Shown: piece after piece, positions 1 to 64,000 of the stretch
Layout: each line of letters opens with the position of its first letter
How positions within the stretch are numbered: position 1 is the first letter of the stretch
From: Bacteriovoracaceae bacterium
Lineage (GTDB): Bacteria > Bdellovibrionota > Bacteriovoracia > Bacteriovoracales > Bacteriovoracaceae
Length of the DNA stretch: 64,000 nt
Assembly (NCBI GenBank): GCA_048270185.1
Contig: JBLWTJ010000001.1
Span: 1,024,001 to 1,088,000 of the forward strand
Reading direction: 5' to 3'
The notes under the pieces: generated by a model
What the model saw: the letters and a program-made list of their open reading frames with translations, nothing else
What the model was told of the DNA's origin: nothing
Database searches by the model: none
Made by a program: the position numbers and the translations under genes

Positions 1-12
1 TGTGAAAAGGAT

Positions 13-810
13 TTAAGTTGTCTTTAATTTTCTAACTAAAATCTTAAAGAGCCAAGGTAAATATTTAGATAAAATGATGCCCATCTTTTCTTTAAGGCCT
101 ACAATATGAAACTCATCATCTTGGGCAATAATATGGTCAACATATTGACGAGCAAAAACGTCAGGATCGATTCCCGCATTAGTGGCTTCATCCATCGTCC
201 CCTGCTTAGAGCCATCTGCCGTTAGGGCATTTATTGAGACATTGGTACGGACATATCCAGGACAACAAATTCCTATTTTTATTCCATAGTCATAAACCTC
301 AGCTCTTAGGGCATCAAAGAATCCGTGTATTGCATGTTTTGAAGCTGAATAACTAGCTCGTCCAGGAACTCCATAGAGTCCTACAACAGAAGAAGTTGTT
401 ACAATTTGTCCAGAACGTTTACTTGTGAAGTGAGGAAGAAGTGCCTTTGTTAGGCCAACTGTTCCAAGGTAGTTAATTTCCATTAACTTCTTATCAACAT
501 CTAGTCCTGTTTCAAGAGAAGAAGATCTTTGCGAGACTCCTCCATTATTAACAAGAATATCAATGCCACCAAAGGCTTTCATTGCCTCATCGACTTTAGT
601 ATTAAAGCTATCGTAAATAGATAGATCAAGAGTTAAGACATAGGCCTTATCGGGGTGAGTAAGCTTCCCCTTGACTTCTTTAAGAGCAATCTCATTTCGC
701 GCCGAAAGAATAAGACGTGCTCCTCTTTTTGAAAATTCATAAGCAAGAGCTTCACCAATTCCACTTGAGGCTCCAGTAATCCATACAATTTTATCTTCTA
801 TCTTGTTCAT
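13..810 (-). CDS. Short-chain dehydrogenase/reductase (DHRS7-like)
   Basis: TGASSGIG cofactor motif, NNGG, catalytic YSASK (YxxxK). Confidence 0.92.
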   Translation of the reverse strand: MNKIEDKIVWITGASSGIGEALAYEFSKRGARLILSARNEIALKEVKGKLTHPDKAYVLTLDLSIYDSFNTKVDEAMKAFGGIDILVNNGGVSQRSSSLETGLDVDKKLMEINYLGTVGLTKALLPHFTSKRSGQIVTTSSVVGLYGVPGRASYSASKHAIHGFFDALRAEVYDYGIKIGICCPGYVRTNVSINALTADGSKQGTMDEATNAGIDPDVFARQYVDHIIAQDDEFHIVGLKEKMGIILSKYLPWLFKILVRKLKTT

Positions 811-901
811 AGATTAATGCTAAGTTTAATTTTGTGAAATTTCAAGGTAAGTATCGTGACAAGTATCATGGCAAGCACCAAGGGAAACTCTCCGTGAATC
901 C

Positions 902-2818
902 TTATTCATTTGCCGTCTTTTTCAATTCTAAAACGACATCTCGATCGAGATCTTTAATCTTCTCAAACTTCAGTCCCATTTTCTTTAAAATAATACCATA
1001 AAGTCTTTCATGCTTTTTAGAAGTATAGACATAGACAGAGTCTAAGTCCTTATCCGCTTTAATTGAGGAGACTAATTGTTTTAGGAGTTCTTCACTAAGT
1101 TTTCGGTCCCCTAAATTTTCATCAACACTAAAGCGCACGGCCTCAGCAACTCTTCGGCCCTTCTTCCTTTCAACCACAACTCCCGTTGCCTTCTCAAATG
1201 GCATCGCTTCTTTTGTGGATTTAGATGAGACAAGGGCAAGCCCTCCCCGAATATTTTGAGGCTTATTTTTTTGTGTTGATACAAGTAAGACAGTACGATC
1301 TTCCATTGCCTTACTACTCTTAATAAAATTTGAAATTTCTTCGTCACTAAGATTTAGTCTCTTGCGATAGGTATCAGCAACAAAATTCCAATAATCATCA
1401 CTTAGCTTTGCTGCCTTTTTATCAGAATTCTTTAAATTGATTGCATAGTAATCCCCTTTATCAAGTTGGACTTTATAACCATGGCCCCCATTATTGAGAC
1501 ATTTAGATGATAAACAAAAATTGAGTTCTTCTAAGTCCTTGACTGAAGTAATAGGATCTTTAAGTGTTGCTTTCTTGGCGGTACTAACAGACTTAACAAC
1601 TGAGCCAATAGATGAAAATCCTACCCACGCAGACTCTGCAGCAAAGAGAAGAATATCATCACGATACTCTTGGCCACATTCAATATACTTTTGATAATAA
1701 CCTTGTTCTTTGGAGAGGATGAAATTATCAAGTAAAGCTTCACATTCTTTACTCTTTAATGGAAGTTCGATGGCCTCTTTTGCATAATAAGCTTTGGCCG
1801 AAAGACTTGCTGAACTTTGAGTTATTTTAGAAAATAACTCTTTTCGCATTCCCCACTTTGCGATACCAGCACTTCGAAGTCCCCAGACCCCTAACCTAAA
1901 AGCAGGGCCTGTAACAAGTGGAACAACAATAAATCCTGCTTCGATTGCTATATCTTTTATTTCTTCACTTTCAATATAATCTTTATTCTTTTGATAGAGA
2001 TGACAAGCTAATTTACCTGTCTCAGGATTACTTACCTCACTCGACCAATCAATTTCATTTAAGAGCTCATTAGTCACGTCATCAATTTTAATCCCACTTC
2101 CAAGAGCCTCTAAGAAATTTTTAAGCCGGCTCTCTCTTAATTCATTCGTACGTGAATTATTTGAGTAATTGAAATCACTTTCTTCTTGAATGAAGCGTGC
2201 CTTAATTTCCGATACTTTATCTTGAGCAGCACTTAAGTAATCAGAATATGTATTTACAAGTGATTGCTTGAATACTTTTTGATTATAAGAATCAGTTAAA
2301 ATTATCCCCTCTATATCTGGCCCTGCAAGGACAGGCCTTTTTGATAAGAGAAGTAATTTTAATTTCTGCAGTTGCTGAAGCTTCTCTTCAAGATCCACTC
2401 GCATCTTTGGAGTACAAACTCTGAAACATTGATTTAATTTATTTGAAGTAGTCTCTAGTTCTTTTGCGACAATACGTAATTGTTCAAAGTCTTCTTGGAT
2501 ATTATTAAATTGTTCCTCATACCACTGGCGACTTTCATGAGCTTCGACAAATCCACTACGCAAGAAACGTAACATTCCTTTATTATTATCAATTTCTGCC
2601 TGTAAGAAAGCTTTCTTCTCATTTGCTTTCTCAATAATCCAAGACCATTCACTTAAAGCGCTACTTTTTAATAAAGGAGTAGAAATTGATTTAGCTTCGA
2701 TACAGCTTAGATCTGACTCATTTTTAATTAAGTAAGCACACCTATTCTCAATTGAATCCGATGCGTGAACTTTTAAAAATAAAAGTAAAAGAAATAGAAG
2801 TCTTCCCAAAGATATCAC
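902..2818 (-). CDS. Secreted multidomain protein with C-terminal GNAT-like (FeeM/LuxI-type) acyltransferase domain
   Basis: Signal peptide (..LLLFLKVHA), coiled-coil N-half, two hydrophobic segments, C-terminal MPFE..VAEAVRFSVD..VYVYTSKKHERLY..MGLKF pattern. GTG start. Confidence 0.55.
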   Translation of the reverse strand: MISLGRLLFLLLLFLKVHASDSIENRCAYLIKNESDLSCIEAKSISTPLLKSSALSEWSWIIEKANEKKAFLQAEIDNNKGMLRFLRSGFVEAHESRQWYEEQFNNIQEDFEQLRIVAKELETTSNKLNQCFRVCTPKMRVDLEEKLQQLQKLKLLLLSKRPVLAGPDIEGIILTDSYNQKVFKQSLVNTYSDYLSAAQDKVSEIKARFIQEESDFNYSNNSRTNELRESRLKNFLEALGSGIKIDDVTNELLNEIDWSSEVSNPETGKLACHLYQKNKDYIESEEIKDIAIEAGFIVVPLVTGPAFRLGVWGLRSAGIAKWGMRKELFSKITQSSASLSAKAYYAKEAIELPLKSKECEALLDNFILSKEQGYYQKYIECGQEYRDDILLFAAESAWVGFSSIGSVVKSVSTAKKATLKDPITSVKDLEELNFCLSSKCLNNGGHGYKVQLDKGDYYAINLKNSDKKAAKLSDDYWNFVADTYRKRLNLSDEEISNFIKSSKAMEDRTVLLVSTQKNKPQNIRGGLALVSSKSTKEAMPFEKATGVVVERKKGRRVAEAVRFSVDENLGDRKLSEELLKQLVSSIKADKDLDSVYVYTSKKHERLYGIILKKMGLKFEKIKDLDRDVVLELKKTANE

Positions 2819-2825
2819 ACTAAAC

Positions 2826-2853
2826 CTATCGGCTTTTCACCCAAATATATTGA
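2826..2853 (-). promoter_or_regulatory. Sigma-28 (FliA)-like promoter
   Basis: TCAATATA-N12-GCCGATAG on the minus strand, 7 nt before the GTG at 2818 (possibly leaderless). Confidence 0.55.
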
Positions 2854-2956
2854 GGAAAAATAAAATAAACTACTGAAATTAGATTGAGATTTTAGGCAAA
2901 GTAGAACTTAACCTTTCTTTAATCCGCAAGAAGCTAGGTTAACCGAATAGAGAGAC

Positions 2957-4129
2957 GTGGAAAATAGAATAAACCTCGACCTATTATTAGAAAATATCAA
3001 CGGTATAGCATACCGCTGCTTGAATGATGCTGAGTGGACCATGTTGTTTATCACCTCAGGAGTAGAGCGTATTACCGGCTACAAAGCATCTGATTTTATC
3101 CAGAATAAGAACTTATCTTTTGATGATATCTATCACCCTGAAGATCGAGATAGAATTTTTGAAGAGGTATCTTACGCATTAAAAGCTCATAAATCCTACA
3201 CTATCGAATATCGAGTAAAGCATAAGGCCGGGCATTATATTTATCTATGGGAGCAAGGCATTGGAATCTACGAAAACAACGAAGTCATTGCTCTTGAAGG
3301 TTATATTACAGATATAACACTTCAAAAAATGACAGAAATTGATTTAATGGAGAAAGTGAATCAACAGGCCAGTGAGCTTTTGAGACAAAGAGAAGATGAG
3401 ATTGAAAGAGCAAATTTTTTAAGAACACTAGAATTAACTAAAGCCATGGCACATGAGTTTAAAAATCCACTTACACTAACACTAAATTCCTGCAATATAA
3501 TGAAAACAGAAATAGGAAGGGATCCAATTAATCGACAAAGAATCGAGATGCTAATTTCCATCATGAAGAATGCGAATTTACGTATCAATGATATTGTTGA
3601 AACAATCGACTTAACATTTCGTTCACTTTCAAACAAAAGAGGGCTTTTTCATATTAGGGAGCTTATTGATAAGAGTTTGAATGAAGAGCTTAGGCAAGAA
3701 ATTGAAAAAGAAAATATAAGGATAAATATCGATCAAGGTATTATTCAATACTTACTAGAAATAACAGGCCAAAACTTTATTCAGTCATTAAGAAATATTT
3801 TGAGAAACTCAATAAAGGCCATTAGAGATTCTGAAAAAAAATCACAAGGAGTCATTACCATCAATGTAGATGAAGCGGAAGATGAAACACTCCACCTTGA
3901 AATTTATGATAATGGAGTTGGTATATCAAAGGAATGTATGGATATCATCACTATCCCCTTCTATTCTACATCCACAAGTAATACAAGTGGCGGCCTAGGA
4001 CTTGCAACAGCTAAGTTTCTGTTTCAACACGATAATATAGGAATAGCTTTTGAGAGTGAAAAAGACGAATGGACCAAGGTTATTCTAATAATACCTAAAA
4101 GTCGCTGGAGGCAGAATGGAAACAATTAA
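2957..4129 (+). CDS. PAS-domain sensor histidine kinase
   Basis: PAS_3-like YRCLNDAEWTMLF..YHPEDR, H-box AHEFKNPL, NSIKA, DNGVGI, GLGL boxes. Confidence 0.9.
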   Translation: MENRINLDLLLENINGIAYRCLNDAEWTMLFITSGVERITGYKASDFIQNKNLSFDDIYHPEDRDRIFEEVSYALKAHKSYTIEYRVKHKAGHYIYLWEQGIGIYENNEVIALEGYITDITLQKMTEIDLMEKVNQQASELLRQREDEIERANFLRTLELTKAMAHEFKNPLTLTLNSCNIMKTEIGRDPINRQRIEMLISIMKNANLRINDIVETIDLTFRSLSNKRGLFHIRELIDKSLNEELRQEIEKENIRINIDQGIIQYLLEITGQNFIQSLRNILRNSIKAIRDSEKKSQGVITINVDEAEDETLHLEIYDNGVGISKECMDIITIPFYSTSTSNTSGGLGLATAKFLFQHDNIGIAFESEKDEWTKVILIIPKSRWRQNGNN

Positions 4130-4502
4130 TATCCTCTTTGTAGATGATGAACCAGCACTTCTCGAATTAATTGAACTCTATTTTGAAGATGAAATCGAAG
4201 CAGGTGTCTTTCACCCATTCTTTTGTGAGTCTGCACAAGATGCTCTGAATTTGTTAGAACATAATGATGATCTAGAAATTTCAGTAGTTGTGACAGATAT
4301 TAATATGCCTAAGATGAATGGTATTGAGTTTGCTGAAAAACTTAGAAAGTTCTACCCTCAAATTGCACTCTACATGATGTCGGCCTATGGGGATCAAAGG
4401 ACACTAGATGAGATAAAGCATCTCGATGTAAAATACTATTTCAACAAACCCGTGGATTTTGATGATTTAAAAAATATTTTAATTCAAAAGAATGTAGCTT
4501 AA
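4116..4502 (+). CDS. Single-domain response regulator (CheY-like)
   Basis: FVDDE, TDINMP, KP motifs; overlaps the kinase stop. Confidence 0.92.
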   Translation: METINILFVDDEPALLELIELYFEDEIEAGVFHPFFCESAQDALNLLEHNDDLEISVVVTDINMPKMNGIEFAEKLRKFYPQIALYMMSAYGDQRTLDEIKHLDVKYYFNKPVDFDDLKNILIQKNVA

Positions 4503-4918
4503 AGAAAATGTACTAAAAAGCCTAGTTCCTCTCTAATTTCTTTATCTGAAATATTTAATTCATCTGCTCTTTCTAGTAGATCTTGACATCCACCTTTTTT
4601 TCCAAAGTTCTCTTCTGCACAATCTTTCATCTTACTTAGCGTTGATGATTTAAATGAATTCAAGATTTGTTCTTTAATTTCTTCATCTGTTGCACCGTAT
4701 TTCTTTGCACGATCAAGAACATCATCACAACCAAGGCCATCTATTAAATAAGCATCAACAGTTTCTGTCACTTTTGCACCATCAGATAACATCACACAGA
4801 AGTGAAGATCGGTCATAGCCGCTGCTTTCTTAACAGCTCTTCTCATACGATTTTCTGTGTTAGCAAAAGCCTGAGCTGCAAATGTTAAAAGTATAGCTAT
4901 GATAATAAACTTCTTCAT
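4499..4918 (-). CDS. Secreted hypothetical protein with an internal duplication
   Basis: Signal peptide ending AFA; GGAG SD; GCDDVLDRA..TDEEIKEQ and GCQDLLERA..SDKEIREE. Confidence 0.75.
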   Translation of the reverse strand: MKKFIIIAILLTFAAQAFANTENRMRRAVKKAAAMTDLHFCVMLSDGAKVTETVDAYLIDGLGCDDVLDRAKKYGATDEEIKEQILNSFKSSTLSKMKDCAEENFGKKGGCQDLLERADELNISDKEIREELGFLVHFL

Positions 4919-5089
4919 ATAGTCTCCATAAGTGTTTTGCTAAATATAACAGCTGATGGGAAACACAATAAAAGAAACTTCAAATCCGTATATCCTTTAC
5001 ATGTACAAAAAATTGACAATGATAGCTCTCAATTGGTTCGAAACTAGCATTGCTTAAAGTTTAATCCTTGCCAATATAAGTAACTGTTT

Positions 5090-5488
5090 TTACTCACTAA
5101 AAATATTATGTCTAAAATCAGCGTCGTAATCACCAGATTTGATATTTAGAAGTACGAATACTGAGTCGGCTCCGTAGTTTCCATTATAAACAGACTCAAT
5201 TCTGATATTATACACAACACATTCCTCGGCCTTAAAACATCCTCTGATATTAGCAATTGCACTCTTAGATAGACTCTCATCAAATGATCGGTTTAAATAA
5301 GCATCAAAGTTATCCTCTGATACGACAAAGAAATTTGAGTTAACACGTTTGTGACCGGCTTTCCAAAGGTACTTCCTTTCCACCTTGGCCACGAATGAAA
5401 TAATATCATCTTGAGCTTTTTGATCTAAGTAACTAGAAGCAAAGACAAGACTATTAAGAGCAAGGGCAATAATAATAAAGATTCTCAT
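5090..5488 (-). CDS. Secreted hypothetical protein
   Basis: Signal peptide ending VFA; AGGAG SD. Confidence 0.75.
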   Translation of the reverse strand: MRIFIIIALALNSLVFASSYLDQKAQDDIISFVAKVERKYLWKAGHKRVNSNFFVVSEDNFDAYLNRSFDESLSKSAIANIRGCFKAEECVVYNIRIESVYNGNYGADSVFVLLNIKSGDYDADFRHNIFSE

Positions 5489-5576
5489 AATAAACTCCTA
5501 TCGTTTCTCAACTTTATATAGAAGTTATATGCCTAGTGGATAAATATGAATATTAGAATAAAAGAATACAGCCTAT

Positions 5577-6428
5577 CTAATTTTTGGAGACATAAAAATT
5601 GACGACTCGTCCCTCTTGCTTGTTACTGTCATGACCTTCTAGCATCTCTAAACCATCAAGGGAATTTAAGGCACTTAGCATAATTTCATCCCAACCAGAA
5701 ATAAAGAGCAGGTAGAACTTTGCTCCAGAATCGATGAGGTCCTTAAAGTGTGAGATCAGTCGAGGTACATTATCCGTTCCTACTGAATCATAGAGGTAGT
5801 AAGCATCGTAGCCCGCAAACGCTTTAGGGTTTTCTAAGAAGTCACAAGTTTTAAACTTAAGATTATCGAGCTTGAACTCGGAGGCCAATTTATTTGTAAA
5901 TTGCACACGTTCGTCAACAAGCTCTAGTCCGAGGTAATTAAGTTTACTCTTAATTTTTAGGGCCAAGTAAAGAAGTGCTCGTCCTGTACCTGATCCAAGA
6001 TCACATAGAGATGTTATTTCAGGGTGTGCATTTATAAACTCAACGAGAAGGTCGAGATCATCATAACAAGCAGTATAGACATGGTAGTTTTCACCAAAGA
6101 TAATATTATTATCATCTCCATTACACTCATTACCCTCTTCATATTCTTCAGGATAGAGATGCTCAATATCGATTACTTTAAGAAGACGATCATAAATAAG
6201 ATCACGAAAGCTTGGATCAAACTGACCTGCTGTAATTACATTCTTTACCAGGGTCATAATCTCACCCACTGTCTCAAAATCTAAATTATCAAAATAGGCC
6301 TCTTTTAGAACAAGAGCATCACGACGATTAATCTTACAGATTTTATTAAGAAATTTACTTTGGTCAGCTAACGGTCTTGATAAGACTTGCTGCCATCTCT
6401 TTTGAGGGTTTAAAAATTGGAAGAACAT
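5577..6428 (-). CDS. Class I SAM-dependent methyltransferase (DOT1-like motif order)
   Basis: DLGSGTGR motif I, GLEL acidic motif, CDFL, YYLYD. Confidence 0.8.
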   Translation of the reverse strand: MFFQFLNPQKRWQQVLSRPLADQSKFLNKICKINRRDALVLKEAYFDNLDFETVGEIMTLVKNVITAGQFDPSFRDLIYDRLLKVIDIEHLYPEEYEEGNECNGDDNNIIFGENYHVYTACYDDLDLLVEFINAHPEITSLCDLGSGTGRALLYLALKIKSKLNYLGLELVDERVQFTNKLASEFKLDNLKFKTCDFLENPKAFAGYDAYYLYDSVGTDNVPRLISHFKDLIDSGAKFYLLFISGWDEIMLSALNSLDGLEMLEGHDSNKQEGRVVNFYVSKN

Positions 6429-6508
6429 ATTAAGAACTTAGCCTTTTAGAGCTCAAAAGGCCCGAAGTATTTTTACCTTAAAATTTACGAACGATTAAAG
6501 GAATTAGC

Positions 6509-7240
6509 TTATATACTTGTAGCAATCGTGTATGAGAGATGTTCATACTTTAGTGCTAACTCATCATTATAGTCTTCAAGCAGTGGCCATAGCTCGTCTC
6601 TATAGTTGGGACCAAATATATTTATAGTGCCTTCACTTACGGACTTATTATAACCTACTAGCTCTTTATTAACTTCAGCGACTTTCTTTATATAGAGCTT
6701 ACGCTCATTTTCAGTTAGTTGATGTGAAGTAAAATCGGCCGTTAAAATACTTGCAAACTTAGCTTGTCTCTTTAGAGCATCTCTATACTTGGGGATCTTA
6801 TTCAATCTATCAATTAAGTCGATATGTGCTAAGACCTTCTTCTTGGCCTCGTTTTCGTTTCTATCTTTTAAAAGATAGTAATCATATATTCGACGGTATA
6901 GTTCAAGTTGTACCTCTTTCCAATTAACACCCTCAGCATCAATTCCATCTTTATCAACAACAACCATCAATAATAAGCTATCTATTTTGTTATTGAAGTG
7001 ATTATTGATTTCTTCAATAGAGTCGCTTTTCTTCTCTTTGTTCTCTTTGTTCTCAATTTTCTTAGCTTTTATTGTATATTTTTCAGATAATAATTGATGA
7101 TTCGATTCATTAACATTGATATTGGAAGGAGGTGATGAAGTTTCTTTATTAACAGTAATATCTTTTTGATTTGAAAAGAAATTAAAAATAACGATAAAAA
7201 TAATTGCTAGGCTCACACCTAAGAAGATAGATTTTTTCAT
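6509..7240 (-). CDS. Membrane-anchored hypothetical protein
   Basis: N-terminal TM helix; ATGA overlap with the upstream kinase. Confidence 0.7.
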   Translation of the reverse strand: MKKSIFLGVSLAIIFIVIFNFFSNQKDITVNKETSSPPSNINVNESNHQLLSEKYTIKAKKIENKENKEKKSDSIEEINNHFNNKIDSLLLMVVVDKDGIDAEGVNWKEVQLELYRRIYDYYLLKDRNENEAKKKVLAHIDLIDRLNKIPKYRDALKRQAKFASILTADFTSHQLTENERKLYIKKVAEVNKELVGYNKSVSEGTINIFGPNYRDELWPLLEDYNDELALKYEHLSYTIATSI

Positions 7241-8598
7241 AATTCTTTAGAAATAGTAACTGTTGTACCTGTATTTAACTCGGATTCAAATTTCACGCTG
7301 AAGCCTAGCTCCCGGCAAACTTTTTTTAAAATGAAAAGTCCTAAGCCTCTCCCCGTCTCACCTTTTGTCCCGCTAGTGCTTTGGAAGACTTGATCGGTAT
7401 TACGATTCATTTCATGTAAGACTGACTCTTCAATACCAAGTCCCGTATCTGAACATGAAATATATATTTTTTCACTATCCTCATAGCAACTTATGACTAG
7501 ATTTGATTTTTCTTTTGAGAACTTAATTGCATTTTGAATAATATTACCAAGAACACTATCCTTGAGGGCCTCTTTATTTGTATGAATATGAACATCACGA
7601 TTAGGCTTATAGTCCAAGCTAATATTTATCTTCTTCTCACCTGCTTGTTCCTTATATTCAAATATTAACTCTTCTAAAGCTTCTTTTATTGAAACATCTA
7701 CTAATTTAAAAGAGCTCGAGTTCTCATCAATTACATTACGAGTATTCTCAATAATGCCCTTTACTGAATTATAATAAGTATCAAGTTTTTCAGCGGCTTT
7801 TTCATACTCCCCACGTCTTATGAGGCGCCTTACGTGCTCGACGATGAGCATTTTATTAGCAATGTCATGACTGATAATACGATTGGCAAGTAGTGCTTCT
7901 TTATGGGCCTCAGTGATTTTTTTCTCAATAAGCTCAAGCTCAAGATTCTTTTTTTCCAATTCGTTATTATGCTGAAGATTTGTGTAAATTAAGTTCTGGT
8001 AGTACTTATCAAGTTTGAAGATCCTAAGAATAAAGATTTGGAATGAAGCAAAGAAAGATGGAGAACTCATATGCTCATCAATATGGTAAGTGAGAACATT
8101 CCCCTCTTGGCTCGTTTTAATTTTCCAAACCATTGATTCAGACACTAATTTAGGAAGAGCAAGAAAGACAATCCGGTACATGTCAACAAAGACAGGAAAT
8201 ATATCATCCTCATCTTTAAAAGTGAGCTTAATATCAAATGTCTTCTTACCTGTTTTAATTAATTCGGCCGTCACTTGATCAGTATAAAAGGTTTTAAATG
8301 AGTATTTCAAAATAAAGTCGCCAACAAAGCGAAAACTAATCATGCGACTGAGAATATCGAGAACCTGTTTGACGAATTTATTTGTGAGCCCATGCTTCGT
8401 CATACCTTCATAGAATTTATTATATTTTCGATTAAGTGCCTCAGTTATGATTCGGTAATCATACCAAGTGATGTACTTATTCTCGTCTTTAATAGTAGTG
8501 TAATCGAAACCAAGGTTTTCAAAGAATAGGTTAGGCTCATCATTGTTTTCAATGATGAAGTTTATATAGGCATGGACGGCTTTATTACTAACGTTCAA
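7237..8598 (-). CDS. Orphan sensor histidine kinase
   Basis: H-box SHDIAN, NIIQNAIKFS, DTGLGI, GRGLGL; TTG start with GAGG SD; N-terminal input domain not identified. Confidence 0.88.
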   Translation of the reverse strand: MNVSNKAVHAYINFIIENNDEPNLFFENLGFDYTTIKDENKYITWYDYRIITEALNRKYNKFYEGMTKHGLTNKFVKQVLDILSRMISFRFVGDFILKYSFKTFYTDQVTAELIKTGKKTFDIKLTFKDEDDIFPVFVDMYRIVFLALPKLVSESMVWKIKTSQEGNVLTYHIDEHMSSPSFFASFQIFILRIFKLDKYYQNLIYTNLQHNNELEKKNLELELIEKKITEAHKEALLANRIISHDIANKMLIVEHVRRLIRRGEYEKAAEKLDTYYNSVKGIIENTRNVIDENSSSFKLVDVSIKEALEELIFEYKEQAGEKKINISLDYKPNRDVHIHTNKEALKDSVLGNIIQNAIKFSKEKSNLVISCYEDSEKIYISCSDTGLGIEESVLHEMNRNTDQVFQSTSGTKGETGRGLGLFILKKVCRELGFSVKFESELNTGTTVTISKEL

Positions 8599-8699
8599 CT
8601 TAATCCTCGTAATTATAAATTTTACAACACAAACGAGGATTATCCTAGAAAACTTCTGCTAAAATTTTATGAAATAGTGCGCTACAATTTTTGTACTTA

Positions 8700-9479
8700 T
8701 TACTTACCTCGAGCACCAGATGGGCCACCTAGAAATTCATGTCTAATCGCTGCTGGATCTTGTCTTACTTTGCTTTCAATTTTACGTGAGATATCGCCGA
8801 GGTCACTATCTACTCTCTTATACTCATAGCCATGACAATTTACATTTTGATCACCTACTGCAAAATCAGAACACTCATTATTAGCGGCAATATCTCTCTT
8901 CTTTTTTGCTTCATCCATATAGAATTTAGCAAATTTCACACATTCATCTGGTGATGAATCTTTCATATTAAGACAGTTGTCATAGACCTTAATTCCTTCA
9001 TCTCCAAGCTGTTCGTGAACTTGCGCCTTAAGAGCAAATTGATGAGAAGTTTCTTGGCAGAATTTCTTATCATCAGAGGACTGAAGACAGCGTCTCATTC
9101 TAAACTCATAAGCGTCACAGGCATAGCTTGTAGCATATTTGCAGTTATCTTTCTTCGTAACTTTCTTGGTAACTTTCTTGGTAACTTTCTTGCTATCTTT
9201 CTTTACTGGCTTTGGTGAAGGTTTTGTTGAGCTTATGCCACACTTTACTTCTCCTGCAACAATACTTCCATCAACAAGACCTTCTGCGTTTCGGCCACAT
9301 TTTGTTTCCACAAGTTTTAAACGATAATTAGACTGACACACACTTCGGTCAATTGAATTCGTCTTTGTTCGACAAGCCTGTTGAACTTCTCTTACATGCT
9401 TTAAATGAGCTTCAGAGAATGTTTGTGCATAAGAAAATTGTAGTAAAAACAGTGCTGAACAAGTAAAAAAACGAAACAT
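8700..9479 (-). CDS. Secreted Cys-rich protein with Lys-rich linker
   Basis: Signal peptide ending SYA, many cysteines, (KKVT)n linker; GAGG SD. Confidence 0.75.
   Translation of the reverse strand: MFRFFTCSALFLLQFSYAQTFSEAHLKHVREVQQACRTKTNSIDRSVCQSNYRLKLVETKCGRNAEGLVDGSIVAGEVKCGISSTKPSPKPVKKDSKKVTKKVTKKVTKKDNCKYATSYACDAYEFRMRRCLQSSDDKKFCQETSHQFALKAQVHEQLGDEGIKVYDNCLNMKDSSPDECVKFAKFYMDEAKKKRDIAANNECSDFAVGDQNVNCHGYEYKRVDSDLGDISRKIESKVRQDPAAIRHEFLGGPSGARGK
9149..9203. repeat. 12-bp tandem repeat (CTTTCTTGGTAA), about 4.5 copies, in frame
   Basis: ctttcttcgtaa ctttcttggtaa ctttcttggtaa ctttcttgctat ctttctt; encodes KKDSKKVTKKVTKKVTKK. Confidence 0.9.
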
Positions 9480-9508
9480 TATATCCTCACCTTGAATTAT
9501 ATTAATCC

Positions 9509-9536
9509 ATATCGGTTATTGATGAGAATTACCTTA
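9509..9536 (-). promoter_or_regulatory. Sigma-28-like promoter
   Basis: TAAGGTAA-N12-ACCGATAT about 30 nt upstream of the ATG at 9479. Confidence 0.45.
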
Positions 9537-9719
9537 GTGTTTTAATCCGACATAACGAGAATTGCACATAAGTCACTGTATTTACTTAGAGAATCATACC
9601 AATAAATTAAGCTTTTATTAAATCGATGAACCCATTTTTCTGTTAAGATGTGAATAGTGGTAGTTCTTGATGGAGAAAAATCGCTCTACGTACAGTACAT
9701 GTTACGTGTACGGCTTAAC

Positions 9720-9752
9720 AAAAAAGCCCTTCTTAATGTAGGGCTTTTTTGT
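9720..9752. terminator. Bidirectional intrinsic terminator
   Basis: AAAAAAGCCCT-tcttaatgt-AGGGCTTTTTT directly downstream of the glutaminase gene. Confidence 0.85.
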
Positions 9753-9758
9753 TTTTAA

Positions 9759-10679
9759 TTAATAGATCGACTGCCCTGTATAAGTGGTAAAGAGTTCAAG
9801 GGCCTCAATTCCAGCAAGGGAGTTTCCTGTTTTATCGAGGCATGGTGACCAAGTTGAGATGGACATCTCATTTGGAATGACACCGACGATTCCCCCTCCG
9901 ACTCCCGACTTTGCAGGAATCCCCACGCGATAAGCGAAGTCACCAACAGAGTTATAAAGACCACATGTCATCATGATAGCGTTGAGTCTTTTATTCTGGC
10001 CCTTTGTTAGAATTTTCTTTCCAGTCCAAGGGTTTTGTCCATTGGAACTAAAGAGACGAAATGAACGAGCAAGATCAACACAGGTCATTTCAATAGAACA
10101 AATTGTCGAATAGATTTCAATAACTTTATCGACATCGTTTTTAATATTACCATAACTCTTCATAAAGTAAGCAAGAGCGAAATTACGATTTCCAGTAGCA
10201 AGCTCTGAATCCCTTACGGACTCATTGATATAAATATCTTGATTACCACTTAGCTCACGAACAAACTTTAAGACTTCATCAACTGGATCTTTATAGAGAT
10301 CAATTAGGGTATCGATTACAACAATGGCCCCTGCATTGATAAAAGGGTTACGTGGTATTCCCTCTTCATTTTCTAATAAGATAAGTGAATCAAATCGACT
10401 ACCAGATGGTTCAAGCCCTACTCGCTTCCATAGTTTTGAATCTAGTTTCTGATATGCCAGGACAAGAGTAAAAACTTTAGAAATCGATTGAATTGAAAAA
10501 GACTTTTGTGAATTGCCAATGATGTACTCATTCCCATCATTTGTACAAATCGACATGCCAAACTGATTAGGATCAATTTTTCCAAGCTCTGGAATATAAT
10601 CTGCTACTTTTCCCTTACCAATGAGAGGTGAAATTTCCGAATATATTCTTTCTAAAATTTGAGTGTACTTCTCTTCCAT
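9759..10679 (-). CDS. glsA: Glutaminase
   Basis: GKVADYIPEL, FSIQSISK (SxxK), PRNPFINAGA, PAKSGVGGG; start at 10679 or 10700. Confidence 0.95.
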   Translation of the reverse strand: MEEKYTQILERIYSEISPLIGKGKVADYIPELGKIDPNQFGMSICTNDGNEYIIGNSQKSFSIQSISKVFTLVLAYQKLDSKLWKRVGLEPSGSRFDSLILLENEEGIPRNPFINAGAIVVIDTLIDLYKDPVDEVLKFVRELSGNQDIYINESVRDSELATGNRNFALAYFMKSYGNIKNDVDKVIEIYSTICSIEMTCVDLARSFRLFSSNGQNPWTGKKILTKGQNKRLNAIMMTCGLYNSVGDFAYRVGIPAKSGVGGGIVGVIPNEMSISTWSPCLDKTGNSLAGIEALELFTTYTGQSIY

Positions 10680-10748
10680 AAAAAGAATATCTACTCTCAT
10701 AAGAGCAAACAGGCCATATGGCTTTCATAAAGTGAAAATATTTCATTC

Positions 10749-11339
10749 TTAAGCTTCAGAATGATTTGATCCGTAGTATCCATCTATCCACACTTTCTTT
10801 AATGCCTCATATAGGGCTTCGTTGATATGGAGAAGTTTAGAGTCGGCTTCCTGACCAAGAACATAAATCTGCTTTGCAAACTCACCAATAATAGGTGCTT
10901 CACTTGGCGCTAGTGCTGATATTTTATTAGGATAAGCTTCTTTTAATCGCTTACAGATACTCATTACCCTTTGACCGTGCTTATCTTTATAGGCGGCAAC
11001 ACCAAATGATCGACAGACAGCAGGACGAGTTTCATAATTGCTACAATAACCTTGAGTACCATCTTCGGATTTTTTCATATAGAAGATGCATTGGCGTGAG
11101 TTATTACTTTCTAATTGTTCAATTAACTCTTCAACACGATCCATACCCTCTTCTTCAAGAATTCTAAATGCCGTCGGTAACATTTCGTTTGTTGATGCTG
11201 AAATTTCCTGACTTAAACAGCAGGCACCACAACCACTAAGGCATCGAAGTCCGACGCTAGATTGATAACCTGAAAAGGTCTTGGCCGAATTAGCAAAGAT
11301 CGATTCGATATGCTCTGAGATTTCTCTATTAATACTCAT
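10749..11339 (-). CDS. YkgJ-family CxxxCxxCC cysteine-cluster protein
   Basis: CLSGCGACC, CIFY, CSNYETRPAVCRSF. Confidence 0.85.
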   Translation of the reverse strand: MSINREISEHIESIFANSAKTFSGYQSSVGLRCLSGCGACCLSQEISASTNEMLPTAFRILEEEGMDRVEELIEQLESNNSRQCIFYMKKSEDGTQGYCSNYETRPAVCRSFGVAAYKDKHGQRVMSICKRLKEAYPNKISALAPSEAPIIGEFAKQIYVLGQEADSKLLHINEALYEALKKVWIDGYYGSNHSEA

Positions 11340-11460
11340 AAAAACCTACACACGTAAAAATCGAGTGCATTCTATTCACAAAATATATCTTGGCAATCAA
11401 ATTTTAGAAAAAATGAATAAGCTATTGAAAATTCATAAACGATCAATGATAGCTATTATA

Positions 11461-11488
11461 ATAAAGCGCCCTTTTCGATAAAGGACGC
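11461..11488 (-). terminator. Intrinsic terminator after the pgl-like operon
   Basis: Minus strand GCGTCCTTT-atcga-AAAGGGCGC-TTTAT. Confidence 0.6.
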
Positions 11489-11502
11489 ATTTATGAATAC
11501 TT

Positions 11503-13824
11503 TTATGCTACAGCAAGCTGAGGTTTAAGTTTTGCAATAACTTCAACAAGGTGCTTACAGACAAAATCCACTTCTTCTTGAGTCATCATTCCATGGAATG
11601 GTAATGCTAAGGTTCTTGTACTAATATCGATAGTATTCTCTAACCCTGAGACGTCAATATCAAAGTTTTTCATGAATGGTTGATCATGAATTGAATCAAA
11701 ATAAGCGCGAGCAGGGATACCTCTACTAGCGAGTTCATCGATTACGATATCGCGACTAACTCCACGTTCTAGTTTTACAACATAAACAAACCAGCTCATT
11801 GTTACACCCTCAGCAATAACTTGAAGACAAAGACCATCTTGACCTTTTAGGGCGTCATTATACATATGAGCAACACGTTCACGATCTTTTAATATTTGAT
11901 CGATTTTTCTTAACTGTGTAACTCCTAGAGATGCACTCAATTCATTCATGCGACAATTAAAGCCAAGAAATTCGTGCTTAAGCCATCCCCCCATGCTATT
12001 TCGCCCTTGATTTCTTAGGGCCCTAACATGATTTGCAACATCTTCGTCATCAGTAACAAGGATTCCTCCTTCTCCTGTTGTGATTTGCTTATTTGGATAG
12101 AATGCGAATGTTGATACATCTGCAAATGTACCTACCATCTTGTCACCAATTTTAGCACCTAATGCTTCACATGAATCATCAATAGTTTTAAGTCCATACT
12201 TTTTTGCTACTCGACAAATCTCTTGCCAATTAGCTGGATGGCCAAAAATATCTACCCCAAGAATAACCTTAGTTTTCTCAGTAATTTTAGATTCAATGTC
12301 TTTTGGACAAACACAGTGGGTTTCCTCTTCGATATCAGCAAAAACAGGAATTGCACCGGCATGTAAAATCACTGAAACAGAAGATACAAATGTATAAGAA
12401 GGAACAATTACTTCATCACCTTCTTTCACTCCTAAGGCGAGTAGCCCAAGGTATAAGGCTGAAGTTCCAGAGCTAACAGCAACTGCTTCTTTTACACCAA
12501 TATAATCTTGAATATTTCTTTCAAATTCTTCGACTTTTGGGCCTAGAGAAAGAACTCCACTTTCTAAAACAGAAACAACACCATCAATATCGTCTTGTCC
12601 AATAATAGGTTTGGCCATCGAGAGGTTGATATCCTCTCTTTTAAAATTTTTATTCACAGATAATCTCCTTGCAGGTTGACCAACGTAGGTCCCTGCTTCT
12701 TTAATATTTTTGATAACGCTAGAGTTAAGGCCAATAACAACATCACGGCAAACTTCGACAAGTGGTTTTACGACAGAGCCGGCTCCCACCATCACCATTT
12801 CGCCAATCTGAACACCTCCGCAAAGTGTTGCATTAGGACAAATATGAGCAAAATCCCCAACAACACAGTCATGTTCTACAATAGAACCAGTATTGATAAT
12901 GACATGATTTCCAATGACAGCATTTGGACCGATATAAGCACCGCTAAGAATAGCTGTTCCATGGCCAATAACTGCACTTTCATGAATAATTGCACTAGGA
13001 TGGATAATTGACTGCCAGTTAACCTTTAAGTCATTTGCCATCTTCTTTCTTATTGAATTGTTACCAATAGCAAGAAGCCCTCTCACTCCTTCGATATCTG
13101 TAGGTAGATAATCAGTGAGTTTAACATCGAGGTAAAAATCAACAGTTTGAATATTTTCTACTTTTTGATCGTAAATTGCATAAATATCAACCCCACTCTC
13201 TTGAGCTGCATATTGGACAGATAGAGAATGTCCTCCCCCTCCAAATAAATAGAAAGGATGATCAAATCTTTCCATCGTCTTTGATTTACTTGCATCAATT
13301 CCAACGGGCTTAATCATTTGCTTAATTGTCATTAGAATAATTTTGAGATCAAAGAGAAATGATTGCTTCTGAACGTATAACAGATCATATTTAAACTTAT
13401 TATTCCAAGTAAGTGAGTTACGACCTGAAACCTGTGCAAGACCAGTTAAACCAGGCTTAATATGGTGTCTTTTACTTTGCTCTTTAGAGTAGAAAGGTAA
13501 GTATTCTTTAAGAAGAGGTCTGGGTCCCACAACACTTAGATCACCAAATAAGATATTAAAAAATTCAGGTAACTCATCAAGGCTAAACTTTCTTAAAAAT
13601 TTTCCATATGTACCAATTCGTTCTGACTCATCTAATGAAGTATCAAGACTCATAGTCCTAAACTTTATCATTTTAAAGGTTTTACCTTTGTACCCGACTC
13701 TTTCTTGAACGAAGAAGATGGGTCTTCCTTGGATAACAAGACTAAGAAATGAAACCACCACTAAAACTGGTGAAACGAGAATAATTGAAAAGATTGAAAA
13801 AAGAATATCGAATGTTCTTTTCAT
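11503..13824 (-). CDS. Trifunctional fusion: monotopic phosphoglycosyltransferase (PglC-like) + hexapeptide acetyltransferase (PglD-like) + DegT/PglE-like aminotransferase
   Basis: KRTFD..KFRTM..SLDELP..VGPRP (aa 1-187); GGGGHS..IVEHDC hexapeptide repeats (aa ~190-388); VSSGTSAL..DDSCEA..FYPNKQITTGEGG (aa ~398-773); one uninterrupted ORF. Confidence 0.92.
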   Translation of the reverse strand: MKRTFDILFSIFSIILVSPVLVVVSFLSLVIQGRPIFFVQERVGYKGKTFKMIKFRTMSLDTSLDESERIGTYGKFLRKFSLDELPEFFNILFGDLSVVGPRPLLKEYLPFYSKEQSKRHHIKPGLTGLAQVSGRNSLTWNNKFKYDLLYVQKQSFLFDLKIILMTIKQMIKPVGIDASKSKTMERFDHPFYLFGGGGHSLSVQYAAQESGVDIYAIYDQKVENIQTVDFYLDVKLTDYLPTDIEGVRGLLAIGNNSIRKKMANDLKVNWQSIIHPSAIIHESAVIGHGTAILSGAYIGPNAVIGNHVIINTGSIVEHDCVVGDFAHICPNATLCGGVQIGEMVMVGAGSVVKPLVEVCRDVVIGLNSSVIKNIKEAGTYVGQPARRLSVNKNFKREDINLSMAKPIIGQDDIDGVVSVLESGVLSLGPKVEEFERNIQDYIGVKEAVAVSSGTSALYLGLLALGVKEGDEVIVPSYTFVSSVSVILHAGAIPVFADIEEETHCVCPKDIESKITEKTKVILGVDIFGHPANWQEICRVAKKYGLKTIDDSCEALGAKIGDKMVGTFADVSTFAFYPNKQITTGEGGILVTDDEDVANHVRALRNQGRNSMGGWLKHEFLGFNCRMNELSASLGVTQLRKIDQILKDRERVAHMYNDALKGQDGLCLQVIAEGVTMSWFVYVVKLERGVSRDIVIDELASRGIPARAYFDSIHDQPFMKNFDIDVSGLENTIDISTRTLALPFHGMMTQEEVDFVCKHLVEVIAKLKPQLAVA

Positions 13825-15683
13825 TACCCGACGTCCCCAAGTTGTACGACAAAGTCAGACTTAATATTTATGCTATTATTTGTCTCATTTATAAGATCTG
13901 ACATATCGTTAATACAACTAAGGTCATTCTCCATTGCCTTAACAATGATGGAATAGATACGTTTAAGGATTGCCTTACGAGAAAATTCATCATTAATAGT
14001 ATGTCCACAGTCTCCATTAGGTAGTGTTACAATATCTTTATGAGACGTTTGTAATTCTTCCCCAGTCAGATAAAGTTCTTCGAATAGCTTCTCACCTTTC
14101 TTCATACCGGTGAAAACGATATTTATACTCTCAATGCTTTTTCCCATAGCAAGAGCAAGTCTTTCTACAATATCGAGAATATAAATCGGATCTCCCATCT
14201 TTAAGACACAAAGGGATGTATTTTCAGAAACTGTTAAGCTATTCAACACAAGGCCAACCGCTTCAGGTATTGTCATAAAATAACGCTTCATTCTCTTATC
14301 AGTGATCGTCACTTTTTCATTATTCAAAATTTGTTCCATTACAATTGGAATCAGTGATCCACTAGAACCTAAAACATTACCAAATCTAACGGCGCGGTAT
14401 TCGCAGGTGCTATCTTTTGAGTAACAAGCGAGTAGGATTTCACACAGACGCTTAGTTGCCCCCATCACAGATGTAGGATTAACAGCTTTATCTGTAGAAA
14501 TTAAAATGAAACTCTTAACAGGAAACTCTGTTGAGAGATCGAGTAAATTCTTAGTACCTAAAACATTATTAAGAATTGCCGCCTTAGGGTTCGCTTCAAC
14601 AAGAGCAACATGTTTGTAAGCAGCTGCATGAAAAATATACTCTGGACAAGATTCTTTGAAAGAAGCATCTAGGGCTTCTTTATTTGTAATATCAATCATT
14701 AGAGAAGTAATTCTTACGTTACCAAAGTTGAATGATTTTATCTCATTTGTGATTTTGAATAGATTGTACTCACAGTTATCAATTAGAATAATCTCTTGGG
14801 GTTGCATTAAGAATAGCTGTCTCACTAGTTCAGCACCAATGCTACCTCCTGCTCCAGTTATACATACTTTTGAGCCATAAATTTTCTCAGAAAGAATAGT
14901 TAAGTCTGCTTCAATAGGCTCTCGCCCAAGTAATGTGTTTAACTCTATTTTATTAACCTTAAAATTTTGCCCAGAGAAAAGGTTTGCTTCAGAGATTGTG
15001 ACAGAAAGCTTATTACATACCTCTTTTATTTCTTTAGATTTATTAAAGTAATTACAATCAATAACAATTACTTCCTTAATTCTATTCTCAACAATTACTT
15101 TTTCCAATTCATCAATTCGACCCAAAACCTTAAACTGACCTTTAACAAGACTTACGTCATAGTCATCAACAAAGCCTACAATCGTGTGTGACTCACAATT
15201 AACATGACTTGCTAAGGATACTGCCTTCTTATCACTTCCTAGGATGATCGTTCTTGGACAATGTTGAGCATAAGATCGATCAAATAGTATCTTTCTCGTA
15301 ACTCGTGAAAAGATCATAATAACAAGAGAAACAGAGAAAATATTGAATAGTAACTGTTGATCGAGATTGAAAAATAAATATAAAGAGACACAAGTTGCAG
15401 TTAGAGCTAAGATCGATTTTAAAATACTTAGAGGTGTTGTATGCCTCCAAGAGTCAAGATTGCTTTTAGTTAGTAAACTAAAAAGTACAAAAAGTGATGA
15501 AAACTCAAGGTAGTAATATAGGAAAGATTCATTTCTTAAAAAGCCTAAGATAACTAAGTATGAATTAATTATTAATAAATCGAAAATAGGCCTAAATAAA
15601 AAATTAATAACCACTGAGAAAATCAACTCATACCCCACTAAAATTGTTAAATAAATTTTAGCCATTAGAGATGAAGTTCTCAA
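13824..15683 (-). CDS. Membrane-bound UDP-GlcNAc 4,6-dehydratase (PglF/CapD/WbpM family)
   Basis: N-terminal TMs, TGAGGSIG, HAAAYKHV, STDKAVNP, VMGATK, VRFGNVLGSSGS, GEKLFEEL; start uncertain (TTG 15683 or ATG 15665). Confidence 0.93.
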   Translation of the reverse strand: MRTSSLMAKIYLTILVGYELIFSVVINFLFRPIFDLLIINSYLVILGFLRNESFLYYYLEFSSLFVLFSLLTKSNLDSWRHTTPLSILKSILALTATCVSLYLFFNLDQQLLFNIFSVSLVIMIFSRVTRKILFDRSYAQHCPRTIILGSDKKAVSLASHVNCESHTIVGFVDDYDVSLVKGQFKVLGRIDELEKVIVENRIKEVIVIDCNYFNKSKEIKEVCNKLSVTISEANLFSGQNFKVNKIELNTLLGREPIEADLTILSEKIYGSKVCITGAGGSIGAELVRQLFLMQPQEIILIDNCEYNLFKITNEIKSFNFGNVRITSLMIDITNKEALDASFKESCPEYIFHAAAYKHVALVEANPKAAILNNVLGTKNLLDLSTEFPVKSFILISTDKAVNPTSVMGATKRLCEILLACYSKDSTCEYRAVRFGNVLGSSGSLIPIVMEQILNNEKVTITDKRMKRYFMTIPEAVGLVLNSLTVSENTSLCVLKMGDPIYILDIVERLALAMGKSIESINIVFTGMKKGEKLFEELYLTGEELQTSHKDIVTLPNGDCGHTINDEFSRKAILKRIYSIIVKAMENDLSCINDMSDLINETNNSINIKSDFVVQLGDVG

Positions 15684-15739
15684 TCGGGTAAATAAATCCT
15701 TAATGTATTAACTAACCTGATAAGCTATTATTAATAGGA

Positions 15740-16951
15740 ATGAAGAAGATATTTCTAAATAAAGGCCTACCTATTTTTAACACAATAGGAATTATTGCCT
15801 ACTCGCTATCTCAGTGGCTTATTATTAAGTTAATTAGTAACAAGTACCCGACTGGGGCCCTAGGGGACTACGCCCTTTCTCTTTCTTATTTAGCACCTCT
15901 AACATTATTCTTCTGTTTCTCATTAAGAAATTTTTTTAATAGTCATCATGAACAGATTACTATTTCAGATATATTCACACAGAGAGTCTTATCAATACTC
16001 GCCTATTTCCTATCTTCCTTGATAGCGCTATTAGTATTTATCCCCAATGTTGATAAGGTGGTCTTTATCATACTCATGCTAATACGAAGTGGTGACCTAC
16101 TTTCTGACCTTGCTTACACAATCAAGCAAAAGAAAAAAGATATAAGATATATCGGAACGAGTCTTTCATTAAAAAGCATGTTCATTATGATTTTATGTGT
16201 TCTTGCATATAGTAAAGCCGATTTAACAATAAGCTTCTTCTTAGTTGGAATTCTAAGTATTACAATTATCTTCTCAATTATTGATCTAAGTAATTCGATA
16301 GAAATATTTAAGTTTAAGACCGACGCCCTAAAGAAAATAACGATCCTAACAGTACCTTTGGCGCTCGCTTCTCTAGTAAACTCAGTAAATGCAAATGTTC
16401 CTCGATACTTTCTAGACTTTTTCTTTGATAAGACTAGTGTTGCTATATTTTCAACTTTCTTCTTTTTCTACTCTTCAATAATAGTCATTACTAATTCCTT
16501 CATCCAAGTATCTTTAAATAGACTATCCCTATCTCTTGTAAACCGTTATGAGGTAAACAAGATGATAAAATCTTACTTTCTCTTTGCGCTATTAACTTCT
16601 GCAACATTTGTATTATTCAATGAACTCACAGGGGAATATATTTATAAATTAATATTTGGAATAAAATATACGGAGTATGTTCATTATTTACGCTACTTGA
16701 ATATAATTATTCCACAAGCAATTCTAATTATACTTATCAATTACTTCGTAATAGCGCTAAAGGTATACAAAACGAGCTTTATCATTACTTCAATAACATT
16801 AATCGTTCACTTCGTTGCTGCTTATTTATTAATTAAAGACACAGAGATCACAGGAAGCTTCAATGCATTTATTATTTCTCAAATCTTTTATATTATACTT
16901 AACCTCATCTTAATTACTAATAAAGTTAGAGGGATAAGATATGAATCTTGA
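15740..16951 (+). CDS. wzx: Wzx-type oligosaccharide flippase
   Basis: About 12 TM segments; SQW..GDYALSL and VPLAL..NANVPRYF patterns; position in the cluster. Confidence 0.8.
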   Translation: MKKIFLNKGLPIFNTIGIIAYSLSQWLIIKLISNKYPTGALGDYALSLSYLAPLTLFFCFSLRNFFNSHHEQITISDIFTQRVLSILAYFLSSLIALLVFIPNVDKVVFIILMLIRSGDLLSDLAYTIKQKKKDIRYIGTSLSLKSMFIMILCVLAYSKADLTISFFLVGILSITIIFSIIDLSNSIEIFKFKTDALKKITILTVPLALASLVNSVNANVPRYFLDFFFDKTSVAIFSTFFFFYSSIIVITNSFIQVSLNRLSLSLVNRYEVNKMIKSYFLFALLTSATFVLFNELTGEYIYKLIFGIKYTEYVHYLRYLNIIIPQAILIILINYFVIALKVYKTSFIITSITLIVHFVAAYLLIKDTEITGSFNAFIISQIFYIILNLILITNKVRGIRYES

Positions 16952-18143
16952 TTTGATAGAATTCAACTTCTACCTCTCTCTAATAATCATCATCCTTAAA
17001 TTAATCTTGAAAGGATGGAAGGATCATTTAACTTATTTTATCATTTTCTACTTCTTCTTTTCGATGGGCCCTGTTTTAAATATTTTAATCGGAAATGGTA
17101 TCTATTTTGGAACTCCAAAAGATTATATTCATATAGCGACAACAAACTTCCTATATGCAATAGCAACAATGTCCATCCTATCAGTCATTCTCAAGCCTAG
17201 AAATACAGTCATCGAAGAGGTAAAAGAGAAATTCCCCCTCTTAAACTGGGCGTTTATCTTTTTTATAGTCTTAGCAAGCTTTAATATCTTAAAACTAACT
17301 TCGATTGGATTAAGTATTGATAAAGTGACAAAAATTTCAATTATTGGAAACTCAATTCACTACAGTTATCTACTCCTTCAATTATTCCTAGTATCCTTCT
17401 ACTACCTATGTCGAAGCGGAAGTACAAAAAAACTCTATTTAATAAATTTTCTCACCTATATCGCCTATTGTTTAGTTACAGGTGAACGTGACTTTATATT
17501 CCCTTTATTTTCAATTGTGGGACACTTACTTATTCATCAAAGGACTAGTTTGAAGAAAAAGATCCTCCTAACATCATCTCTATCTTTATTAGGTATTGGT
17601 GGAACATTGATCTTTATCATGAGGGATGTAACACAAAAAACGACAAACTATGTCGAATCTTTCTTAAATCAAGGATCACTGCTTTTCGTAAATGCATTCA
17701 CAGCAAAACTGATTGATATTAAGTATAATTTTTTCTATGGAGAAACATACTTACAAAGTATTCTTAGTCTTCTGCCTAGTTTTATCTATAAGTCCTCATA
17801 TAATAATCTTGCATGGCTTAAAAATAATTATGCCCCAGGGGGAGATTCAGGATATGGTTTTGGACTTGATGCCGAAGGGTATATGAACTTTGGGTACTTT
17901 GGTGTTATTGCAACATTTGTTCTTATTGTTTTAGTACAAAGATTTTGTAACTATAATATTAATAAAGGAAATTTCTTTAAGTATTACAGTGTCTTTTTCC
18001 ACGGATTCACGATGTATTGTTTTAGGAATGACTCATTAGCATTTTTAAAAGGTAATCTTTACGCAGTTATATTCTATTTCATAATTATTCAGGCCAATAA
18101 TTTCATAACAAAACATACAGGCCAAGTAGGACCTCATGAGTAA
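16941..18143 (+). CDS. wzy: Wzy-type polymerase
   Basis: Multi-TM, TGERD motif, periplasmic loop, GYGFGLDAEGYMNFG. Confidence 0.75.
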   Translation: MNLDLIEFNFYLSLIIIILKLILKGWKDHLTYFIIFYFFFSMGPVLNILIGNGIYFGTPKDYIHIATTNFLYAIATMSILSVILKPRNTVIEEVKEKFPLLNWAFIFFIVLASFNILKLTSIGLSIDKVTKISIIGNSIHYSYLLLQLFLVSFYYLCRSGSTKKLYLINFLTYIAYCLVTGERDFIFPLFSIVGHLLIHQRTSLKKKILLTSSLSLLGIGGTLIFIMRDVTQKTTNYVESFLNQGSLLFVNAFTAKLIDIKYNFFYGETYLQSILSLLPSFIYKSSYNNLAWLKNNYAPGGDSGYGFGLDAEGYMNFGYFGVIATFVLIVLVQRFCNYNINKGNFFKYYSVFFHGFTMYCFRNDSLAFLKGNLYAVIFYFIIIQANNFITKHTGQVGPHE

Positions 18144-19371
18144 GCCTTTAAGAGTACTCCAAATTGTCAAAACTACAGATGGTGCAAGCTGGGCCCTTAA
18201 CCAAGTAAAATGTCTAATAAGTAATGGAATTGAAGTTCACATAGTTTTAAATAGCGAATCTGGTAAATTTTACGAAGACTGGCGAAACAGTGGTGCCACA
18301 ATACACATATTAGATTGTAAGCTTAGCCCTGTGTCTCCACTTAAAACGCTTAAATCCATTTACTCACTTAGAAAGATAATAAAGAAAGTCTCACCAGCTA
18401 TTATTCACAGTCACTTTTTTATTAATACTATCCAAATGCGACTGGCAACTTTTGGTTTAAATTTAGAGCGTGTATTTCAGGTACCTGGACCTCTTCACCT
18501 TGAACATATCATCTTTCGATATCTTGATTTATTAACAGCTAGAAAGAACGATCAATGGATCGCTTCATCAAAGCATATAAAAAACTTATACCTAAGAAAT
18601 GGGGTCGATGAAAGACGAGTTCACCTAAGCTATTATGGCAATGATTATAGTAATTTCAATAAAGTCGATAAAGCAAAAGAAGATGATACGATTCGTACAA
18701 AATATAATTTCACAAAAGATGATATTATCATAGGTAATGTCTGCTATATCTATCCTCCCAAAAGATTTATAGGTCAGAAAGTTGGCCTTAAAAATCATGA
18801 AGTGATGATTAAAGCAATTGAAATTGCAAGAAGAACAAACCCTAGGATAAAAGGACTATTTATAGGCGGAGAATGGGGAAACTCAACTGCTTATGAAGAT
18901 AGCCTCAGAGAATCAATCCCAATATCAGAAAAAGAAAATATTATCATTACAGGTAAAATACCTCCGAATGAAGCAGCAAAAGGCTGGATGAATATTGATT
19001 ATACAATTCATTTACCACTCTCTGAAAGCTGTGGAGGAGTAATTGAACCCCTACTCTCCCTTCGGCCAGTTATTACATGCCAAACAGGTGGTATCCCTGA
19101 AATTATCTTCGATAAAGAAACAGGCTATTTGACAAGTAGAGATAACCCGCAAGATGTTGCTAACAAGATTCTTGAGGTTATTAGTGATGAAGACAATGCC
19201 AACAAGTATACTTTAAAAGGAAAGAAGCTTGTCTTAGATATGTTTGATATTAGAAGAACTGCAAAAGAGATAGTGGAAATATATAAAAAAATAATTAATC
19301 TTGATAACTCATATGAAGAATACTCTTCAAAAGAATATCTAGATAGGATGAAATGTAATGAAAAGATCTGA
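18136..19371 (+). CDS. Glycosyltransferase family 4
   Basis: IIHSH, SESCGGVIEP, GGIPEII..ETG GT-B C-domain. Confidence 0.88.
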   Translation: MSKPLRVLQIVKTTDGASWALNQVKCLISNGIEVHIVLNSESGKFYEDWRNSGATIHILDCKLSPVSPLKTLKSIYSLRKIIKKVSPAIIHSHFFINTIQMRLATFGLNLERVFQVPGPLHLEHIIFRYLDLLTARKNDQWIASSKHIKNLYLRNGVDERRVHLSYYGNDYSNFNKVDKAKEDDTIRTKYNFTKDDIIIGNVCYIYPPKRFIGQKVGLKNHEVMIKAIEIARRTNPRIKGLFIGGEWGNSTAYEDSLRESIPISEKENIIITGKIPPNEAAKGWMNIDYTIHLPLSESCGGVIEPLLSLRPVITCQTGGIPEIIFDKETGYLTSRDNPQDVANKILEVISDEDNANKYTLKGKKLVLDMFDIRRTAKEIVEIYKKIINLDNSYEEYSSKEYLDRMKCNEKI

Positions 19372-20749
19372 TTTTTTGAAATTCATTGGAGTAGGACTTG
19401 CTCTTCCAGCACTTGGAAGATCCCAACCAAAGCAAAGTCAGGCAAACAATAAGAGAATTGACGATATCACAAATTATGGTGCAATTAGTGACGGAAAAAC
19501 TGATGTAACAAGTGCGATAAGAGACTGTCTAAAAGCTAACTCTAGTGCCTTTATCCCTATGACTGCAAAAGGTTTTATTGCAGGGGGAATCATTTTAAAA
19601 GAATCCAAAATTTACGGTTCTGGTGTGCTTATTCGATCAAAGAAAGCAGATTATACAATCATGACGAAAGGAAAGAATTGTATTGTTGAAGGTCTAGTAT
19701 TTAAGTCAGCAAACGGTAATTATAACAATGGTGTTTCAGATATTAATATAGGAGAAAGTAGTCATAGCGTCCGAATTCATAGCTGTAAGTTCGAAAGTGA
19801 CCACTATTGTGCTATCTCTGCAGATAAGAATGCTGAAAAAGACCTAAAGTTAACATATAAGTCTCCAGTGAAAGAAATTATTATTTCTAAAAATATTTTT
19901 GCTGGTAATTATTCAAGGGCACTCTACTTACATAGCGCCGAGGAACTTATCATTTCTGATAATATAATCAAACAGACTCTTTTTGATGGGATTCGATTAA
20001 GACAAAGAATTAAAAAGTGTATTATTTCAAAGAATATATTTAATAATATTGGAACAAAGAAACATACAGACTCACAAGATGCTATTGATACGTACTGGAG
20101 CGGAGAAGAACTCATCATTAGTGATAATATCATTAAAAACTGCTCTAAAAATGCAATCGAAGTTAAAGGAGTATCCCCTGACAGTACAGGTGCAACTGGT
20201 AAAGTTATTATAACTGGAAATGAAATATTAAATACTTCCTATAGTGCGATTCATATCTCTTCTGGCGCTAGTAAGTCAATTACAGTAAAAGACTTCATCA
20301 TTGCAAATAATATTATTAAGTACTCTGGTACCGCAAAAGTGAGCAAAGGTAATGCTGCCATTTTCATTAGACATGGAGTTGAGAATCTTAATATAAACTC
20401 AAATATAATTTCTTCAAATAACTCACGTGGAATCTTCTTGGCCAATATAAAAAAAGATAATGAGATAGTGAAAAATGTTACGATAACGGCCAATAATCTT
20501 ATCGATAATGGTAATGAAAATGAAGGTTATGCAATCCTAAGCTCAGGTGTTGAAAATTGTAATATCTACGCAAATAATATCGATAATAAGAATGGACAAC
20601 AAAAAGTAGCAATCGCAATCACAGACCAGAAAGGAAGTGAAAGCACGGCCATCATTAATGGAAATATAATAAGATCAAATAAAAAAGAATCAATTCTATA
20701 TAATAAAAAGAATAAAAAAATATTGGTTAACAATAATTTGATTAATTAA
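19358..20749 (+). CDS. Exported right-handed parallel beta-helix protein (putative polysaccharide lyase/hydrolase)
   Basis: ITNYGAISDGKTDVT (Pectate_lyase_3-like start), repeated IISxNI beta-helix rungs, Tat-like leader MKRSDFLK. Confidence 0.8.
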   Translation: MKRSDFLKFIGVGLALPALGRSQPKQSQANNKRIDDITNYGAISDGKTDVTSAIRDCLKANSSAFIPMTAKGFIAGGIILKESKIYGSGVLIRSKKADYTIMTKGKNCIVEGLVFKSANGNYNNGVSDINIGESSHSVRIHSCKFESDHYCAISADKNAEKDLKLTYKSPVKEIIISKNIFAGNYSRALYLHSAEELIISDNIIKQTLFDGIRLRQRIKKCIISKNIFNNIGTKKHTDSQDAIDTYWSGEELIISDNIIKNCSKNAIEVKGVSPDSTGATGKVIITGNEILNTSYSAIHISSGASKSITVKDFIIANNIIKYSGTAKVSKGNAAIFIRHGVENLNINSNIISSNNSRGIFLANIKKDNEIVKNVTITANNLIDNGNENEGYAILSSGVENCNIYANNIDNKNGQQKVAIAITDQKGSESTAIINGNIIRSNKKESILYNKKNKKILVNNNLIN

Positions 20750-21258
20750 TCAATTTTCTTATAAATTAAAACAGAACCGAGGGCCGTAACTAGAATTCCT
20801 AACACAGATGTATACCATGCCCTATTCTCATAAAAACGTTCTTTTCTAAGATAGACAACATCACCTGGCTGAAGTTGGAAATTGTGGCTATTAAAGTCTC
20901 CACCACTACTCAGATCAAACTCAATAGTCTTTAGGTCGCGTCCCGCCTTACGTGTAATTTTAACATCTGTTAAGTTAGCATCACCGGTTGCTCCGCCGGC
21001 CAAAGATAGGCCACTAATTAAGCTTGTCCCCTTTGGCACAAAGTGAAGACCAGCTGATTTAACCTCACCCCAGAAATTAGTCGGTATAAGTACTTCATTC
21101 TTCACTGAATTTGAAAAGTAAAGTGAACCAGACTTCTTCTCTAGACCTTTGACTTCTGTTGGCAGAACAATTGAATTTAGGTCAATTTTATTGGCCGCAT
21201 GTGCTAAAGGACCTAGGAATAAATTTGCTACCGTTAAGATAATAGTGATCAACTTCAT
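20746..21258 (-). CDS. Short SLBB-domain polysaccharide export protein (truncated Wza/OPX-like)
   Basis: WGEVKSAG..SLAGG..VKITR..LQPGDVVYL, C-terminal hydrophobic helix, SPI-type signal without Cys. Confidence 0.75.
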   Translation of the reverse strand: MKLITIILTVANLFLGPLAHAANKIDLNSIVLPTEVKGLEKKSGSLYFSNSVKNEVLIPTNFWGEVKSAGLHFVPKGTSLISGLSLAGGATGDANLTDVKITRKAGRDLKTIEFDLSSGGDFNSHNFQLQPGDVVYLRKERFYENRAWYTSVLGILVTALGSVLIYKKID

Positions 21259-21286
21259 GAAAATATCTTAATCAAACAAATAAAGC

Positions 21287-22765
21287 TTAGCAAGAAACTT
21301 TTGCTATTTCAGGGGCCATCCCAAGGTCTTTCGCATCATGATAAAAGACTTTAATTTCATCATGAGAGTAGATTCGGTCATCAATAAGATAACAAGCGAA
21401 ACAAGAAAGAATAAGCATGAAGACGGAGACTAAAGCACTCAATAATATCAACAACTTAGTAGTGAACTTCTTATGATCTTCAATTTTTGGATTAAGTATG
21501 TTGAATGTGAGGTAGTTTTGAATTGAGTTCAAATTATTCTGTGCCTCTCTAAGCTTTGACCTTAGATCAACAATTGTAGTCTTCAAAGGATTTAGTTGAT
21601 CATTTGTGATCGTATTAAGATTCTTATCCTTTAATAATATATCTCTTTGGATTTTATTCTCTTTAATCTGAAGAGTCAGTTTATCAATTAAAACAGTGAG
21701 TGTTTTCTTCTTCTGGATTAGCTCAGGAATTTTCTCAAGCTCAATGCTTTTACTCTTCTCATCATCTGTAATTGCTGCATCACTTACATTTAGTTTTTTA
21801 AGTTCATTTGCTAAAGAGTATCTCTGTTTCTTGAGATCATTAATAAGAGATGAGTTTTCTTTGTAAGAACCAGACTTAAGTAATTCGATATTTTTAGATA
21901 GATCAATAATTTGTTGTTCAATCTCCCCTTTCTTACGAATAAGAGATCGGTCTGAACCTGAGAAGTTAATTTTCTTCATATTCTTGTAGAATTTAAGATC
22001 TGAGTTTACAGAAATCAATAACTCACTATTCTTAGCAAGACTTTTTTCCTGCTCTCTTATGACCTCATCTAAATCAGCAACTCTTTCATCAGCACCAACT
22101 TTAATCACACTATGATTATCAACAAGTTGTTTCTCGTGTAATTCTAGTTCTGATTGAAGTTTTTCAATTCTTTCCTTTGCTAAGATAAAATTTGAATTAT
22201 ACTTTGTACTTTTTAAATTCTTAACAATTGCATCTTGAATAATTAAAGTCGTAAACTTATTAGTACCTCTAGTGTATAAAACATAACCTCCGTAGCGAGG
22301 GCTCTGTTTAACACTATAGCTTTCATGGATATTCTCAGCAATGAATCTTACGATACATTCTTTATTATATGAGCAGTATTTATAAATCGATTCAAGACTA
22401 TGCTTCTCACCTTCTTCATTTTGAATAATCAGTTCCTTAATATCATCTGTCGCCATTAATTCCTGGGCCACACTCAACTTAAAGTCCCATCTTTCAACAA
22501 GAGAACGATAGGTTTTAATTTCGTCAATCTTACTTAGGCCAATGATCTCAGCAAATCTTGACTCCTTGCTTGAGTTCTCGAAAATAGAGTTGAAATGTAT
22601 TTCTCTGACATAATTCTTATCTTGGTTAATATAGAAAGTAAGTAAAGCACCAACGCTCAGTAGAATACTCAATAAATTTATTGGCCAGTATCTACGCATG
22701 AGAGTGAAAAAAAGAGAGAAGTTGATAACAGAATCATTATTTAAGAGTAGTCTAAGCTTTCTCAC
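21287..22765 (-). CDS. Polysaccharide co-polymerase (Wzz/Wzc membrane domain)
   Basis: Two TMs flanking a long coiled coil; post-TM DDRIYSHDEI..LGMAP typical of Wzc. Confidence 0.72.
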   Translation of the reverse strand: MRKLRLLLNNDSVINFSLFFTLMRRYWPINLLSILLSVGALLTFYINQDKNYVREIHFNSIFENSSKESRFAEIIGLSKIDEIKTYRSLVERWDFKLSVAQELMATDDIKELIIQNEEGEKHSLESIYKYCSYNKECIVRFIAENIHESYSVKQSPRYGGYVLYTRGTNKFTTLIIQDAIVKNLKSTKYNSNFILAKERIEKLQSELELHEKQLVDNHSVIKVGADERVADLDEVIREQEKSLAKNSELLISVNSDLKFYKNMKKINFSGSDRSLIRKKGEIEQQIIDLSKNIELLKSGSYKENSSLINDLKKQRYSLANELKKLNVSDAAITDDEKSKSIELEKIPELIQKKKTLTVLIDKLTLQIKENKIQRDILLKDKNLNTITNDQLNPLKTTIVDLRSKLREAQNNLNSIQNYLTFNILNPKIEDHKKFTTKLLILLSALVSVFMLILSCFACYLIDDRIYSHDEIKVFYHDAKDLGMAPEIAKVSC

Positions 22766-23505
22766 TTGTTACCTTCTTTTACATATACTATTCCACCAAG
22801 CTCAACCCCTAAGGACTTCAAGTAATTTGTATTCTTTTTAATTAAGCTTAATCTTGTTTTACGCTCTCTTACAATAAAGTCGCAATGTGAGGAGAATAAA
22901 AGAGGAGTTCTTGCATCAACTCCTAGGTCTTTTAATTCTTTATCGTCTAGCATAAATATAATTTTATCAAAGGCAAACGTTATTTGATTCATAACACTTG
23001 CTAACTCACTTGTATGATGAACAAATTGCGAAAGAAAATAGCTATAATTCAAAGTAGAAATATTATCCGAAAGTTTTTTAAGAGCTAACGATTTCTTATT
23101 AACATTATTAAGAGGTAGTATAGATTCATTAATTGAAATATCTTTAAATCCATCCCCTATATCACTATAAGATATAACCAAGACTTTCTTATTAAAACAA
23201 ACATCAATACAGCTCATAATTGAAAGAACAATATCTTCAAGCTTAGATTTATCAATTAAACCAACGATTGTTGAAACTTTGCTTTGAGGAGTAGTGTCAC
23301 TAATAACTTTAGACATACTTAATAGGTCTTTGCGATTTTTAATTCGATAGAAAATCGAGCTTAGGTCATACTTTTTATCAAGAGAATCTTGGATAATATT
23401 CTCATTTAAATGAGAGTACTCACCTCGATTATGGCTATTCTCTAAGACTAAGATTTTATTCTTCAAACTTCTTGTCATGTGACCTCTTGACTTAACAAAA
23501 ATCAA
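22762..23505 (-). CDS. Degenerate CpsD/Wzc-kinase-like protein (probable pseudokinase)
   Basis: C-terminus FIVRERKTR..LKSLGVELGGIVY resembles BY-kinases; no GK(S/T) Walker A, no DxD or hhhD motif. Confidence 0.5.
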   Translation of the reverse strand: MIFVKSRGHMTRSLKNKILVLENSHNRGEYSHLNENIIQDSLDKKYDLSSIFYRIKNRKDLLSMSKVISDTTPQSKVSTIVGLIDKSKLEDIVLSIMSCIDVCFNKKVLVISYSDIGDGFKDISINESILPLNNVNKKSLALKKLSDNISTLNYSYFLSQFVHHTSELASVMNQITFAFDKIIFMLDDKELKDLGVDARTPLLFSSHCDFIVRERKTRLSLIKKNTNYLKSLGVELGGIVYVKEGNK

Positions 23506-23647
23506 ATTTCAATTCATTATACATAATATTTATTAACAAAGCATTAAGATGGTAGTTAATTCCCCCTCCTACAAGGCCTCCAGGAAAAACTGAGGAACAA
23601 ATTGCCATGGGGCGAAAATTAAATTTTATTGTGATTAAATAACGAAG

Positions 23648-24091
23648 ATGAATGAAATAAGTTTACCGAAAAAACAGATAGATATAGATTTCACTAGGTT
23701 TACATCTAGTCTTGGACTATTCATATCAAATAATTCATCTGATCTAGTTCAGTGTTTCTTTAGTGGATACAAGAAGACGTCAAAGCCCGAGTATTCTAAG
23801 AATAAGGTTTACTCGATCTATGAAATTACTCCCCTAGTTAATACTCTTGCTATAACAAATAACATTATCGATTTAAATATTGATAGTCGCTTAACTGAAA
23901 ACGAAGTCTCTATTTCAATGGCCATCGTGCTGGACTGGCAACCACAGCTTAAAAAGTTTGTCACAATTACAATTGATGACGTTCATATGCTCCTTGATGA
24001 AGAACTCAATTATATAAAAACGAAAAAGTTTAAAGAAGATATTACTAAGTTCTACCATCGCATGCTTTATACTAGAGGTACGAATGAATAA
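23648..24091 (+). CDS. Hypothetical protein
   Basis: 147-aa ORF overlapping the PilZ gene start. Confidence 0.6.
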   Translation: MNEISLPKKQIDIDFTRFTSSLGLFISNNSSDLVQCFFSGYKKTSKPEYSKNKVYSIYEITPLVNTLAITNNIIDLNIDSRLTENEVSISMAIVLDWQPQLKKFVTITIDDVHMLLDEELNYIKTKKFKEDITKFYHRMLYTRGTNE

Positions 24092-24449
24092 GCACAGCAG
24101 AGACTTTCAACGCTATTCATTTGAGTCTTATAATATTGCCGCATATACAATTATGGAAAATAAAAAGTTACCGGTTAAGCTAATTAATATTGGACTTGGT
24201 GGCTGTCTCATAAAAGTTTCTTCTGACATGAATATTGATAATTTATGTATTATCCTAGCTGAGAAACAAATCAAAATGGATTTGAGTCAGAGGTGGAGCA
24301 GAAAAGATGATAAATATAACTATATTGGTTTTAAGATAAAATTTAACGATTATTATAATTTCAACCTCTGGAAGAACTTAGTTCACTCTACTCAGAGAAT
24401 TGAACTTAAGCATAGTAATAATAAAGCGCCAAGAGACATTAGTCTATAA
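24084..24449 (+). CDS. PilZ-domain protein
   Basis: RDFQR (RxxxR), NIGLGG ((D/N)xSxxG variant), YIGFKI; GAGG SD. Confidence 0.75.
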   Translation: MNKHSRDFQRYSFESYNIAAYTIMENKKLPVKLINIGLGGCLIKVSSDMNIDNLCIILAEKQIKMDLSQRWSRKDDKYNYIGFKIKFNDYYNFNLWKNLVHSTQRIELKHSNNKAPRDISL

Positions 24450-24462
24450 GCCTGAGGTATTC

Positions 24463-25746
24463 ATGAATAAAAGCGTATGTGTAATAGGACTTGGCTATGT
24501 CGGTCTTCCTGTAGCCTATAATTTCGCTAAAAAGTACCAAACGATAGGTATCGATATTTCAAGCAAACGAGTCGATGAGTTAAATAATCATCTCGATCGT
24601 ACAAGAGAGATCACGACAGAAGAACTAAGAGAGCTTAGCATGAATTTTTCAACAAAGATTGAAGATGCGGCTGACTTTAATTTCTTCATTGTAACCGTAC
24701 CTACTCCAATTGATAATTTTAAAACTCCAGATCTTACTCCTGTAATAAGCGCAACAAATGACGTCGCAAAAGTACTAAAGAAAGGAGATACTGTCGTCTA
24801 CGAATCGACAGTCTACCCCGGTGTAACGGAAGATATCTGTGCCAAAATCCTTGAAGAGAGAACTGGTTTAAAATTTGGTGTCGATTTCTTTATGGGTTAT
24901 TCACCAGAAAGAATTAATCCAGGAGATAAAGAACATACGTTCACAAAGATCACAAAAGTCGTCTCGGGCTGTTGTCCAGAGAGCTTAGAAGATATTGCTA
25001 CAATGTATGCAAGTGTTATAGAAGCTGATGTCTTTAGAGCAACATCAATAAAAGTAGCAGAAGCATCAAAGGTTATTGAAAATATCCAACGGGATGTAAA
25101 TATCGGCTTAATTAATGAGCTGGCTCTAATTTTTGATAAGCTTAATATTAATACAACTGATGTTCTTGAAGCATCAGGTACAAAGTGGAACTTTCTAAAC
25201 TTTAGGCCAGGGCTTGTTGGTGGTCATTGTATCGGTGTTGATCCCTACTACCTTTCTTACAAGTCACAACAAGTTGGTATCATTCCACAAATCATAAATG
25301 CGGGAAGAAGAGTTAACGATAGTATTGCCAATCATATTTCGCAAAAGGCCGTAAAGCTTCTCATTCAAAATAATGTTAAAGTTAAAGATGCTAATATTGC
25401 TGTACTTGGGCTCACATTCAAAGAGAATTGTCCGGATCTTAGAAACTCAAAAGTTGAAGATATAATTAGAGATCTTGAAGAATATTCAACAAATACCCTA
25501 CTTGTCGACCCTCATTGTGACAAAGAAGAAGTTGAATCCAAGTACAATAAGGAAATTCAAGAATTTCATCAATTAGAAAATATCGACTTACTCTTAATTA
25601 ACGTGGCCCATAAAGAATTCACAGAAATTTCAGAAGAAGAACTGATTAAAGTCTTTTCTGGAAAGCCACCAATTATTATCGATGTTAAAAATATTTGTCC
25701 AACATCAATTAAAAAGAATAAAGAATATACTTACTGGAGCCTTTAA
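24463..25746 (+). CDS. UDP-N-acetylhexosamine 6-dehydrogenase (TviB/WbpO family)
   Basis: GLGYVGLP, YESTVYPG, YSPERINPGD, GLVGGHCIGVDPYYL, TFKENCPD; ATG 24463 has GAGGT SD. Confidence 0.93.
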   Translation: MNKSVCVIGLGYVGLPVAYNFAKKYQTIGIDISSKRVDELNNHLDRTREITTEELRELSMNFSTKIEDAADFNFFIVTVPTPIDNFKTPDLTPVISATNDVAKVLKKGDTVVYESTVYPGVTEDICAKILEERTGLKFGVDFFMGYSPERINPGDKEHTFTKITKVVSGCCPESLEDIATMYASVIEADVFRATSIKVAEASKVIENIQRDVNIGLINELALIFDKLNINTTDVLEASGTKWNFLNFRPGLVGGHCIGVDPYYLSYKSQQVGIIPQIINAGRRVNDSIANHISQKAVKLLIQNNVKVKDANIAVLGLTFKENCPDLRNSKVEDIIRDLEEYSTNTLLVDPHCDKEEVESKYNKEIQEFHQLENIDLLLINVAHKEFTEISEEELIKVFSGKPPIIIDVKNICPTSIKKNKEYTYWSL

Positions 25747-26780
25747 TGGATCAGAGCTTACAAGAGCTATCAAATAAACTAATAAAAGAGCCTCGTAAAT
25801 GGCTTGTAACAGGTGCTGCTGGTTTCATCGGTTCTAACCTTTGCGAATTTTTACTAAATAATAATCAAATCGTTGTCGGTCTTGATAACTTCTCTAATGG
25901 ATCAAAGGCAAATATAGAAGACATAAAATCAAAGTGTCATAATCATGTTGAAAACTTCCAATTTCATGAAGGTGATATTAGAGACTTCAATACATGCTTA
26001 GAGCTGACAAAGGGAGTGGATCACATTCTCCATCAAGCAGCACTTGGCTCAGTCCCCCGCTCGATTAAATCTCCGGACTTAAGTCATCAATCAAATGTTG
26101 ACGGGACCTTTAATATGCTAAATGCTGCTCGAATGGCCAACGTTAAGTCATTTGTTTATGCCTCTAGTAGTTCGGTCTATGGAGATAATAACCTAGACTT
26201 CAAACTTGAAAGTAATATTGGGACCCAATTATCACCTTATGCCGTCACTAAGCATGTATGTGAATTATATGGAAGAGTGTTCAACTTAACATACGGACTA
26301 CCTACAATTGGTATCCGTTACTTTAATGTCTTTGGAAGAAGACAGGATCCAAATGGGGCCTATGCTGCTGTTATACCAAAGTGGATTGAAAAGGCCTTAA
26401 CAGGGCAAGACTTAGATATATATGGAGATGGTGAAACAAGTCGTGACTTCTGCTATATCGACAATGTTATCCAAATGAATATTAAAGCATCATTAAATAC
26501 AGACCCTAGTAATTTTGGCCAAATTTTTAATTGTGCATTAAGTAAGACCACTTCTCTTAATACTCTTTCAAAGCTAATCCTCGAAAACATCAAGGAGCAA
26601 TCAGGTAAAGAGCTTAACAGTAAAATCAATTACCAAGACTTTAGAAAGGGTGACATTAGAAACTCTCAAGCAAATATTACTAAGAGTATCGAAAATCTAG
26701 GCTATCAACCAGAAATCTTTATTGAAGAAGGTATCAAAAGAACAGTGCAATACTATCTTTCGAAAAAAGAGAATTTATAA
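25746..26780 (+). CDS. UDP-GlcNAc(A) 4-epimerase (TviC/WbpP family)
   Basis: WLVTGAAGFIGS, HQAALGSVPRS, SPYAVTK, RYFNVFGRRQDPNGAYAAVIPKW. Confidence 0.93.
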   Translation: MDQSLQELSNKLIKEPRKWLVTGAAGFIGSNLCEFLLNNNQIVVGLDNFSNGSKANIEDIKSKCHNHVENFQFHEGDIRDFNTCLELTKGVDHILHQAALGSVPRSIKSPDLSHQSNVDGTFNMLNAARMANVKSFVYASSSSVYGDNNLDFKLESNIGTQLSPYAVTKHVCELYGRVFNLTYGLPTIGIRYFNVFGRRQDPNGAYAAVIPKWIEKALTGQDLDIYGDGETSRDFCYIDNVIQMNIKASLNTDPSNFGQIFNCALSKTTSLNTLSKLILENIKEQSGKELNSKINYQDFRKGDIRNSQANITKSIENLGYQPEIFIEEGIKRTVQYYLSKKENL

Positions 26781-26781
26781 A

Positions 26782-27933
26782 GTGAAAAAAGTTAATATCA
26801 CGCTAGACTTTAGGTTTGCTCGTTATAATGGCAAGATTTGGACAAAGTCATCATTTGATTACAAATTCTGGCAAAGATATTTAATGACATTTTCACATGT
26901 GAATATCATTGCACGTGTTGAAGATGTGAATTCTCAAGAAGGGCTAAAGCCTGTCACAGGTGACAATGTAACTTTCACAGAAGTTCCCTACTTCCTTGGA
27001 CCAAAGGATTATTTCTTTAAAAGAAGTGCCATCCGTAAGATGTTAAAAGGCATCATTAATCCAAATGAAGCCTATATTATGCGTGTACCATCAACAATTG
27101 CTGATGTTCTACAACCACTTCTAGTAAATAACCATATTGAATACGGAATTGAGCTCGTAGGAAATCCTTACGACACATTTAAGAAAGGTTCTTACCAGCA
27201 CCCTCTTCGTCTCTTCTTTCAATATTGGCTGACAAAGAATGTAAAAAAACAAATCTTTCAGGCCAAGAGTAGCTCATATGTAACGAAGACTTACCTACAA
27301 GAGCTCTACCCTAACAAAAATCCAAAAAATCAATTCAGTTATTCTTCGATATCTCTACTTCCAGAGCATATTTCTCATAGCAGAGAAGATTTTAACATGA
27401 ATAAGAAGCTACTCTTTATTGGCTCACTTGAATACCTTGTGAAATCACCAGACACGCTCATAAAAGCCTTTCACAAGGCCCTACAATCAAATGACAAACT
27501 CACCCTAACCATTGCAGGCGATGGGAAAGAAAGAAGCGGTCTTGAAGAGTTAGTGAAGAAGCTTGGTATCGAAAACAAAGTCACATTTCTAGGCTTTCTA
27601 AATGGTGGAGACGCTGTCAGAGAGCAACTTGACCAACACGATATCTACATTCTGACTTCAATTTCTGAAGGCCTTCCGCGAAGTATGGTCGAGGCCATGG
27701 CAAGAGGATTACCATGTATTGGTAGTACGATTGGCGGAATAAAAGAATTACTAGAAGAAGATGATTTAGTTGATCCACAAGATGTACAAGGACTAAGTCA
27801 AAAAATAATTGAGTTCTGTCGTGACGATGAGCAACTAAAAGAAAAATCAAAGAGAAACTTAGAGGTCTCTAAGTCATACTTGAATGAATTTCTGGATCAA
27901 CAAAGAAAGTCTTTTTATCAGACACTGCTATAA
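26782..27933 (+). CDS. Glycosyltransferase family 4
   Basis: SEGLPRSMVEAMARG (Ex7E); likely GTG start at 26782. Confidence 0.9.
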   Translation: MKKVNITLDFRFARYNGKIWTKSSFDYKFWQRYLMTFSHVNIIARVEDVNSQEGLKPVTGDNVTFTEVPYFLGPKDYFFKRSAIRKMLKGIINPNEAYIMRVPSTIADVLQPLLVNNHIEYGIELVGNPYDTFKKGSYQHPLRLFFQYWLTKNVKKQIFQAKSSSYVTKTYLQELYPNKNPKNQFSYSSISLLPEHISHSREDFNMNKKLLFIGSLEYLVKSPDTLIKAFHKALQSNDKLTLTIAGDGKERSGLEELVKKLGIENKVTFLGFLNGGDAVREQLDQHDIYILTSISEGLPRSMVEAMARGLPCIGSTIGGIKELLEEDDLVDPQDVQGLSQKIIEFCRDDEQLKEKSKRNLEVSKSYLNEFLDQQRKSFYQTLL

Positions 27934-27997
27934 TAAGTGTCCCCCTTTGCTTTTATATAGATCTCGTATAAAAGAGAATATCTTTAACCATATTAGA

Positions 27998-28525
27998 TTA
28001 CTCACACTTTCTCTCTTCACCTTCTTTTAGGAGCTTAAATTCCATCAATACAAGTTGTGATAGTGGTTTCTTGATTTTTTGAATGAGGGGCCTACCTACA
28101 ATGATAGGACAAGTTTCAACCCTTCTTAAGTATTTACGGCCTGCACGAATTCCGGCTGCGTGAAATTTTAAATCACTCTCAAACTTTGCATTAACAGTTA
28201 AAGTCATTTCATATTGATCTTGTTGCAAAGAAAAATGAAGAGCGTTCTCAACCTTGTTCTTACTATACTTTAGCTCAGTTAGTTTATCGCCAGAGACTTT
28301 ATATGTTACCCAGAACTCTTCTCCTGAAATGATATTAACCATATCATTAAAAACATAGGGAGCCTTATCGATAGTTCCAGACCATGTGCTCTTATCTTTC
28401 TTTTTCAAGGTAAGTTTTGTTTGTGGACGACAAGTTGTCTTCGAGCAAATCTCTTCGATACTTTCATTTGCCAGAATACTGGTGCGTATTGAGAATAGTA
28501 GAAGCAATAAGATAACAGATTTCAT
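27998..28525 (-). CDS. Secreted hypothetical protein
   Basis: Signal peptide; four Cys; GAGG SD. Confidence 0.7.
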   Translation of the reverse strand: MKSVILLLLLFSIRTSILANESIEEICSKTTCRPQTKLTLKKKDKSTWSGTIDKAPYVFNDMVNIISGEEFWVTYKVSGDKLTELKYSKNKVENALHFSLQQDQYEMTLTVNAKFESDLKFHAAGIRAGRKYLRRVETCPIIVGRPLIQKIKKPLSQLVLMEFKLLKEGEERKCE

Positions 28526-28536
28526 AACCCCTCTCT

Positions 28537-29049
28537 TTAGAATAAGATTCCAATTGTTAAAACACCACTCGTGTCACTATCAGTGCTTTCTTTTAAATTA
28601 TACTTGTAACCAATTCCGAAATCTAAATGCATTCGATTAAAATATACCCACTGATGGCCAAGGACTACATTAACAAATTGTTGTCTCTCAACTTCCATAC
28701 TCTCATGCTTAACAACTGATGGGAATGTCTCATACCAAACATCATAGTCGACATCACGTCCCCACTTGTAGCCACCTTCAAGAAACCAAGAATCGCCCCA
28801 AGCATTCTCAGCTGTGTAGTAACGATATCCTACAAGATAGTCTTCTTGACTTGAATCTGTTACTTGGTTAGTACGAAAAAAGAGCGCATGTTTTTGGCCA
28901 AGGACTCTTAGATACTCTAAGGCATACATTGTCCCATGTAAGTTTGAGTAACCAAAGTTTCCAAGTGAAAAGCGGTTTTTAAATTCTGTTGCTGATGTTG
29001 ATGTTGATAAAGATAAAAGAAATAATAACAAAGTAATAATTTGTTTCAC
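28537..29049 (-). CDS. Small outer-membrane beta-barrel protein
   Basis: Signal peptide, alternating aromatic strands (VGYRYY, LGHQW, DFGIGY), C-terminal IGILF. Confidence 0.7.
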   Translation of the reverse strand: MKQIITLLLFLLSLSTSTSATEFKNRFSLGNFGYSNLHGTMYALEYLRVLGQKHALFFRTNQVTDSSQEDYLVGYRYYTAENAWGDSWFLEGGYKWGRDVDYDVWYETFPSVVKHESMEVERQQFVNVVLGHQWVYFNRMHLDFGIGYKYNLKESTDSDTSGVLTIGILF

Positions 29050-29078
29050 AATAATCCTTTATTGAAGTTGATAGTTAC

Positions 29079-29106
29079 TTATCGCCTCAAAACACAATGA
29101 ACTTGA
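29079..29106 (-). promoter_or_regulatory. Sigma-28-like promoter
   Basis: TCAAGTTC-N12-GGCGATAA, 30 nt upstream of the start at 29049. Confidence 0.6.
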
Positions 29107-29194
29107 TCAATATCTTCAATGATTTCAGTAAGATAGATCATCAAAGTAAATTAAGGAAGTTAGAAGAGATATCTATAAGATGCCTTAAGATTTA

Positions 29195-31753
29195 TCAAGA
29201 CCTTGACTCTGGCCCTCTCATTCTTTTAAGTATTTTTTCCAACTCGACGGCCATAAAAACAAAAGAAGAAAGACCTAAAGTTAGAAGTAATTCATTGAGG
29301 CTTAAAGCTCTAGTATGTAGAACCTTATTTAAAATAGGATGATAAATTGAAGCCAATTGAATACTAAGAGTTAAAATTACTGTTCCCCAAAGAAAGGGAT
29401 TAGTAAAAATTCTCTTTCGATTAAAGAATGAAAGTCTTTCTGAGCGAATTGCTAGAACATGGCCAATCTGACTTAAGCACAAAACATTGAAAACAATGGT
29501 TTGCCATGTATCTGGAAAATACTTTAGGCCAAAATACTGAGACGATACGACAACTAGCCCCATTAATAATCCAACCCAAATAATATGAGTTCCAAGGCCT
29601 CGACTAAAGATGCCTTCGTTTGGGCTTCGTGGCCCAACCTTCATAATATTAGGCTCTGCTTTTTCAACAGTAAGGGCAAGGCCAGGAAGTCCATCTGTCA
29701 CAATATTTATCCAAAGGATATGAATCGGAAGAAGAGGAATTGGTAAGCCTAGTATTGGTGCAAGAAAGAGTGACCAAAGCTCACCTGAATTACTCGTCAT
29801 TGTATACTTGATAAACTTTTTAATATTATCAAAGATACGACGGCCCTCTTTAACCGTATTAACAATAGAGGCAAAGTTATCATCTAATAGAATCATATGG
29901 GCCGCTTGCTTTGAAACATCTGTCCCAGTAATCCCCATGGCAATACCAATATCTGCTTTCTTAAGAGCAGGAGCATCATTGACTCCATCTCCTGTCATCG
30001 CGACATAATGTCCTCTGTCTTGAAGAGCTTTAATTATTCTAAGCTTCTGTGCCGGAGTTGCTCGGGCATAGACCTTAATATCTTCAACTCTCGCTAGAAA
30101 TTCCTCATCCGCCATCTCATCAAATTCGTAACTACTAAGGACAAGAGAGTCATTATTATCTTCTAAGATACCAAGTCGAGTTGCAATTGAAGTCGCTGTG
30201 GCCTTGTGATCCCCCGTAATCATCACTGTTTTAATTCCAGCAGACTTGCATAGGGCCACGGCTTCTTTGGCTTCTTCGCGAGGAGGGTCCATCATTCCAA
30301 CAAGGCCTAAGAATTCGAGATTCGACTCAAAAACTTCAATACTAATATCATCTGGAAGTTGATCAAAATGTCTGTGACAGAAAGCTAAAACTCTAAGACC
30401 TTGAGCGGCCATGGTATCTGCTTTCTCTAGTATATCCTTGTCTTGCGTAATTGCTTCAACTGCACCTTTCGTAAATCCTATATACCCACCGGCTGGATCC
30501 TTATGAATTGTTGTCATTTTCTTTCGATCTGAATCAAATGGAAATTCAAGAACACGTGAATAGTTTTTTAATAAATCTTCTTTTTTACCACTCTTTGACT
30601 CACCAAAAGCAAGTAGAGCTGTTTCTGTTGGATCACCTATAAGAGTATTATTCTTACCATAACTAGCGTCATTACTAATAGAAATGGCCAGATAGAAGTG
30701 ATGGAGTAACGATGGCCGATGACAGTAGATATCTTCAACTTGCATACGATTCTGTGTTAGGGTTCCAGTCTTATCACTGCAAATATAAGAAACTGATCCA
30801 AGTGTTTCAACAGCAGCAAGCTTTCTCATCAATGCATTCTTCTTCACAAGCCTTCTGGCCCCAATGGCCAAGGAAATTGTAATGACAGCAGGAAGAGCTT
30901 CAGGGATGGCAGCGACAGCAAGAGAAATCGCGGTTAAAAGCATTAAGAGAGGCGGCTCACCTCTAAGTAATCCAGCAGCAAAGAAAATAGCACATAGAAT
31001 TAAAATAATAATCGCTAAATTCTTACCAAAGACGGCCAGCCTTTTTTGTAGAGGGGTCTTTACTTCCTTCTGTGTTTGTAACATTCCTGCGATTTGACCG
31101 ATTTGAGTCTGCATACCAGTTTCAACGACTACTCCTTGTGAGCGTCCGTAAGTCACAACCGTCCCTTTAAAGGCCATATTATGTTGGTCACCGAGAGAAG
31201 AGTTAAAATCAGCTAGAACTGATTCATTTTTTAAAACAGGAACTGACTCACCGGTAAGGGCCGCCTCTTCAATTTGAAGATTCTTTACTTCAAATAAGCG
31301 TAAATCGGCTGCAACAATATCCCCCGCTTCAAGAGTGATAATATCCCCAGGAACTAGCTCACTGGCATTAATGCTTACGAGAACTCCATCACGAAAAACC
31401 TTTGCATGTGGTGCGGACATTTTCTTCAAGGCCTCAATGGCCTTTTCAGCGCGAAACTCTTGTACAAAGCCAATAATTCCATTGAGAATAATGATTACAA
31501 AGATGGCAATTGTATCAGCAGCTTCTCCCACAAGGCCTGCAATGACGGCCGCAACTAAGAGAACAAGAATCATGAAGTCTTTAAATTGATCAAAGAAGAT
31601 AGCGAAGGGACTTTTTTGTGCTTTCTCTTGTAATTGGTTAGGTCCGAATTGGCTTAACTTATCAAAAGCTTGTGAAGAAGAAAGCCCATTTGTGAAACTT
31701 TGAGTATTCTCTAAGACTTCCTCAATTGTTAAATTAAACCATGCCTTTTTCAT
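29195..31753 (-). CDS. Cation-translocating P-type ATPase (type II, Ca2+-like)
   Basis: LTGES, IPEAL, DKTGTLT, KGAVE, TGDGVNDAPALK, WINIVTDG. Confidence 0.96.
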   Translation of the reverse strand: MKKAWFNLTIEEVLENTQSFTNGLSSSQAFDKLSQFGPNQLQEKAQKSPFAIFFDQFKDFMILVLLVAAVIAGLVGEAADTIAIFVIIILNGIIGFVQEFRAEKAIEALKKMSAPHAKVFRDGVLVSINASELVPGDIITLEAGDIVAADLRLFEVKNLQIEEAALTGESVPVLKNESVLADFNSSLGDQHNMAFKGTVVTYGRSQGVVVETGMQTQIGQIAGMLQTQKEVKTPLQKRLAVFGKNLAIIILILCAIFFAAGLLRGEPPLLMLLTAISLAVAAIPEALPAVITISLAIGARRLVKKNALMRKLAAVETLGSVSYICSDKTGTLTQNRMQVEDIYCHRPSLLHHFYLAISISNDASYGKNNTLIGDPTETALLAFGESKSGKKEDLLKNYSRVLEFPFDSDRKKMTTIHKDPAGGYIGFTKGAVEAITQDKDILEKADTMAAQGLRVLAFCHRHFDQLPDDISIEVFESNLEFLGLVGMMDPPREEAKEAVALCKSAGIKTVMITGDHKATATSIATRLGILEDNNDSLVLSSYEFDEMADEEFLARVEDIKVYARATPAQKLRIIKALQDRGHYVAMTGDGVNDAPALKKADIGIAMGITGTDVSKQAAHMILLDDNFASIVNTVKEGRRIFDNIKKFIKYTMTSNSGELWSLFLAPILGLPIPLLPIHILWINIVTDGLPGLALTVEKAEPNIMKVGPRSPNEGIFSRGLGTHIIWVGLLMGLVVVSSQYFGLKYFPDTWQTIVFNVLCLSQIGHVLAIRSERLSFFNRKRIFTNPFLWGTVILTLSIQLASIYHPILNKVLHTRALSLNELLLTLGLSSFVFMAVELEKILKRMRGPESRS

Positions 31754-31804
31754 TTGCCACCAACCAATTTATTACACAGAGTAATATTATTAGATTAAAG
31801 ACAA

Positions 31805-32128
31805 TTAATCAAAGCGAGAAAAGAGAATAACAGCAATATTTGGCTCGGCCATTTGAGAGGCCATTACTTGATAAATCCCACCTTGAGTCTCGACCACACA
31901 CATAAATGAACTTCCCTCTGATAAGGAGCTAACTTCAGAAAAACTTTGCTTAGCGATAAAGTTCTCACTGCAACCATTTTTCTTCATTGTCTCTTTAACA
32001 AATGCCGAGCATTGCCCATTCATCGAACTATCATAGTCATAGATCGTGTGAGTATAGGTATCAAACTCGCAATTTGCTAATGTGTTAACTGATAAGAGAA
32101 GTGTCGCTAGTAGGATTAGTTTTTTCAT
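31805..32128 (-). CDS. Small secreted hypothetical protein
   Basis: MKKLILL..TLA signal peptide; four Cys. Confidence 0.7.
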   Translation of the reverse strand: MKKLILLATLLLSVNTLANCEFDTYTHTIYDYDSSMNGQCSAFVKETMKKNGCSENFIAKQSFSEVSSLSEGSSFMCVVETQGGIYQVMASQMAEPNIAVILFSRFD

Positions 32129-32246
32129 CTGGGTGTTATATGCCAAATATCAGAATTTTAAAGCTTCAGTGTAAAATATTTACGTAAAATAAAGACATAA
32201 AGGATCTTTCAGGCCAAATGCCTAAATTTAGTGTAGTAAATGAGCT

Positions 32247-33212
32247 ATGAGTTTCACCGATCACCTGGTTCTCGCCCCCATTCGAGGCGTGACCAACTAT
32301 GTATATCGCAATGCCTTGGAGCAGACCTTTTCTGGCGCAGATAGTGCCATCGCTCCTTACATTGTAACGAAGGAATCAAACGAACTCAATGAGCGCCAAC
32401 TTCATGATGTGCTTCCCGAGAAGAACCTTCTGCCAACTACGGCCCAGATTCTGACAAAGGAAATTGATCAATTCCTCTATGTCGCCAATATCTACAAGGA
32501 CTTTGGAGTTAAGAAGGTTAACTTAAATATGGGATGCCCTTATCCTATGGTGGCCAATCGAACAAAAGGTTCAGGACTTCTTCTTCACCCTCAAAAAGTA
32601 GAAAAGCTTTTAACTGGAATAAAAGAAAAGTGTCCTATTGAGTTTACGGTGAAGATTCGCCTAGGGCGTGAGGATGTCTCTGAGATCAAAGAGATCATTC
32701 CTATAATTAATAAACTAGAGATCAATGATTTTACAATTCATGCTCGCTACGGAAAACAGATCTATGTTGGTGGCGTGGATCTTGATGCATTTGAAGAGTG
32801 CTTACCACTTCTAAACACAATCCCCTGCTATAACGGCGACATCAATTCAGTGGAAGACTTCAAAGCTTACAAGACAAGATTTCCCCAAATAAAACGCTGG
32901 ATGGTCGGACGAGCGGGTCTTTCAAACCCCGCCCTTATGGCCCAGATCAAGGGTTCAAAATTTAATGAGCAAACCTATCTGGCGAAATTCATTGAAATGC
33001 ATAAGCTTATGACTGAAGAATACCTCTCAATGGATAATGCCAAGTCTGACTATCTCCAAAAAATGCGAGGACATTGGCTCTACTTTAAAGATATTTTTGA
33101 AAACGAACACAAGGTTTATAAGAAAGTGAAAAAGGTCAAATCAATCGAACACTATAATGATGTCGTCGAGTGGATCTTTGAACAAGATCTTAATCCTTCT
33201 TTCTTGAATTAA
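32247..33212 (+). CDS. dus: tRNA-dihydrouridine synthase family protein
   Basis: LAPIRG, NLNMGCP, GSGLL, VKIRLG, IHAR, NGDI, MVGR. Confidence 0.92.
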   Translation: MSFTDHLVLAPIRGVTNYVYRNALEQTFSGADSAIAPYIVTKESNELNERQLHDVLPEKNLLPTTAQILTKEIDQFLYVANIYKDFGVKKVNLNMGCPYPMVANRTKGSGLLLHPQKVEKLLTGIKEKCPIEFTVKIRLGREDVSEIKEIIPIINKLEINDFTIHARYGKQIYVGGVDLDAFEECLPLLNTIPCYNGDINSVEDFKAYKTRFPQIKRWMVGRAGLSNPALMAQIKGSKFNEQTYLAKFIEMHKLMTEEYLSMDNAKSDYLQKMRGHWLYFKDIFENEHKVYKKVKKVKSIEHYNDVVEWIFEQDLNPSFLN

Positions 33213-33263
33213 ATCATTGAATGTAAGAAACAAAGTTTCATAGCATTTTAAAAGTTAACATCC

Positions 33264-34694
33264 CTAATTTGATTCACAAGTCCACGTATAAGTACCACTA
33301 CTAACCCAACAATCTTCTTTTGCATTATTAGGAATACCATGCTTAGCCATACATTCACCATGATAATATCCATCCTCTGTTTTTGTACAACAAGACTTCA
33401 CATCATCCCCCACACAATAAGCTCCACTTCCAGTAGGTGTCGGATTTGTACATGTTCTTGATCTAACATGTGATGTAGTATCGCAAGCTCCCCATTCACT
33501 CCAACCACCATCACGATCACACTCAAAAACATTACATGACTGCTGATATACACCACTACAATTAGTACCACCATTTGAAGGTGCAGGATTAGTACATGTA
33601 CGGGTCATTAAACCGCCGCCACAATCTTTGCTACAAGTAGACCAATCTGACCAACCGCCATTAACTGGACAAACTTGAGTATTACAGACTTCACTGGTAC
33701 TACCGCTACATTCGGCACCACCATTTTGAGGATATGGGTTTGAACAGCTACGAACGCGGATACCACCTCCGCATTGAGCGGAGCATACCCCCCATGCAGA
33801 CCAGCCACCATCAACTGCTTCTAACTCTTTAACGATAGGAATACATTTTAAAGTACCATCACTATTGATACCACTGACAACATGGTCCACGGGACAGTTT
33901 TGCTCAGAAAAATCACGACATCTACTATTTACACAAATTTTTGTTGTCGAGTTGATATCCGCATTTACATTTAGAGTACCAGTCATAGTGTCACCACTAA
34001 TTTTAACGTAGAGTGTATTTAGATAGTTAGTTACAAAATCAATGAGGTACTCAGTTGATATTGCATCAGACTTTGTTGGTGTAACTGAAGGATCAAAGTC
34101 AACAAGTATACATTTATTTGTAACATGATCGTAAACACCACCTATTTTCGTACAAGATTCAATAACGGCAGTATCCACCGCATTACCTAAAGCAGAAAAA
34201 CAAGATACTAACTTATTATTCTCATCTAAGTTAAATTCGACTGGATAACTTTTAACAATCTTTTTATTACCTTTTATTAATTTAGACATACGTTGCATTT
34301 CAACAACGAGCTTTCCCTCTCCAGCTTTCTGACTTGGACCAACAGTTACAGAGTTGAAGTCTTTCAAAGTCATGGATGCTATTTTGATCGTATTATTTCC
34401 ATATACGTTAGTAGTATTTAAAATATCATTATTTAACTTATTCTTTATACTTGATATTGATAGATCGTTAGTTAAAGTTTCACCAAGGCCAAATGTATTT
34501 ACACATGACTGATTATTCAGTAGAGCTTGCGCTATTCGACTATTAAGAGCATTCTCTTCGTACTTAGTCTCCATACGCTTTTGCGTAGTAACTTGATTAT
34601 GAGTTAAGTTCATAAATGCTACGGAGAGAACACCTAAGAGGCCTGCCGCAACCATAATCTCAACTAGCGTGAAACCTTTAATATTTAACTTCAT
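33264..34694 (-). CDS. Type IV prepilin-like adhesin with three C-terminal thrombospondin type-1 repeats
   Basis: KG|FTLVE class III signal; three (D/N)GGWSxWxxC..RxCxNPxP..G..CxG repeats; GGAG SD. Confidence 0.9.
33390..33815 (-). repeat. Three tandem TSP1 domain repeats (about 50 aa each)
   Basis: [18 protein letters not shown].., [18 protein letters not shown].., [22 protein letters not shown]. Confidence 0.9.
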
Positions 34695-34806
34695 TTACAC
34701 TCCAACCATAATTAGATATGTTACTGAACTAAATTTAATTGACAATAAATTTAACTTTTCTGAAAGTTTCTATTAAGGAACGTTTTTAAAGAAGGAACAA
34801 TTCAAC

Positions 34807-35544
34807 ATGCAGTTACGAGATCTCTTAATTAAGTACATTGAAAAGAAAGAAAAGACTTATGGAAAATACTCTCTCTCCAAACTATCCTTAGACACGGGCG
34901 TTAGCAAAACTACACTTAGCGGCTTTATAAATAAAGACAGAGTACCGAGCAGAGAAAACCTCTTCAAGATCGCTCAAACTGTTACAACAAATAAAGCTAT
35001 TCTAAAAAAGTACTCAACAGAGCTTGCAACAATAAAGCAAAGCAAACATAGAAAAAAAATCATTTCTTACAAACTTTTTAAAGAAATCAGTGACTGGGAA
35101 TATTTTGCAATCATTGGCTTAACACGCTTAAAGGACAATTCAGCAAATGAAGATTGGATTGCAGATAAATTATCAATTGAAAAAAGCAGAGCAAAAAAAT
35201 GTCTCAAGAAACTTCTTAAAGAAGGATTGTTAAAAATAAAGGACAACCGATTATATAAAGACTATAAGCATCTAGGAACACCTACTGAAATTTCTAACCA
35301 AGATATAAAAAAGGCCCACTCGCAAGCGATTAATTTATCAGAAGAGGCCATGTACACCATACCGTTTAAACATAGACAATACATAACATCAAATCTAACA
35401 ATAAAAGATGAAGACTTAGTAGAAGCAAGAGAGGAGCTAGACAAACTAGTTAAAAAGTTTATTAAAAAATATAACTGTGAAACAGAAGCTGACGCTCTCT
35501 ACAAGTTAAATATTCAATTCTTTCCATTAACTTCAGTAGAATAA
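34807..35544 (+). CDS. TIGR02147/DUF4423-type HTH regulator
   Basis: N-terminal XRE-like HTH, ISDWEYFAI..WIADKL, C-terminal LYKLNIQFFPLT. Confidence 0.85.
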   Translation: MQLRDLLIKYIEKKEKTYGKYSLSKLSLDTGVSKTTLSGFINKDRVPSRENLFKIAQTVTTNKAILKKYSTELATIKQSKHRKKIISYKLFKEISDWEYFAIIGLTRLKDNSANEDWIADKLSIEKSRAKKCLKKLLKEGLLKIKDNRLYKDYKHLGTPTEISNQDIKKAHSQAINLSEEAMYTIPFKHRQYITSNLTIKDEDLVEAREELDKLVKKFIKKYNCETEADALYKLNIQFFPLTSVE

Positions 35545-35608
35545 TTCTTACTCGAATTAAATCTAATCTTAGATTAAATCATGGCCCTTGCTTCTGTGAT
35601 CTCTTTCA

Positions 35609-36025
35609 CTATGCAGCACCAGGTTGGATATCATCTAATGCAGGTATTATATTTTTAATTAATTGTATTAGCTTCTCAAAGTCCACAGGCTTTTCAAAGT
35701 AATCGACGGCCCCAAGCTCTGTTACCTTGTCCTTATATTCATTACTCGAATATCCCGAGATCATTATCGTTGCAATATTAGGAAACCGCGCACGAACTTC
35801 CTTTAAGAGTGTCACTCCATCCATTCCAGGCATATTTATATCACTTAAGATCAATATTACATCATAACCTTTATCACTTTCTAAAATCTCTAGTGCATCT
35901 TCGCCTGATATTGAATAAGTTAAGGTCATTTTATTCGACTTTATCCAATTTTTGAAAACATGTTTAAAGATAAAGAATACATCCTCTTCATCATCAACAA
36001 GTAATACATGAACTTTAATCATCAC
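35609..36025 (-). CDS. Single-domain response regulator
   Basis: LVDDE, SDINMPGMDG, KPVDF. Confidence 0.92.
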   Translation of the reverse strand: MMIKVHVLLVDDEEDVFFIFKHVFKNWIKSNKMTLTYSISGEDALEILESDKGYDVILILSDINMPGMDGVTLLKEVRARFPNIATIMISGYSSNEYKDKVTELGAVDYFEKPVDFEKLIQLIKNIIPALDDIQPGAA

Positions 36026-37349
36026 CTATCTCCTTAGGGAACCTTACCTTAACAATAGTAAATTCATTTGGAACTGATTCAATAAATACATCTCCTCCAT
36101 TACTTTCAACTATCGATTTAACAATAGAAAGTCCAAGACCAGAGCCCTCGGCACCAGATCGAGTCGTAAAGAATGGTTCAAAGACCTTGTCGAGAATATC
36201 CTTATTAATCCCCTCTCCATTATCTTTGACCTCAATTAGTATGTATTTATCTTTCTCGAAAGTATTAATGATTAGCTCAGCTTCCTGATTGCTATTGGCA
36301 AACTTATTGTAAAGACTATGAAGAGAGTTCTCAAAGAGGTTTAAAAAAACAGATTGAATATCATTTGTAAAAAAATGAAGATCTGAACTAATATTTGAAA
36401 AGTGATTAAAATTAAGCTTAATTCCTTCTGTTTTGAATATTGAAGCATGAAATGCATATTTGAAAGATTCACTAATTAATTTGCTAATGGAGTACTCGCT
36501 CTTTCCGCTTTTTCGATTATCTAGCATTATAGAGAGTATACTTTTCATACGAAGACTATGAGTATTGATTATTTCGAGGGCCTTTCCCAAATCTTCAAAA
36601 TCACTATCGTCGCCATCTTTCATATCTTCATATACTGAAGACGCTATTTTACTTGAGTTTAGAGCAAGGTTTAAAGGGTTTCTAATTTCATGTGCTATCC
36701 CCGTTGTAAGTCGCCCTAAAGCGGCAAGTTTCTCTTGTTGAAGTAAGGTTTCATGAGATTTTCTTATGACCTCTTCTTTTTCCTTTACCTGAGTTTCAAC
36801 AACTTTATTTAAGTCCATGATGCTTTGGTTGGCCTCAATCATTGCTAATTCAACACCAACTCGTGAGGCAAATAACTCAATTGCTGATTCGAAGAAATCG
36901 ACCTCGCTAATAACTTTAGTGTCTAAAATAACAAGTAATCCAAAAAATTCACCAGTTGGAAGGATTACAGGAGCTCCAACATAGGCTTCAACTTCCATCT
37001 CTTGTAATAACTCATCTTCAGGAAAATCACTACATACGTTTGAAGCATGAATGCAAACTCTTCTTCCTGTTAAAACATTACTACAAGGAGTTCCAGCTAA
37101 GTTATATTCCATCTTTTCGACAAATTCCCCCTTGGCCATCGCATAATCACTCACGATGAGATTAGGATCTTTTAATGAAGGCTTTCCTACAAAGATATAA
37201 TCAACTTCAAGCTGCTTGACGATATTTTCCATCAGGCTTCTAATATAATCAGCACCAGATTTTTCTTGAGGAATGTCAAAACTCTTTTTTAAAACATGAA
37301 TTTTTTCGACTTGTCCTAACTTACCCATTTCATCGCTCATTTGCTCCAA
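36015..37349 (-). CDS. GAF sensor histidine kinase
   Basis: YNLAGTPC..FPED..AYVGAP GAF; GIAHEIRNPL; DNGEGI, FEPFFTT, GSGLGL. Confidence 0.92.
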   Translation of the reverse strand: MEQMSDEMGKLGQVEKIHVLKKSFDIPQEKSGADYIRSLMENIVKQLEVDYIFVGKPSLKDPNLIVSDYAMAKGEFVEKMEYNLAGTPCSNVLTGRRVCIHASNVCSDFPEDELLQEMEVEAYVGAPVILPTGEFFGLLVILDTKVISEVDFFESAIELFASRVGVELAMIEANQSIMDLNKVVETQVKEKEEVIRKSHETLLQQEKLAALGRLTTGIAHEIRNPLNLALNSSKIASSVYEDMKDGDDSDFEDLGKALEIINTHSLRMKSILSIMLDNRKSGKSEYSISKLISESFKYAFHASIFKTEGIKLNFNHFSNISSDLHFFTNDIQSVFLNLFENSLHSLYNKFANSNQEAELIINTFEKDKYILIEVKDNGEGINKDILDKVFEPFFTTRSGAEGSGLGLSIVKSIVESNGGDVFIESVPNEFTIVKVRFPKEIGDD

Positions 37350-37514
37350 TACAATATTTTAAGACAAAAAATCAAAAAAAATGTTTAAGAAATATTAAGA
37401 ATAGATAAGAAACTAAACCCAATAAAGAAAATGGTTGAATTCTTATTTCTAAGAAAGGATAAAAGATAGAAATATAATTTTATAATTTAAACATATATTA
37501 GGAAGGAGCTAAAA

Positions 37515-37865
37515 ATGTACATTGATGGATTTGTAACACCTGTACCAAAGAAAAATAAGGATGCTTATATCAAACACCTTGAAGAAGTCTCTCCACTCAT
37601 AAAAGAGATTGGTGTGATTCGAATGGTTGAATCCTGGGGAGATGATATACCACAGGGTGAGCAAACGGACTTTCTTCAAGCAGTTAAATTAAAAGATGAT
37701 GAAACCGTATTATTTGGATGGTTTGAGTGGCCTTCAAAAGAAGTTAGAGACAAAGGCGTTAAGACCATGATGGAAGACAAGAGATTTCAAGAAATGAATA
37801 TGCCATTTGATGGGAAAAGAATGATCTTCGGTGGCTTCTCTTCTATCTTTGACAAAAAGTTTTAA
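37515..37865 (+). CDS. DUF1428 (YbaA-like) protein
   Basis: YIDGFV.PVP, WGDDIP.G..TDF..AV, MPFDGKRMIFGGF. Confidence 0.92.
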   Translation: MYIDGFVTPVPKKNKDAYIKHLEEVSPLIKEIGVIRMVESWGDDIPQGEQTDFLQAVKLKDDETVLFGWFEWPSKEVRDKGVKTMMEDKRFQEMNMPFDGKRMIFGGFSSIFDKKF

Positions 37866-37979
37866 GTAATGATACCAGGTGCTTCAACTAAAGCTTTTAA
37901 GGGACTACTTATTGGATAAAACTTTGGTAAGCTAGTTCTTCAAGACGGGCCATAAAAACTATAAATGAAAGGTAAATTT

Positions 37980-38372
37980 ATGAATAAAGTAATAAGAAGT
38001 TTGAATATCTTGGCCATTATTTTTCTAAGCTTTATGATGCTATTTGGCGCCTACAACCATGTCGCTAATCCAGCATTTTACAACGGATTTATTCCTGATT
38101 TCTTTCCAAAACTTATCGTTAACTATTTTTCAGCTGTTGTTGAGCTTGTTATAGGTGTTCTAATCATTGTTCCTAAGTGGAGAAAAGTCGGATCACTTTC
38201 ATTTATCGGACTCATGATCGCTTTTTTCCCAATACATATTTGGGACCTTTTAAAAGAAGTTCCAGCGATTGGCAGCAAAGAAGCGGCTATAATCAGACTT
38301 GTCGTTCAATTTATCTTCATTGGAATCGCTTATTTTGTTTTTAAGAAATCTAGTTTTCAAAAAGTAAAATAG
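37980..38372 (+). CDS. DoxX-like membrane protein
   Basis: Four TMs, GAYNH..P..Y..FIP, VELVIG, FFPIHI. Confidence 0.75.
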   Translation: MNKVIRSLNILAIIFLSFMMLFGAYNHVANPAFYNGFIPDFFPKLIVNYFSAVVELVIGVLIIVPKWRKVGSLSFIGLMIAFFPIHIWDLLKEVPAIGSKEAAIIRLVVQFIFIGIAYFVFKKSSFQKVK

Positions 38373-38517
38373 GCTTTGGTTTCAACTTCGGTTTCATGAG
38401 CCTTTTCGTTGACCTTGCGTAAAGAAAAAGCACCTGGATCTACATTCCCCGAATTGATACTGAAAAAAAGAAGTAGTAATAAATGAAATGAATTAATTTT
38501 GGTTTTAATCTACTCTT

Positions 38518-39447
38518 TCAATCTGACCACTTAGAAATATAATGTAGATTATTAACAGAACAGATGAATTGCATAACTTGAATGTATAACGATTTCAAGA
38601 TTTCAAGATTTTCATCATCATTACCATCCTTTATATTTATCGAATTGAGGATATTTAATAGTTTTTTTAATTTTCTATAGTGGAGCTTGTTATTTAACTC
38701 TTTATGAACTCGTTGGATAAAGTACTTTTTTCTTTTTGTAATAACCGCAATTACTTTTAAGCGATCTAAAATTAGATCTTCGACTTCTGAAGGATCATTT
38801 AGTTTTACGCGTCCTTTTTTAAAAAGAGCCTTCAATTCTTTTTCATTTCGTCTTTTCACAACTTTTAACTGTTGATTTGTTAAATATTTAGTTGAACCTG
38901 GATGATGAAGAAAGAATCTTAAAGCTGGATAGTAAATGTCTGAACTTAAAATCCAAAGAAAATCAAAAGCATGAGTTGCATAACGATCTAAAAGACGAGC
39001 ATTTTCAAATGGATTAGTTAAAATAAAAGCAGGAACTCCTCTATTATTAAATTGATTTAAGGCTAACAATTGATATAAGTCATTTGTATTTGCCTTAAAT
39101 TCAATTTCCATAACAGAATGGTTTAAAAGAGTAAATTGATGACGATTTCTCATCCGATTATTTGGTTCATAAATATTATTAACGAAATAATTTTTTCTAT
39201 TAGTATTAATTGGTGCTGGTAATTGTAGTTTCGGGTGCAAACATCTTTTAGAAACCTTGTACTGAATTATCATTTCATGTAAGTATGGCAAGTTTAACCG
39301 AATTCTGGCATCAACTCCAAAGTCATCGCCGACAGTCCCTTCGGCCCTCCTTGTGGGCTGATATATATCTGAATAGAATTCTAGAACAAATTCTTTTCTA
39401 ATTAAGTAGTTAACATATGAGCTTAATGAGTTTTCATTTATTGGCAT
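38518..39447 (-). CDS. AT-rich orphan, putative PD-(D/E)xK-like nuclease
   Basis: 309-aa ORF with GAGG SD; N-terminal PT..E..G.D..(12 aa)..QYK arrangement. Confidence 0.45.
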   Translation of the reverse strand: MPINENSLSSYVNYLIRKEFVLEFYSDIYQPTRRAEGTVGDDFGVDARIRLNLPYLHEMIIQYKVSKRCLHPKLQLPAPINTNRKNYFVNNIYEPNNRMRNRHQFTLLNHSVMEIEFKANTNDLYQLLALNQFNNRGVPAFILTNPFENARLLDRYATHAFDFLWILSSDIYYPALRFFLHHPGSTKYLTNQQLKVVKRRNEKELKALFKKGRVKLNDPSEVEDLILDRLKVIAVITKRKKYFIQRVHKELNNKLHYRKLKKLLNILNSINIKDGNDDENLEILKSLYIQVMQFICSVNNLHYISKWSD

Positions 39448-39480
39448 CCCTAGCCTCTCTAAATAGATATACTTAATCTA

Positions 39481-39508
39481 CCATCGCCATTCCCATCCTA
39501 AAACTTAA
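39481..39508 (-). promoter_or_regulatory. Sigma-28-like promoter
   Basis: TTAAGTTT-N12-GGCGATGG, 33 nt upstream of 39447. Confidence 0.45.
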
Positions 39509-39662
39509 CCTTCTCACACAATTCCCCTTCAGAAAAACTAACCACATATACACTTTCCCAAACCACCCCATCAACAAAATTAACACATTACAGCTTCAAC
39601 CTAAACTGCATCTAAAGATAAAAAATTCCACATATTTTAAAAAGTTTGATACGAATTCGTAA

Positions 39663-39691
39663 TTGCGAACTTCAATACGGCCATGTAAAAT
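39663..39691 (+). promoter_or_regulatory. Sigma-70-like promoter of mutM
   Basis: TTGCGA-N17-TAAAAT. Confidence 0.6.
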
Positions 39692-39746
39692 GACACCCAA
39701 TTGCAGGCGGAGATGGTCTCCGCCCATGAATCACAGGAAGTGCGCT

Positions 39747-40574
39747 ATCCCTGAGTTACCCGAAGTCGAAACCATCAAATCACAACTCTCCCACGTTCTT
39801 CCAATGGAAGTCGAGGAAGTCGTCTTTTCAAGCGTCAGTGATTCCATTGTAAAAGACAAGGACTTCAATCCAAAAGGCATGACTCTCCAAAGAATTGAGC
39901 GCCAAGGAAAAGTTTTGCGCTTCTTCTTTGAAGATTGTGATGGCAATGAATGGCGAGCGATTTCTGGATTGGGAATGTCGGGATCGTGGCGAATTGCCAC
40001 GGAAGAAATTACAGAAAAGCACACTCACGTAAAACTCATTGGAACAAATGCAAAAGGCCCACTTCATCTTGGCTATATTGACCCGAGACGCTTTGGTGTC
40101 TTTCACCTCTACTCTCCACCAAATGAAGCGACATGGCTTACACGTCTTGGCCCTGATGTATCAAAAGCCGAGTTCACACTCGAGTATCTTTTGATGCTTA
40201 AAAAAGAACGCCCTAATAAAGTTTTAAAACCATTCTTGTTAGAGCAAAACTTCTTTGCAGGTGTTGGTAATTATATGGCCAGCGAGATTTGTGCGCGTGC
40301 AGGAGTTCGCCCCACTCGCAGGATGAAAACTCTCACAAAACTTGAACTTGAAAAGCTTTACATGGCCGTAAAGATTGTTCTTGATGACTCCATAAGCACA
40401 GGAGGCACGACATTTTCAGGTGGCTACCAAGACGCTTTTGGTGAAAAAGGTGAAGGTGTGAAAAATCTTGTGGTCTTCTATCAAAAGATCTGTGGACTTT
40501 GTAAGAAGACTGAAGTGAAGAAGATTACTCTTGCTCAGCGCGGGACTTACTACTGTCCTAGTTGTCAAAAGTGA
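39747..40574 (+). CDS. mutM: Formamidopyrimidine-DNA glycosylase (Fpg/MutM), apparent ATC start
   Basis: PELPEVET, RQGK, LGMSG, DPRRFG, AGVGNY..E (H2TH), CGLC..RGTYYCPSCQ zinc finger; codon before Pro is ATC. Confidence 0.93.
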   Translation: MPELPEVETIKSQLSHVLPMEVEEVVFSSVSDSIVKDKDFNPKGMTLQRIERQGKVLRFFFEDCDGNEWRAISGLGMSGSWRIATEEITEKHTHVKLIGTNAKGPLHLGYIDPRRFGVFHLYSPPNEATWLTRLGPDVSKAEFTLEYLLMLKKERPNKVLKPFLLEQNFFAGVGNYMASEICARAGVRPTRRMKTLTKLELEKLYMAVKIVLDDSISTGGTTFSGGYQDAFGEKGEGVKNLVVFYQKICGLCKKTEVKKITLAQRGTYYCPSCQK

Positions 40575-41154
40575 TTTGATAATTCTTTAATCGATCAGTT
40601 AAATAGAGTCGGCCTTTGTTCGTTACGATTCGAAAGAAATCATTTCCAACTCCGTCCTCTCTTAATTTCTTTCTTAAACGACTAAGACTTACATCCATTG
40701 TGTTCTCGCTTGTCGAGCCATAGAGGAAGTCGGCGATTTTATTTTTCTCTCCATTTTGAGCACGATTGATAAAGCGAAATAACTCCATATCAGCACGGCT
40801 TAAGAAGTGAAATAATTTATAGATTTCCATTAAGCGAAGGCGGTTATAGAGAGTTTCTAGAAATTCATCTCCATTAAGGTTTTTAAAAACACACAGGTTT
40901 CCACCAAGAGGCAGGAGGCGATCAAGTCCCTTTTGAAAGAATGAATCGACGAAGTAGACAAATTTTACATTGGTGTACATGATATCTTTGGCAAGTCCCT
41001 TAGGGATCTCATCAAGCTCAACTAGGAGCATTTCACCTGGTTCACTATCAGTAGGAAACTCATCGAGATATTGGATTTCAGTATGGAAGATTTCTTGGAT
41101 TTCATCGTGAAAGTAAATTTTTTTCTTATCTGTTGTATATGCAAGTAATTTCAC
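40558..41154 (-). CDS. Atypical OmpR-like winged-helix regulator (paralog 2)
   Basis: C-terminal ENTMDVSLSRLRKKL..RIVT wHTH; degenerate receiver-like N-terminus. Confidence 0.7.
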   Translation of the reverse strand: MKLLAYTTDKKKIYFHDEIQEIFHTEIQYLDEFPTDSEPGEMLLVELDEIPKGLAKDIMYTNVKFVYFVDSFFQKGLDRLLPLGGNLCVFKNLNGDEFLETLYNRLRLMEIYKLFHFLSRADMELFRFINRAQNGEKNKIADFLYGSTSENTMDVSLSRLRKKLREDGVGNDFFRIVTNKGRLYLTDRLKNYQITFDN

Positions 41155-41212
41155 GTCGTGCCCCTTATTTTAGACATTAAACCTAGCTTGCGTATTGGCA
41201 ATTTAAGATTTC

Positions 41213-41836
41213 TTAATTTTTTTTAGTTAGATCCAGCAGTTGCTTTGGAATCTCGTAATTTGTCAGCTTACTAACAACATAGAGTCTTCCTCCCTTTGTC
41301 ACAATTCGGAAGAAGTCATCACCAATTTCGGGATCGCGTAATTTTTTTCGAAGACGACTTAAGTTCACATCAATCGTCCCTTCGCTTGTTGAACCAAATA
41401 TTAATTCCGAAAGCTTAGACTTTTCACCATTTCCGGCCCTAAGAATAAAGCGAAATAATTCGATATCAGTAGAACTAACAAGGTGGAGTAATTTAAACAT
41501 CTCCATCTGATGGATACGTGACATTAGTACGCCGAGAAAGTCACTCTCTTCAAGGGATTTAAAAACAAAATTATTGCCCCCTAAGGCCAATAGACGATTG
41601 AGGTTTTTCTGTTTTAGCGAATCAACTAAGACAACGAACTTAACTCGAGTGTATTTAAGCTCCTCAATAAATTCATCAGATATTTCATCAAGTTCAAGAA
41701 TAAGTATTTGAGCTGGCCCAAGATCAAAAGGAAGCTCTTCTAAATACTCAAAGTTGGCACTGCAAAGGGATTCTATTGCCGACTCTCTAAAGATTTTCTT
41801 TTGATTAGCCGTGTAAGCCTTTAACTTTATTGACAT
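41213..41836 (-). CDS. Atypical OmpR-like winged-helix regulator (paralog 1)
   Basis: EGTIDVNLSRLRKKL..RIVT; colinear similarity to 40558-41154. Confidence 0.7.
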   Translation of the reverse strand: MSIKLKAYTANQKKIFRESAIESLCSANFEYLEELPFDLGPAQILILELDEISDEFIEELKYTRVKFVVLVDSLKQKNLNRLLALGGNNFVFKSLEESDFLGVLMSRIHQMEMFKLLHLVSSTDIELFRFILRAGNGEKSKLSELIFGSTSEGTIDVNLSRLRKKLRDPEIGDDFFRIVTKGGRLYVVSKLTNYEIPKQLLDLTKKN

Positions 41837-41940
41837 TGTCCACCTTACGTATTTGTAAGTAAATAATATTGCCTAAACATATTATCATCATGATGTACCA
41901 ATAACAATAGTTGGTAAACAAATAAAACTGGAGGTTATTT

Positions 41941-42324
41941 ATGAAGGAAAAGAGAGTGTTTGAGAGTATTGCAAAATTAATTCGAGTCAAGAGAAGATCT
42001 TTATCACCTAAGGTCTCTCAACAAGGATTGTCTTATAAGCTTGGTTACAAGAACGGACAATTCATTAGTAATATCGAAAGAGGTTTATGCTCTGTCCCAC
42101 TTCGCTCTCTAGGATCGATTTGTGAGGTATTAAATGTTTCAAAAGAAGAACTGAGAGAAACTCTTCTGAAAGACTATGCCGACACAATCGATAACTACTT
42201 TGCAGAGGCGCAAGCTCAGGAAGATCTTGCAGCAGCAAATAAAACACAACTAGAAGCGAGCGAACAAGAAGATGGCAGCAGACCAAAGGTGAATTTTGAG
42301 TTTGCAAGAAATCTTGTTTTCTAA
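41941..42324 (+). CDS. XRE-family HTH regulator
   Basis: SQQGLSYKLGYKNGQFISNIERG; GGAGG SD. Confidence 0.85.
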   Translation: MKEKRVFESIAKLIRVKRRSLSPKVSQQGLSYKLGYKNGQFISNIERGLCSVPLRSLGSICEVLNVSKEELRETLLKDYADTIDNYFAEAQAQEDLAAANKTQLEASEQEDGSRPKVNFEFARNLVF

Positions 42325-42348
42325 CCAGGAAACCAAGAGAAAATACCG

Positions 42349-42406
42349 CCTTAGGTGCTAACCAAAATCAAGCACTACGATCATATTAACCGGTTGGCAC
42401 CTAAGG
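42349..42406. repeat. 15-bp inverted repeat with 28-nt spacer (REP-like)
   Basis: CCTTAGGTGCTAACC ... GGTTGGCACCTAAGG, one mismatch (G-U compatible). Confidence 0.75.
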
Positions 42407-42464
42407 AATCTTTTCAATAGACTTCGAATAAGGCATAATGGCCAAGAACACAATCGAGGTCTCA

Positions 42465-44234
42465 ATGAAAGCGATTAACGCATCTCCCCTACAAAAATTA
42501 ATCAATCATTTTAGAAATAAAAGATCACAAATTTATACAGCTTCATTCTTTTCAGTCTTAAATAAAGTATTTGATATTGCTCCACCACTACTTATTGGTT
42601 TAGCTGTTGATACTGTTGTTAAACAAGAAGAGTCATTTCTTGCAGGAATGGGAGTAGAGAGTAAGGTTGATCAAATCTACATTCTAGGTTTTCTTACTTT
42701 CCTTATTTGGGCCCTGGAATCACTCTTTGAGTATCTATTAAAAGTATGGTGGCGAGGACTTGCACAAGAAGTTCAACATGATCTTCGTATGGAAGCCTAC
42801 GATCATCTTCAAAATCTTCATATCTCTTTCTATCAGGAGCAAAACTCAGGAAATTTAGCAACTATCTTAAATGATGACGTTAACCAATTAGAGCGCTTCT
42901 TAGATGTCGGGGCCAATGATATTATCCAAACACTAACAACTGTTGTCTCAATTGGCGCAATCTTCTTCTATCTTTCACCGCAGATTGCTCTTCTATCACT
43001 AACACCTGTGCCATTTATTCTTTGGGGAAGTTTCTACTTTCAAAGAAAGGTACAACCTCGTTATCAGAAAGTTAGAGGTGAAGCAGGGCTTCTTGCTAGT
43101 ATGCTCGTTAATAATATTGCCGGAATGATGACGATCAAATCCTATGTTGCTCAGAAATTTGAGTACACTAGACTTGAAAAGCAATCAAACTCATATGCAG
43201 CGGCCAATAAAGAAGCGATTCGTGTCTCTTCTTCTTTTAGCCCGATTATTCGAATGGCAGTTCTTTGTGGTTTCCTCTTCACTCTCATTATTGGTGGAAT
43301 CGATGTTCTCGATGGAAAACTTGCAGTAGGTTCATACTCAGTTCTTATCTTCTTAGTTCAAAGACTCCTGTGGCCTCTAACTCGCCTTGGAGAAACTTTT
43401 GATCTCTACCAACGCTCAATGGCCTCAACAGCTCGAGTTATGGACCTCCTTGAAACTCAGGTAAAGGTAACTGATGGGGATAAAGACTTAACTGAATTTG
43501 AAGGTGAAGTTGAATTCGAAAATATCAACTTCAAATACGATGAAAATGACAACACTGGACTTAAGGAAATCAATTTAAAAATTAAGGCCGGAGAAACAGT
43601 TGCTCTTGTAGGGCCAACGGGCTCGGGAAAGAGTACCATGCTGAAACTTCTTCAGCGCTTCTACGATCCACAAGTCGGTCAAGTGACTTTTGATGGAATT
43701 GATACAAGAAGCCTAAAGCAAAATTCTCTTCGCTCACATATTGGTTTTGTTTCACAAGAAACTTACCTCTTTCACGGAACGGTACTCGAAAATATTATTT
43801 ACGGTTCAAATGGGGCAACAGAAATTGATGCTATGAAAGCGGCCAAGTTAGCAGAGGCCCATGCCTTTATTGAACTTCTCCCTCAAGGTTACAACACAAT
43901 TGTTGGAGAACGTGGTCAAAAGCTTTCAGGAGGTCAGAGACAGCGTATAGCCATCGCTCGTGCAATTCTTAAAGATCCAAAACTTTTCATCTTTGATGAG
44001 GCCACTAGTGCCATCGACAATGAAACAGAAGCGGCCATTCAACGCTCTCTTAAGACAATTACTCAAGGGCGCACAACAGTTATGGTTGCTCACAGGCTAT
44101 CCACTATTATTCATGCAGATCAAATCTGTGTGTTAAATGAAGGAAAGATTGAACAACGAGGGACTCATCAAGAGTTAATTGCTCAAGAAGGACTTTATCG
44201 AGCGCTTTGGAATGTTCAAACAGGGATGGCCTAG
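42465..44234 (+). CDS. ABC exporter, fused permease/ATPase
   Basis: TM domain, GPTGSGKST, LSGGQRQR, FDEATSA; ATG 42465 has GAGGT SD (alternative 42438). Confidence 0.95.
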   Translation: MKAINASPLQKLINHFRNKRSQIYTASFFSVLNKVFDIAPPLLIGLAVDTVVKQEESFLAGMGVESKVDQIYILGFLTFLIWALESLFEYLLKVWWRGLAQEVQHDLRMEAYDHLQNLHISFYQEQNSGNLATILNDDVNQLERFLDVGANDIIQTLTTVVSIGAIFFYLSPQIALLSLTPVPFILWGSFYFQRKVQPRYQKVRGEAGLLASMLVNNIAGMMTIKSYVAQKFEYTRLEKQSNSYAAANKEAIRVSSSFSPIIRMAVLCGFLFTLIIGGIDVLDGKLAVGSYSVLIFLVQRLLWPLTRLGETFDLYQRSMASTARVMDLLETQVKVTDGDKDLTEFEGEVEFENINFKYDENDNTGLKEINLKIKAGETVALVGPTGSGKSTMLKLLQRFYDPQVGQVTFDGIDTRSLKQNSLRSHIGFVSQETYLFHGTVLENIIYGSNGATEIDAMKAAKLAEAHAFIELLPQGYNTIVGERGQKLSGGQRQRIAIARAILKDPKLFIFDEATSAIDNETEAAIQRSLKTITQGRTTVMVAHRLSTIIHADQICVLNEGKIEQRGTHQELIAQEGLYRALWNVQTGMA

Positions 44235-44246
44235 GTTATCGAAAGA

Positions 44247-45599
44247 CTAGAACATAAATTTAAGTGAAGTATAAACGGTGTCGTTAGCACGATAAGCTGA
44301 CCAATAAGAGATATCTTTTGGAGACTTAATAAGCTCGGCACCAATATTAATCGCTGCCTGACCTCGCCAAAATCCATAATTTGCTTCAGCTTTTAAAATA
44401 ACGTCTCTTCTTTCAATATCGTATTTAATATCCCCTACAATATTGAAATTATCATAGAAGTAATAACGAGCTCGAGTTCCAAAAGTATTCTTCCACTTTG
44501 CAGTATCAGAGAAGAAGTCATCTGATTCTCTTTCATAATCAGTCACAAGATTGATGTAGTTAAAAGAGATCATATAGTAGCCTTGATTCACGTTAAGTGA
44601 GATCGTGGCGTAACTTTCTTTTTCGTAGTTTGGTTCAATCGTAAAATAGTCCGATTCAAACTTCTTATTCTCTTCACGGCTAAAATCAACAACTTTAAAA
44701 TCATTTCCAAAAGTAGCCGTTGGATCACTTACATCTAAACTTGCAACTAATTGAACATCTCCAAGACTTTGCTTGTATTGAATACCGTAATAAAGGTGGT
44801 GGTTTACAATTGGTGAAGCCTCAACTGCAACACGATCATTATCAGGATCAAGTCTTGCATCGGCATTCATCTGAAGGTTATTTTGTGGTTTATAAAGGAA
44901 GAAGGCCGAAATTTCAGCATCCTTAGCTTCATTTGATCCAGAGAATCTAAATCCCAGAGACTTATTCTTAACAACATCCTTATAGATATCTGGCATATTG
45001 ATACTGTAATAAAGAGGAAGTGTATTTCCTTCAAGGACTGTATATGTAGGAGGACGTCTAATCCACTCACTCTTACTGACAATTTGGCCATCTTCAACCG
45101 CAATACCTGGATTCATTGAAGGTATATAGAAGTATGAGAAGAAAACCGACACATTAAAGTAGCGATTAAATTTACGATCGTATTGAATTCCGACTAGTCC
45201 TTCTTTCTTTTCAGATAAAAGGTAGAAGCCTTGGTTTGGGTTTAGAGTACCTAGTAACCAGTAATTTTCATTCTCATTCCAATTAAGAAGCTGGCGTCCA
45301 ACACTAATACGGTTTAGCTCGTCTTGAAATTCAATATAGGCCTCAGGCACAGAGAAGTTTGCTGCAGCCTCTTTTGTTACGTAAGCGCGGGCCGCAAATT
45401 CACCATAAGTCTTTCCATTCCAAAGACGGCTCTCCCCTGTCATCTCAATTTGGGCCCAGTCGTCATACTCAGACTTCTTAGCTGGGTTATTAAGACGCTG
45501 GAACTTCTCATACGAGACAGAACCATCCAGTCCGGCCAATGCACTTAGGCCAGAAAGAGACAAGCTCGCTAATGTCAGAAATTTGATGAATTTATTCAT
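44247..45599 (-). CDS. Outer-membrane beta-barrel protein
   Basis: Signal peptide, EAY..ISVGRQ..W pattern, amphipathic strands, terminal LKFMF. Confidence 0.75.
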   Translation of the reverse strand: MNKFIKFLTLASLSLSGLSALAGLDGSVSYEKFQRLNNPAKKSEYDDWAQIEMTGESRLWNGKTYGEFAARAYVTKEAAANFSVPEAYIEFQDELNRISVGRQLLNWNENENYWLLGTLNPNQGFYLLSEKKEGLVGIQYDRKFNRYFNVSVFFSYFYIPSMNPGIAVEDGQIVSKSEWIRRPPTYTVLEGNTLPLYYSINMPDIYKDVVKNKSLGFRFSGSNEAKDAEISAFFLYKPQNNLQMNADARLDPDNDRVAVEASPIVNHHLYYGIQYKQSLGDVQLVASLDVSDPTATFGNDFKVVDFSREENKKFESDYFTIEPNYEKESYATISLNVNQGYYMISFNYINLVTDYERESDDFFSDTAKWKNTFGTRARYYFYDNFNIVGDIKYDIERRDVILKAEANYGFWRGQAAINIGAELIKSPKDISYWSAYRANDTVYTSLKFMF

Positions 45600-45795
45600 T
45601 AAATAATATTAAATCAGAAAAAGATCGCAATTAGAAGCGTTTCAATCAGATATAGTATTGATTACAGCCAGGTGTTAACACAATATACAGTATAATGTTA
45701 AGAATTGTGTCTATTTTTGACGCAATCCGTAAAAACATTTCAAAATATACGGTTATTTCTTTTCATTTAACTAGAAATTTTCTAGACTTCTACTA

Positions 45796-48700
45796 ATGAA
45801 AATTATGAACACGTTACACAAACTATTGAAATTACGTCAATTTGTTGCCGTTACGGCGACATTTCTACTACTTACGTCATGTGGCTTCATTGATGACGAT
45901 CCAGTGGAAAATGGTGACGTAGCTCAGTACGATGGAATCTCTGCTAGTTGTAAAATCGACGTTGATCGTATCAAGAAGTTATTCGAAGTTGATATCTCTA
46001 AAGACCTTAACTGTCTTGAAGATACCCTAAATAAATTTAAATACGTTGAGTCTCGTGACAAGGTTAATTTCTACCGTGAAGATATCGTGCGCTTCGTTCG
46101 AAAGTATATGGATAACCCAGCGGGTTCTGCCGATGATCTGATCGAGGGTCTTGATCTTCTCTTTAAGTTAAACACTCTTCTTCAAAGAGATGCTCCAGGG
46201 CAAATGTCTCGCCTAAAAATTGGATCTTTCTTTGATATCTTAAAAGAGTTCAATCGTTCAGCAATTGTTATTGTTGATTCTGTTAAGAAGCTACAAGATG
46301 CTAAGGATCATGAGGAGTATAACAAGTACTCAAAAGAGCTACGTGGTCACTCTGAATCATTTGCAAATAATATCAATGCAATTCTACAAACAATTCCAGG
46401 TCCGGCCCAGGCAATTGATATTCAAGATCTTATTCTTGATATTACAAAAGATCTAAAAGATTTCGAACTTGGAAAAGAGTTATTAAACTCACTTCTCTTT
46501 GCTAAGAAATTATTCCTAGGTGGATCACGTATCTATATTGACTCAGATGAATTTGCACAGCTTTTTACTTTCCTACCTGTTTTCTTACAAAACACAATGG
46601 ATATCTTCTTTTTGAAGAAGGAGTATTATGAAGACGGTTCTGAATACTTTAATAAGCTTGCCAATAACCTTGAAGAATTAAAGCTCTATGTTTACGAGCA
46701 CCAAAAAGAAGAAAATATCATCACGATTAGAGATATCAATAATATCATTGATGAGTTCTTCAACGATAATGATGACGATATTATCACTACGATCCTCGGA
46801 ACTAAGAAGGAAACTAATCAAAAACTTAAGTCCCTCATTCAATATGCAAAGAGAGACCTCATCCGTGGTAATCCAGAAATCTTCTCTTACGCTGAAGTTG
46901 AGCTGGCCCTTGGTGTTATCAATGTGGGGATTCGTTCATTTGAGTCTGTAAATATCCTGACAGATCTTGTTGAAGATATTGAGAACAAAGACTTCAATAG
47001 AAAAGTTGAAATCAAGAAAGAATTTAGAACAGAAGTTGTGAAACTTAGCAATAACGCCCGCAAGCTTCTTGACGAAGATATCTCTATACCTCGTAACCAC
47101 GAAATGGATATCCTAAGGTTTGCAACAGATACAATTAAGCTATATGAACTCGATATTGCAGACGATGCAGTGAAGTCATTTCTTGCTCTAAAAGTAATTA
47201 CAACAGGTGGAACGCGAGAAACACTTGCCTACCCAGAGCTTATTACAATCCTAACAAAAGTTGACCCTCTAGCGGCCTTATTCTTTGACCTTCAGTACTT
47301 AGCGTCTGATTACTTAGATAAGACTTCACTAGAAAAGAATAACTTTTTCCTAGCTCAGATTCGTTCCGTTCAGGATGTCATTCTCGATGAGCTTGATAAT
47401 GACAAGGTTATAACGATTACTGATATCGATAAGATCATTGAACAATTCTATGGTAAGGAAAAAGACAAAGAGAAAGGAATTGCCCTTAAGAATTTAGTTC
47501 TAAATTATAAAGATAATATCTTACGACTTGAATCTGGAGTTGATTACCTATCATTCGATCAGCTAAAGACGACTGTTAACGTACTTGCTGTCGTATATCG
47601 TTATATGGCCTTCATTGATGTGCATATTGAAAATATGGATATCTTTAATGGAAAAACTCCGGAAGAAGATAATTTAAGAAAAGTTATTGAACGTAAGGAT
47701 TATATTGCCAAATTTCTATCAATCAAAAATGAATTGGCAAATTACCTTATTGACCCGAACTTTATTAAAGCCGATGGTCAGATTAAAGATTTTCTAGTTC
47801 GTATGAAAGAGTCAGATAAGCTCTTTACAAAAGGTTTCAATTGGAAACTTTACTCAAAGGCCACTTCTTTAAAGGGTATGCTACTAGGTGGAAGTAACCA
47901 AATCGTAAATCGCGATAACCTTTACTATCTTGCTGAAAAATCAGAGTCACTAGCAGAAATTCTCTATGATGCCTTCTTTACGAAGTTTGATGATGAAGAA
48001 AGATCGGTTCAAAATACGGCCACTCTTTTAAAACTATTTAGAAAAGTCAGAAAGACCATTTACCCAGTCTCAGAGAGAACGGATTACTTTACAGTTAAAG
48101 AAATCTTAGAATTTGGTGACCAAGTAATAGTCGAGGCCAACAAGAGTGCAGATGAGCCTAAAGATGAAGCTGATCTTTTAAAGCTTTCAAACTTTAAGAG
48201 AACGATTATTGACTTCACTCAAAGAATCTTTGAACCGATTCCAAGAAGTGAGTTAATGTACCCGATTCCATGTAAGAAGAACCCTGCATACGACAAGAAG
48301 AAGCAAGGTAGTTCGAAGTGGATTTGTTCTGAAACAGATCCACCAGATGCACAGAATTTTGACCTTATGTTATCAAGTGTAGCAATTAATACACTTTTTA
48401 ATATGCTAGAAGGTGCAATTGAAACTCTTCTTTTCTCAGATGCTTCTTATAATTTCTTCGAAAATAAGATGCAATCACCAAACCCGGTGCATATTGATCC
48501 AAGAGAGTATCCAACAAATGATCAAGTGCCTGAGTATGAGCTTATTAGAAAGAAGTCTTATGTTGTACTAATTGAAGAGTTCTCAAGAGTTGCACTTAAG
48601 TATCGTTACTTTAGAAATAAAGAAGGTTACCCAACTTATCAAGCGCAGATCGTAAGAAATAAGACAGGGTTTAACTCAATCATGCTCTTTAGAAGTGTTC

Positions 48701-49770
48701 TACCTTACGTACTACAAGGTTACGGTGTTGAAGGAGACACTACAAATCCAAGACTATCTCCAGGTCTAGCGGATAACCAACTTAATAATGCACTTGTTGG
48801 TCTAAAAGCTGTTCTTGAAGAACTGGGACTTTGGACAGAAGACTTTAAGACATTTGGAGAAAATATTCTTCTTCTATCAGACCTTTTCCAAGCGACATCA
48901 GGAGGAGACCTACTGATTAATATTGATGAAGTTACTGAGTTCCTAGAGCTCATTATGACGGCTTCAAAGATTACTAATCTAATGGAAGAAAATATTAGAC
49001 TTGAGAATCAGTGTAATTTTAAAACAGACGAAGAAGGATTCCGTGTCATGGAATCAACTTGTGTCCGTGGAAAATTCTTTGATAAGTTACTGCGTGAAGA
49101 TGAACTTAACCTTTCAAAGTACTTCCCACGTCTTAAGGCCTACGTTAATAGCCAAAGCCCAAAAGATGCAACGAAGTTCCTAAAAGGTGTTGAGATCTTC
49201 TCTCGTAGTGTTGAAGATGTTGATCGTATCTGGTGGAGAAAGAAAGACTTCACTCTTGTTCTAGGTGCGATGTTAAATATTGAATCGACATTTATTCGAT
49301 TCGATACAAATGAAGATAATGTATTAGACCGTAAAGAACTTGATCGTGGTTATAAGGAAGCTTATAAGAAGGCCATTATCAGTATTGCGGGACTAGAAGG
49401 TAAATTAGAATCTTTTGGGCGTACAGCGTTCTTCTACCTATTGAAGTACCATAAAGAGCCAGGCGTCGTAAGTGTTGCTTGGGCACATATTTGGTTTAAA
49501 AAATACTTTAATAAATTCAAGGCCAAGCGTCTTGATATTAGTGAGCTTCTTACATTCTTAGTTGAAATGAGAAAGCCAGAAGATGCCTCTTTAATGTTTA
49601 AAGAAGAATTGGCGGCTTGTGCTCTTGGTAGAACAGATGTTGATGAAAGTGAACTCAAGACTTTATTCGATGGGATGTCGATCGAATTAATTCAAGAGCA
49701 AATTCAGAAATGTCACGATGACTACGTTCAAAACAACGGAAGCGAAACATTTTATGGAAATATTCATTAA
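45796..49770 (+). CDS. Very large alpha-helical repeat lipoprotein with EF-hand-like loop
   Basis: Lipobox LLTS-C29; recurring K..(L/F)LGG and IT..DI..II..F motifs; DTNEDNVLDRKE near the C-terminus. Confidence 0.8.
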   Translation: MKIMNTLHKLLKLRQFVAVTATFLLLTSCGFIDDDPVENGDVAQYDGISASCKIDVDRIKKLFEVDISKDLNCLEDTLNKFKYVESRDKVNFYREDIVRFVRKYMDNPAGSADDLIEGLDLLFKLNTLLQRDAPGQMSRLKIGSFFDILKEFNRSAIVIVDSVKKLQDAKDHEEYNKYSKELRGHSESFANNINAILQTIPGPAQAIDIQDLILDITKDLKDFELGKELLNSLLFAKKLFLGGSRIYIDSDEFAQLFTFLPVFLQNTMDIFFLKKEYYEDGSEYFNKLANNLEELKLYVYEHQKEENIITIRDINNIIDEFFNDNDDDIITTILGTKKETNQKLKSLIQYAKRDLIRGNPEIFSYAEVELALGVINVGIRSFESVNILTDLVEDIENKDFNRKVEIKKEFRTEVVKLSNNARKLLDEDISIPRNHEMDILRFATDTIKLYELDIADDAVKSFLALKVITTGGTRETLAYPELITILTKVDPLAALFFDLQYLASDYLDKTSLEKNNFFLAQIRSVQDVILDELDNDKVITITDIDKIIEQFYGKEKDKEKGIALKNLVLNYKDNILRLESGVDYLSFDQLKTTVNVLAVVYRYMAFIDVHIENMDIFNGKTPEEDNLRKVIERKDYIAKFLSIKNELANYLIDPNFIKADGQIKDFLVRMKESDKLFTKGFNWKLYSKATSLKGMLLGGSNQIVNRDNLYYLAEKSESLAEILYDAFFTKFDDEERSVQNTATLLKLFRKVRKTIYPVSERTDYFTVKEILEFGDQVIVEANKSADEPKDEADLLKLSNFKRTIIDFTQRIFEPIPRSELMYPIPCKKNPAYDKKKQGSSKWICSETDPPDAQNFDLMLSSVAINTLFNMLEGAIETLLFSDASYNFFENKMQSPNPVHIDPREYPTNDQVPEYELIRKKSYVVLIEEFSRVALKYRYFRNKEGYPTYQAQIVRNKTGFNSIMLFRSVLPYVLQGYGVEGDTTNPRLSPGLADNQLNNALVGLKAVLEELGLWTEDFKTFGENILLLSDLFQATSGGDLLINIDEVTEFLELIMTASKITNLMEENIRLENQCNFKTDEEGFRVMESTCVRGKFFDKLLREDELNLSKYFPRLKAYVNSQSPKDATKFLKGVEIFSRSVEDVDRIWWRKKDFTLVLGAMLNIESTFIRFDTNEDNVLDRKELDRGYKEAYKKAIISIAGLEGKLESFGRTAFFYLLKYHKEPGVVSVAWAHIWFKKYFNKFKAKRLDISELLTFLVEMRKPEDASLMFKEELAACALGRTDVDESELKTLFDGMSIELIQEQIQKCHDDYVQNNGSETFYGNIH

Positions 49771-50263
49771 TCAAACTGTTGCCATCTTAATTGATGGTAA
49801 CAATATCGAAAGAAGTATTCACAGCATAACAAATAACCAAAATACGATGGTTAATTTTGATACGCTTATTCCAAAGCTCTTAGATAACCGAGGACTTAAT
49901 CGCCTCATCTATTTTAGAGAAGGAAAGAATATCTCTTCTAAACTTACGGAAAGACTTCACAATCATTATTATGGTTCAGTTATTCCATGTCACAAGAGTG
50001 CTGATATTCCTTTAACGATTAAGGCCACTCAACTTGCATCGAAAGTAGATACAATTATTATACTTTCAGGTGATTCAGACTATATTGAATTAGTTCGTCA
50101 CTTACGTGCAGAGGGTGTTCGTGTTGAGATTGCCTCGATTCCAGAGACAACTTCAAACCTCTTAGTTGAAGAATCTGATTACTATCATGAAATTGATGAA
50201 AGTGATTGGTTTGCACTTCCTGGGCAAGGGCGTCCTAAGAAATTTAATAAGCGTAGAAACTAA
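49754..50263 (+). CDS. NYN-domain (LabA/DUF88, PIN-fold) protein
   Basis: ILIDGNN, KSADI, ILSGDSDY..GVRVE; overlaps the lipoprotein stop. Confidence 0.9.
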   Translation: MEIFINQTVAILIDGNNIERSIHSITNNQNTMVNFDTLIPKLLDNRGLNRLIYFREGKNISSKLTERLHNHYYGSVIPCHKSADIPLTIKATQLASKVDTIIILSGDSDYIELVRHLRAEGVRVEIASIPETTSNLLVEESDYYHEIDESDWFALPGQGRPKKFNKRRN

Positions 50264-50790
50264 CGACTAAGTAAGTAGCGACTAATGCTGACTTCTGATA
50301 AGGAATGATCCATTTCTTTCAGGACTTCTTTTATCTCGTTTAAAGGTCTAACGACGACTTCGATATCTTCATCAGGGTCAAAATTTTGTTTTCCTTCTGG
50401 GACACAATTTTTGGCCAAGAAGACATGGCATTGGTTCGACATAAATGCGGGATTAACACTAACGCTACCAAGACTCTCCCACTCATCGCTGATATAGCCA
50501 GTCTCTTCCTCTAACTCGCGTTTAGCGGCGCAAAAAGGGTCCTCTCCGCGCTCGACTGCACCAGCTGCAGTCTCTAACGTTATAACATCACGGCCAAAGC
50601 GATATTGCTTTACAAGGACAATTTCATCATTTGGAGTGACGGCCACGATATTGACCCAATCCGCAAGACGGATGATATCATAAGGGCCACAAGCGATCGG
50701 CTTCGTTGGATGTTCGGCCTCAATGGTTTCATAAAGAAAGATATTTCCGCGGTAGACGTTTTTTCGATCTTTAATTATCCATTTCTCCAT
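50260..50790 (-). CDS. NUDIX hydrolase (ADP-ribose pyrophosphatase-like)
   Basis: QYR, GAVERGEDPFCAAKRELEEETGY Nudix box. Confidence 0.92.
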   Translation of the reverse strand: MEKWIIKDRKNVYRGNIFLYETIEAEHPTKPIACGPYDIIRLADWVNIVAVTPNDEIVLVKQYRFGRDVITLETAAGAVERGEDPFCAAKRELEEETGYISDEWESLGSVSVNPAFMSNQCHVFLAKNCVPEGKQNFDPDEDIEVVVRPLNEIKEVLKEMDHSLSEVSISRYLLSR

Positions 50791-51446
50791 TAAAACTCCA
50801 TTAGCATTGCTGCATCATTTTGCTTTGTGCCTTCTAGGATTTTTTCATTTGTTCGATCTCTTAACTCAAGATACTTAATAAAGTTTTCCTTACCAATTTT
50901 CTTTAAAAGTAGATCATCATATTTTTGTTGGATTTCGCGATCAAAGCGCATTTCTTCTTCAGTTGGATTATAAGTATAATTCTCACCATACTTCTTCTCT
51001 AGCTCTTTATGCATATCCTCGAAGGCAGCGATTTTGTCGTTGAAGAGGCCTTCACGCATATTCATATAGTCTTGAAACTGAGCCTGTGTTAATTGCATTT
51101 CATTAATGAAGAGGTTTTTAACATTCTCAAGCCACTCATCTTCGAGGCGATCAAACTCTTCTTCTTTTTCTTCAAGACGTCTTTCGAGTTCTTCATCAGA
51201 AGTGATTTCTAAACGAATCTCTTCCTCATCATCAACTTCTCTTTGTGAAGCCTTACTCTCCTCCTCGGCCTGAGAATCTTGCTCTTTCTTTTGGTCATTT
51301 ACTTTTACAGCAGGATTGTCTTCAAACTCAACAACTTGAACTTGATCTTTTGAAGCCTCTTCAATAACGCTATTTTCTGATGGCCAAAATATAAAAGCTG
51401 CAATACCAAGGATGATTACAGATAAACTAATTAAAATTTTCTTCAT
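50790..51446 (-). CDS. Membrane-anchored acidic helical hypothetical protein
   Basis: MKKILISL N-terminal TM, Glu-rich coiled region. Confidence 0.7.
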   Translation of the reverse strand: MKKILISLSVIILGIAAFIFWPSENSVIEEASKDQVQVVEFEDNPAVKVNDQKKEQDSQAEEESKASQREVDDEEEIRLEITSDEELERRLEEKEEEFDRLEDEWLENVKNLFINEMQLTQAQFQDYMNMREGLFNDKIAAFEDMHKELEKKYGENYTYNPTEEEMRFDREIQQKYDDLLLKKIGKENFIKYLELRDRTNEKILEGTKQNDAAMLMEF

Positions 51447-51454
51447 AAAAGTAC

Positions 51455-52174
51455 TCAAGGTTTAATATTTTCAAATATTATATTAGCACCTAAACGCTTG
51501 GCCGTCCTCATTTGTTGTTCAGTTTTTACAGTCCAAAAAACGAGGTGGTTAAATGTGAATTTCTTAATGATTCCAAGTTGTATTTTAGAATAAGTATCAA
51601 TATCAAGCCCCACATAATCAGGACGTATGACAGGAAGGAAAGTCATATTGGCCAAAGCCTGTTGTTTAAGAAGACTAAGCTTGGTATCACTAAAGTCTCT
51701 TGTCACAAGAAGTCCTAAGATAACCGCTGGATAGTGCTTGCGAAACCATTTGAGACAGAGTGGATTAAATGATTGAATGGTATACTCGCCCTCATAGCCT
51801 TGTAGCTCACGCATTGTCGCAGCTTCCAACTCTCCATTGTGCTCAATAACTTTAATTTCTATAATGAGTGGTACTTGTCCCTGAACAAGATCGAGAACTT
51901 CTCTAAGAGTTGGGATTTTCTCCTTCGTACCTAGAAGTTTTAACTCTTTTAAGCTCGATAAAGTATATTGGCCAACCTCTCCATTACTTCCTGTCATGCG
52001 AGTCAATGTCTCATCATGGAAGACGATGACCTCACCATCAATAGAAAGATGAACATCAAGTTCGATGGCGTAGCCATGCTTAATGGCCGCCTTAAAAGCG
52101 GCCGTGGAATTCTCAGGCTTCTTACTATCGTGAAGGCCGCGGTGGGCAATGTAAGTATCGAGATAAAATGTCAT
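51455..52174 (-). CDS. Glycerophosphodiester phosphodiesterase
   Basis: AHRG, PENS, IELDV, VFHD, IEIK, QSF, WTV. Confidence 0.93.
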   Translation of the reverse strand: MTFYLDTYIAHRGLHDSKKPENSTAAFKAAIKHGYAIELDVHLSIDGEVIVFHDETLTRMTGSNGEVGQYTLSSLKELKLLGTKEKIPTLREVLDLVQGQVPLIIEIKVIEHNGELEAATMRELQGYEGEYTIQSFNPLCLKWFRKHYPAVILGLLVTRDFSDTKLSLLKQQALANMTFLPVIRPDYVGLDIDTYSKIQLGIIKKFTFNHLVFWTVKTEQQMRTAKRLGANIIFENIKP

Positions 52175-53845
52175 CTATAGTGTCTTTAAGAACATACGAA
52201 GATCGGCCTTATCGTCTTCACTTAATAACTCATTACCTTCTTTATCTGTAAAGATTCTAAAGTAATGTCCTGAGTTTGAAAGTCCTGCTCTTGAAGTATC
52301 AAAGTAAGCTTCTTTAATTCTTCTCTCTTCAGGAATATCCATACCAGTCGGGAAACCGTTACAATCAAAATCAAAGTCCAAGACTGGATCATCAGAAGGA
52401 ATCTGATAGAACGTCTTTACACGATGCTCTGGAGGAGTCATTAGCTCACATAAGTTAGGGATCGCATTATTATGAAGATACGGGTATCTGGCCCAGATTC
52501 CGTCAAGAGGAGGTGGAACATAACCTTCTTGAGGCTCAACGACAGTCTTCATCCATTTTGAAATTTTTAATTCATTAAGCGCTTCGGCAAAGTACTTCAT
52601 CCCTTCATAGCGAAGAGGATCTGTTCCAACATTCTTAACAGGAGTTGTTTCATGATAAATAAGTCTCTTTGTCTTAATTTGCTCTGTCTTTGACATAAGG
52701 CCAGCAAAAGGTTCAGACCAATTCTTCTCATACTCACCGTGACATTTCTGACAGCGGTTCTGATAAACCTTCTCACCTCTTTTTGCTGCATCAATATCGA
52801 TACGAGAGATATCAAAGAAATCTGAGATCGGTGGTGGCTTCATCGAGAAAGCGGCTGCCGTTAATTCTTTAATTGTCTCAGGATTATCTTGCATCCACTT
52901 TTCTAATTCTCGCAGATCAGTTCCGCGTCCAAGCTCATTCCACAGAAAATTTGTAAAGATTGGATTTCCAGAAACGATTGAACCATCAGATAACCAACGC
53001 GTCTTATACTTGAGATTCCACCATACAGCTGGCTTTGAATCTGCAACAGTCGTTTCAAGAGGATTATAGCGGGGAAATAATTGTGCCACTTTTGACTTGG
53101 TTGCGTACTCGTCTTGTTTACGACGAGAAAGAGAGAGAGCAACTTGAGGAAGAGAAGTATCAAGACCAAGAACCATAGGAGATGTTACTCCGACAGCACC
53201 AATATTAGTCTTTGTTCTCTTTAGCATTAGCCTTTCTTCTTCAGTGGCCTGAGTAACTTTTTTAAACATCTTTGTCGGAACAAATGGCAGTAGCTTCTTG
53301 GCCTTAACAAATAGTTCATTGGCCTTAACTGCCTTATTTGTGAGTCCCATCACACTCTTTCCAAAGAGAGTTGCAGAGTGGCATGTGGCACAACTGAAAG
53401 TTAACCCTTTCCCCCACTTCGTTTCGATAATACTTGCACCCATGTAATAGTCAGGCTTATGACCTTCAGGATATGGAATTCGATAGATACCAGTTGCATC
53501 TTCATCATTATATGGATTTAGTCCTAGCCATTGATAAAAAGCTTCAACACTATCAACACCAAATTGTTTTTCACCTAATTTAGTTAGAACGAAATTAATA
53601 AATTTCTCATCTTTTAATTCAAAGAAATTATTAAAGGCATTGTATGGAATAAGAAGGCCTGTGACAGAAACAGGATAAACTAAGGCATGGCCAAGCCCAG
53701 CTTGAGTCACATCATAATATTCTTCTTGAGATAACTCATAAATATTTTCGCGATTTTCGCCTTCTTCAACACGAGCGTTGCGACTCCAGTCAGGAGCAAA
53801 GGCCCAAGAAGTTGTGGCCAGTAAAAGTGGTATTAAAAATTTCAT
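52175..53845 (-). CDS. Exported di-haem c-type cytochrome (RoxA/MauG-like superfamily)
   Basis: Signal peptide, CATCH and CQKCH, VGTDP, PPPLDGIWARYPYLHN, NSGH, FLKTL. Confidence 0.8.
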   Translation of the reverse strand: MKFLIPLLLATTSWAFAPDWSRNARVEEGENRENIYELSQEEYYDVTQAGLGHALVYPVSVTGLLIPYNAFNNFFELKDEKFINFVLTKLGEKQFGVDSVEAFYQWLGLNPYNDEDATGIYRIPYPEGHKPDYYMGASIIETKWGKGLTFSCATCHSATLFGKSVMGLTNKAVKANELFVKAKKLLPFVPTKMFKKVTQATEEERLMLKRTKTNIGAVGVTSPMVLGLDTSLPQVALSLSRRKQDEYATKSKVAQLFPRYNPLETTVADSKPAVWWNLKYKTRWLSDGSIVSGNPIFTNFLWNELGRGTDLRELEKWMQDNPETIKELTAAAFSMKPPPISDFFDISRIDIDAAKRGEKVYQNRCQKCHGEYEKNWSEPFAGLMSKTEQIKTKRLIYHETTPVKNVGTDPLRYEGMKYFAEALNELKISKWMKTVVEPQEGYVPPPLDGIWARYPYLHNNAIPNLCELMTPPEHRVKTFYQIPSDDPVLDFDFDCNGFPTGMDIPEERRIKEAYFDTSRAGLSNSGHYFRIFTDKEGNELLSEDDKADLRMFLKTL

Positions 53846-53853
53846 TCTCTCCC

Positions 53854-55284
53854 CTAAAATAAAATTAACTTTTTGCGAGTATAGGTCTCCATAGCATAGC
53901 CAATTCCCTCACGGCCTAAACCAGAGTCCTTTTCTCCTCCGTAAGGCATTGCATCCATACGAAACCCAGGGACATTATTAAAAATTAATCCCCCTACTTG
54001 AGTCTTCTTACTCGCCTCTTTCATATTTACTAAGTTGTTCGTGAAAATACCAGCTTGCAGTCCGTAATTTGAATCATTTACCAACTCAATGGCCTCGCTA
54101 AACGAGTCATAAGGCTCTAGAATTACGACAGGTCCAAAGATTTCTTCTGAAACAACTTTCATATCTAAGATAGTATTTGTTAGAACCGTTGGCGCGTAGA
54201 TATTCTTCTCTTCATCAAGGATATAACCACCACACAGGAGTTCGGCCCCATCTCTGATGGCCTCTTGTACCCAAGAGTGAATTCGGTTGAGAGCATCTGT
54301 ATTGATAAGTGGTCCATTGATGACAGTCATATCTTGCGGATTACCTGAGACAACTTCCTCAACTTGCTCAACAAAGTACTGTGAGAATTCTTCAAAGATA
54401 TCCTTGGCGACATAAATTCTTTGAGTAGAAATACAGATTTGACCAGAGTAAAGATAAGCACCCTTAATGATCTGATCGGCCACTTCTTCAATATCTTCCA
54501 CATCATTAACAATCACAGCAGCGTTTCCACCAAGCTCTAAAATTGACTCCTTTTTACGAGAGAGGGCCTTAAGCTTCCAACCAACTTGGGCACTTCCAGT
54601 AAAAGAGAAAATACTGATGCGATCATCTTCAACAAATTGCTGGGCCAGATCGTTATCGCAAGTAACAATATTTAAAATTCCTTTTGGAAAGCCAACCATT
54701 GATAGCAGGCGTGCAAAAGCAAGAAGAGTAATTGGAGTTGCTGGAGACGGTTTAATAATCACACTACAGCCAACAGCAAGGGCCGGTGCAATTTTATGTA
54801 GAGCAAGATTTAGTGGAAAATTAAATGGGGAAATACCAAAGACAATTCCAGCTGGCTCATGCATTACCATGGCCATTTTGTCTTTGCCGATTCCATAAGA
54901 GAGATCCGGTGTTTCTCTTTTTTGATGACGGGCCATTTCTGCACTAAGTTTAATTGTTTCAATACAGCGCTCGACTTCTGCTCTAGCATAACTAATTGGC
55001 TTACCTGCTTCTCGACAAATCAGCTCAGCAAAGAACTTCTTTTCTTCTTCAAGACTTGCGGCCAAGTCAAATAAGAGAGAGCTTCTTCTTGCACTATCAA
55101 AACTTTTAAAATCTTCAAAAGCATTTTGTGATGATTCGATAACTTCTTCATATTGACTATCTTCTAAGTAATCAACGCTATTTAAAATTGTTTGCTCATA
55201 CTTATCAAAGACATCAAAAGATTCATTTCCGTGCAGGAATTCATTTGCGACAAATGAAGATCGGAATTGCTCGAAATTATGCAT
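53854..55284 (-). CDS. NAD(P)-dependent aldehyde dehydrogenase
   Basis: PFNFP, KPS, FTGS, LELGGN, GQICIS, EEIFGP. Confidence 0.95.
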   Translation of the reverse strand: MHNFEQFRSSFVANEFLHGNESFDVFDKYEQTILNSVDYLEDSQYEEVIESSQNAFEDFKSFDSARRSSLLFDLAASLEEEKKFFAELICREAGKPISYARAEVERCIETIKLSAEMARHQKRETPDLSYGIGKDKMAMVMHEPAGIVFGISPFNFPLNLALHKIAPALAVGCSVIIKPSPATPITLLAFARLLSMVGFPKGILNIVTCDNDLAQQFVEDDRISIFSFTGSAQVGWKLKALSRKKESILELGGNAAVIVNDVEDIEEVADQIIKGAYLYSGQICISTQRIYVAKDIFEEFSQYFVEQVEEVVSGNPQDMTVINGPLINTDALNRIHSWVQEAIRDGAELLCGGYILDEEKNIYAPTVLTNTILDMKVVSEEIFGPVVILEPYDSFSEAIELVNDSNYGLQAGIFTNNLVNMKEASKKTQVGGLIFNNVPGFRMDAMPYGGEKDSGLGREGIGYAMETYTRKKLILF

Positions 55285-55310
55285 AAAAAAACCACCTTGT
55301 TTAAGGTGGT
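55285..55310 (-). terminator. Intrinsic terminator overlapping the SD of the ALDH gene
   Basis: Minus strand ACCACCTT-aaac-AAGGTGGT-TTTTTT-ATG. Confidence 0.7.
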
Positions 55311-55350
55311 ATTTTATCTATTATGATTTTAAAGGGTCAATTAATATTAC

Positions 55351-55590
55351 TTAAAAATCAAATTCGCTCCCAGCGTGTTGATGGGACAATTCGCTATTTA
55401 GTGATGGATTATCTCGCAAGAAAAGCTCCTCTCCACCCATGAACAACTTAATTGAACATAAGTAACAAAGCTTAATCTTCACTTCACGCCCATTAAAGCT
55501 TGAGTATAAACGGGCCTTAACCATTTTACTTCGACGAGGTCCGTTGGCCAGTGACCAGTTTCTTCCCGCAGCAGAACATGCATCGCACAT
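55351..55590 (-). CDS. Small CxxC...CxxC putative zinc-binding protein
   Basis: CDAC and CYLC; GAGG SD; own promoter and terminator. Confidence 0.75.
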   Translation of the reverse strand: MCDACSAAGRNWSLANGPRRSKMVKARLYSSFNGREVKIKLCYLCSIKLFMGGEELFLRDNPSLNSELSHQHAGSEFDF

Positions 55591-55652
55591 ATCTTAATTC
55601 CTCACTAAAAAAAATATTTGATCCATATTTATTATTTAATTCTTCAAATATA

Positions 55653-55679
55653 TTATCGTCATTCTAGAAGAAAACTTAA
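55653..55679 (-). promoter_or_regulatory. Sigma-28 promoter (near-consensus)
   Basis: TTAAGTTT-N11-GACGATAA versus consensus TAAAGTTT-N11-GCCGATAA. Confidence 0.7.
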
Positions 55680-55833
55680 TAAATTTATATTTATCGTATT
55701 TTCATATAGTTACACTTTACAGAATTTCCCAGAAACGCCAATTTTAGGAGCCTTTCATTAATTTCTGGCCAGAAAAAATTCCATCGTGATACCTTTTATA
55801 AGTTATTGAAAATCAAAGAATTCGGAGAACTTA

Positions 55834-57825
55834 ATGACTTCAAAAATTAGTCCATTGAAAGTAGTAAATAAACTAGCATCGGCCCCAACGAGCGCACCAA
55901 AATACGCCCAAGTTGTGAAAAATGCCAAAGGAGAAGAAGTAACTCTTGCTGATCCACGTGCCACAAGAGCTTTAGTGGCCCTTATGAATCAACACGCTGT
56001 AATCGGAGGCGCTGCTTGTCACTGGGGTGGCCCTGCTGCATTTGCTGAAATGATGAGTGCTCTTCACGAAATTATGTTCTCAAGCGGATCTCAGTGGTAT
56101 GACAATTACAACTTTGTAAACGATGCTGGACACGCTGAAAACGGAATCTATGCCCTCCGTGCAAACTTAGGTTTTGATAATCTAAACTTTGAAGCATTAA
56201 GAGGTTTTCGTTCAATCAATTCTAAACTTACTGGTCACGGTGAAGCACACTTAAATCCAGAAGGTGTTTTTATATCTAACGGGCCACTTGGCTCAGGACT
56301 TCCACAAGCTCAAGGCCTTGCCCTTGCAGACAAGCTTATTGGAAATAATCGCACAACAATTTGTACAATCTCTGATGGTGGTTGTATGGAAGGTGAAGCA
56401 CGTGAGGCCATGGCCGCAATTTCAGGTCTTGCCCACAAAGGTAAGATGAACCCATTTGTCATGATTATCAGTGATAATAATACAAAACTAGGTGGACGTA
56501 TTACTGAAGATAGTTTCGATATGGGTGCAAGTTTTGAATCACTAAGTGCACTTGGATGGAATGTAAAAACAATTGAAGAAGGTCACAACCTAGAAGTTGT
56601 TTATAATGGTATTCAAGCAGGAATTGATAGTGCAAAAAGTGACAGTACAAAACCAGTAGCTCTTATTATCAAAACAATTAAGGGTTACGGTGTTAAATCA
56701 ACTGAAGAAGCAAAGTCTGGAGGACATGGTTATCCACTAGGTGCTTATGATGATAAGTTAATTGCTTTCCTTGAAGAGATTTACTCAGGAGATACTTGTC
56801 CAACTGAATTCATTGACTGGGCAAATGAAATCCTTTCTTCAAAACCAGAACCAAAAGAAGCAAGTGCAAATAAAGCACCAACAGATAAAGTTCAACCAGG
56901 TCTTTCAAATGCCATGATTAAAGCTTGTGAAGAGGGTCTTCCAGTATTCTCTGTTACAGCAGACCTTGCTGGCTCAACTGGAGTAGCAGCTTTTCAAAAG
57001 GCCTTCCCTTCTCACTATGTTGATGTTGGTATCGCTGAATCAAATATGGTTTCCCATGCCGTAGGTATGGCAAAACAAGGATTCATCCCTGTTGTTGATA
57101 CATTTGCACAATTTGGTGTAACAAAAGGAAACCTTCCTCTAATCATGTCTCAATTATCTCAAGGTGCTGTGATTTGTTTATTCTCACACACAGGATTCCA
57201 AGATGCAGCAGATGGTGCTTCTCACCAAGCAACAACTTACTTCTCGGCAGTGGCCGGAATTCCAAATACAAATGTTATCGCTCTTTCAACTAAGGAAGAA
57301 GCTGAAAACTATATGTACCAAGCAATTAAGAGATATGAAGAAGCAACTCTAAAAGGTGAAACACCTGAAACAACAGTCTTCTTCTTTGGACGTGAAAAAC
57401 ACCCAGTATCATACTTAGAAAACTCGACTTACCCATGGGGTAAAGCTCAAGTACTTCGTCAAGGTACAGATGGAATTATCGTTACTCACGGACCGCTTGT
57501 TCAACAGGCCCTTGAAGCAGCAACAGAGCTTCAATCGAAAGGAAAGAATGTAACTGTTATTAATAATCCATTTATTAATAAAATTGACACAGACACTTTC
57601 AAGGAACAACTTGCAAAGAATGGTGGAAAGATTGTAACAGTTGAAGATCATCAACTAACAGCAGGAGCAGGAGCAATCCTATGTCACGCCCTCAAAATGG
57701 CCGGACTAGAATTTGAAATGAAATCCCTTGGTAACGATGGTCACTTTGGACAATCTTCTTATACTGCAGATGAGCTTTACGAAAAGTTTGGCTTTGATGC
57801 AAAAGCAATTATTAATCAATTCTAA
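55834..57825 (+). CDS. Transketolase-family ThDP enzyme
   Basis: DAGH, LTGHGE, GPLGSG, SDGGCMEG..DNN, ADLAGST, VGIAESNM, DGASHQ, VEDH. Confidence 0.9.
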   Translation: MTSKISPLKVVNKLASAPTSAPKYAQVVKNAKGEEVTLADPRATRALVALMNQHAVIGGAACHWGGPAAFAEMMSALHEIMFSSGSQWYDNYNFVNDAGHAENGIYALRANLGFDNLNFEALRGFRSINSKLTGHGEAHLNPEGVFISNGPLGSGLPQAQGLALADKLIGNNRTTICTISDGGCMEGEAREAMAAISGLAHKGKMNPFVMIISDNNTKLGGRITEDSFDMGASFESLSALGWNVKTIEEGHNLEVVYNGIQAGIDSAKSDSTKPVALIIKTIKGYGVKSTEEAKSGGHGYPLGAYDDKLIAFLEEIYSGDTCPTEFIDWANEILSSKPEPKEASANKAPTDKVQPGLSNAMIKACEEGLPVFSVTADLAGSTGVAAFQKAFPSHYVDVGIAESNMVSHAVGMAKQGFIPVVDTFAQFGVTKGNLPLIMSQLSQGAVICLFSHTGFQDAADGASHQATTYFSAVAGIPNTNVIALSTKEEAENYMYQAIKRYEEATLKGETPETTVFFFGREKHPVSYLENSTYPWGKAQVLRQGTDGIIVTHGPLVQQALEAATELQSKGKNVTVINNPFINKIDTDTFKEQLAKNGGKIVTVEDHQLTAGAGAILCHALKMAGLEFEMKSLGNDGHFGQSSYTADELYEKFGFDAKAIINQF

Positions 57826-57830
57826 ATAAA

Positions 57831-57859
57831 AAAAAGCCTCTGTTTTACAGAGGCTTTTT
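57831..57859. terminator. Bidirectional intrinsic terminator
   Basis: AAAAAGCCTCTGT-ttt-ACAGAGGCTTTTT between convergent genes, overlapping the last codons of the MFS gene. Confidence 0.88.
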
Positions 57860-59728
57860 ATATTCTACAATCATTCTCTCTTCGAGATCTTTATAACAAA
57901 ATTCTTCAGGCTGAATGGCCGGTAGAACGACAATTTTAATTTTTCGACGTTTAAAAATATTCCAACGAATTCCCTTAAACACACCTTTTCCAGAGAAAGA
58001 ATAGAAGCTTCCCCATAGGCCTTTAATTACAATTGGAACTACTTGAGCATTAGTTTGCTCAACAACCTTCTTGATTCCTGGTTGATACTTACGAGGTTCA
58101 CCATCACGAGTGATCCATCCTTCAGGAAAGAAGCCAACACATCGTTCTTCACTTAGAGTGTCATTTAGTTTTGAATAGGCTTTATCAAGAAGCTCTGGAT
58201 CTTCCTTACGAGTTGCAATTGGAATCAAATGCCCTTGCATAAAGAATTGTTTTAATCCTGGAATCTTATAATAACGGTGATCGATCACCCATCGAATAGG
58301 ACGAGGAGATAAACTCATAACGACTCCCCAATCGACAAATGAAGTATGGTTTGCTGCGATGACAAGCCTTCCTTCTTTTGGAATATTGTCTTCTCCAACC
58401 ACTTCAATTTTGTAGAGAATATTTGTGATCCAATCAAAAACAAATCGCCACATTTCTTCGTGGAAGAACCAATAAGAAATACCTGCATAAATTAAATTAA
58501 CGACTCCAAGAATAAGTAGATTATCGAGTGCCGTAAATCCCGCCTTTTTAAGCATAATAATAGAAACGGCAGCAAAAACCATAAAAATTGCATTCCAAAT
58601 ATTATTGGCCGCAATCGTACGAGCAAGTTTTTCAATTGGCGAACTATGCTGCATAAAAGTTAATTGAGAGATATAGAAGTTTCCACCAAATATTGTAATT
58701 AAAAGAAGATCTGTAATTGCTCTAATGGCCAGAGGTTGAGCAAAGAATTCAGCAGGTGCCATTAAGCCTGTAATCGAAACTGGCCACTGAGTAGAGATAT
58801 AGTATAGATCAAATACGGCCAGAGACATTCCGACAGCAGCAAGTGGAACCATTCCGACTTCAATTCGCTTTCCAGAAAGTTTCGAACATATCCAAGACCC
58901 CAGTCCCATCCCTATTGTAAAAGTTGCCATAAAAATTGAAGCAACCATTTCGCTTCCGTAAAATACATTCTTAATAATCGCAGGCATAACAGAGAGAACA
59001 AATGAGCCTAAAAGCCAAAACCAAGAAACTCCCATGATAGCGCGAAATGAATTCTTATCCTTAAGGGAATTGGCCAAGAGCTGGAAAGTAGGTTTTACAA
59101 ATGTATAATCTATTTTTACATCATTATTAATATCATTAATTTTGTTTTGGAAGTGGGCCGTCACTACACCTAAGACAGCAAAAATTAAAATAGCGAAGGC
59201 TGCCGTGTCTGTTGCATCCGGTGCAGCTGCTGCAAGGCCTCCAATAATTGTACCAATTAAAATAGCAATAAAAGTTCCACCACCAATTAAGGCCGTTCCA
59301 GTCGTCAACTCTTCATCTTTTAAAATAGTTCTTAATGATGAAAACTTAACAGGAGAAAAGAATGATGACTGGGCCCCCATAAAGAAGAGCGTTAGCATTA
59401 GCAGTCCATAACTCTCTAAGATAAACCCAAGGGCCCCCACAACCATGAACGCAAGTTCCGTGAACTTTGTGACCTTAATAACCTTGGCCTTATCGTAGTG
59501 GTCAGAGATCTGTCCAGATGTTGCTGAAAAGAGCACATAGGGAAAGATAAAGGCACCACCTGCAAAGGCCACAAGAGACTCAGCTCCAAGACCAAATAGT
59601 GAAACGTTCTTATAGGTAATCAGTAGAATGAGAGCATTCTTAAATACGTTATCATTGGCCGCACCTAGGAACATTGTCCAAAATAGAGGCCAGAATTTTC
59701 TTTCTTTGTATAGCATTGCTAATGACAT
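57845..59728 (-). CDS. MFS lysophospholipid transporter fused to acyltransferase (LplT/Aas-like)
   Basis: FWPLFWT.FLGA.NDNVFK MFS N-terminus; NHTSFVD (HxxxxD) and FFPEG PlsC motifs. Confidence 0.92.
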   Translation of the reverse strand: MSLAMLYKERKFWPLFWTMFLGAANDNVFKNALILLITYKNVSLFGLGAESLVAFAGGAFIFPYVLFSATSGQISDHYDKAKVIKVTKFTELAFMVVGALGFILESYGLLMLTLFFMGAQSSFFSPVKFSSLRTILKDEELTTGTALIGGGTFIAILIGTIIGGLAAAAPDATDTAAFAILIFAVLGVVTAHFQNKINDINNDVKIDYTFVKPTFQLLANSLKDKNSFRAIMGVSWFWLLGSFVLSVMPAIIKNVFYGSEMVASIFMATFTIGMGLGSWICSKLSGKRIEVGMVPLAAVGMSLAVFDLYYISTQWPVSITGLMAPAEFFAQPLAIRAITDLLLITIFGGNFYISQLTFMQHSSPIEKLARTIAANNIWNAIFMVFAAVSIIMLKKAGFTALDNLLILGVVNLIYAGISYWFFHEEMWRFVFDWITNILYKIEVVGEDNIPKEGRLVIAANHTSFVDWGVVMSLSPRPIRWVIDHRYYKIPGLKQFFMQGHLIPIATRKEDPELLDKAYSKLNDTLSEERCVGFFPEGWITRDGEPRKYQPGIKKVVEQTNAQVVPIVIKGLWGSFYSFSGKGVFKGIRWNIFKRRKIKIVVLPAIQPEEFCYKDLEERMIVEYKKPL

Positions 59729-59810
59729 GGATTTTTCCTTAAATAATACTTAACATTATTGTACTATTATTTACTAATACGGCATGACGCATTTACCCGA
59801 AAGGAAGAAC

Positions 59811-60455
59811 ATGAAATTATACCATTATATCCATTGTCCATTTTGTATTCGAGTTCGTATGGCACTCGGTTTCTTCGGTCTCGATTACGAATCGATCGTC
59901 CTAGACTACAATGACGAAGAAACACCTATTGCTCTAACTGGCACGAAAATGTTACCAATTATGGAAATTGATGGTGTTGTGATGAATGAATCTCTCGAAA
60001 TAATTAAGACACTTGCAATGAAAAGTGACAAAGATTTATTTTTAAGTGAATTAGATGGTGAGAAATGGGATCAATTAAATTTACTTTTAAATACACTAGG
60101 AAGTGATATTCATAACCTCTGTATGCCTTATTGGGCCTGGTCAAAAGAATTTACTCCTGAAGCTCGTGAGTATTTTATAAAAAAGAAATCAGCAAAGCGT
60201 GGCCCATTTAATATTCTTGCTCAAAATAAAGACATCTATCTTCAAGGATTAGACTCAACACTATCGAGCTTAACTTCAAAACTCATTCCATTCTATGAGA
60301 ATTCAAATATTACAATATTAGATATAGCTCTAGCATCACACCTTTGGGGAATGTATATCTTTCCGGAGTTTCAATTTCCACCACAGATTCATATCTACCT
60401 ACAAAGCGTGAGAGAAAAGACAAATTTTAATTATCACGAAGATTTTTGGCGTTAG
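59811..60455 (+). CDS. grxB: Glutaredoxin 2 (GST-fold)
   Basis: MKLYHYIHCPFCIRVRM, YNDEETPI..G.KMLPI, MNESLEI; AGGAAG SD. Confidence 0.85.
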   Translation: MKLYHYIHCPFCIRVRMALGFFGLDYESIVLDYNDEETPIALTGTKMLPIMEIDGVVMNESLEIIKTLAMKSDKDLFLSELDGEKWDQLNLLLNTLGSDIHNLCMPYWAWSKEFTPEAREYFIKKKSAKRGPFNILAQNKDIYLQGLDSTLSSLTSKLIPFYENSNITILDIALASHLWGMYIFPEFQFPPQIHIYLQSVREKTNFNYHEDFWR

Positions 60456-60899
60456 CTACTTTTTACCAAGGAAAATCCAAATAGGGCCAATAAGTAAGAA
60501 CTGAAGATCTTCAAAGAAAGATGGCTTCTTTCCTTCAATCTTATGGCCAATGAATTGTCCTATCCAAGAAATAATAAAGATCACAATCCAAGTAGCAAGA
60601 AAGTACTCCCCTAGAAAATCCACTAAGAAGAATTTTGTTAAGAGCATAAATGGAATAACAAGTGTCAGGGCAACAGTGATTGCCTTGATATTTTTGAGAG
60701 TTAAATAAAAGAGACTTGCAAGAATAACAAAGAGCCAGGCCCAATTGAATTCACCAAAGAAAGCAGGTGTCGGTATTTTCCACATCATCCCAAGAAGTGA
60801 CCAAGTAATTAATGGAACACAGACTTCATGTATATGCTGATTGGTACGATTCTGATGTGATTCACCATATAGTTCAAGCCAAGTATCTAAACTTCTCAT
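60456..60899 (-). CDS. Mpo1/DUF962 membrane protein
   Basis: YGESHQN..N..IH..CVPLI, WIGQFIGHKIEGKKPSFFEDL. Confidence 0.92.
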   Translation of the reverse strand: MRSLDTWLELYGESHQNRTNQHIHEVCVPLITWSLLGMMWKIPTPAFFGEFNWAWLFVILASLFYLTLKNIKAITVALTLVIPFMLLTKFFLVDFLGEYFLATWIVIFIISWIGQFIGHKIEGKKPSFFEDLQFLLIGPIWIFLGKK

Positions 60900-60915
60900 A
60901 ACTCTCTCCAGAAAT

Positions 60916-60943
60916 AAAAAAGGGAGATCCTAAGACCTCCCTT
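60916..60943 (-). terminator. Intrinsic terminator of rplY
   Basis: Minus strand AAGGGAGGTC-ttag-GATCTCCCTT-TTTT. Confidence 0.8.
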
Positions 60944-60970
60944 CATTATATCATAAAATTTTTAAGCAGA

Positions 60971-61606
60971 TTATGAAGCTTGTTCTTCTTTCTTAGCTTC
61001 AACTTCAGCATCAGCGTGAGTTTCAACAACCATTTCAGTTTCTTGAACCTCTGGCTCAACAACTACTTTTGGCATATGACATGAAACAACTGAAGCCGTT
61101 ACATCGTGTGCCCAAGTTAGACCGTGTGGAAGTGAGAACTTCTCAAATGTCCACGAGTCATCTAGCTCTAGCGTCGAAATGTCGAATTCTAGGAATTCTG
61201 GCATATCTTTTGGTAGACCTTCTACTTCTACTTCGTGGAAGTTAAAGTTTACTAGACCACCGGCCTTCGTACCTACTGCATCACCGATGAAGTGGATTGG
61301 TAGAGAAAGAACAACTTTCTCTTTCGCCGATACTTTTTGGAATGAGCAGTGAACAAAGTCTGTTCCTAGGTGACCTCTTTGAACGTCACTTAGAGTTACT
61401 AGATGCTTCTTACCTGCATATTCTACTTCGAAAACTTTACCTGAGTGGTGTAGGAATTTCGATAGTTCAATTCTTGGAACTTTAAAGTTCACTCCATCAA
61501 AACCTTTTCCAAAGATAACTCCTGGAATATATCCTTCGTTTCTCATCTTTGTTTTTGATGTTTCGATTTCTCTTGCTTCAACTCTTAAAATATCAGTTGT
61601 TGACAC
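60971..61606 (-). CDS. rplY: 50S ribosomal protein L25/Ctc (long form)
   Basis: RNEGYIPGVIFG, DVQR, PIHFIG.AVG.KAGG, LPKDMPE; GTG start with GGAGG SD. Confidence 0.9.
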   Translation of the reverse strand: MSTTDILRVEAREIETSKTKMRNEGYIPGVIFGKGFDGVNFKVPRIELSKFLHHSGKVFEVEYAGKKHLVTLSDVQRGHLGTDFVHCSFQKVSAKEKVVLSLPIHFIGDAVGTKAGGLVNFNFHEVEVEGLPKDMPEFLEFDISTLELDDSWTFEKFSLPHGLTWAHDVTASVVSCHMPKVVVEPEVQETEMVVETHADAEVEAKKEEQAS

Positions 61607-61646
61607 ATTTTCCTCCTGTGTTCCGTGGATTCGCTAGATACTTAGT

Positions 61647-61674
61647 TTATCGACTGTTCATAAAAAAATATTAG
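61647..61674 (-). promoter_or_regulatory. Sigma-28-like promoter upstream of rplY
   Basis: CTAATATT-N12-GTCGATAA. Confidence 0.4.
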
Positions 61675-61716
61675 ATAAAACTTGAATAAAAACGAACAAT
61701 CTCCTATTTTTTTCTT

Positions 61717-62361
61717 ATGAAAACACAAGTACTGGACTCTTTTTATATACCTTCAAGTGATATCACTCCGACAAATGCCCAAAAAGTCATGATTCTCATG
61801 CACGGCCTCGGCGATAGCCTTGAGTCTTATAAAGTTCTGGCCCAAGAAATTAATGTCACAGGGCTTGCCTACCTACTTTTAAATGCTCCAAAGAAATACT
61901 ACTTTGGTTACAGTTGGTATGATCTTCCTCCCAATGATCCAAGTGTAGGCATTAAAGAAAATTCAAAAAAGTTAAATTCAATTATTGAAGAGATCGTATC
62001 ATCTAACGAGAATATTAATTACAGTGATATCTTTCTGGCCGGATTCTCTCAAGGAGGATGCATGACACTTGAGACGGCCTATCAACTAGAACATAAACTC
62101 GCAGGCCTTGTACTGATGTCTCCTCGAATCTATCCAGAGCACCTTCCAAGTGGCCAACTTTCTAATTGCTTAAAAGAGACGCCTATCTTTTGTGCCCATG
62201 GAAAACTCGATCCAGTTATTGATATTAACCAAACAAAGGCCGGTATCGCACACCTTCAATCAAAAGGTGCTAACGTCGACTTTTTTGAATATGAAATGGA
62301 ACATGAAATTGATATTGATGAAATAATTCAAATCCGAAACTGGCTTAACGAGTACTTGTAA
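61717..62361 (+). CDS. Phospholipase/carboxylesterase (alpha/beta hydrolase)
   Basis: MHGLGD, GFSQGG nucleophile elbow, HGKLDPVI, MEHEI. Confidence 0.92.
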   Translation: MKTQVLDSFYIPSSDITPTNAQKVMILMHGLGDSLESYKVLAQEINVTGLAYLLLNAPKKYYFGYSWYDLPPNDPSVGIKENSKKLNSIIEEIVSSNENINYSDIFLAGFSQGGCMTLETAYQLEHKLAGLVLMSPRIYPEHLPSGQLSNCLKETPIFCAHGKLDPVIDINQTKAGIAHLQSKGANVDFFEYEMEHEIDIDEIIQIRNWLNEYL

Positions 62362-62450
62362 ATTCAAGCACTTGAATACTTGTATTCCCAAAGCCACCAT
62401 TATTAGGTAAGATAGACGAAAGATTAGATTAATAAAAAAGGACGTAAGAA

Positions 62451-62840
62451 ATGAGTGATAACCCATTTAATATACTTGGAAAAGAATCAACTCCAATCAA
62501 CCAATCAGAAGTTGTATCAGATGTTGATAAGAACAAAGAACTAAATGAGCAAATTGAATCAATCATTGGTTCAGCTGAGCTTGTACTTTTTATGAAAGGT
62601 ACTGCAGATATGCCAATGTGTGGTTTTTCTGCAAACACTGTAGCAATGCTAAACTCAATTGGAAAACCATATAAGACTTTTAATATCTTAGAAGATATGG
62701 ATATTCGTGAAGGCCTTAAGGCGTACTCGAATTGGCCAACTTACCCACAACTTTACTTTAAAGGTGAGTTAGTAGGTGGAAACGACATCATTACAGAGAT
62801 GTTCCAATCAGGTCAACTAGAAGAAGTTCTAAATTCTTAA
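62451..62840 (+). CDS. grxD: Monothiol glutaredoxin (Grx4)
   Basis: LFMKGT..PMCGFS, YSNWPTYPQLY..GELVGG. Confidence 0.93.
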   Translation: MSDNPFNILGKESTPINQSEVVSDVDKNKELNEQIESIIGSAELVLFMKGTADMPMCGFSANTVAMLNSIGKPYKTFNILEDMDIREGLKAYSNWPTYPQLYFKGELVGGNDIITEMFQSGQLEEVLNS

Positions 62841-63998
62841 TTATTTTTTCTCATGAGCGGGCCTAGTTAATTCTGGGCCCATTGTGATTGAGAAAGTTGT
62901 ATGCTTTCTATCTTGTTCAAAGTTTAAAATCATTCCATTTTCAAAAGCTAGCTTCTTTGAAATACTAAGACCAAGACCAGTTCCACTACCTACATCCTTT
63001 GTCGTAAAGAATGGCGTAAAAATATCTTTTGCAATATCACCATTGATTCCATCACCGCCATCCTGAACGTAGACAACGTATTGATCAAGAATTGATTTCT
63101 CAACCCAAATTTTTATCCAACACTTCTCTAAGGTATCAAAGTGATTAACGGCCTGATATGAATTTTGTAAAAGATTGAGCATAATCTGATAGAACTCATT
63201 CTTCTTACATTCAATCTCACATTCTTGATAATTATTCTTATAATCGATATAAATTTCACGACCAGTCTGAGCTTGAAATAAACCTAGAGAATCGTGAATT
63301 AAATCATTAAGAGAGTGTCGTTCACATGTAATTGAATTAGAAGAACGAGAATAAATTTTTAAGCTATTGGCAATATTCTCAATACGATCAACCTGTTTAA
63401 TTATACTATCAAGCTTCTTCATATACGATGGATCATTATCCCTTAATTCACGATGAGCAAAGCGATCTTTGAGTTGCTCTGCTTGAATACGAATAATACA
63501 AAGTGGATTATTAATTTCATGGGCAATTCCGGCAGACATTTGCCCAAGAGATCTCCATCTTTCAAATTCCTCAAATTGTCGCTCTTGAAGTTTTAGAGTG
63601 ATACGATTTGTATGTTCTTGATGGATGTCACGAATTTGAACCATAAAGCGGCCAATGGAATGCATCGACATATAAGTGACACTCACACGACAGTAACGTC
63701 TCTTCTTGCGCTTATTTCGGTACAGAAGATGTGTAATTTTTAAAGCAACTCCATCTAGTCGCTTTGCTTGCTCGAATGTATTGAGAAAAAAGAGATAATC
63801 GTCATCATCAGTGACAAGCTCCGAAAAACTTTTACCGATTGAGTTTTCTTTTGAATTCTTATTAAAGTCGAGGATATCCAATTGCTCATTTAAAACAAAT
63901 AAATCGTCATCAGTGGCCGTATAGAAGTTTTTAAATAATGAGTTAATAAAATTTTCAGCACCCGCATTTAAGTTCTTCGCATAAACTTCAACAAAGGC
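62841..63998 (-). CDS. PAS sensor histidine kinase (5' end beyond the window)
   Basis: GIAHEINNPL, NLLQNS, FTPFFTTK..GTGLGL; the frame stays open from 63881 to the window edge. Confidence 0.9.
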   Translation of the reverse strand, partial: AFVEVYAKNLNAGAENFINSLFKNFYTATDDDLFVLNEQLDILDFNKNSKENSIGKSFSELVTDDDDYLFFLNTFEQAKRLDGVALKITHLLYRNKRKKRRYCRVSVTYMSMHSIGRFMVQIRDIHQEHTNRITLKLQERQFEEFERWRSLGQMSAGIAHEINNPLCIIRIQAEQLKDRFAHRELRDNDPSYMKKLDSIIKQVDRIENIANSLKIYSRSSNSITCERHSLNDLIHDSLGLFQAQTGREIYIDYKNNYQECEIECKKNEFYQIMLNLLQNSYQAVNHFDTLEKCWIKIWVEKSILDQYVVYVQDGGDGINGDIAKDIFTPFFTTKDVGSGTGLGLSISKKLAFENGMILNFEQDRKHTTFSITMGPELTRPAHEKK

Positions 63999-64000
63999 CG

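Follow-up and report, generated by a model that had tools for sequence, protein, structure and literature searches.

An open reading frame on the minus strand of the window (the whole 64,000-nucleotide stretch of DNA that was analysed) joins a pilin-type N-terminus to a phage tail-fibre-like neck, a Cys knot, and three thrombospondin type 1 (TSP1) repeats. Comparison with its relatives shows that, as judged from sequence, the first ~287 aa are a conserved lineage-specific carrier joined to interchangeable C-terminal tips. We lean towards placing the gene in a family, specific to Halobacteriovorax-like predators, of adhesion fibres that are anchored by a pilin module, are probably trimeric, and swap their tips. 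The gene itself is a variant of both the modular pilin and the predator adhesion fibre, which are already known, and the wider carrier family is a more interesting finding than the single gene. An earlier note, made from this stretch alone, had listed a prepilin signal, a pilin-like domain, a GDTMTG motif, a Cys-rich linker and the TSP1 repeats, and all of these elements are present where it had placed them (sequence, Pfam, and NCBIfam).

The ORF (33264..34694, minus strand) encodes 476 aa plus a stop codon (protein P0001) in an intact open frame. A ribosome-binding site, GGAG, lies 5 nt upstream of the ATG (34700..34703, minus). A promoter-like site at 34745-34718 is not above chance, the promoter scan having returned 6 sites vs. 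6.5 expected, and a terminator scan returned 0 terminators. The gene is tiled from end to end, with a few substitutions, by contigs of an independent seawater run (X3), one of which, spanning 33474-34035, bridges the carrier/TSP1 junction near 33821. Hence, the fusion of carrier and repeats is real, and an assembly chimera is ruled out by the same contigs. Two further runs (X6 and X7) give partial coverage of the gene stretch only. The runs containing the gene are labelled as marine plastic-surface and seawater metagenomes, with no RNA runs listed among them. The GC content is raised at 33500-33999; foreign DNA was considered as the source and rejected because GC3 is low, so the rise is attributed to amino-acid composition.

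The gene is chromosomal and stands apart from pilus operons, as had been proposed from the sequence. The flanking genes encode Dus, a regulator of the DUF4423/HTH type, a paired response regulator and histidine kinase, and a P-type ATPase; none of them is a pilus or minor-pilin gene, and no phage genes lie nearby. In a DNA-level synteny comparison with five genomes of the same genus, dus alone is shared and a tip swap at a fixed locus is not demonstrable.

The protein begins with a class III leader peptide, residues 1-7 (MKLNIKG; 34674..34694, minus), with a predicted prepilin-peptidase cut after G7. The leader is short and basic with Gly at -1, and is followed by a hydrophobic residue at +1, Glu at +5, and then a hydrophobic stretch, as in class III signals. 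Both Pfam N_methyl (23.3 bits, cut-off 21.2) and NCBIfam TIGR02532 (18.4, cut-off 16.3) match the protein, and G7, L10, and E12 are invariant across an alignment of 14 carriers. The description of the protein as 'PilV-like' in the earlier note was not borne out, as no PilV or other named minor-pilin family scores above its cut-off in NCBIfam. A PilV-type label was rejected since only sub-threshold matches, confined to the first ~60 residues, were obtained for ComGE (20.9 vs. 49), GspI (19.8 vs. 44.35), and GspH (14.1 vs. 80). The host genome encodes two prepilin peptidases of the Peptidase_A24 family, with the gene for a 191-aa major pilin close to one of them.

Beyond the leader, residues 8-68 (34491..34673, minus) make up the predicted mature α1 helix, containing F+1, E+5, and the hydrophobic stretch, which AlphaFold2 models as helices 10-59 and 61-68. 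The profile matches α1 of solved pilins, e.g. geopilin and TcpA. A globular pilin-like domain follows at residues 69-195 (34110..34490, minus), predicted as an antiparallel sheet with a helix at 168-183 (pLDDT 75-94). The conserved cysteines of the pilin-like region are C64, C165, C181, and C195. Two AlphaFold2 models were made, one of the full protein from 20 aligned sequences (mean pLDDT 63.9) and one of residues 1-286 from 14 sequences (mean pLDDT 75.7). In both, a helix spans 10-68 and is followed by an antiparallel sheet of four to five strands (82-167) and by the helix at 168-183, with pLDDT again 75-94; a second helix at 214-228 and small hairpins at 252-285 are also common to the two models. 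The best domain-covering fold matches (VIA wide search) were XcpW (Z 5.0), GspK (Z 5.0), TTHA1218 (Z 4.7), and PilE (Z 4.7). Minor pilins and pseudopilins account for four of the five best domain-covering matches, alongside many single-helix matches; the top row of the search is a T6SS baseplate protein (Z 5.3), and all Z scores fall below 8, the trust level of the tool. Foldseek against the PDB returned nothing at E ≤ 0.001 for either the full model or residues 1-286, with weak rows to thrombospondin repeat (TSR) structures being the only matches of the full model. The predicted fold is consistent with a minor pilin.

The carrier ends in a Cys knot, residues 251-286 (containing CVNSRCRDF; 33837..33944, minus). 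Knot residues C254, C259, R260, C267, G280, and C284 are invariant in all 14 carriers, and the knot unit is repeated several times in many relatives.

When the protein was searched against 237 genomes of the same GTDB family, 74 of them, the host genome included, contained matches at E ≤ 1e-10. Many of these matches cover only residues 4-287, at 35–46% identity, in ORFs of 350–600 aa whose C-termini differ, which agrees with the earlier proposal of an exchangeable binding module. Some genomes of the family encode three or four carrier ORFs in tandem. At E ≤ 1e-25 a carrier profile matched 45 of the 100 genomes sampled from the GTDB family and all eight of the genus, vs. one of 300 genomes from other families of the phylum. 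The same profile found 234 proteins at E ≤ 1e-30 among 1.84 billion cluster representatives; a word-index search with residues 1-290 had returned seven proteins, a count that the profile search exposed as a limit of the method. Common to the relatives are the signal, the pilin-like domain and its conserved cysteines, a neck of the form AVSTxYLxD...YVxxxGDTMTGxL, and a knot of the form CVxGxCRxF...CPxGxVxxINxDGxxxC. Downstream of the knot, the extracted relatives diverge completely.

The range of tips was assessed with a Pfam scan of 143 of the best 150 carrier representatives, the remainder being P0024 and six proteins of 2,300–5,100 aa. Peptidase_S74 C-termini are present in 15 of the 143 (scans at E ≤ 1e-4 and 1e-5), TSP_1 in five, and an intein-type domain in one. 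Most of the 143 have a C-terminus without a known family, and these are mostly unannotated Cys-rich tips. One relative (L038) ends in Peptidase_S74 (7.9e-17) and has many tail-fibre PHROG matches, and Halobacteriovorax proteins containing N_methyl and S74 are annotated as 'tail fiber domain-containing protein'. The TSP1 tip is rare on this carrier, being found in two of the 237 family genomes. The host genome contains further orphan large prepilin-type ORFs, of 255, 389, 402, 435, and 689 aa, which have near-identical N-termini and different C-termini.

Between the pilin-like domain and the knot lies the tail-fibre-like neck, residues 196-250 (starting AISTEYL; 33945..34109, minus), which is the predicted trimer interface. 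The stretch containing GDTMTG corresponds to residues 229-243. The earlier note had described GDTMTG as a motif of the phage tail-fibre type, which holds weakly for this protein, where all three PHROG matches of the neck are tail-fibre families at E 0.04–0.07 (0.042–0.069), and more strongly through the relatives that end in Peptidase_S74. For two relatives, the neck matches PHROG families at E 0.0018, and among PDB entries the carrier profile matches 9f4a, a T4-like long tail fibre chain (E 0.012). The neck motif YVxxxGDTMTGxL recurs 22 times in one 4,738-aa protein.

When three copies of residues 196-295 were folded jointly, the score was 0.89, vs. 0.00 for the best of three controls. Across the trimer runs, contact agreement was at least 93% and the pLDDT of the partners at least 83. 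The contacts are centred on residues 229-260, and the interface stretch at 232-246 is disordered in the monomer (AlphaFold2 pLDDT <50). The mark used for this score is reached by 20 of 30 solved pairs and by one of 23 single chains, counts that are only approximate here because the calibration used two copies and other alignments, whereas three copies and their own alignment were used for the neck. From this modelling the neck (residues 196-295) is predicted to form a homotrimer. The pass may stem from the model's memory of phage fibres that share the motif. S74 is a trimerisation chaperone of phage fibres (PMC10769870).

The combination of an N-terminal pilin module with a grafted functional module is shared with the modular type IV pilins, such as PilB and PilC of Streptococcus sanguinis, which were surveyed by Raynaud et al. 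2021 (PMC8179133). Dataset S1 of this survey lists a pilin with two TSP1 domains (IPR012902-IPR000884-IPR000884) once and a pilin with S74 (IPR012902-IPR030392) 29 times; these entries were counted, not analysed, and the main text has 0 mentions of thrombospondin (PMC8179133). The earlier note had missed the predicted trimer, the size of the carrier family, and the recurrence of pilin-TSP1 fusions. Such fusions do recur and one is part of this published data set, but it goes undiscussed in the main text (PMC8179133). Unlike the surveyed modular pilins, the carrier described here is much larger, consisting of the pilin, the tail-fibre neck, and the Cys knot, is predicted to be trimeric, and belongs to a big tip-swapping family of one predator lineage.

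This comparison raises the alternative, in line with the modular tip adhesin of the earlier note, that the protein is a monomeric modular minor pilin, with single copies placed at the pilus tip or along the shaft and the TSP1 array dangling as a flexible adhesin, as proposed for S. sanguinis PilB. The class III signal and the predicted pilin-like fold are compatible with such an arrangement, which would also fit the wide distribution of modular pilins and the pilin-TSP1 entry of Dataset S1 (PMC8179133). Moreover, other pilin-TSP1 fusions are built without the GDTMTG neck (P0097 and the G036 protein, L058). However, this neck is predicted with confidence to be trimeric and is disordered when modelled as a monomer, and carriers of the same family end in the S74 trimer chaperone. 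A monomeric pilin is credible but appears unlikely.

A trimeric fibre on a conserved anchor recalls the mosaic adhesive trimer (MAT) fibres of Bdellovibrio bacteriovorus (Caulton et al. 2024, PMC10769870). MAT fibres also belong to a predator of the same phylum and have one conserved cell-proximal end with diversified C-terminal tips, S74 and non-S74 subfamilies, a likeness to phage tail fibres, and a trimeric state, which for the present protein is in silico. The anchors differ, as that of MAT fibres is a ~130-aa β-rich domain following an ordinary signal peptide (PMC10769870) while the anchor here is a prepilin-type α/β module. The word pilin has 0 occurrences in the available text of the MAT paper, and neither a MAT tip with TSP1 nor a pilin entry is present in that text or in the readable text of its supplement (PMC10769870). 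The protein is not classed as a MAT fibre because its N-terminus, in which a prepilin signal leads into a long helix and then a sheet, differs from the MAT description.

A further precedent is CofB, a homotrimeric tip minor pilin (PMC6048534). CofB and TcpB of the type IVb pili likewise consist of a pilin domain followed by β-rich homotrimerising domains; theirs carry a lectin-type tip, and they cap and initiate the pilus (PMC6048534). In contrast to CofB, whose gene belongs to a T4b pilus operon and whose tip is an H-type lectin, the present protein is encoded by an orphan gene and has a phage tail-fibre-type neck. No type IVb pilus operon of the kind that contains CofB or TcpB is found at this locus, where the neighbours are Dus, the DUF4423 regulator, the response regulator/kinase pair, and the ATPase, and no resemblance to the CofB sequence was detected. 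The neck motif of the carrier, which has relatives ending in S74, is shared with phage tail fibres and spikes that have S74 as a C-terminal intramolecular chaperone. Unlike these phage proteins, the protein described here lacks S74, is encoded on the chromosome away from any phage genes, and begins with a prepilin signal. By analogy, the best reading is that the protein works like MAT fibres and CofB without being classed as either.

The likeness to MAT fibres also allows for a fibre that is independent of the pilus. In this alternative, the prepilin N-terminus would serve for export or anchoring only, by way of type II secretion, the pilus machinery, or a membrane stub, and the trimer would be displayed on the cell body. 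The orphan status of the gene accords with this, as do tandem arrays of carrier relatives in two genomes (G162 and G056), where no pilus-assembly family was found among the 20 neighbouring ORFs scanned; both observations count against a pilus-seated fibre. The host genome also encodes a T2SS pseudopilin cluster, as well as two S74 fibres of the classical kind, 1179 and 1530 aa long and with lipoprotein signals, so surface fibres belong to the repertoire of this genome, and MAT fibres are themselves surface-displayed (PMC10769870). Conversely, the full pilin globular domain is conserved family-wide with its invariant Cys pairs, which suggests a role in packing within a filament, and CofB demonstrates that trimeric pilins cap pili (PMC6048534). 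On this evidence, display away from the pilus is credible but improbable, and a pilin-anchored fibre remains the preferred reading.

TSP1 repeats are recognised by layers of WxxW and RxR motifs and by six cysteines per repeat. Repeat 1, residues 296-342 (33669..33809, minus; best Pfam stretch 297-342), is 47 aa long with six Cys, WSAW, and RVR, and gave a TSP_1 match of 34.2 bits in the whole-genome search. Repeat 2, residues 346-392 (33519..33659, minus), is also 47 aa long with six Cys and matches TSP_1 at 32 bits in the same search. Repeats 1 and 2 thus contain WxxW, RxR, and six cysteines in full. Repeat 3, residues 396-437 (33384..33509, minus), is the third Pfam stretch and is degenerate, having WSEW and RSR but lacking the CxxCGGG cysteine pair; its envelope in a custom HMM search is 396-440 (45 aa). 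The repeats carry the pattern GGWSxW...C. Over the whole protein Pfam TSP_1 matches at E 1.3e-13 and 51.4 bits (cut-off 21.6) in three stretches, and TSP1_spondin at 43.5 bits (cut-off 41). As TSP_1 matches this ORF alone in its own 3.35-Mb genome and none of 14 control genomes, the match is not due to chance. With N_methyl, TIGR02532, and TSP_1 all above their cut-offs, a pilin-type N-terminus joined to three TSP1 repeats, as first described from the sequence, is confirmed. The TSP1 part is modelled poorly by AlphaFold2 (pLDDT about 30–60), probably because the alignment held few TSP1 rows; the full model matches the TSR crystal structure 3r6b in Foldseek (E 3e-3, prob 0.98).

The protein ends in a Cys-rich C-terminal tail of 39 aa, residues 438-476 (ending TWTCESN; 33267..33383, minus), which is a candidate distal tip with no Pfam family. 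Its conservation can be gauged against an orthologue in another genome (G070), which is 64% identical over residues 191-476, lacks the 5' half of the gene, and lies beside a transposase gene. The tail is the most conserved segment, with 31 of 39 residues identical (79%), compared with 57–72% for the TSP repeats. It may follow that the tail is the binding head and that the repeats serve mainly as a stalk.

The TSP1 repeats had been viewed in the earlier note as an animal-type module, possibly derived from eukaryotes and rare in bacteria. The animal-type reading is not supported, and in this phylum the repeats are not rare, TSP_1 being found in 43 of 401 sampled genomes across six families. Within the same GTDB family, eight of a further 100 genomes contain it, in unrelated secreted proteins that include a trypsin-like protease, a protein with at least eight repeats, a giant protein, and a conserved family of 390–470 aa. 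Fusions to pilin-type N-termini recur in several forms. One (G036) has a different linker and no neck, a genome from another family of the phylum (G258) has two TSP1 ORFs with a pilin-like N-terminus without Glu5, and the metagenome proteins P0008, P0024, P0070, and P0097 also combine a pilin-type N-terminus with TSP1. A literature search for thrombospondin type 1 repeats in Bdellovibrio-like bacteria, or for TSR-pilin fusions, returned only type 3 repeats or unrelated papers.

The repeats share Pfam TSP_1 with animal proteins such as thrombospondin-1, properdin, coadhesin, and hemicentin, as well as the WxxW, RxR, and six Cys of repeats 1 and 2. They differ from these in their bacterial context, in the absence of two cysteines from repeat 3, and in length. 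The repeats here are 47, 47, and 45 aa long, whereas 54 aa is the usual length in animal-labelled matches (219 of 413 repeats) and 47 aa is found in only one of the 413; among pilin-type proteins, six of 19 repeats are 47 aa. The closest repeats are those of the G070 orthologue (69–72% identity), P0097 (64%), and unlabelled proteins with 47-aa repeats (61–68%), the last of which look bacterial, with features such as lipoprotein signals, vWA domains, and Cys-rich repeats. For animal repeats the best identity is 55–61%, with indels.

A tree of 162 TSP1 repeats was built from all rows of this protein and of the pilin-type, genome-derived, and short-form sets, to which one repeat, drawn at random, was added from each of 55 animal-labelled and 25 randomly chosen unlabelled proteins. 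As only four of its 158 inner branches are strongly supported, the origin of the repeats is not readable from this tree. GC3 is 0.215 in the TSP part and 0.259 in the carrier, vs. 0.299 ± 0.041 in 24 genes of the window, and the codon usage of the TSP part is host-like. Across phylum distribution, repeat length, closest neighbours, and GC3 there is no sign of a recent transfer from animals. A recent gain of the module from an animal or another eukaryote, for targeting animal or algal surfaces instead of bacterial prey, is thus very improbable, even though most of the matches listed for the C-terminal third are marine invertebrate TSR proteins (coadhesin, hemicentin) and the gene occurs in marine plastic-surface and seawater metagenome runs.

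In the favoured reading, that of a pilin-anchored and tip-swapping fibre, a prepilin peptidase would cut after G7 and three copies would assemble through the neck into a fibre, which the three pilin modules would seat on a type IV filament. Such a fibre would most likely sit at the tip of the pilus, as CofB and TcpB do, and act there as a trimeric cap or initiator. Disulfide-locked TSP1 rods would hold the tail away from the cell, and the repeats and tail would bind a polymer of the prey surface, most likely a glycan. Swapping of tips among paralogues would diversify what the predator can grip. In this respect the family would work like the MAT fibres of B. bacteriovorus, with the pilin module as the cell-proximal anchor.

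A bolder proposal, which we offer tentatively and think somewhat less likely to be true than false, is that marine predators of the Halobacteriovorax lineage possess type IV pilins to which trimeric adhesins resembling phage tail fibres have been fused directly. A retractile predation pilus would then bear interchangeable prey-recognition tips in the form of S74 fibres, TSP1 rods, or Cys-rich heads of unknown type. TSP1 would, under this proposal, be a native bacterial stalk or glycan-binding module of its own short subtype and not a loan from animals.

How predatory bacteria recognise and hold their prey is still largely an open question. Type IV pili are needed for predation and MAT fibres bind prey glycans, and to our knowledge no link between the two has been demonstrated. 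If true, the proposal would provide a physical link between pili and MAT-type fibres, which was left open by Caulton et al. With a pilin module, a trimerising neck, and swappable tips in one polypeptide, this link would be directly testable. The carrier family would likewise represent a natural library of binding heads. TSP1 is usually treated as an adhesion domain of animals and apicomplexans; in one bacterial phylum, TSP1 repeats are a regular part of the secreted proteome.

The pilin-type gene (window 33264-34694, minus strand) is transcribed divergently from a gene at 34807-35544 (plus strand), separated from it by 112 nt, which encodes a regulator with DUF4423 and HTH_3 (E 1.9e-32) that could control the pilin-type gene. 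On the other side, the neighbouring dus gene (32247-33212 of the window) and its flanks were compared with loci of five genomes of the same genus (L051-L055). The dus protein is 79-97% identical in these five genomes, but both flanks of the gene differ from the window at the DNA level, therefore the neighbourhood of the pilin-type gene is variable.

The sole close orthologue of the TSP1 end was found in genome G070 (locus L013, G070:C1:69751-72888), with 64% identity across residues 191-476. This orthologue lacks the 5' half, its open frame beginning within the post-pilin linker, and a transposase-like ORF of 270 aa lies immediately upstream on the opposite strand. Within L013, the minus-strand reading frame spans 3-812 and the plus-strand one 1156-2043. 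The orthologue looks like a remnant left behind by an insertion element.

Two orphan prepilin-type paralogues are encoded in the genome that contains the window (G000), L005 at C1:~498514 (389 aa) and L004 at C2:~307133 (435 aa), which have the N-terminus KGFTLAE...VVAAG in common. L005 ends in three copies of the unit GGxGGxxF...CPAG...GRSGSxIDRIGxxC, which looks lectin-like.

Further observations concern relatives sharing the carrier, the N-terminal part to which different tips are attached. P0196 and P0209 (623 aa each) are representatives from the carrier profile search; one protein of this pair ends in an intein-splicing (Hint-type) domain, scoring 36.5 bits against a cut-off of 35.8, and in the other a family-2 glycosyltransferase precedes the carrier match at residues 328-545. 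One copy (G161:C9:87672-88517) in a four-gene carrier tandem array contains an in-frame TAG near its start, within the profile match; this may be an effect of the start site or mean that the copy is broken. Very large proteins repeat the neck unit (...FDxRYVNxSGDTMTGxL...), namely P0172 (4738 aa, 22 GDTMTG units) and five other carrier-search representatives of 2,300-5,100 aa. It follows that long fibres of bacteria use this motif as a general building block.

TSP1 repeats also occur in other secreted proteins. A conserved secreted family of 390-470 aa in the same bacterial family (L036, L039, L040 and L043, from G152, G140, G145 and G062, respectively) combines a signal peptide and an N-domain of ~200 aa with a single TSP1 repeat or a pair of them and a C-domain that is likewise conserved, and lacks a pilin part. 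Metagenome proteins P0027, P0028, P0067, P0093, P0112 and P0115 carry tandem repeats of a uniform 47-aa TSP1 subtype (GGWSxWxxCSxxCGGGxQxRxCxNPxPxxGGxxCxGxxxQxCNTQxC). These proteins are bacterial-looking and secreted, and also contain vWA domains, lipoprotein signals or Cys-rich repeats. This subtype may warrant a family model of its own.

What the first reader, a model, noticed from the sequence alone, without database searches (positions are those of the whole stretch)
39706..39770. mutM appears to start at a non-canonical ATC codon
Seen: acAGGAAGtgcgct-ATC-CCT-GAG-TTA-CCC-GAA-GTC, so ATC (39747) sits where the Met of MPELPEV should be, 6 nt after an SD-like AGGAAG (also found before grxB). 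The in-frame ATG at 39726 would give MNHRKCAI-PELPEV, and its GGAG lies inside a perfect 8-bp hairpin (GGCGGAGA-tgg-TCTCCGCC, 39706-39724). Known: Fpg needs a free N-terminal Pro as nucleophile, so extensions inactivate it; AUU/AUC starts are IF3-sensitive and weak. Inference: AUC initiation tuning 8-oxoG repair, a two-start active/inactive switch, a start-loss mutator allele, or a sequencing error.
Basis: partly seen in the sequence, partly recalled or inferred. Interest (0 to 1): 0.75.

Follow-up and report, generated by a model that had tools for sequence, protein, structure and literature searches.

The report
fpg gene starting at ATC
The DNA-repair gene fpg (mutM) of this Halobacteriovorax-like genome most likely really starts at the rare codon ATC, as its relatives often start at ATT or ATC, which probably keeps the enzyme scarce.

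Summary
ATC (39747-39749) stands directly before the catalytic Pro-Glu (PELPEV) of an intact 275-codon Fpg/MutM gene. A Shine-Dalgarno-like AGGAAGTG lies 4 nt upstream. A separate metagenome contig (depth 16) carries the same codon.

ATC is most likely the real start. In 237 genomes of the same family, Fpg-type starts read ATG 118, GTG 17, TTG 13, ATT 20, ATC 6-7 and CTG 1 (decayed). No intact gene follows ATA, AAG, ACG, AGG or 18 other codons tested. Of 27 ATT/ATC genes, 22 have no other possible start. Their dN/dS (0.03-0.06) equals that of ATG genes. The genome's own infC starts at ATT with the same spacing. NCBI already calls an ATC start for a related Halobacteriovorax Fpg.

The upstream ATG and the hairpin are not a switch. 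They are the leftover 5' part of a multi-copy structured element. A 101-nt deletion removed the rest, including a stem that pairs the ribosome-binding site in the closest species.

This is a new member of a known kind (AUU/AUC starts, as in infC and pcnB). The recurrence of such starts in fpg across many phyla was not found in print.

The parts
39747..40574 (+). fpg/mutM coding sequence read from ATC: 275 codons plus TGA stop at 40572-40574
   Evidence: Domains PF01149, PF06831 and the zinc finger are present. It aligns from Pro1 to the end of E. coli Fpg 1k82_A (E 6.9e-31). The Lys, LGMSGS, DPRRFG, GVGN..ASE, QRGTYYC and four-Cys positions are kept.
39747..39749 (+). ATC, the proposed initiation codon (read as fMet, then removed to expose Pro)
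39735..39742 (+). Shine-Dalgarno-like AGGAAGTG, 4 nt (CGCT) before ATC
   Evidence: G002 has AGGACGTG + 4 nt + ATG. infC of this genome has GGAGGTG + 4 nt + ATT. The site is unpaired in the centroid fold.
39734..39736 (+). CAG at the junction of a 101-nt deletion relative to the closest species (G002)
   Evidence: In G002 two CAG triplets lie 101 nt apart and flank the missing stretch.
39726..39728 (+). in-frame ATG, part of the element's conserved CCCATGCA and not a likely start
   Evidence: present in all 5 aligned copies. No Shine-Dalgarno-like sequence upstream of it, and it lies 1 nt after the hairpin.
39706..39724 (+). 8-bp GC-rich hairpin with a 3-nt loop, the first stem of the structured element
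   Evidence: Identical in G002 and G004 copies.
39700..39736 (+). retained 5' part of a multi-copy structured element (about 110-150 nt when complete)
   Evidence: match at G000:C1:1063700-1063736, 95% to the G002 copy..
39663..39691 (+). promoter-like TTGCGA-17-TAAAAT; it would start the mRNA near 39698, just before the hairpin
   Evidence: 9 of 12 matches; 2 sites found against 1.3 expected, so weak on its own. The same hexamers stand in the G002 and G004 copies.
39480..39620 (+). C/A-rich, G-poor block (5 G in 141 nt) conserved upstream of fpg in four related species; function unknown

Best explanation
The gene is a functional fpg (mutM) whose translation starts at AUC 39747. The 30S subunit binds AGGAAGUG, which places AUC in the P site 4 nt downstream. 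Initiator tRNA reads AUC as fMet. Methionine aminopeptidase then exposes Pro, the catalytic nucleophile. By analogy with E. coli reporters, AUC is a weak, IF3-checked start, so the enzyme is made at a low level. This is not a one-off lesion. In this bacterial family the fpg start codon moves freely among ATG, GTG, TTG, ATT and ATC but not to other codons. Selection therefore keeps 'some initiation' while tolerating, or favouring, low output. The upstream ATG and hairpin are remnants of a structured leader element. In this genome a 101-nt deletion removed the part that pairs the ribosome-binding site in the closest species. Shown here: the codon, its conservation pattern, purifying selection, ribosome-binding-site geometry, and the deletion. 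Inferred: actual initiation at AUC, low expression, IF3 sensitivity, and any link between the leader loss and the weak codon.
For: (1) All 25 relatives with a match have a start-capable codon just before Pro: ATG 14, GTG 6, TTG 1, ATT 3, ATC 1.
(2) Pattern scans of 237 genomes of the family give, before PELPEV[EQ]T: ATG 118; GTG 17, TTG 13, CTG 1 and nine control codons 0. Before PELPEV they give ATT 27, ATC 10, ATA 4 and nine control codons 4 in all, and AAG/ACG/AGG 0.
(3) I fetched 40 of the 45 matches and already held 4 (G227 AGT was not fetched). Of the 41 ATT/ATC/ATA matches, 27 are intact Fpg ORFs (ATT 20, ATC 7; two are cut by contig ends), and none of the 4 ATA matches is. In 22 of the 27 an in-frame stop lies 2-25 codons upstream with no ATG/GTG/TTG between.
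(4) The 27 genes lie in 10 of 69 genera. On a tree of 96 Fpg proteins, at least 17 switches between ATT/ATC and canonical codons are needed.
(5) dN/dS is 0.028-0.05 for three ATT/ATC pairs with unsaturated dS, 0.027-0.08 for canonical pairs, and 0.035 for this gene against G002.
(6) infC of this genome starts at ATT, with a stop 2 codons upstream and the same 4-nt spacing after GGTG.
(7) NCBI protein P0003 (Halobacteriovorax sp. GB3, 271 aa) equals the ATC-started ORF of L027 with M at the first place.
(8) The catalytic residues are kept.
(9) In E. coli, AUC initiates at 1-2% of AUG and gives an N-terminal Met (Hecht et al., bioRxiv 10.1101/063800, passages read).
(10) The X1 contig carries ATC.
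Against: There is no expression, ribosome-profiling or protein data for this organism, so initiation at AUC is inferred. Unlike 22 of its 27 ATT/ATC relatives, this gene does have in-frame upstream ATG codons (7 and 19 codons upstream) with no stop between, so an extended product cannot be excluded from sequence. The branch leading to this gene carries about 14 amino-acid changes against 5 on the G002 branch, with similar synonymous counts (45 and 40). That is a possible mild relaxation, but the counts are small and crudely made. ATA is never seen, although in E. coli it initiates about as well as AUU/AUC. The rule in this lineage therefore differs from the E. coli data in a way I cannot explain. 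The X1 run may be the sample the window was assembled from, so it is not certainly independent. Whether fpg is special, or only the gene in which such starts can be seen because its N-terminus is invariant, is not settled: my control family was uninformative.
Confidence: 0.8

Rival explanations
1. Translation starts at the upstream in-frame ATG (39726, or 39690). This gives an N-terminally extended, catalytically dead protein, alone or alternating with the AUC start as a hairpin-controlled active/inactive switch.
For: The frame is open from TTG 39663, and ATG 39726 and 39690 are in frame. Gene callers that allow only ATG/GTG/TTG would pick one of them: P0104 is such an extended call on the ATT gene of L034.
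Against: ATG 39726 has no Shine-Dalgarno-like sequence at working distance. It sits 1 nt after a stable hairpin and 9 nt upstream of the only such sequence, which is spaced for ATC. The ATG is part of the element's conserved CCCATGCA, present in all 5 aligned copies, including one that precedes no ORF. It became in frame and adjacent only through the 101-nt deletion; in G002 the same frame stops after 22 codons. ATG 39690 overlaps the -10-like hexamer and may lie outside the mRNA. Of the 27 ATT/ATC relatives, 22 have no upstream start at all. The extension peptide is not conserved anywhere.
Confidence: 0.07
2. The ATC is a start-loss lesion. The gene is silent or nearly so in this strain (a mutator or decaying allele) and looks intact only because the change is recent.
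For: AUC is about 50-100 times weaker than AUG in E. coli reporters. This branch carries somewhat more amino-acid changes than its sister (about 14 against 5). A second Fpg-like start elsewhere in the genome is already broken (C1:894009), so loss of such genes does happen here.
Against: The 275-codon ORF is intact in a 37% G+C genome, and dN/dS is 0.035 against G002. The same codon stands in a slightly different strain contig. ATT/ATC starts persist through speciation in 10 genera under purifying selection as strong as for ATG genes. Only start-capable codons are ever seen at this position. It is the only Fpg/Nei gene left in the genome, and a MutY-like partner is present.
Confidence: 0.1
3. 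Assembly or sequencing error: the true codon is ATG.
For: The window comes from a draft assembly of 30 contigs. I could not see raw reads, only Logan contigs.
Against: A Logan contig of depth 16 has ATC. At least 26 other species in the family and 76 of 80 loci fetched from a wider scan show the same ATT/ATC arrangement.
Confidence: 0.03

Closest known systems
infC (IF3) with its AUU start
   Same: A non-AUG/GUG/UUG start of the AUH class sits behind a good Shine-Dalgarno sequence. This genome's own infC uses ATT with the same 4-nt spacing after GGTG and an in-frame stop 2 codons upstream. IF3 bars non-canonical starts (PMC9723500, abstract as listed), so fpg output should depend on IF3 activity.
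   Different: In infC the weak codon closes a feedback loop on IF3 itself (recalled knowledge). For fpg no feedback is known or shown. The fpg codon is not fixed but flips among five codons between close species.
pcnB (poly(A) polymerase I) of E. coli with its AUU start
   Same: A low-abundance enzyme carries a weak non-canonical start. Hecht et al. [quoted passage not shown] That is the same kind of lability as seen here.
   Different: A different protein. That excess Fpg is harmful is my inference, not shown here.
Fpg/MutM of E. coli, Lactococcus and Geobacillus (PDB 1k82, 1tdz, 1l1t)
   Same: Full-length alignment from Pro1 with the same three domains, catalytic Pro-Glu, Lys, Arg and zinc-finger cysteines. 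Fpg attacks C1' with its N-terminal proline (PMC5422863, abstract as listed).
   Different: A distant member: 177 bits against the NCBIfam equivalog cut-off of 212. The start codon is ATC.
NCBI-annotated Fpg of Halobacteriovorax sp. GB3 (P0003)
   Same: The 271-aa record equals an ATC-started ORF (L027) with M at the first place, so the public annotation already accepts an ATC start for this gene in a relative.
   Different: Another genus-level group in the tree (g30), 75% identical, with a different upstream region and no in-frame upstream ATG.
Hairpin elements at fpg starts that carry a spare gene start
   Same: A multi-copy hairpin-bearing element lies directly at the fpg start. Copies are followed by orphan fpg-like starts (G004, G022). 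Three copies (of 17 distinct copy sites printed) are flanked by 32-64-nt duplications of the neighbouring sequence. One of these duplications repeats a gene's 3' end, so the interrupted gene stays whole.
   Different: Kinship with the CPR elements was not tested, and those notes are unchecked AI notes. Here the element is truncated and sits in the leader, not inside the codons.

Membership tests
Fpg/MutM (formamidopyrimidine-DNA glycosylase, Fpg/Nei superfamily) | N-terminal Pro-Glu (PELPEVE) directly after the initiator residue | tested here: met
   PELPEVET follows the ATC codon and aligns with residue 1 of the mature E. coli enzyme.
Fpg/MutM (formamidopyrimidine-DNA glycosylase, Fpg/Nei superfamily) | Three-domain build: Fapy_DNA_glyco N-domain, H2TH, C-terminal zinc finger | tested here: met
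   PF01149 (62.3 bits), PF06831 (53.9 bits), PF06827 (21.9 bits against cut-off 21.3).
Fpg/MutM (formamidopyrimidine-DNA glycosylase, Fpg/Nei superfamily) | Catalytic Lys, DNA-intercalating and phosphate-binding motifs, Arg before the last Cys pair, four Zn cysteines | tested here: met
   alignment to 1k82_A. The residue roles are recalled knowledge.
Fpg/MutM (formamidopyrimidine-DNA glycosylase, Fpg/Nei superfamily) | Score over NCBIfam's equivalog cut-off for Fpg (as opposed to Nei) | tested here: not met
   best models are Fpg (177.3 bits, cut-off 212; TIGR00577 163.9, cut-off 203.3); Nei scores 84.8 (cut-off 252). Family membership is safe; the exact substrate range is not.
Fpg/MutM (formamidopyrimidine-DNA glycosylase, Fpg/Nei superfamily) | 8-oxoG/Fapy glycosylase and AP-lyase activity | not testable with these tools
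   Needs an enzyme assay.
Bacterial genes with a non-canonical AUU/AUC initiation codon (infC/pcnB type) | A codon other than ATG/GTG/TTG at the place where homologues start | tested here: met
Bacterial genes with a non-canonical AUU/AUC initiation codon (infC/pcnB type) | Shine-Dalgarno sequence at working distance from that codon | tested here: met
   The anti-Shine-Dalgarno sequence is assumed canonical, because the 16S 3' end is not in the assembly.
Bacterial genes with a non-canonical AUU/AUC initiation codon (infC/pcnB type) | No canonical start that could give a working protein | tested here: met
   In this genome the upstream ATGs would block the catalytic Pro and the next downstream ATG would delete it. 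In 22 of 27 relatives there is no upstream candidate at all.
Bacterial genes with a non-canonical AUU/AUC initiation codon (infC/pcnB type) | The gene stays under purifying selection while carrying the codon | tested here: met
   dN/dS 0.028-0.05 for ATT/ATC pairs.
Bacterial genes with a non-canonical AUU/AUC initiation codon (infC/pcnB type) | Experimentally shown N-terminus and IF3 dependence | not testable with these tools
   No RNA run is listed; no proteomics is at hand.
Mobile hairpin elements that duplicate gene ends (earlier scan notes) | Multi-copy, fixed architecture, flanking duplication of the interrupted gene end | tested here: inconclusive
   Multi-copy: 10 of 13 genomes of the genus, up to 7 matches each. 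Three copies, of 17 distinct copy sites printed, have 32-64-nt flanking repeats. Sequence kinship to the CPR elements was not tested.

The most novel reading that the evidence does not exclude
fpg is a widespread, so far undescribed member of the small class of genes kept on a weak, IF3-checked AUU/AUC start. Its start codon acts as an evolutionary dial for 8-oxoG repair capacity: at least 17 flips in one family, ATC in all 24 Trueperaceae loci fetched, and ATA never seen. Part of this turnover is driven by a mobile structured element that lands at the 5' end of fpg and brings its own promoter, ribosome-binding site and start. ATG>ATT is itself a G>T change, which (from recalled knowledge) is the signature mutation of unrepaired 8-oxoG. 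A weak repair state could therefore write itself into the start codon of the repair gene.
Probability: 0.2. Interest if true: 0.7.

Novelty: new member of a known kind. Interest (0 to 1): 0.42.

Why it matters
For annotation: gene callers that allow only ATG/GTG/TTG mis-call these genes. The public collection holds a 252-aa truncated call (P0021) and a 287-aa extended call (P0104) for ATT-started fpg genes. Either form lacks a free catalytic proline. Because the first residue of Fpg is catalytic, it is one of the few proteins whose true start can be read from sequence alone. It can therefore serve as a natural probe of which codons a lineage accepts as starts: here ATT and ATC, but not ATA. 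For biology: if the weak start sets Fpg level, start-codon flips would be a simple way for lineages to shift oxidative-damage repair and mutation rate. The case would also add a DNA-repair gene to the very short list of natural AUU/AUC-started genes.

Tried and rejected
1. Expression data: no RNA holder is listed for the stretch, and only contigs could be laid.
2. Rfam: no family matches the leader or hairpin at 39300-39900, in the G002 leader, or in four other copies. Only chance-level matches with E 0.1-0.57 appeared.
3. Genome-wide test for ATT/ATC starts in this genome. I counted codons that lie upstream of the first canonical start in 2764 long ORFs and are preceded by a Shine-Dalgarno-like word. 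ATT 52 of 870 (6.0%) and ATC 23 of 267 (8.6%) do not stand out from other codons (GTA 8.8%, overall 5.3%). There is thus no sign of general use of such starts, but the test is crude.
4. Control family with a catalytic N-terminal Cys (CGIVG motif, 150 genomes). It was uninformative because the dominant matches are Asn/Ser-CGIVG, so the motif is not start-adjacent here. The 9 ATT/ATC matches among the rows shown (14 further rows were not listed) were not followed up.
5. Compensation by a stronger Shine-Dalgarno sequence. ATT/ATC genes have a mean duplex energy of -5.3 kcal/mol against -3.8 for ATG genes (Mann-Whitney p 0.017). Kin are not independent and the anti-Shine-Dalgarno sequence is assumed, so this is a weak hint only.
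6. The 16S 3' end was not found in the assembly.
7. Overall fold of 39680-39800 is no more stable than shuffles (z 0.46). Only the hairpin is robust.
8. The mini-ORF reading of the element (MTPNCRRRWSPPM...). The four differences from G002 in that stretch are all non-synonymous (read by eye from the alignment), so it does not look coding.
9. Literature: no paper links fpg/mutM with a non-canonical start. The searches were formamidopyrimidine + start codon + ATT (2 papers, the one listed unrelated); mutM + start codon + AUU (1 unrelated); a six-term search on ATT/ATC start codons in prokaryotic genomes (6 papers, none on fpg by title and abstract). Subscription journals are not covered.
10. Earlier scan notes near this place: none.

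Full report
WHAT IS THERE

AGGAAG is at 39735-39740 and extends to AGGAAGTG. Then come four bases (CGCT), ATC at 39747-39749, and CCT GAG TTA CCC GAA GTC. An in-frame ATG lies at 39726, and further in-frame codons at 39690 (ATG) and 39663 (TTG). A perfect 8-bp hairpin with a 3-nt loop lies at 39706-39724.

From ATC the frame is open for 275 codons. The product has the three Fpg domains. Its best NCBIfam models are Fpg, below their equivalog cut-offs (177 bits against 212). It aligns from Pro1 to the last residue of E. coli Fpg, with the catalytic Pro-Glu, Lys, Arg and four zinc cysteines in place.

It is the only Fapy_DNA_glyco N-domain match in the genome, and a MutY-like gene is present. The best named relative is a Halobacteriovorax Fpg (93% identity). 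The genome has 36.6% G+C.

IS THE CODON REAL

A 13,319-nt contig of public run X1 (depth 16) covers 39400-40024. It has six differences, all at 39822-39894 and none in the start region. The run may be the source sample or a near strain, so this is support rather than proof. Only contigs could be laid, not raw reads.

A contig of run X3 is about 97% identical from 39757 on. Upstream of that point it has a different flank that ends in ATG CCA GAA C. Very close relatives therefore differ in the start codon and in everything upstream of about codon 4.

WHAT RELATIVES SHOW

Of 41 genomes searched (G000 and 40 related ones), 25 have the gene. The codon before Pro is ATG in 14, GTG in 6, TTG in 1, ATT in 3 and ATC in 1, the last being this genome.

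I then scanned all 237 genomes held for the family with degenerate patterns for the invariant N-terminus.
- Before PELPEV[EQ]T: ATG 118 matches in 115 genomes; GTG 17, TTG 13, CTG 1, and nine other codons of the form B-N-G none.
- Before PELPEV: ATT 27, ATC 10, ATA 4, and nine other A-N-H codons four in all.
- AAG, ACG and AGG: none in 237 genomes.

I fetched 40 of the 45 matches and already held four; the G227 AGT match was not fetched. Of the 41 ATT/ATC/ATA matches, 27 are intact Fpg genes (ATT 20, ATC 7; two are cut by contig ends). The other 14, including all four ATA matches, are something else. Five belong to one other conserved motif with a short frame, five lie inside other proteins, and four are short frames that may be decayed copies. 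The single CTG copy is full of stops.

With the longer pattern, ATT/ATC make up 26 of 175 Fpg-type starts (15%). Three of the GTG/TTG rows belong to a second, distant Fpg paralogue.

In 22 of the 27 ATT/ATC genes an in-frame stop lies 2-25 codons upstream with no ATG, GTG or TTG between. There ATT or ATC is the only start that keeps the catalytic end.

The pattern follows function, not mutation. The transitions ATG>ATA and ATG>ACG never appear, while the transversions to ATT and ATC do.

TURNOVER AND SELECTION

The 27 genes lie in 10 of 69 genera. I built a quick maximum-likelihood tree of 96 family Fpg proteins. It holds all ATT/ATC genes with at least 200 residues visible, 29 GTG/TTG genes, and 42 of the 118 ATG genes.

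The five codons need at least 42 changes on this tree. ATT/ATC against the canonical codons needs at least 17. That is only slightly fewer than with shuffled labels (mean 22.4, minimum 18 of 200). Nearly identical proteins differ in their start: L033 ATT and L219 ATG, L016 ATT and L199 TTG.

Here ATC (L001) is sister to G002 (ATG) plus four GTG species, and the next branch (L027) is again ATC. ATC may therefore be old in this lineage.

dN/dS (Nei-Gojobori) is 0.038, 0.028 and 0.05 for three ATT/ATC pairs. It is 0.027-0.08 for canonical pairs and 0.035 for this gene against G002. The branch to this gene has about 14 amino-acid changes against 5 on the G002 branch, with 45 and 40 synonymous changes. 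This is a possible mild relaxation, but the counts are small.

RIBOSOME-BINDING SITE AND infC

The spacing AGGAAGTG + 4 nt + ATC is the same as AGGACGTG + 4 nt + ATG in G002. It is also the same as GGAGGTG + 4 nt + ATT in this genome's own infC. There a TGA two codons upstream leaves ATT as the only start. So the organism demonstrably uses an AUH start, in the classical IF3 gene.

The Shine-Dalgarno sequence and AUC are unpaired in the centroid fold. In E. coli, AUA, AUC, AUU and CUG initiate at 1-2% of AUG, and an AUC-started protein carries N-terminal Met (Hecht et al., bioRxiv 10.1101/063800, passages read). IF3 bars non-canonical starts (PMC9723500, abstract as listed). Fpg uses its N-terminal proline as nucleophile (PMC5422863, abstract as listed). 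That Met is removed before Pro is recalled textbook knowledge.

THE HAIRPIN AND THE UPSTREAM ATG

The closest species, G002, has the same promoter-like hexamers and the identical hairpin. It then has 101 more bases between two CAG triplets before the ribosome-binding site. The extra part folds into further stems. The last of these, CCTGAG/CTCAGG, pairs the AGGA of the ribosome-binding site (five copies, 38 pairs, two with compensatory changes).

This stretch is not a private fpg leader. It matches in 10 of 13 genomes of the genus, with up to 7 matches in one genome, and no Rfam family fits it. The copies found include:
- a copy before fpg in G107, another genus;
- a 97% identical copy in G004, followed only by a decayed fpg-like start, 19 kb from the real gene;
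- a copy in G022, followed by MPELPDLQSWHS-stop;
- a second copy in this genome at C1:1341040, inserted at the 3' end of a gene and flanked by a 33-nt perfect duplication of that gene's end.

Two further copies in other genomes have 32-nt and 64-nt flanking repeats.

ATG 39726 is the conserved CCCATGCA of this element. It is present in all five aligned copies, including the one that precedes no ORF. It is in frame with fpg only because of the deletion; in G002 that frame stops after 22 codons. It also lies upstream of the only ribosome-binding site. The 'two-start switch' is therefore not supported.

Whether loss of the stem that pairs the ribosome-binding site and the weak codon offset each other is an open idea. 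Earlier notes of this scan describe hairpin elements at fpg starts of CPR bacteria that carry a spare gene start. The behaviour looks alike. Kinship was not tested, and those notes are not evidence.

HOW WIDE, HOW NEW

Of the 80 loci fetched, 76 hold intact Fpg frames, and 46 of those have no upstream canonical codon before a stop. They come from at least 10 phyla: 30 Deinococcota (24 Trueperaceae, all ATC), 9 Bdellovibrionota, and many Pseudomonadota.

NCBI already calls an ATC start for a related Fpg: P0003 equals the L027 frame with M at the first place. Other pipelines truncated or extended such genes (P0021, P0104). I found no paper on this.

A crude scan of this genome gives no sign that ATT/ATC starts are common in other genes. 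A control family was uninformative. So I cannot say whether fpg is special or merely the gene in which such starts are visible.

VERDICT

The gene most likely starts at ATC (0.8). It is a new member of a known kind. The recurrent ATT/ATC starts of fpg and the mobile-looking leader element are the parts worth a further look.

Noticed in passing
window 39700-39736; G000:C1:1341040-1341130 (L248); L002 1350-1497; L247; L242; L017; L249-L265: A multi-copy structured element of about 110-150 nt with no Rfam match. Some copies are flanked by 32-64-nt duplications of the neighbouring sequence. One of these is in this genome, where the 3' end of a gene is duplicated so that the gene stays whole. Some copies are followed by orphan fpg-like starts.
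   Followed up: partly
G000:C1:894009 (outside the window): A second Fpg-like start (TTG, LPELPELETI...) whose frame ends after 29 codons. A transposase-like (rve-type motif, judged by eye) frame lies a few hundred bases downstream. This is probably a paralogue broken by an insertion sequence.
   Followed up: partly
window 39480-39620: A C/A-rich block with only 5 G in 141 nt, about 75% conserved upstream of fpg in four related species although the gene on the other side differs. It could be an unstructured leader or a Rho-loading site; its function is unknown.
   Followed up: no
L066-L145 (Trueperaceae and other Deinococcota loci): All 24 Trueperaceae fpg genes fetched start at ATC. Just upstream is a conserved stretch that wobbles at every third base in another frame. 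It is evidently the 3' end of an upstream gene that overlaps the fpg start, which suggests translational coupling.
   Followed up: no
G126:C1:68685-71136 (L044, L200): An intact ATT-started fpg and, 1.3 kb away, a decayed CTG-started copy full of stops.
   Followed up: partly
L185 1454-1467 (G000:C1, about 139976-139989): infC of this genome starts at ATT behind GGAGGTG, with an in-frame TGA two codons upstream.
   Followed up: yes
window 39822-39894: Six differences from the contigs of runs X1 and X3, clustered in 73 nt of fpg while the rest is identical to X1. At least two change an amino acid. This points to a strain-level recombination tract or a mixed-strain assembly.
   Followed up: no
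family-wide pattern scans: ATA never precedes an intact Fpg (0 of 4 ATA matches), although ATG>ATA is a transition and AUA initiates about as well as AUU/AUC in E. coli reporters. This is unexplained.
   Followed up: partly
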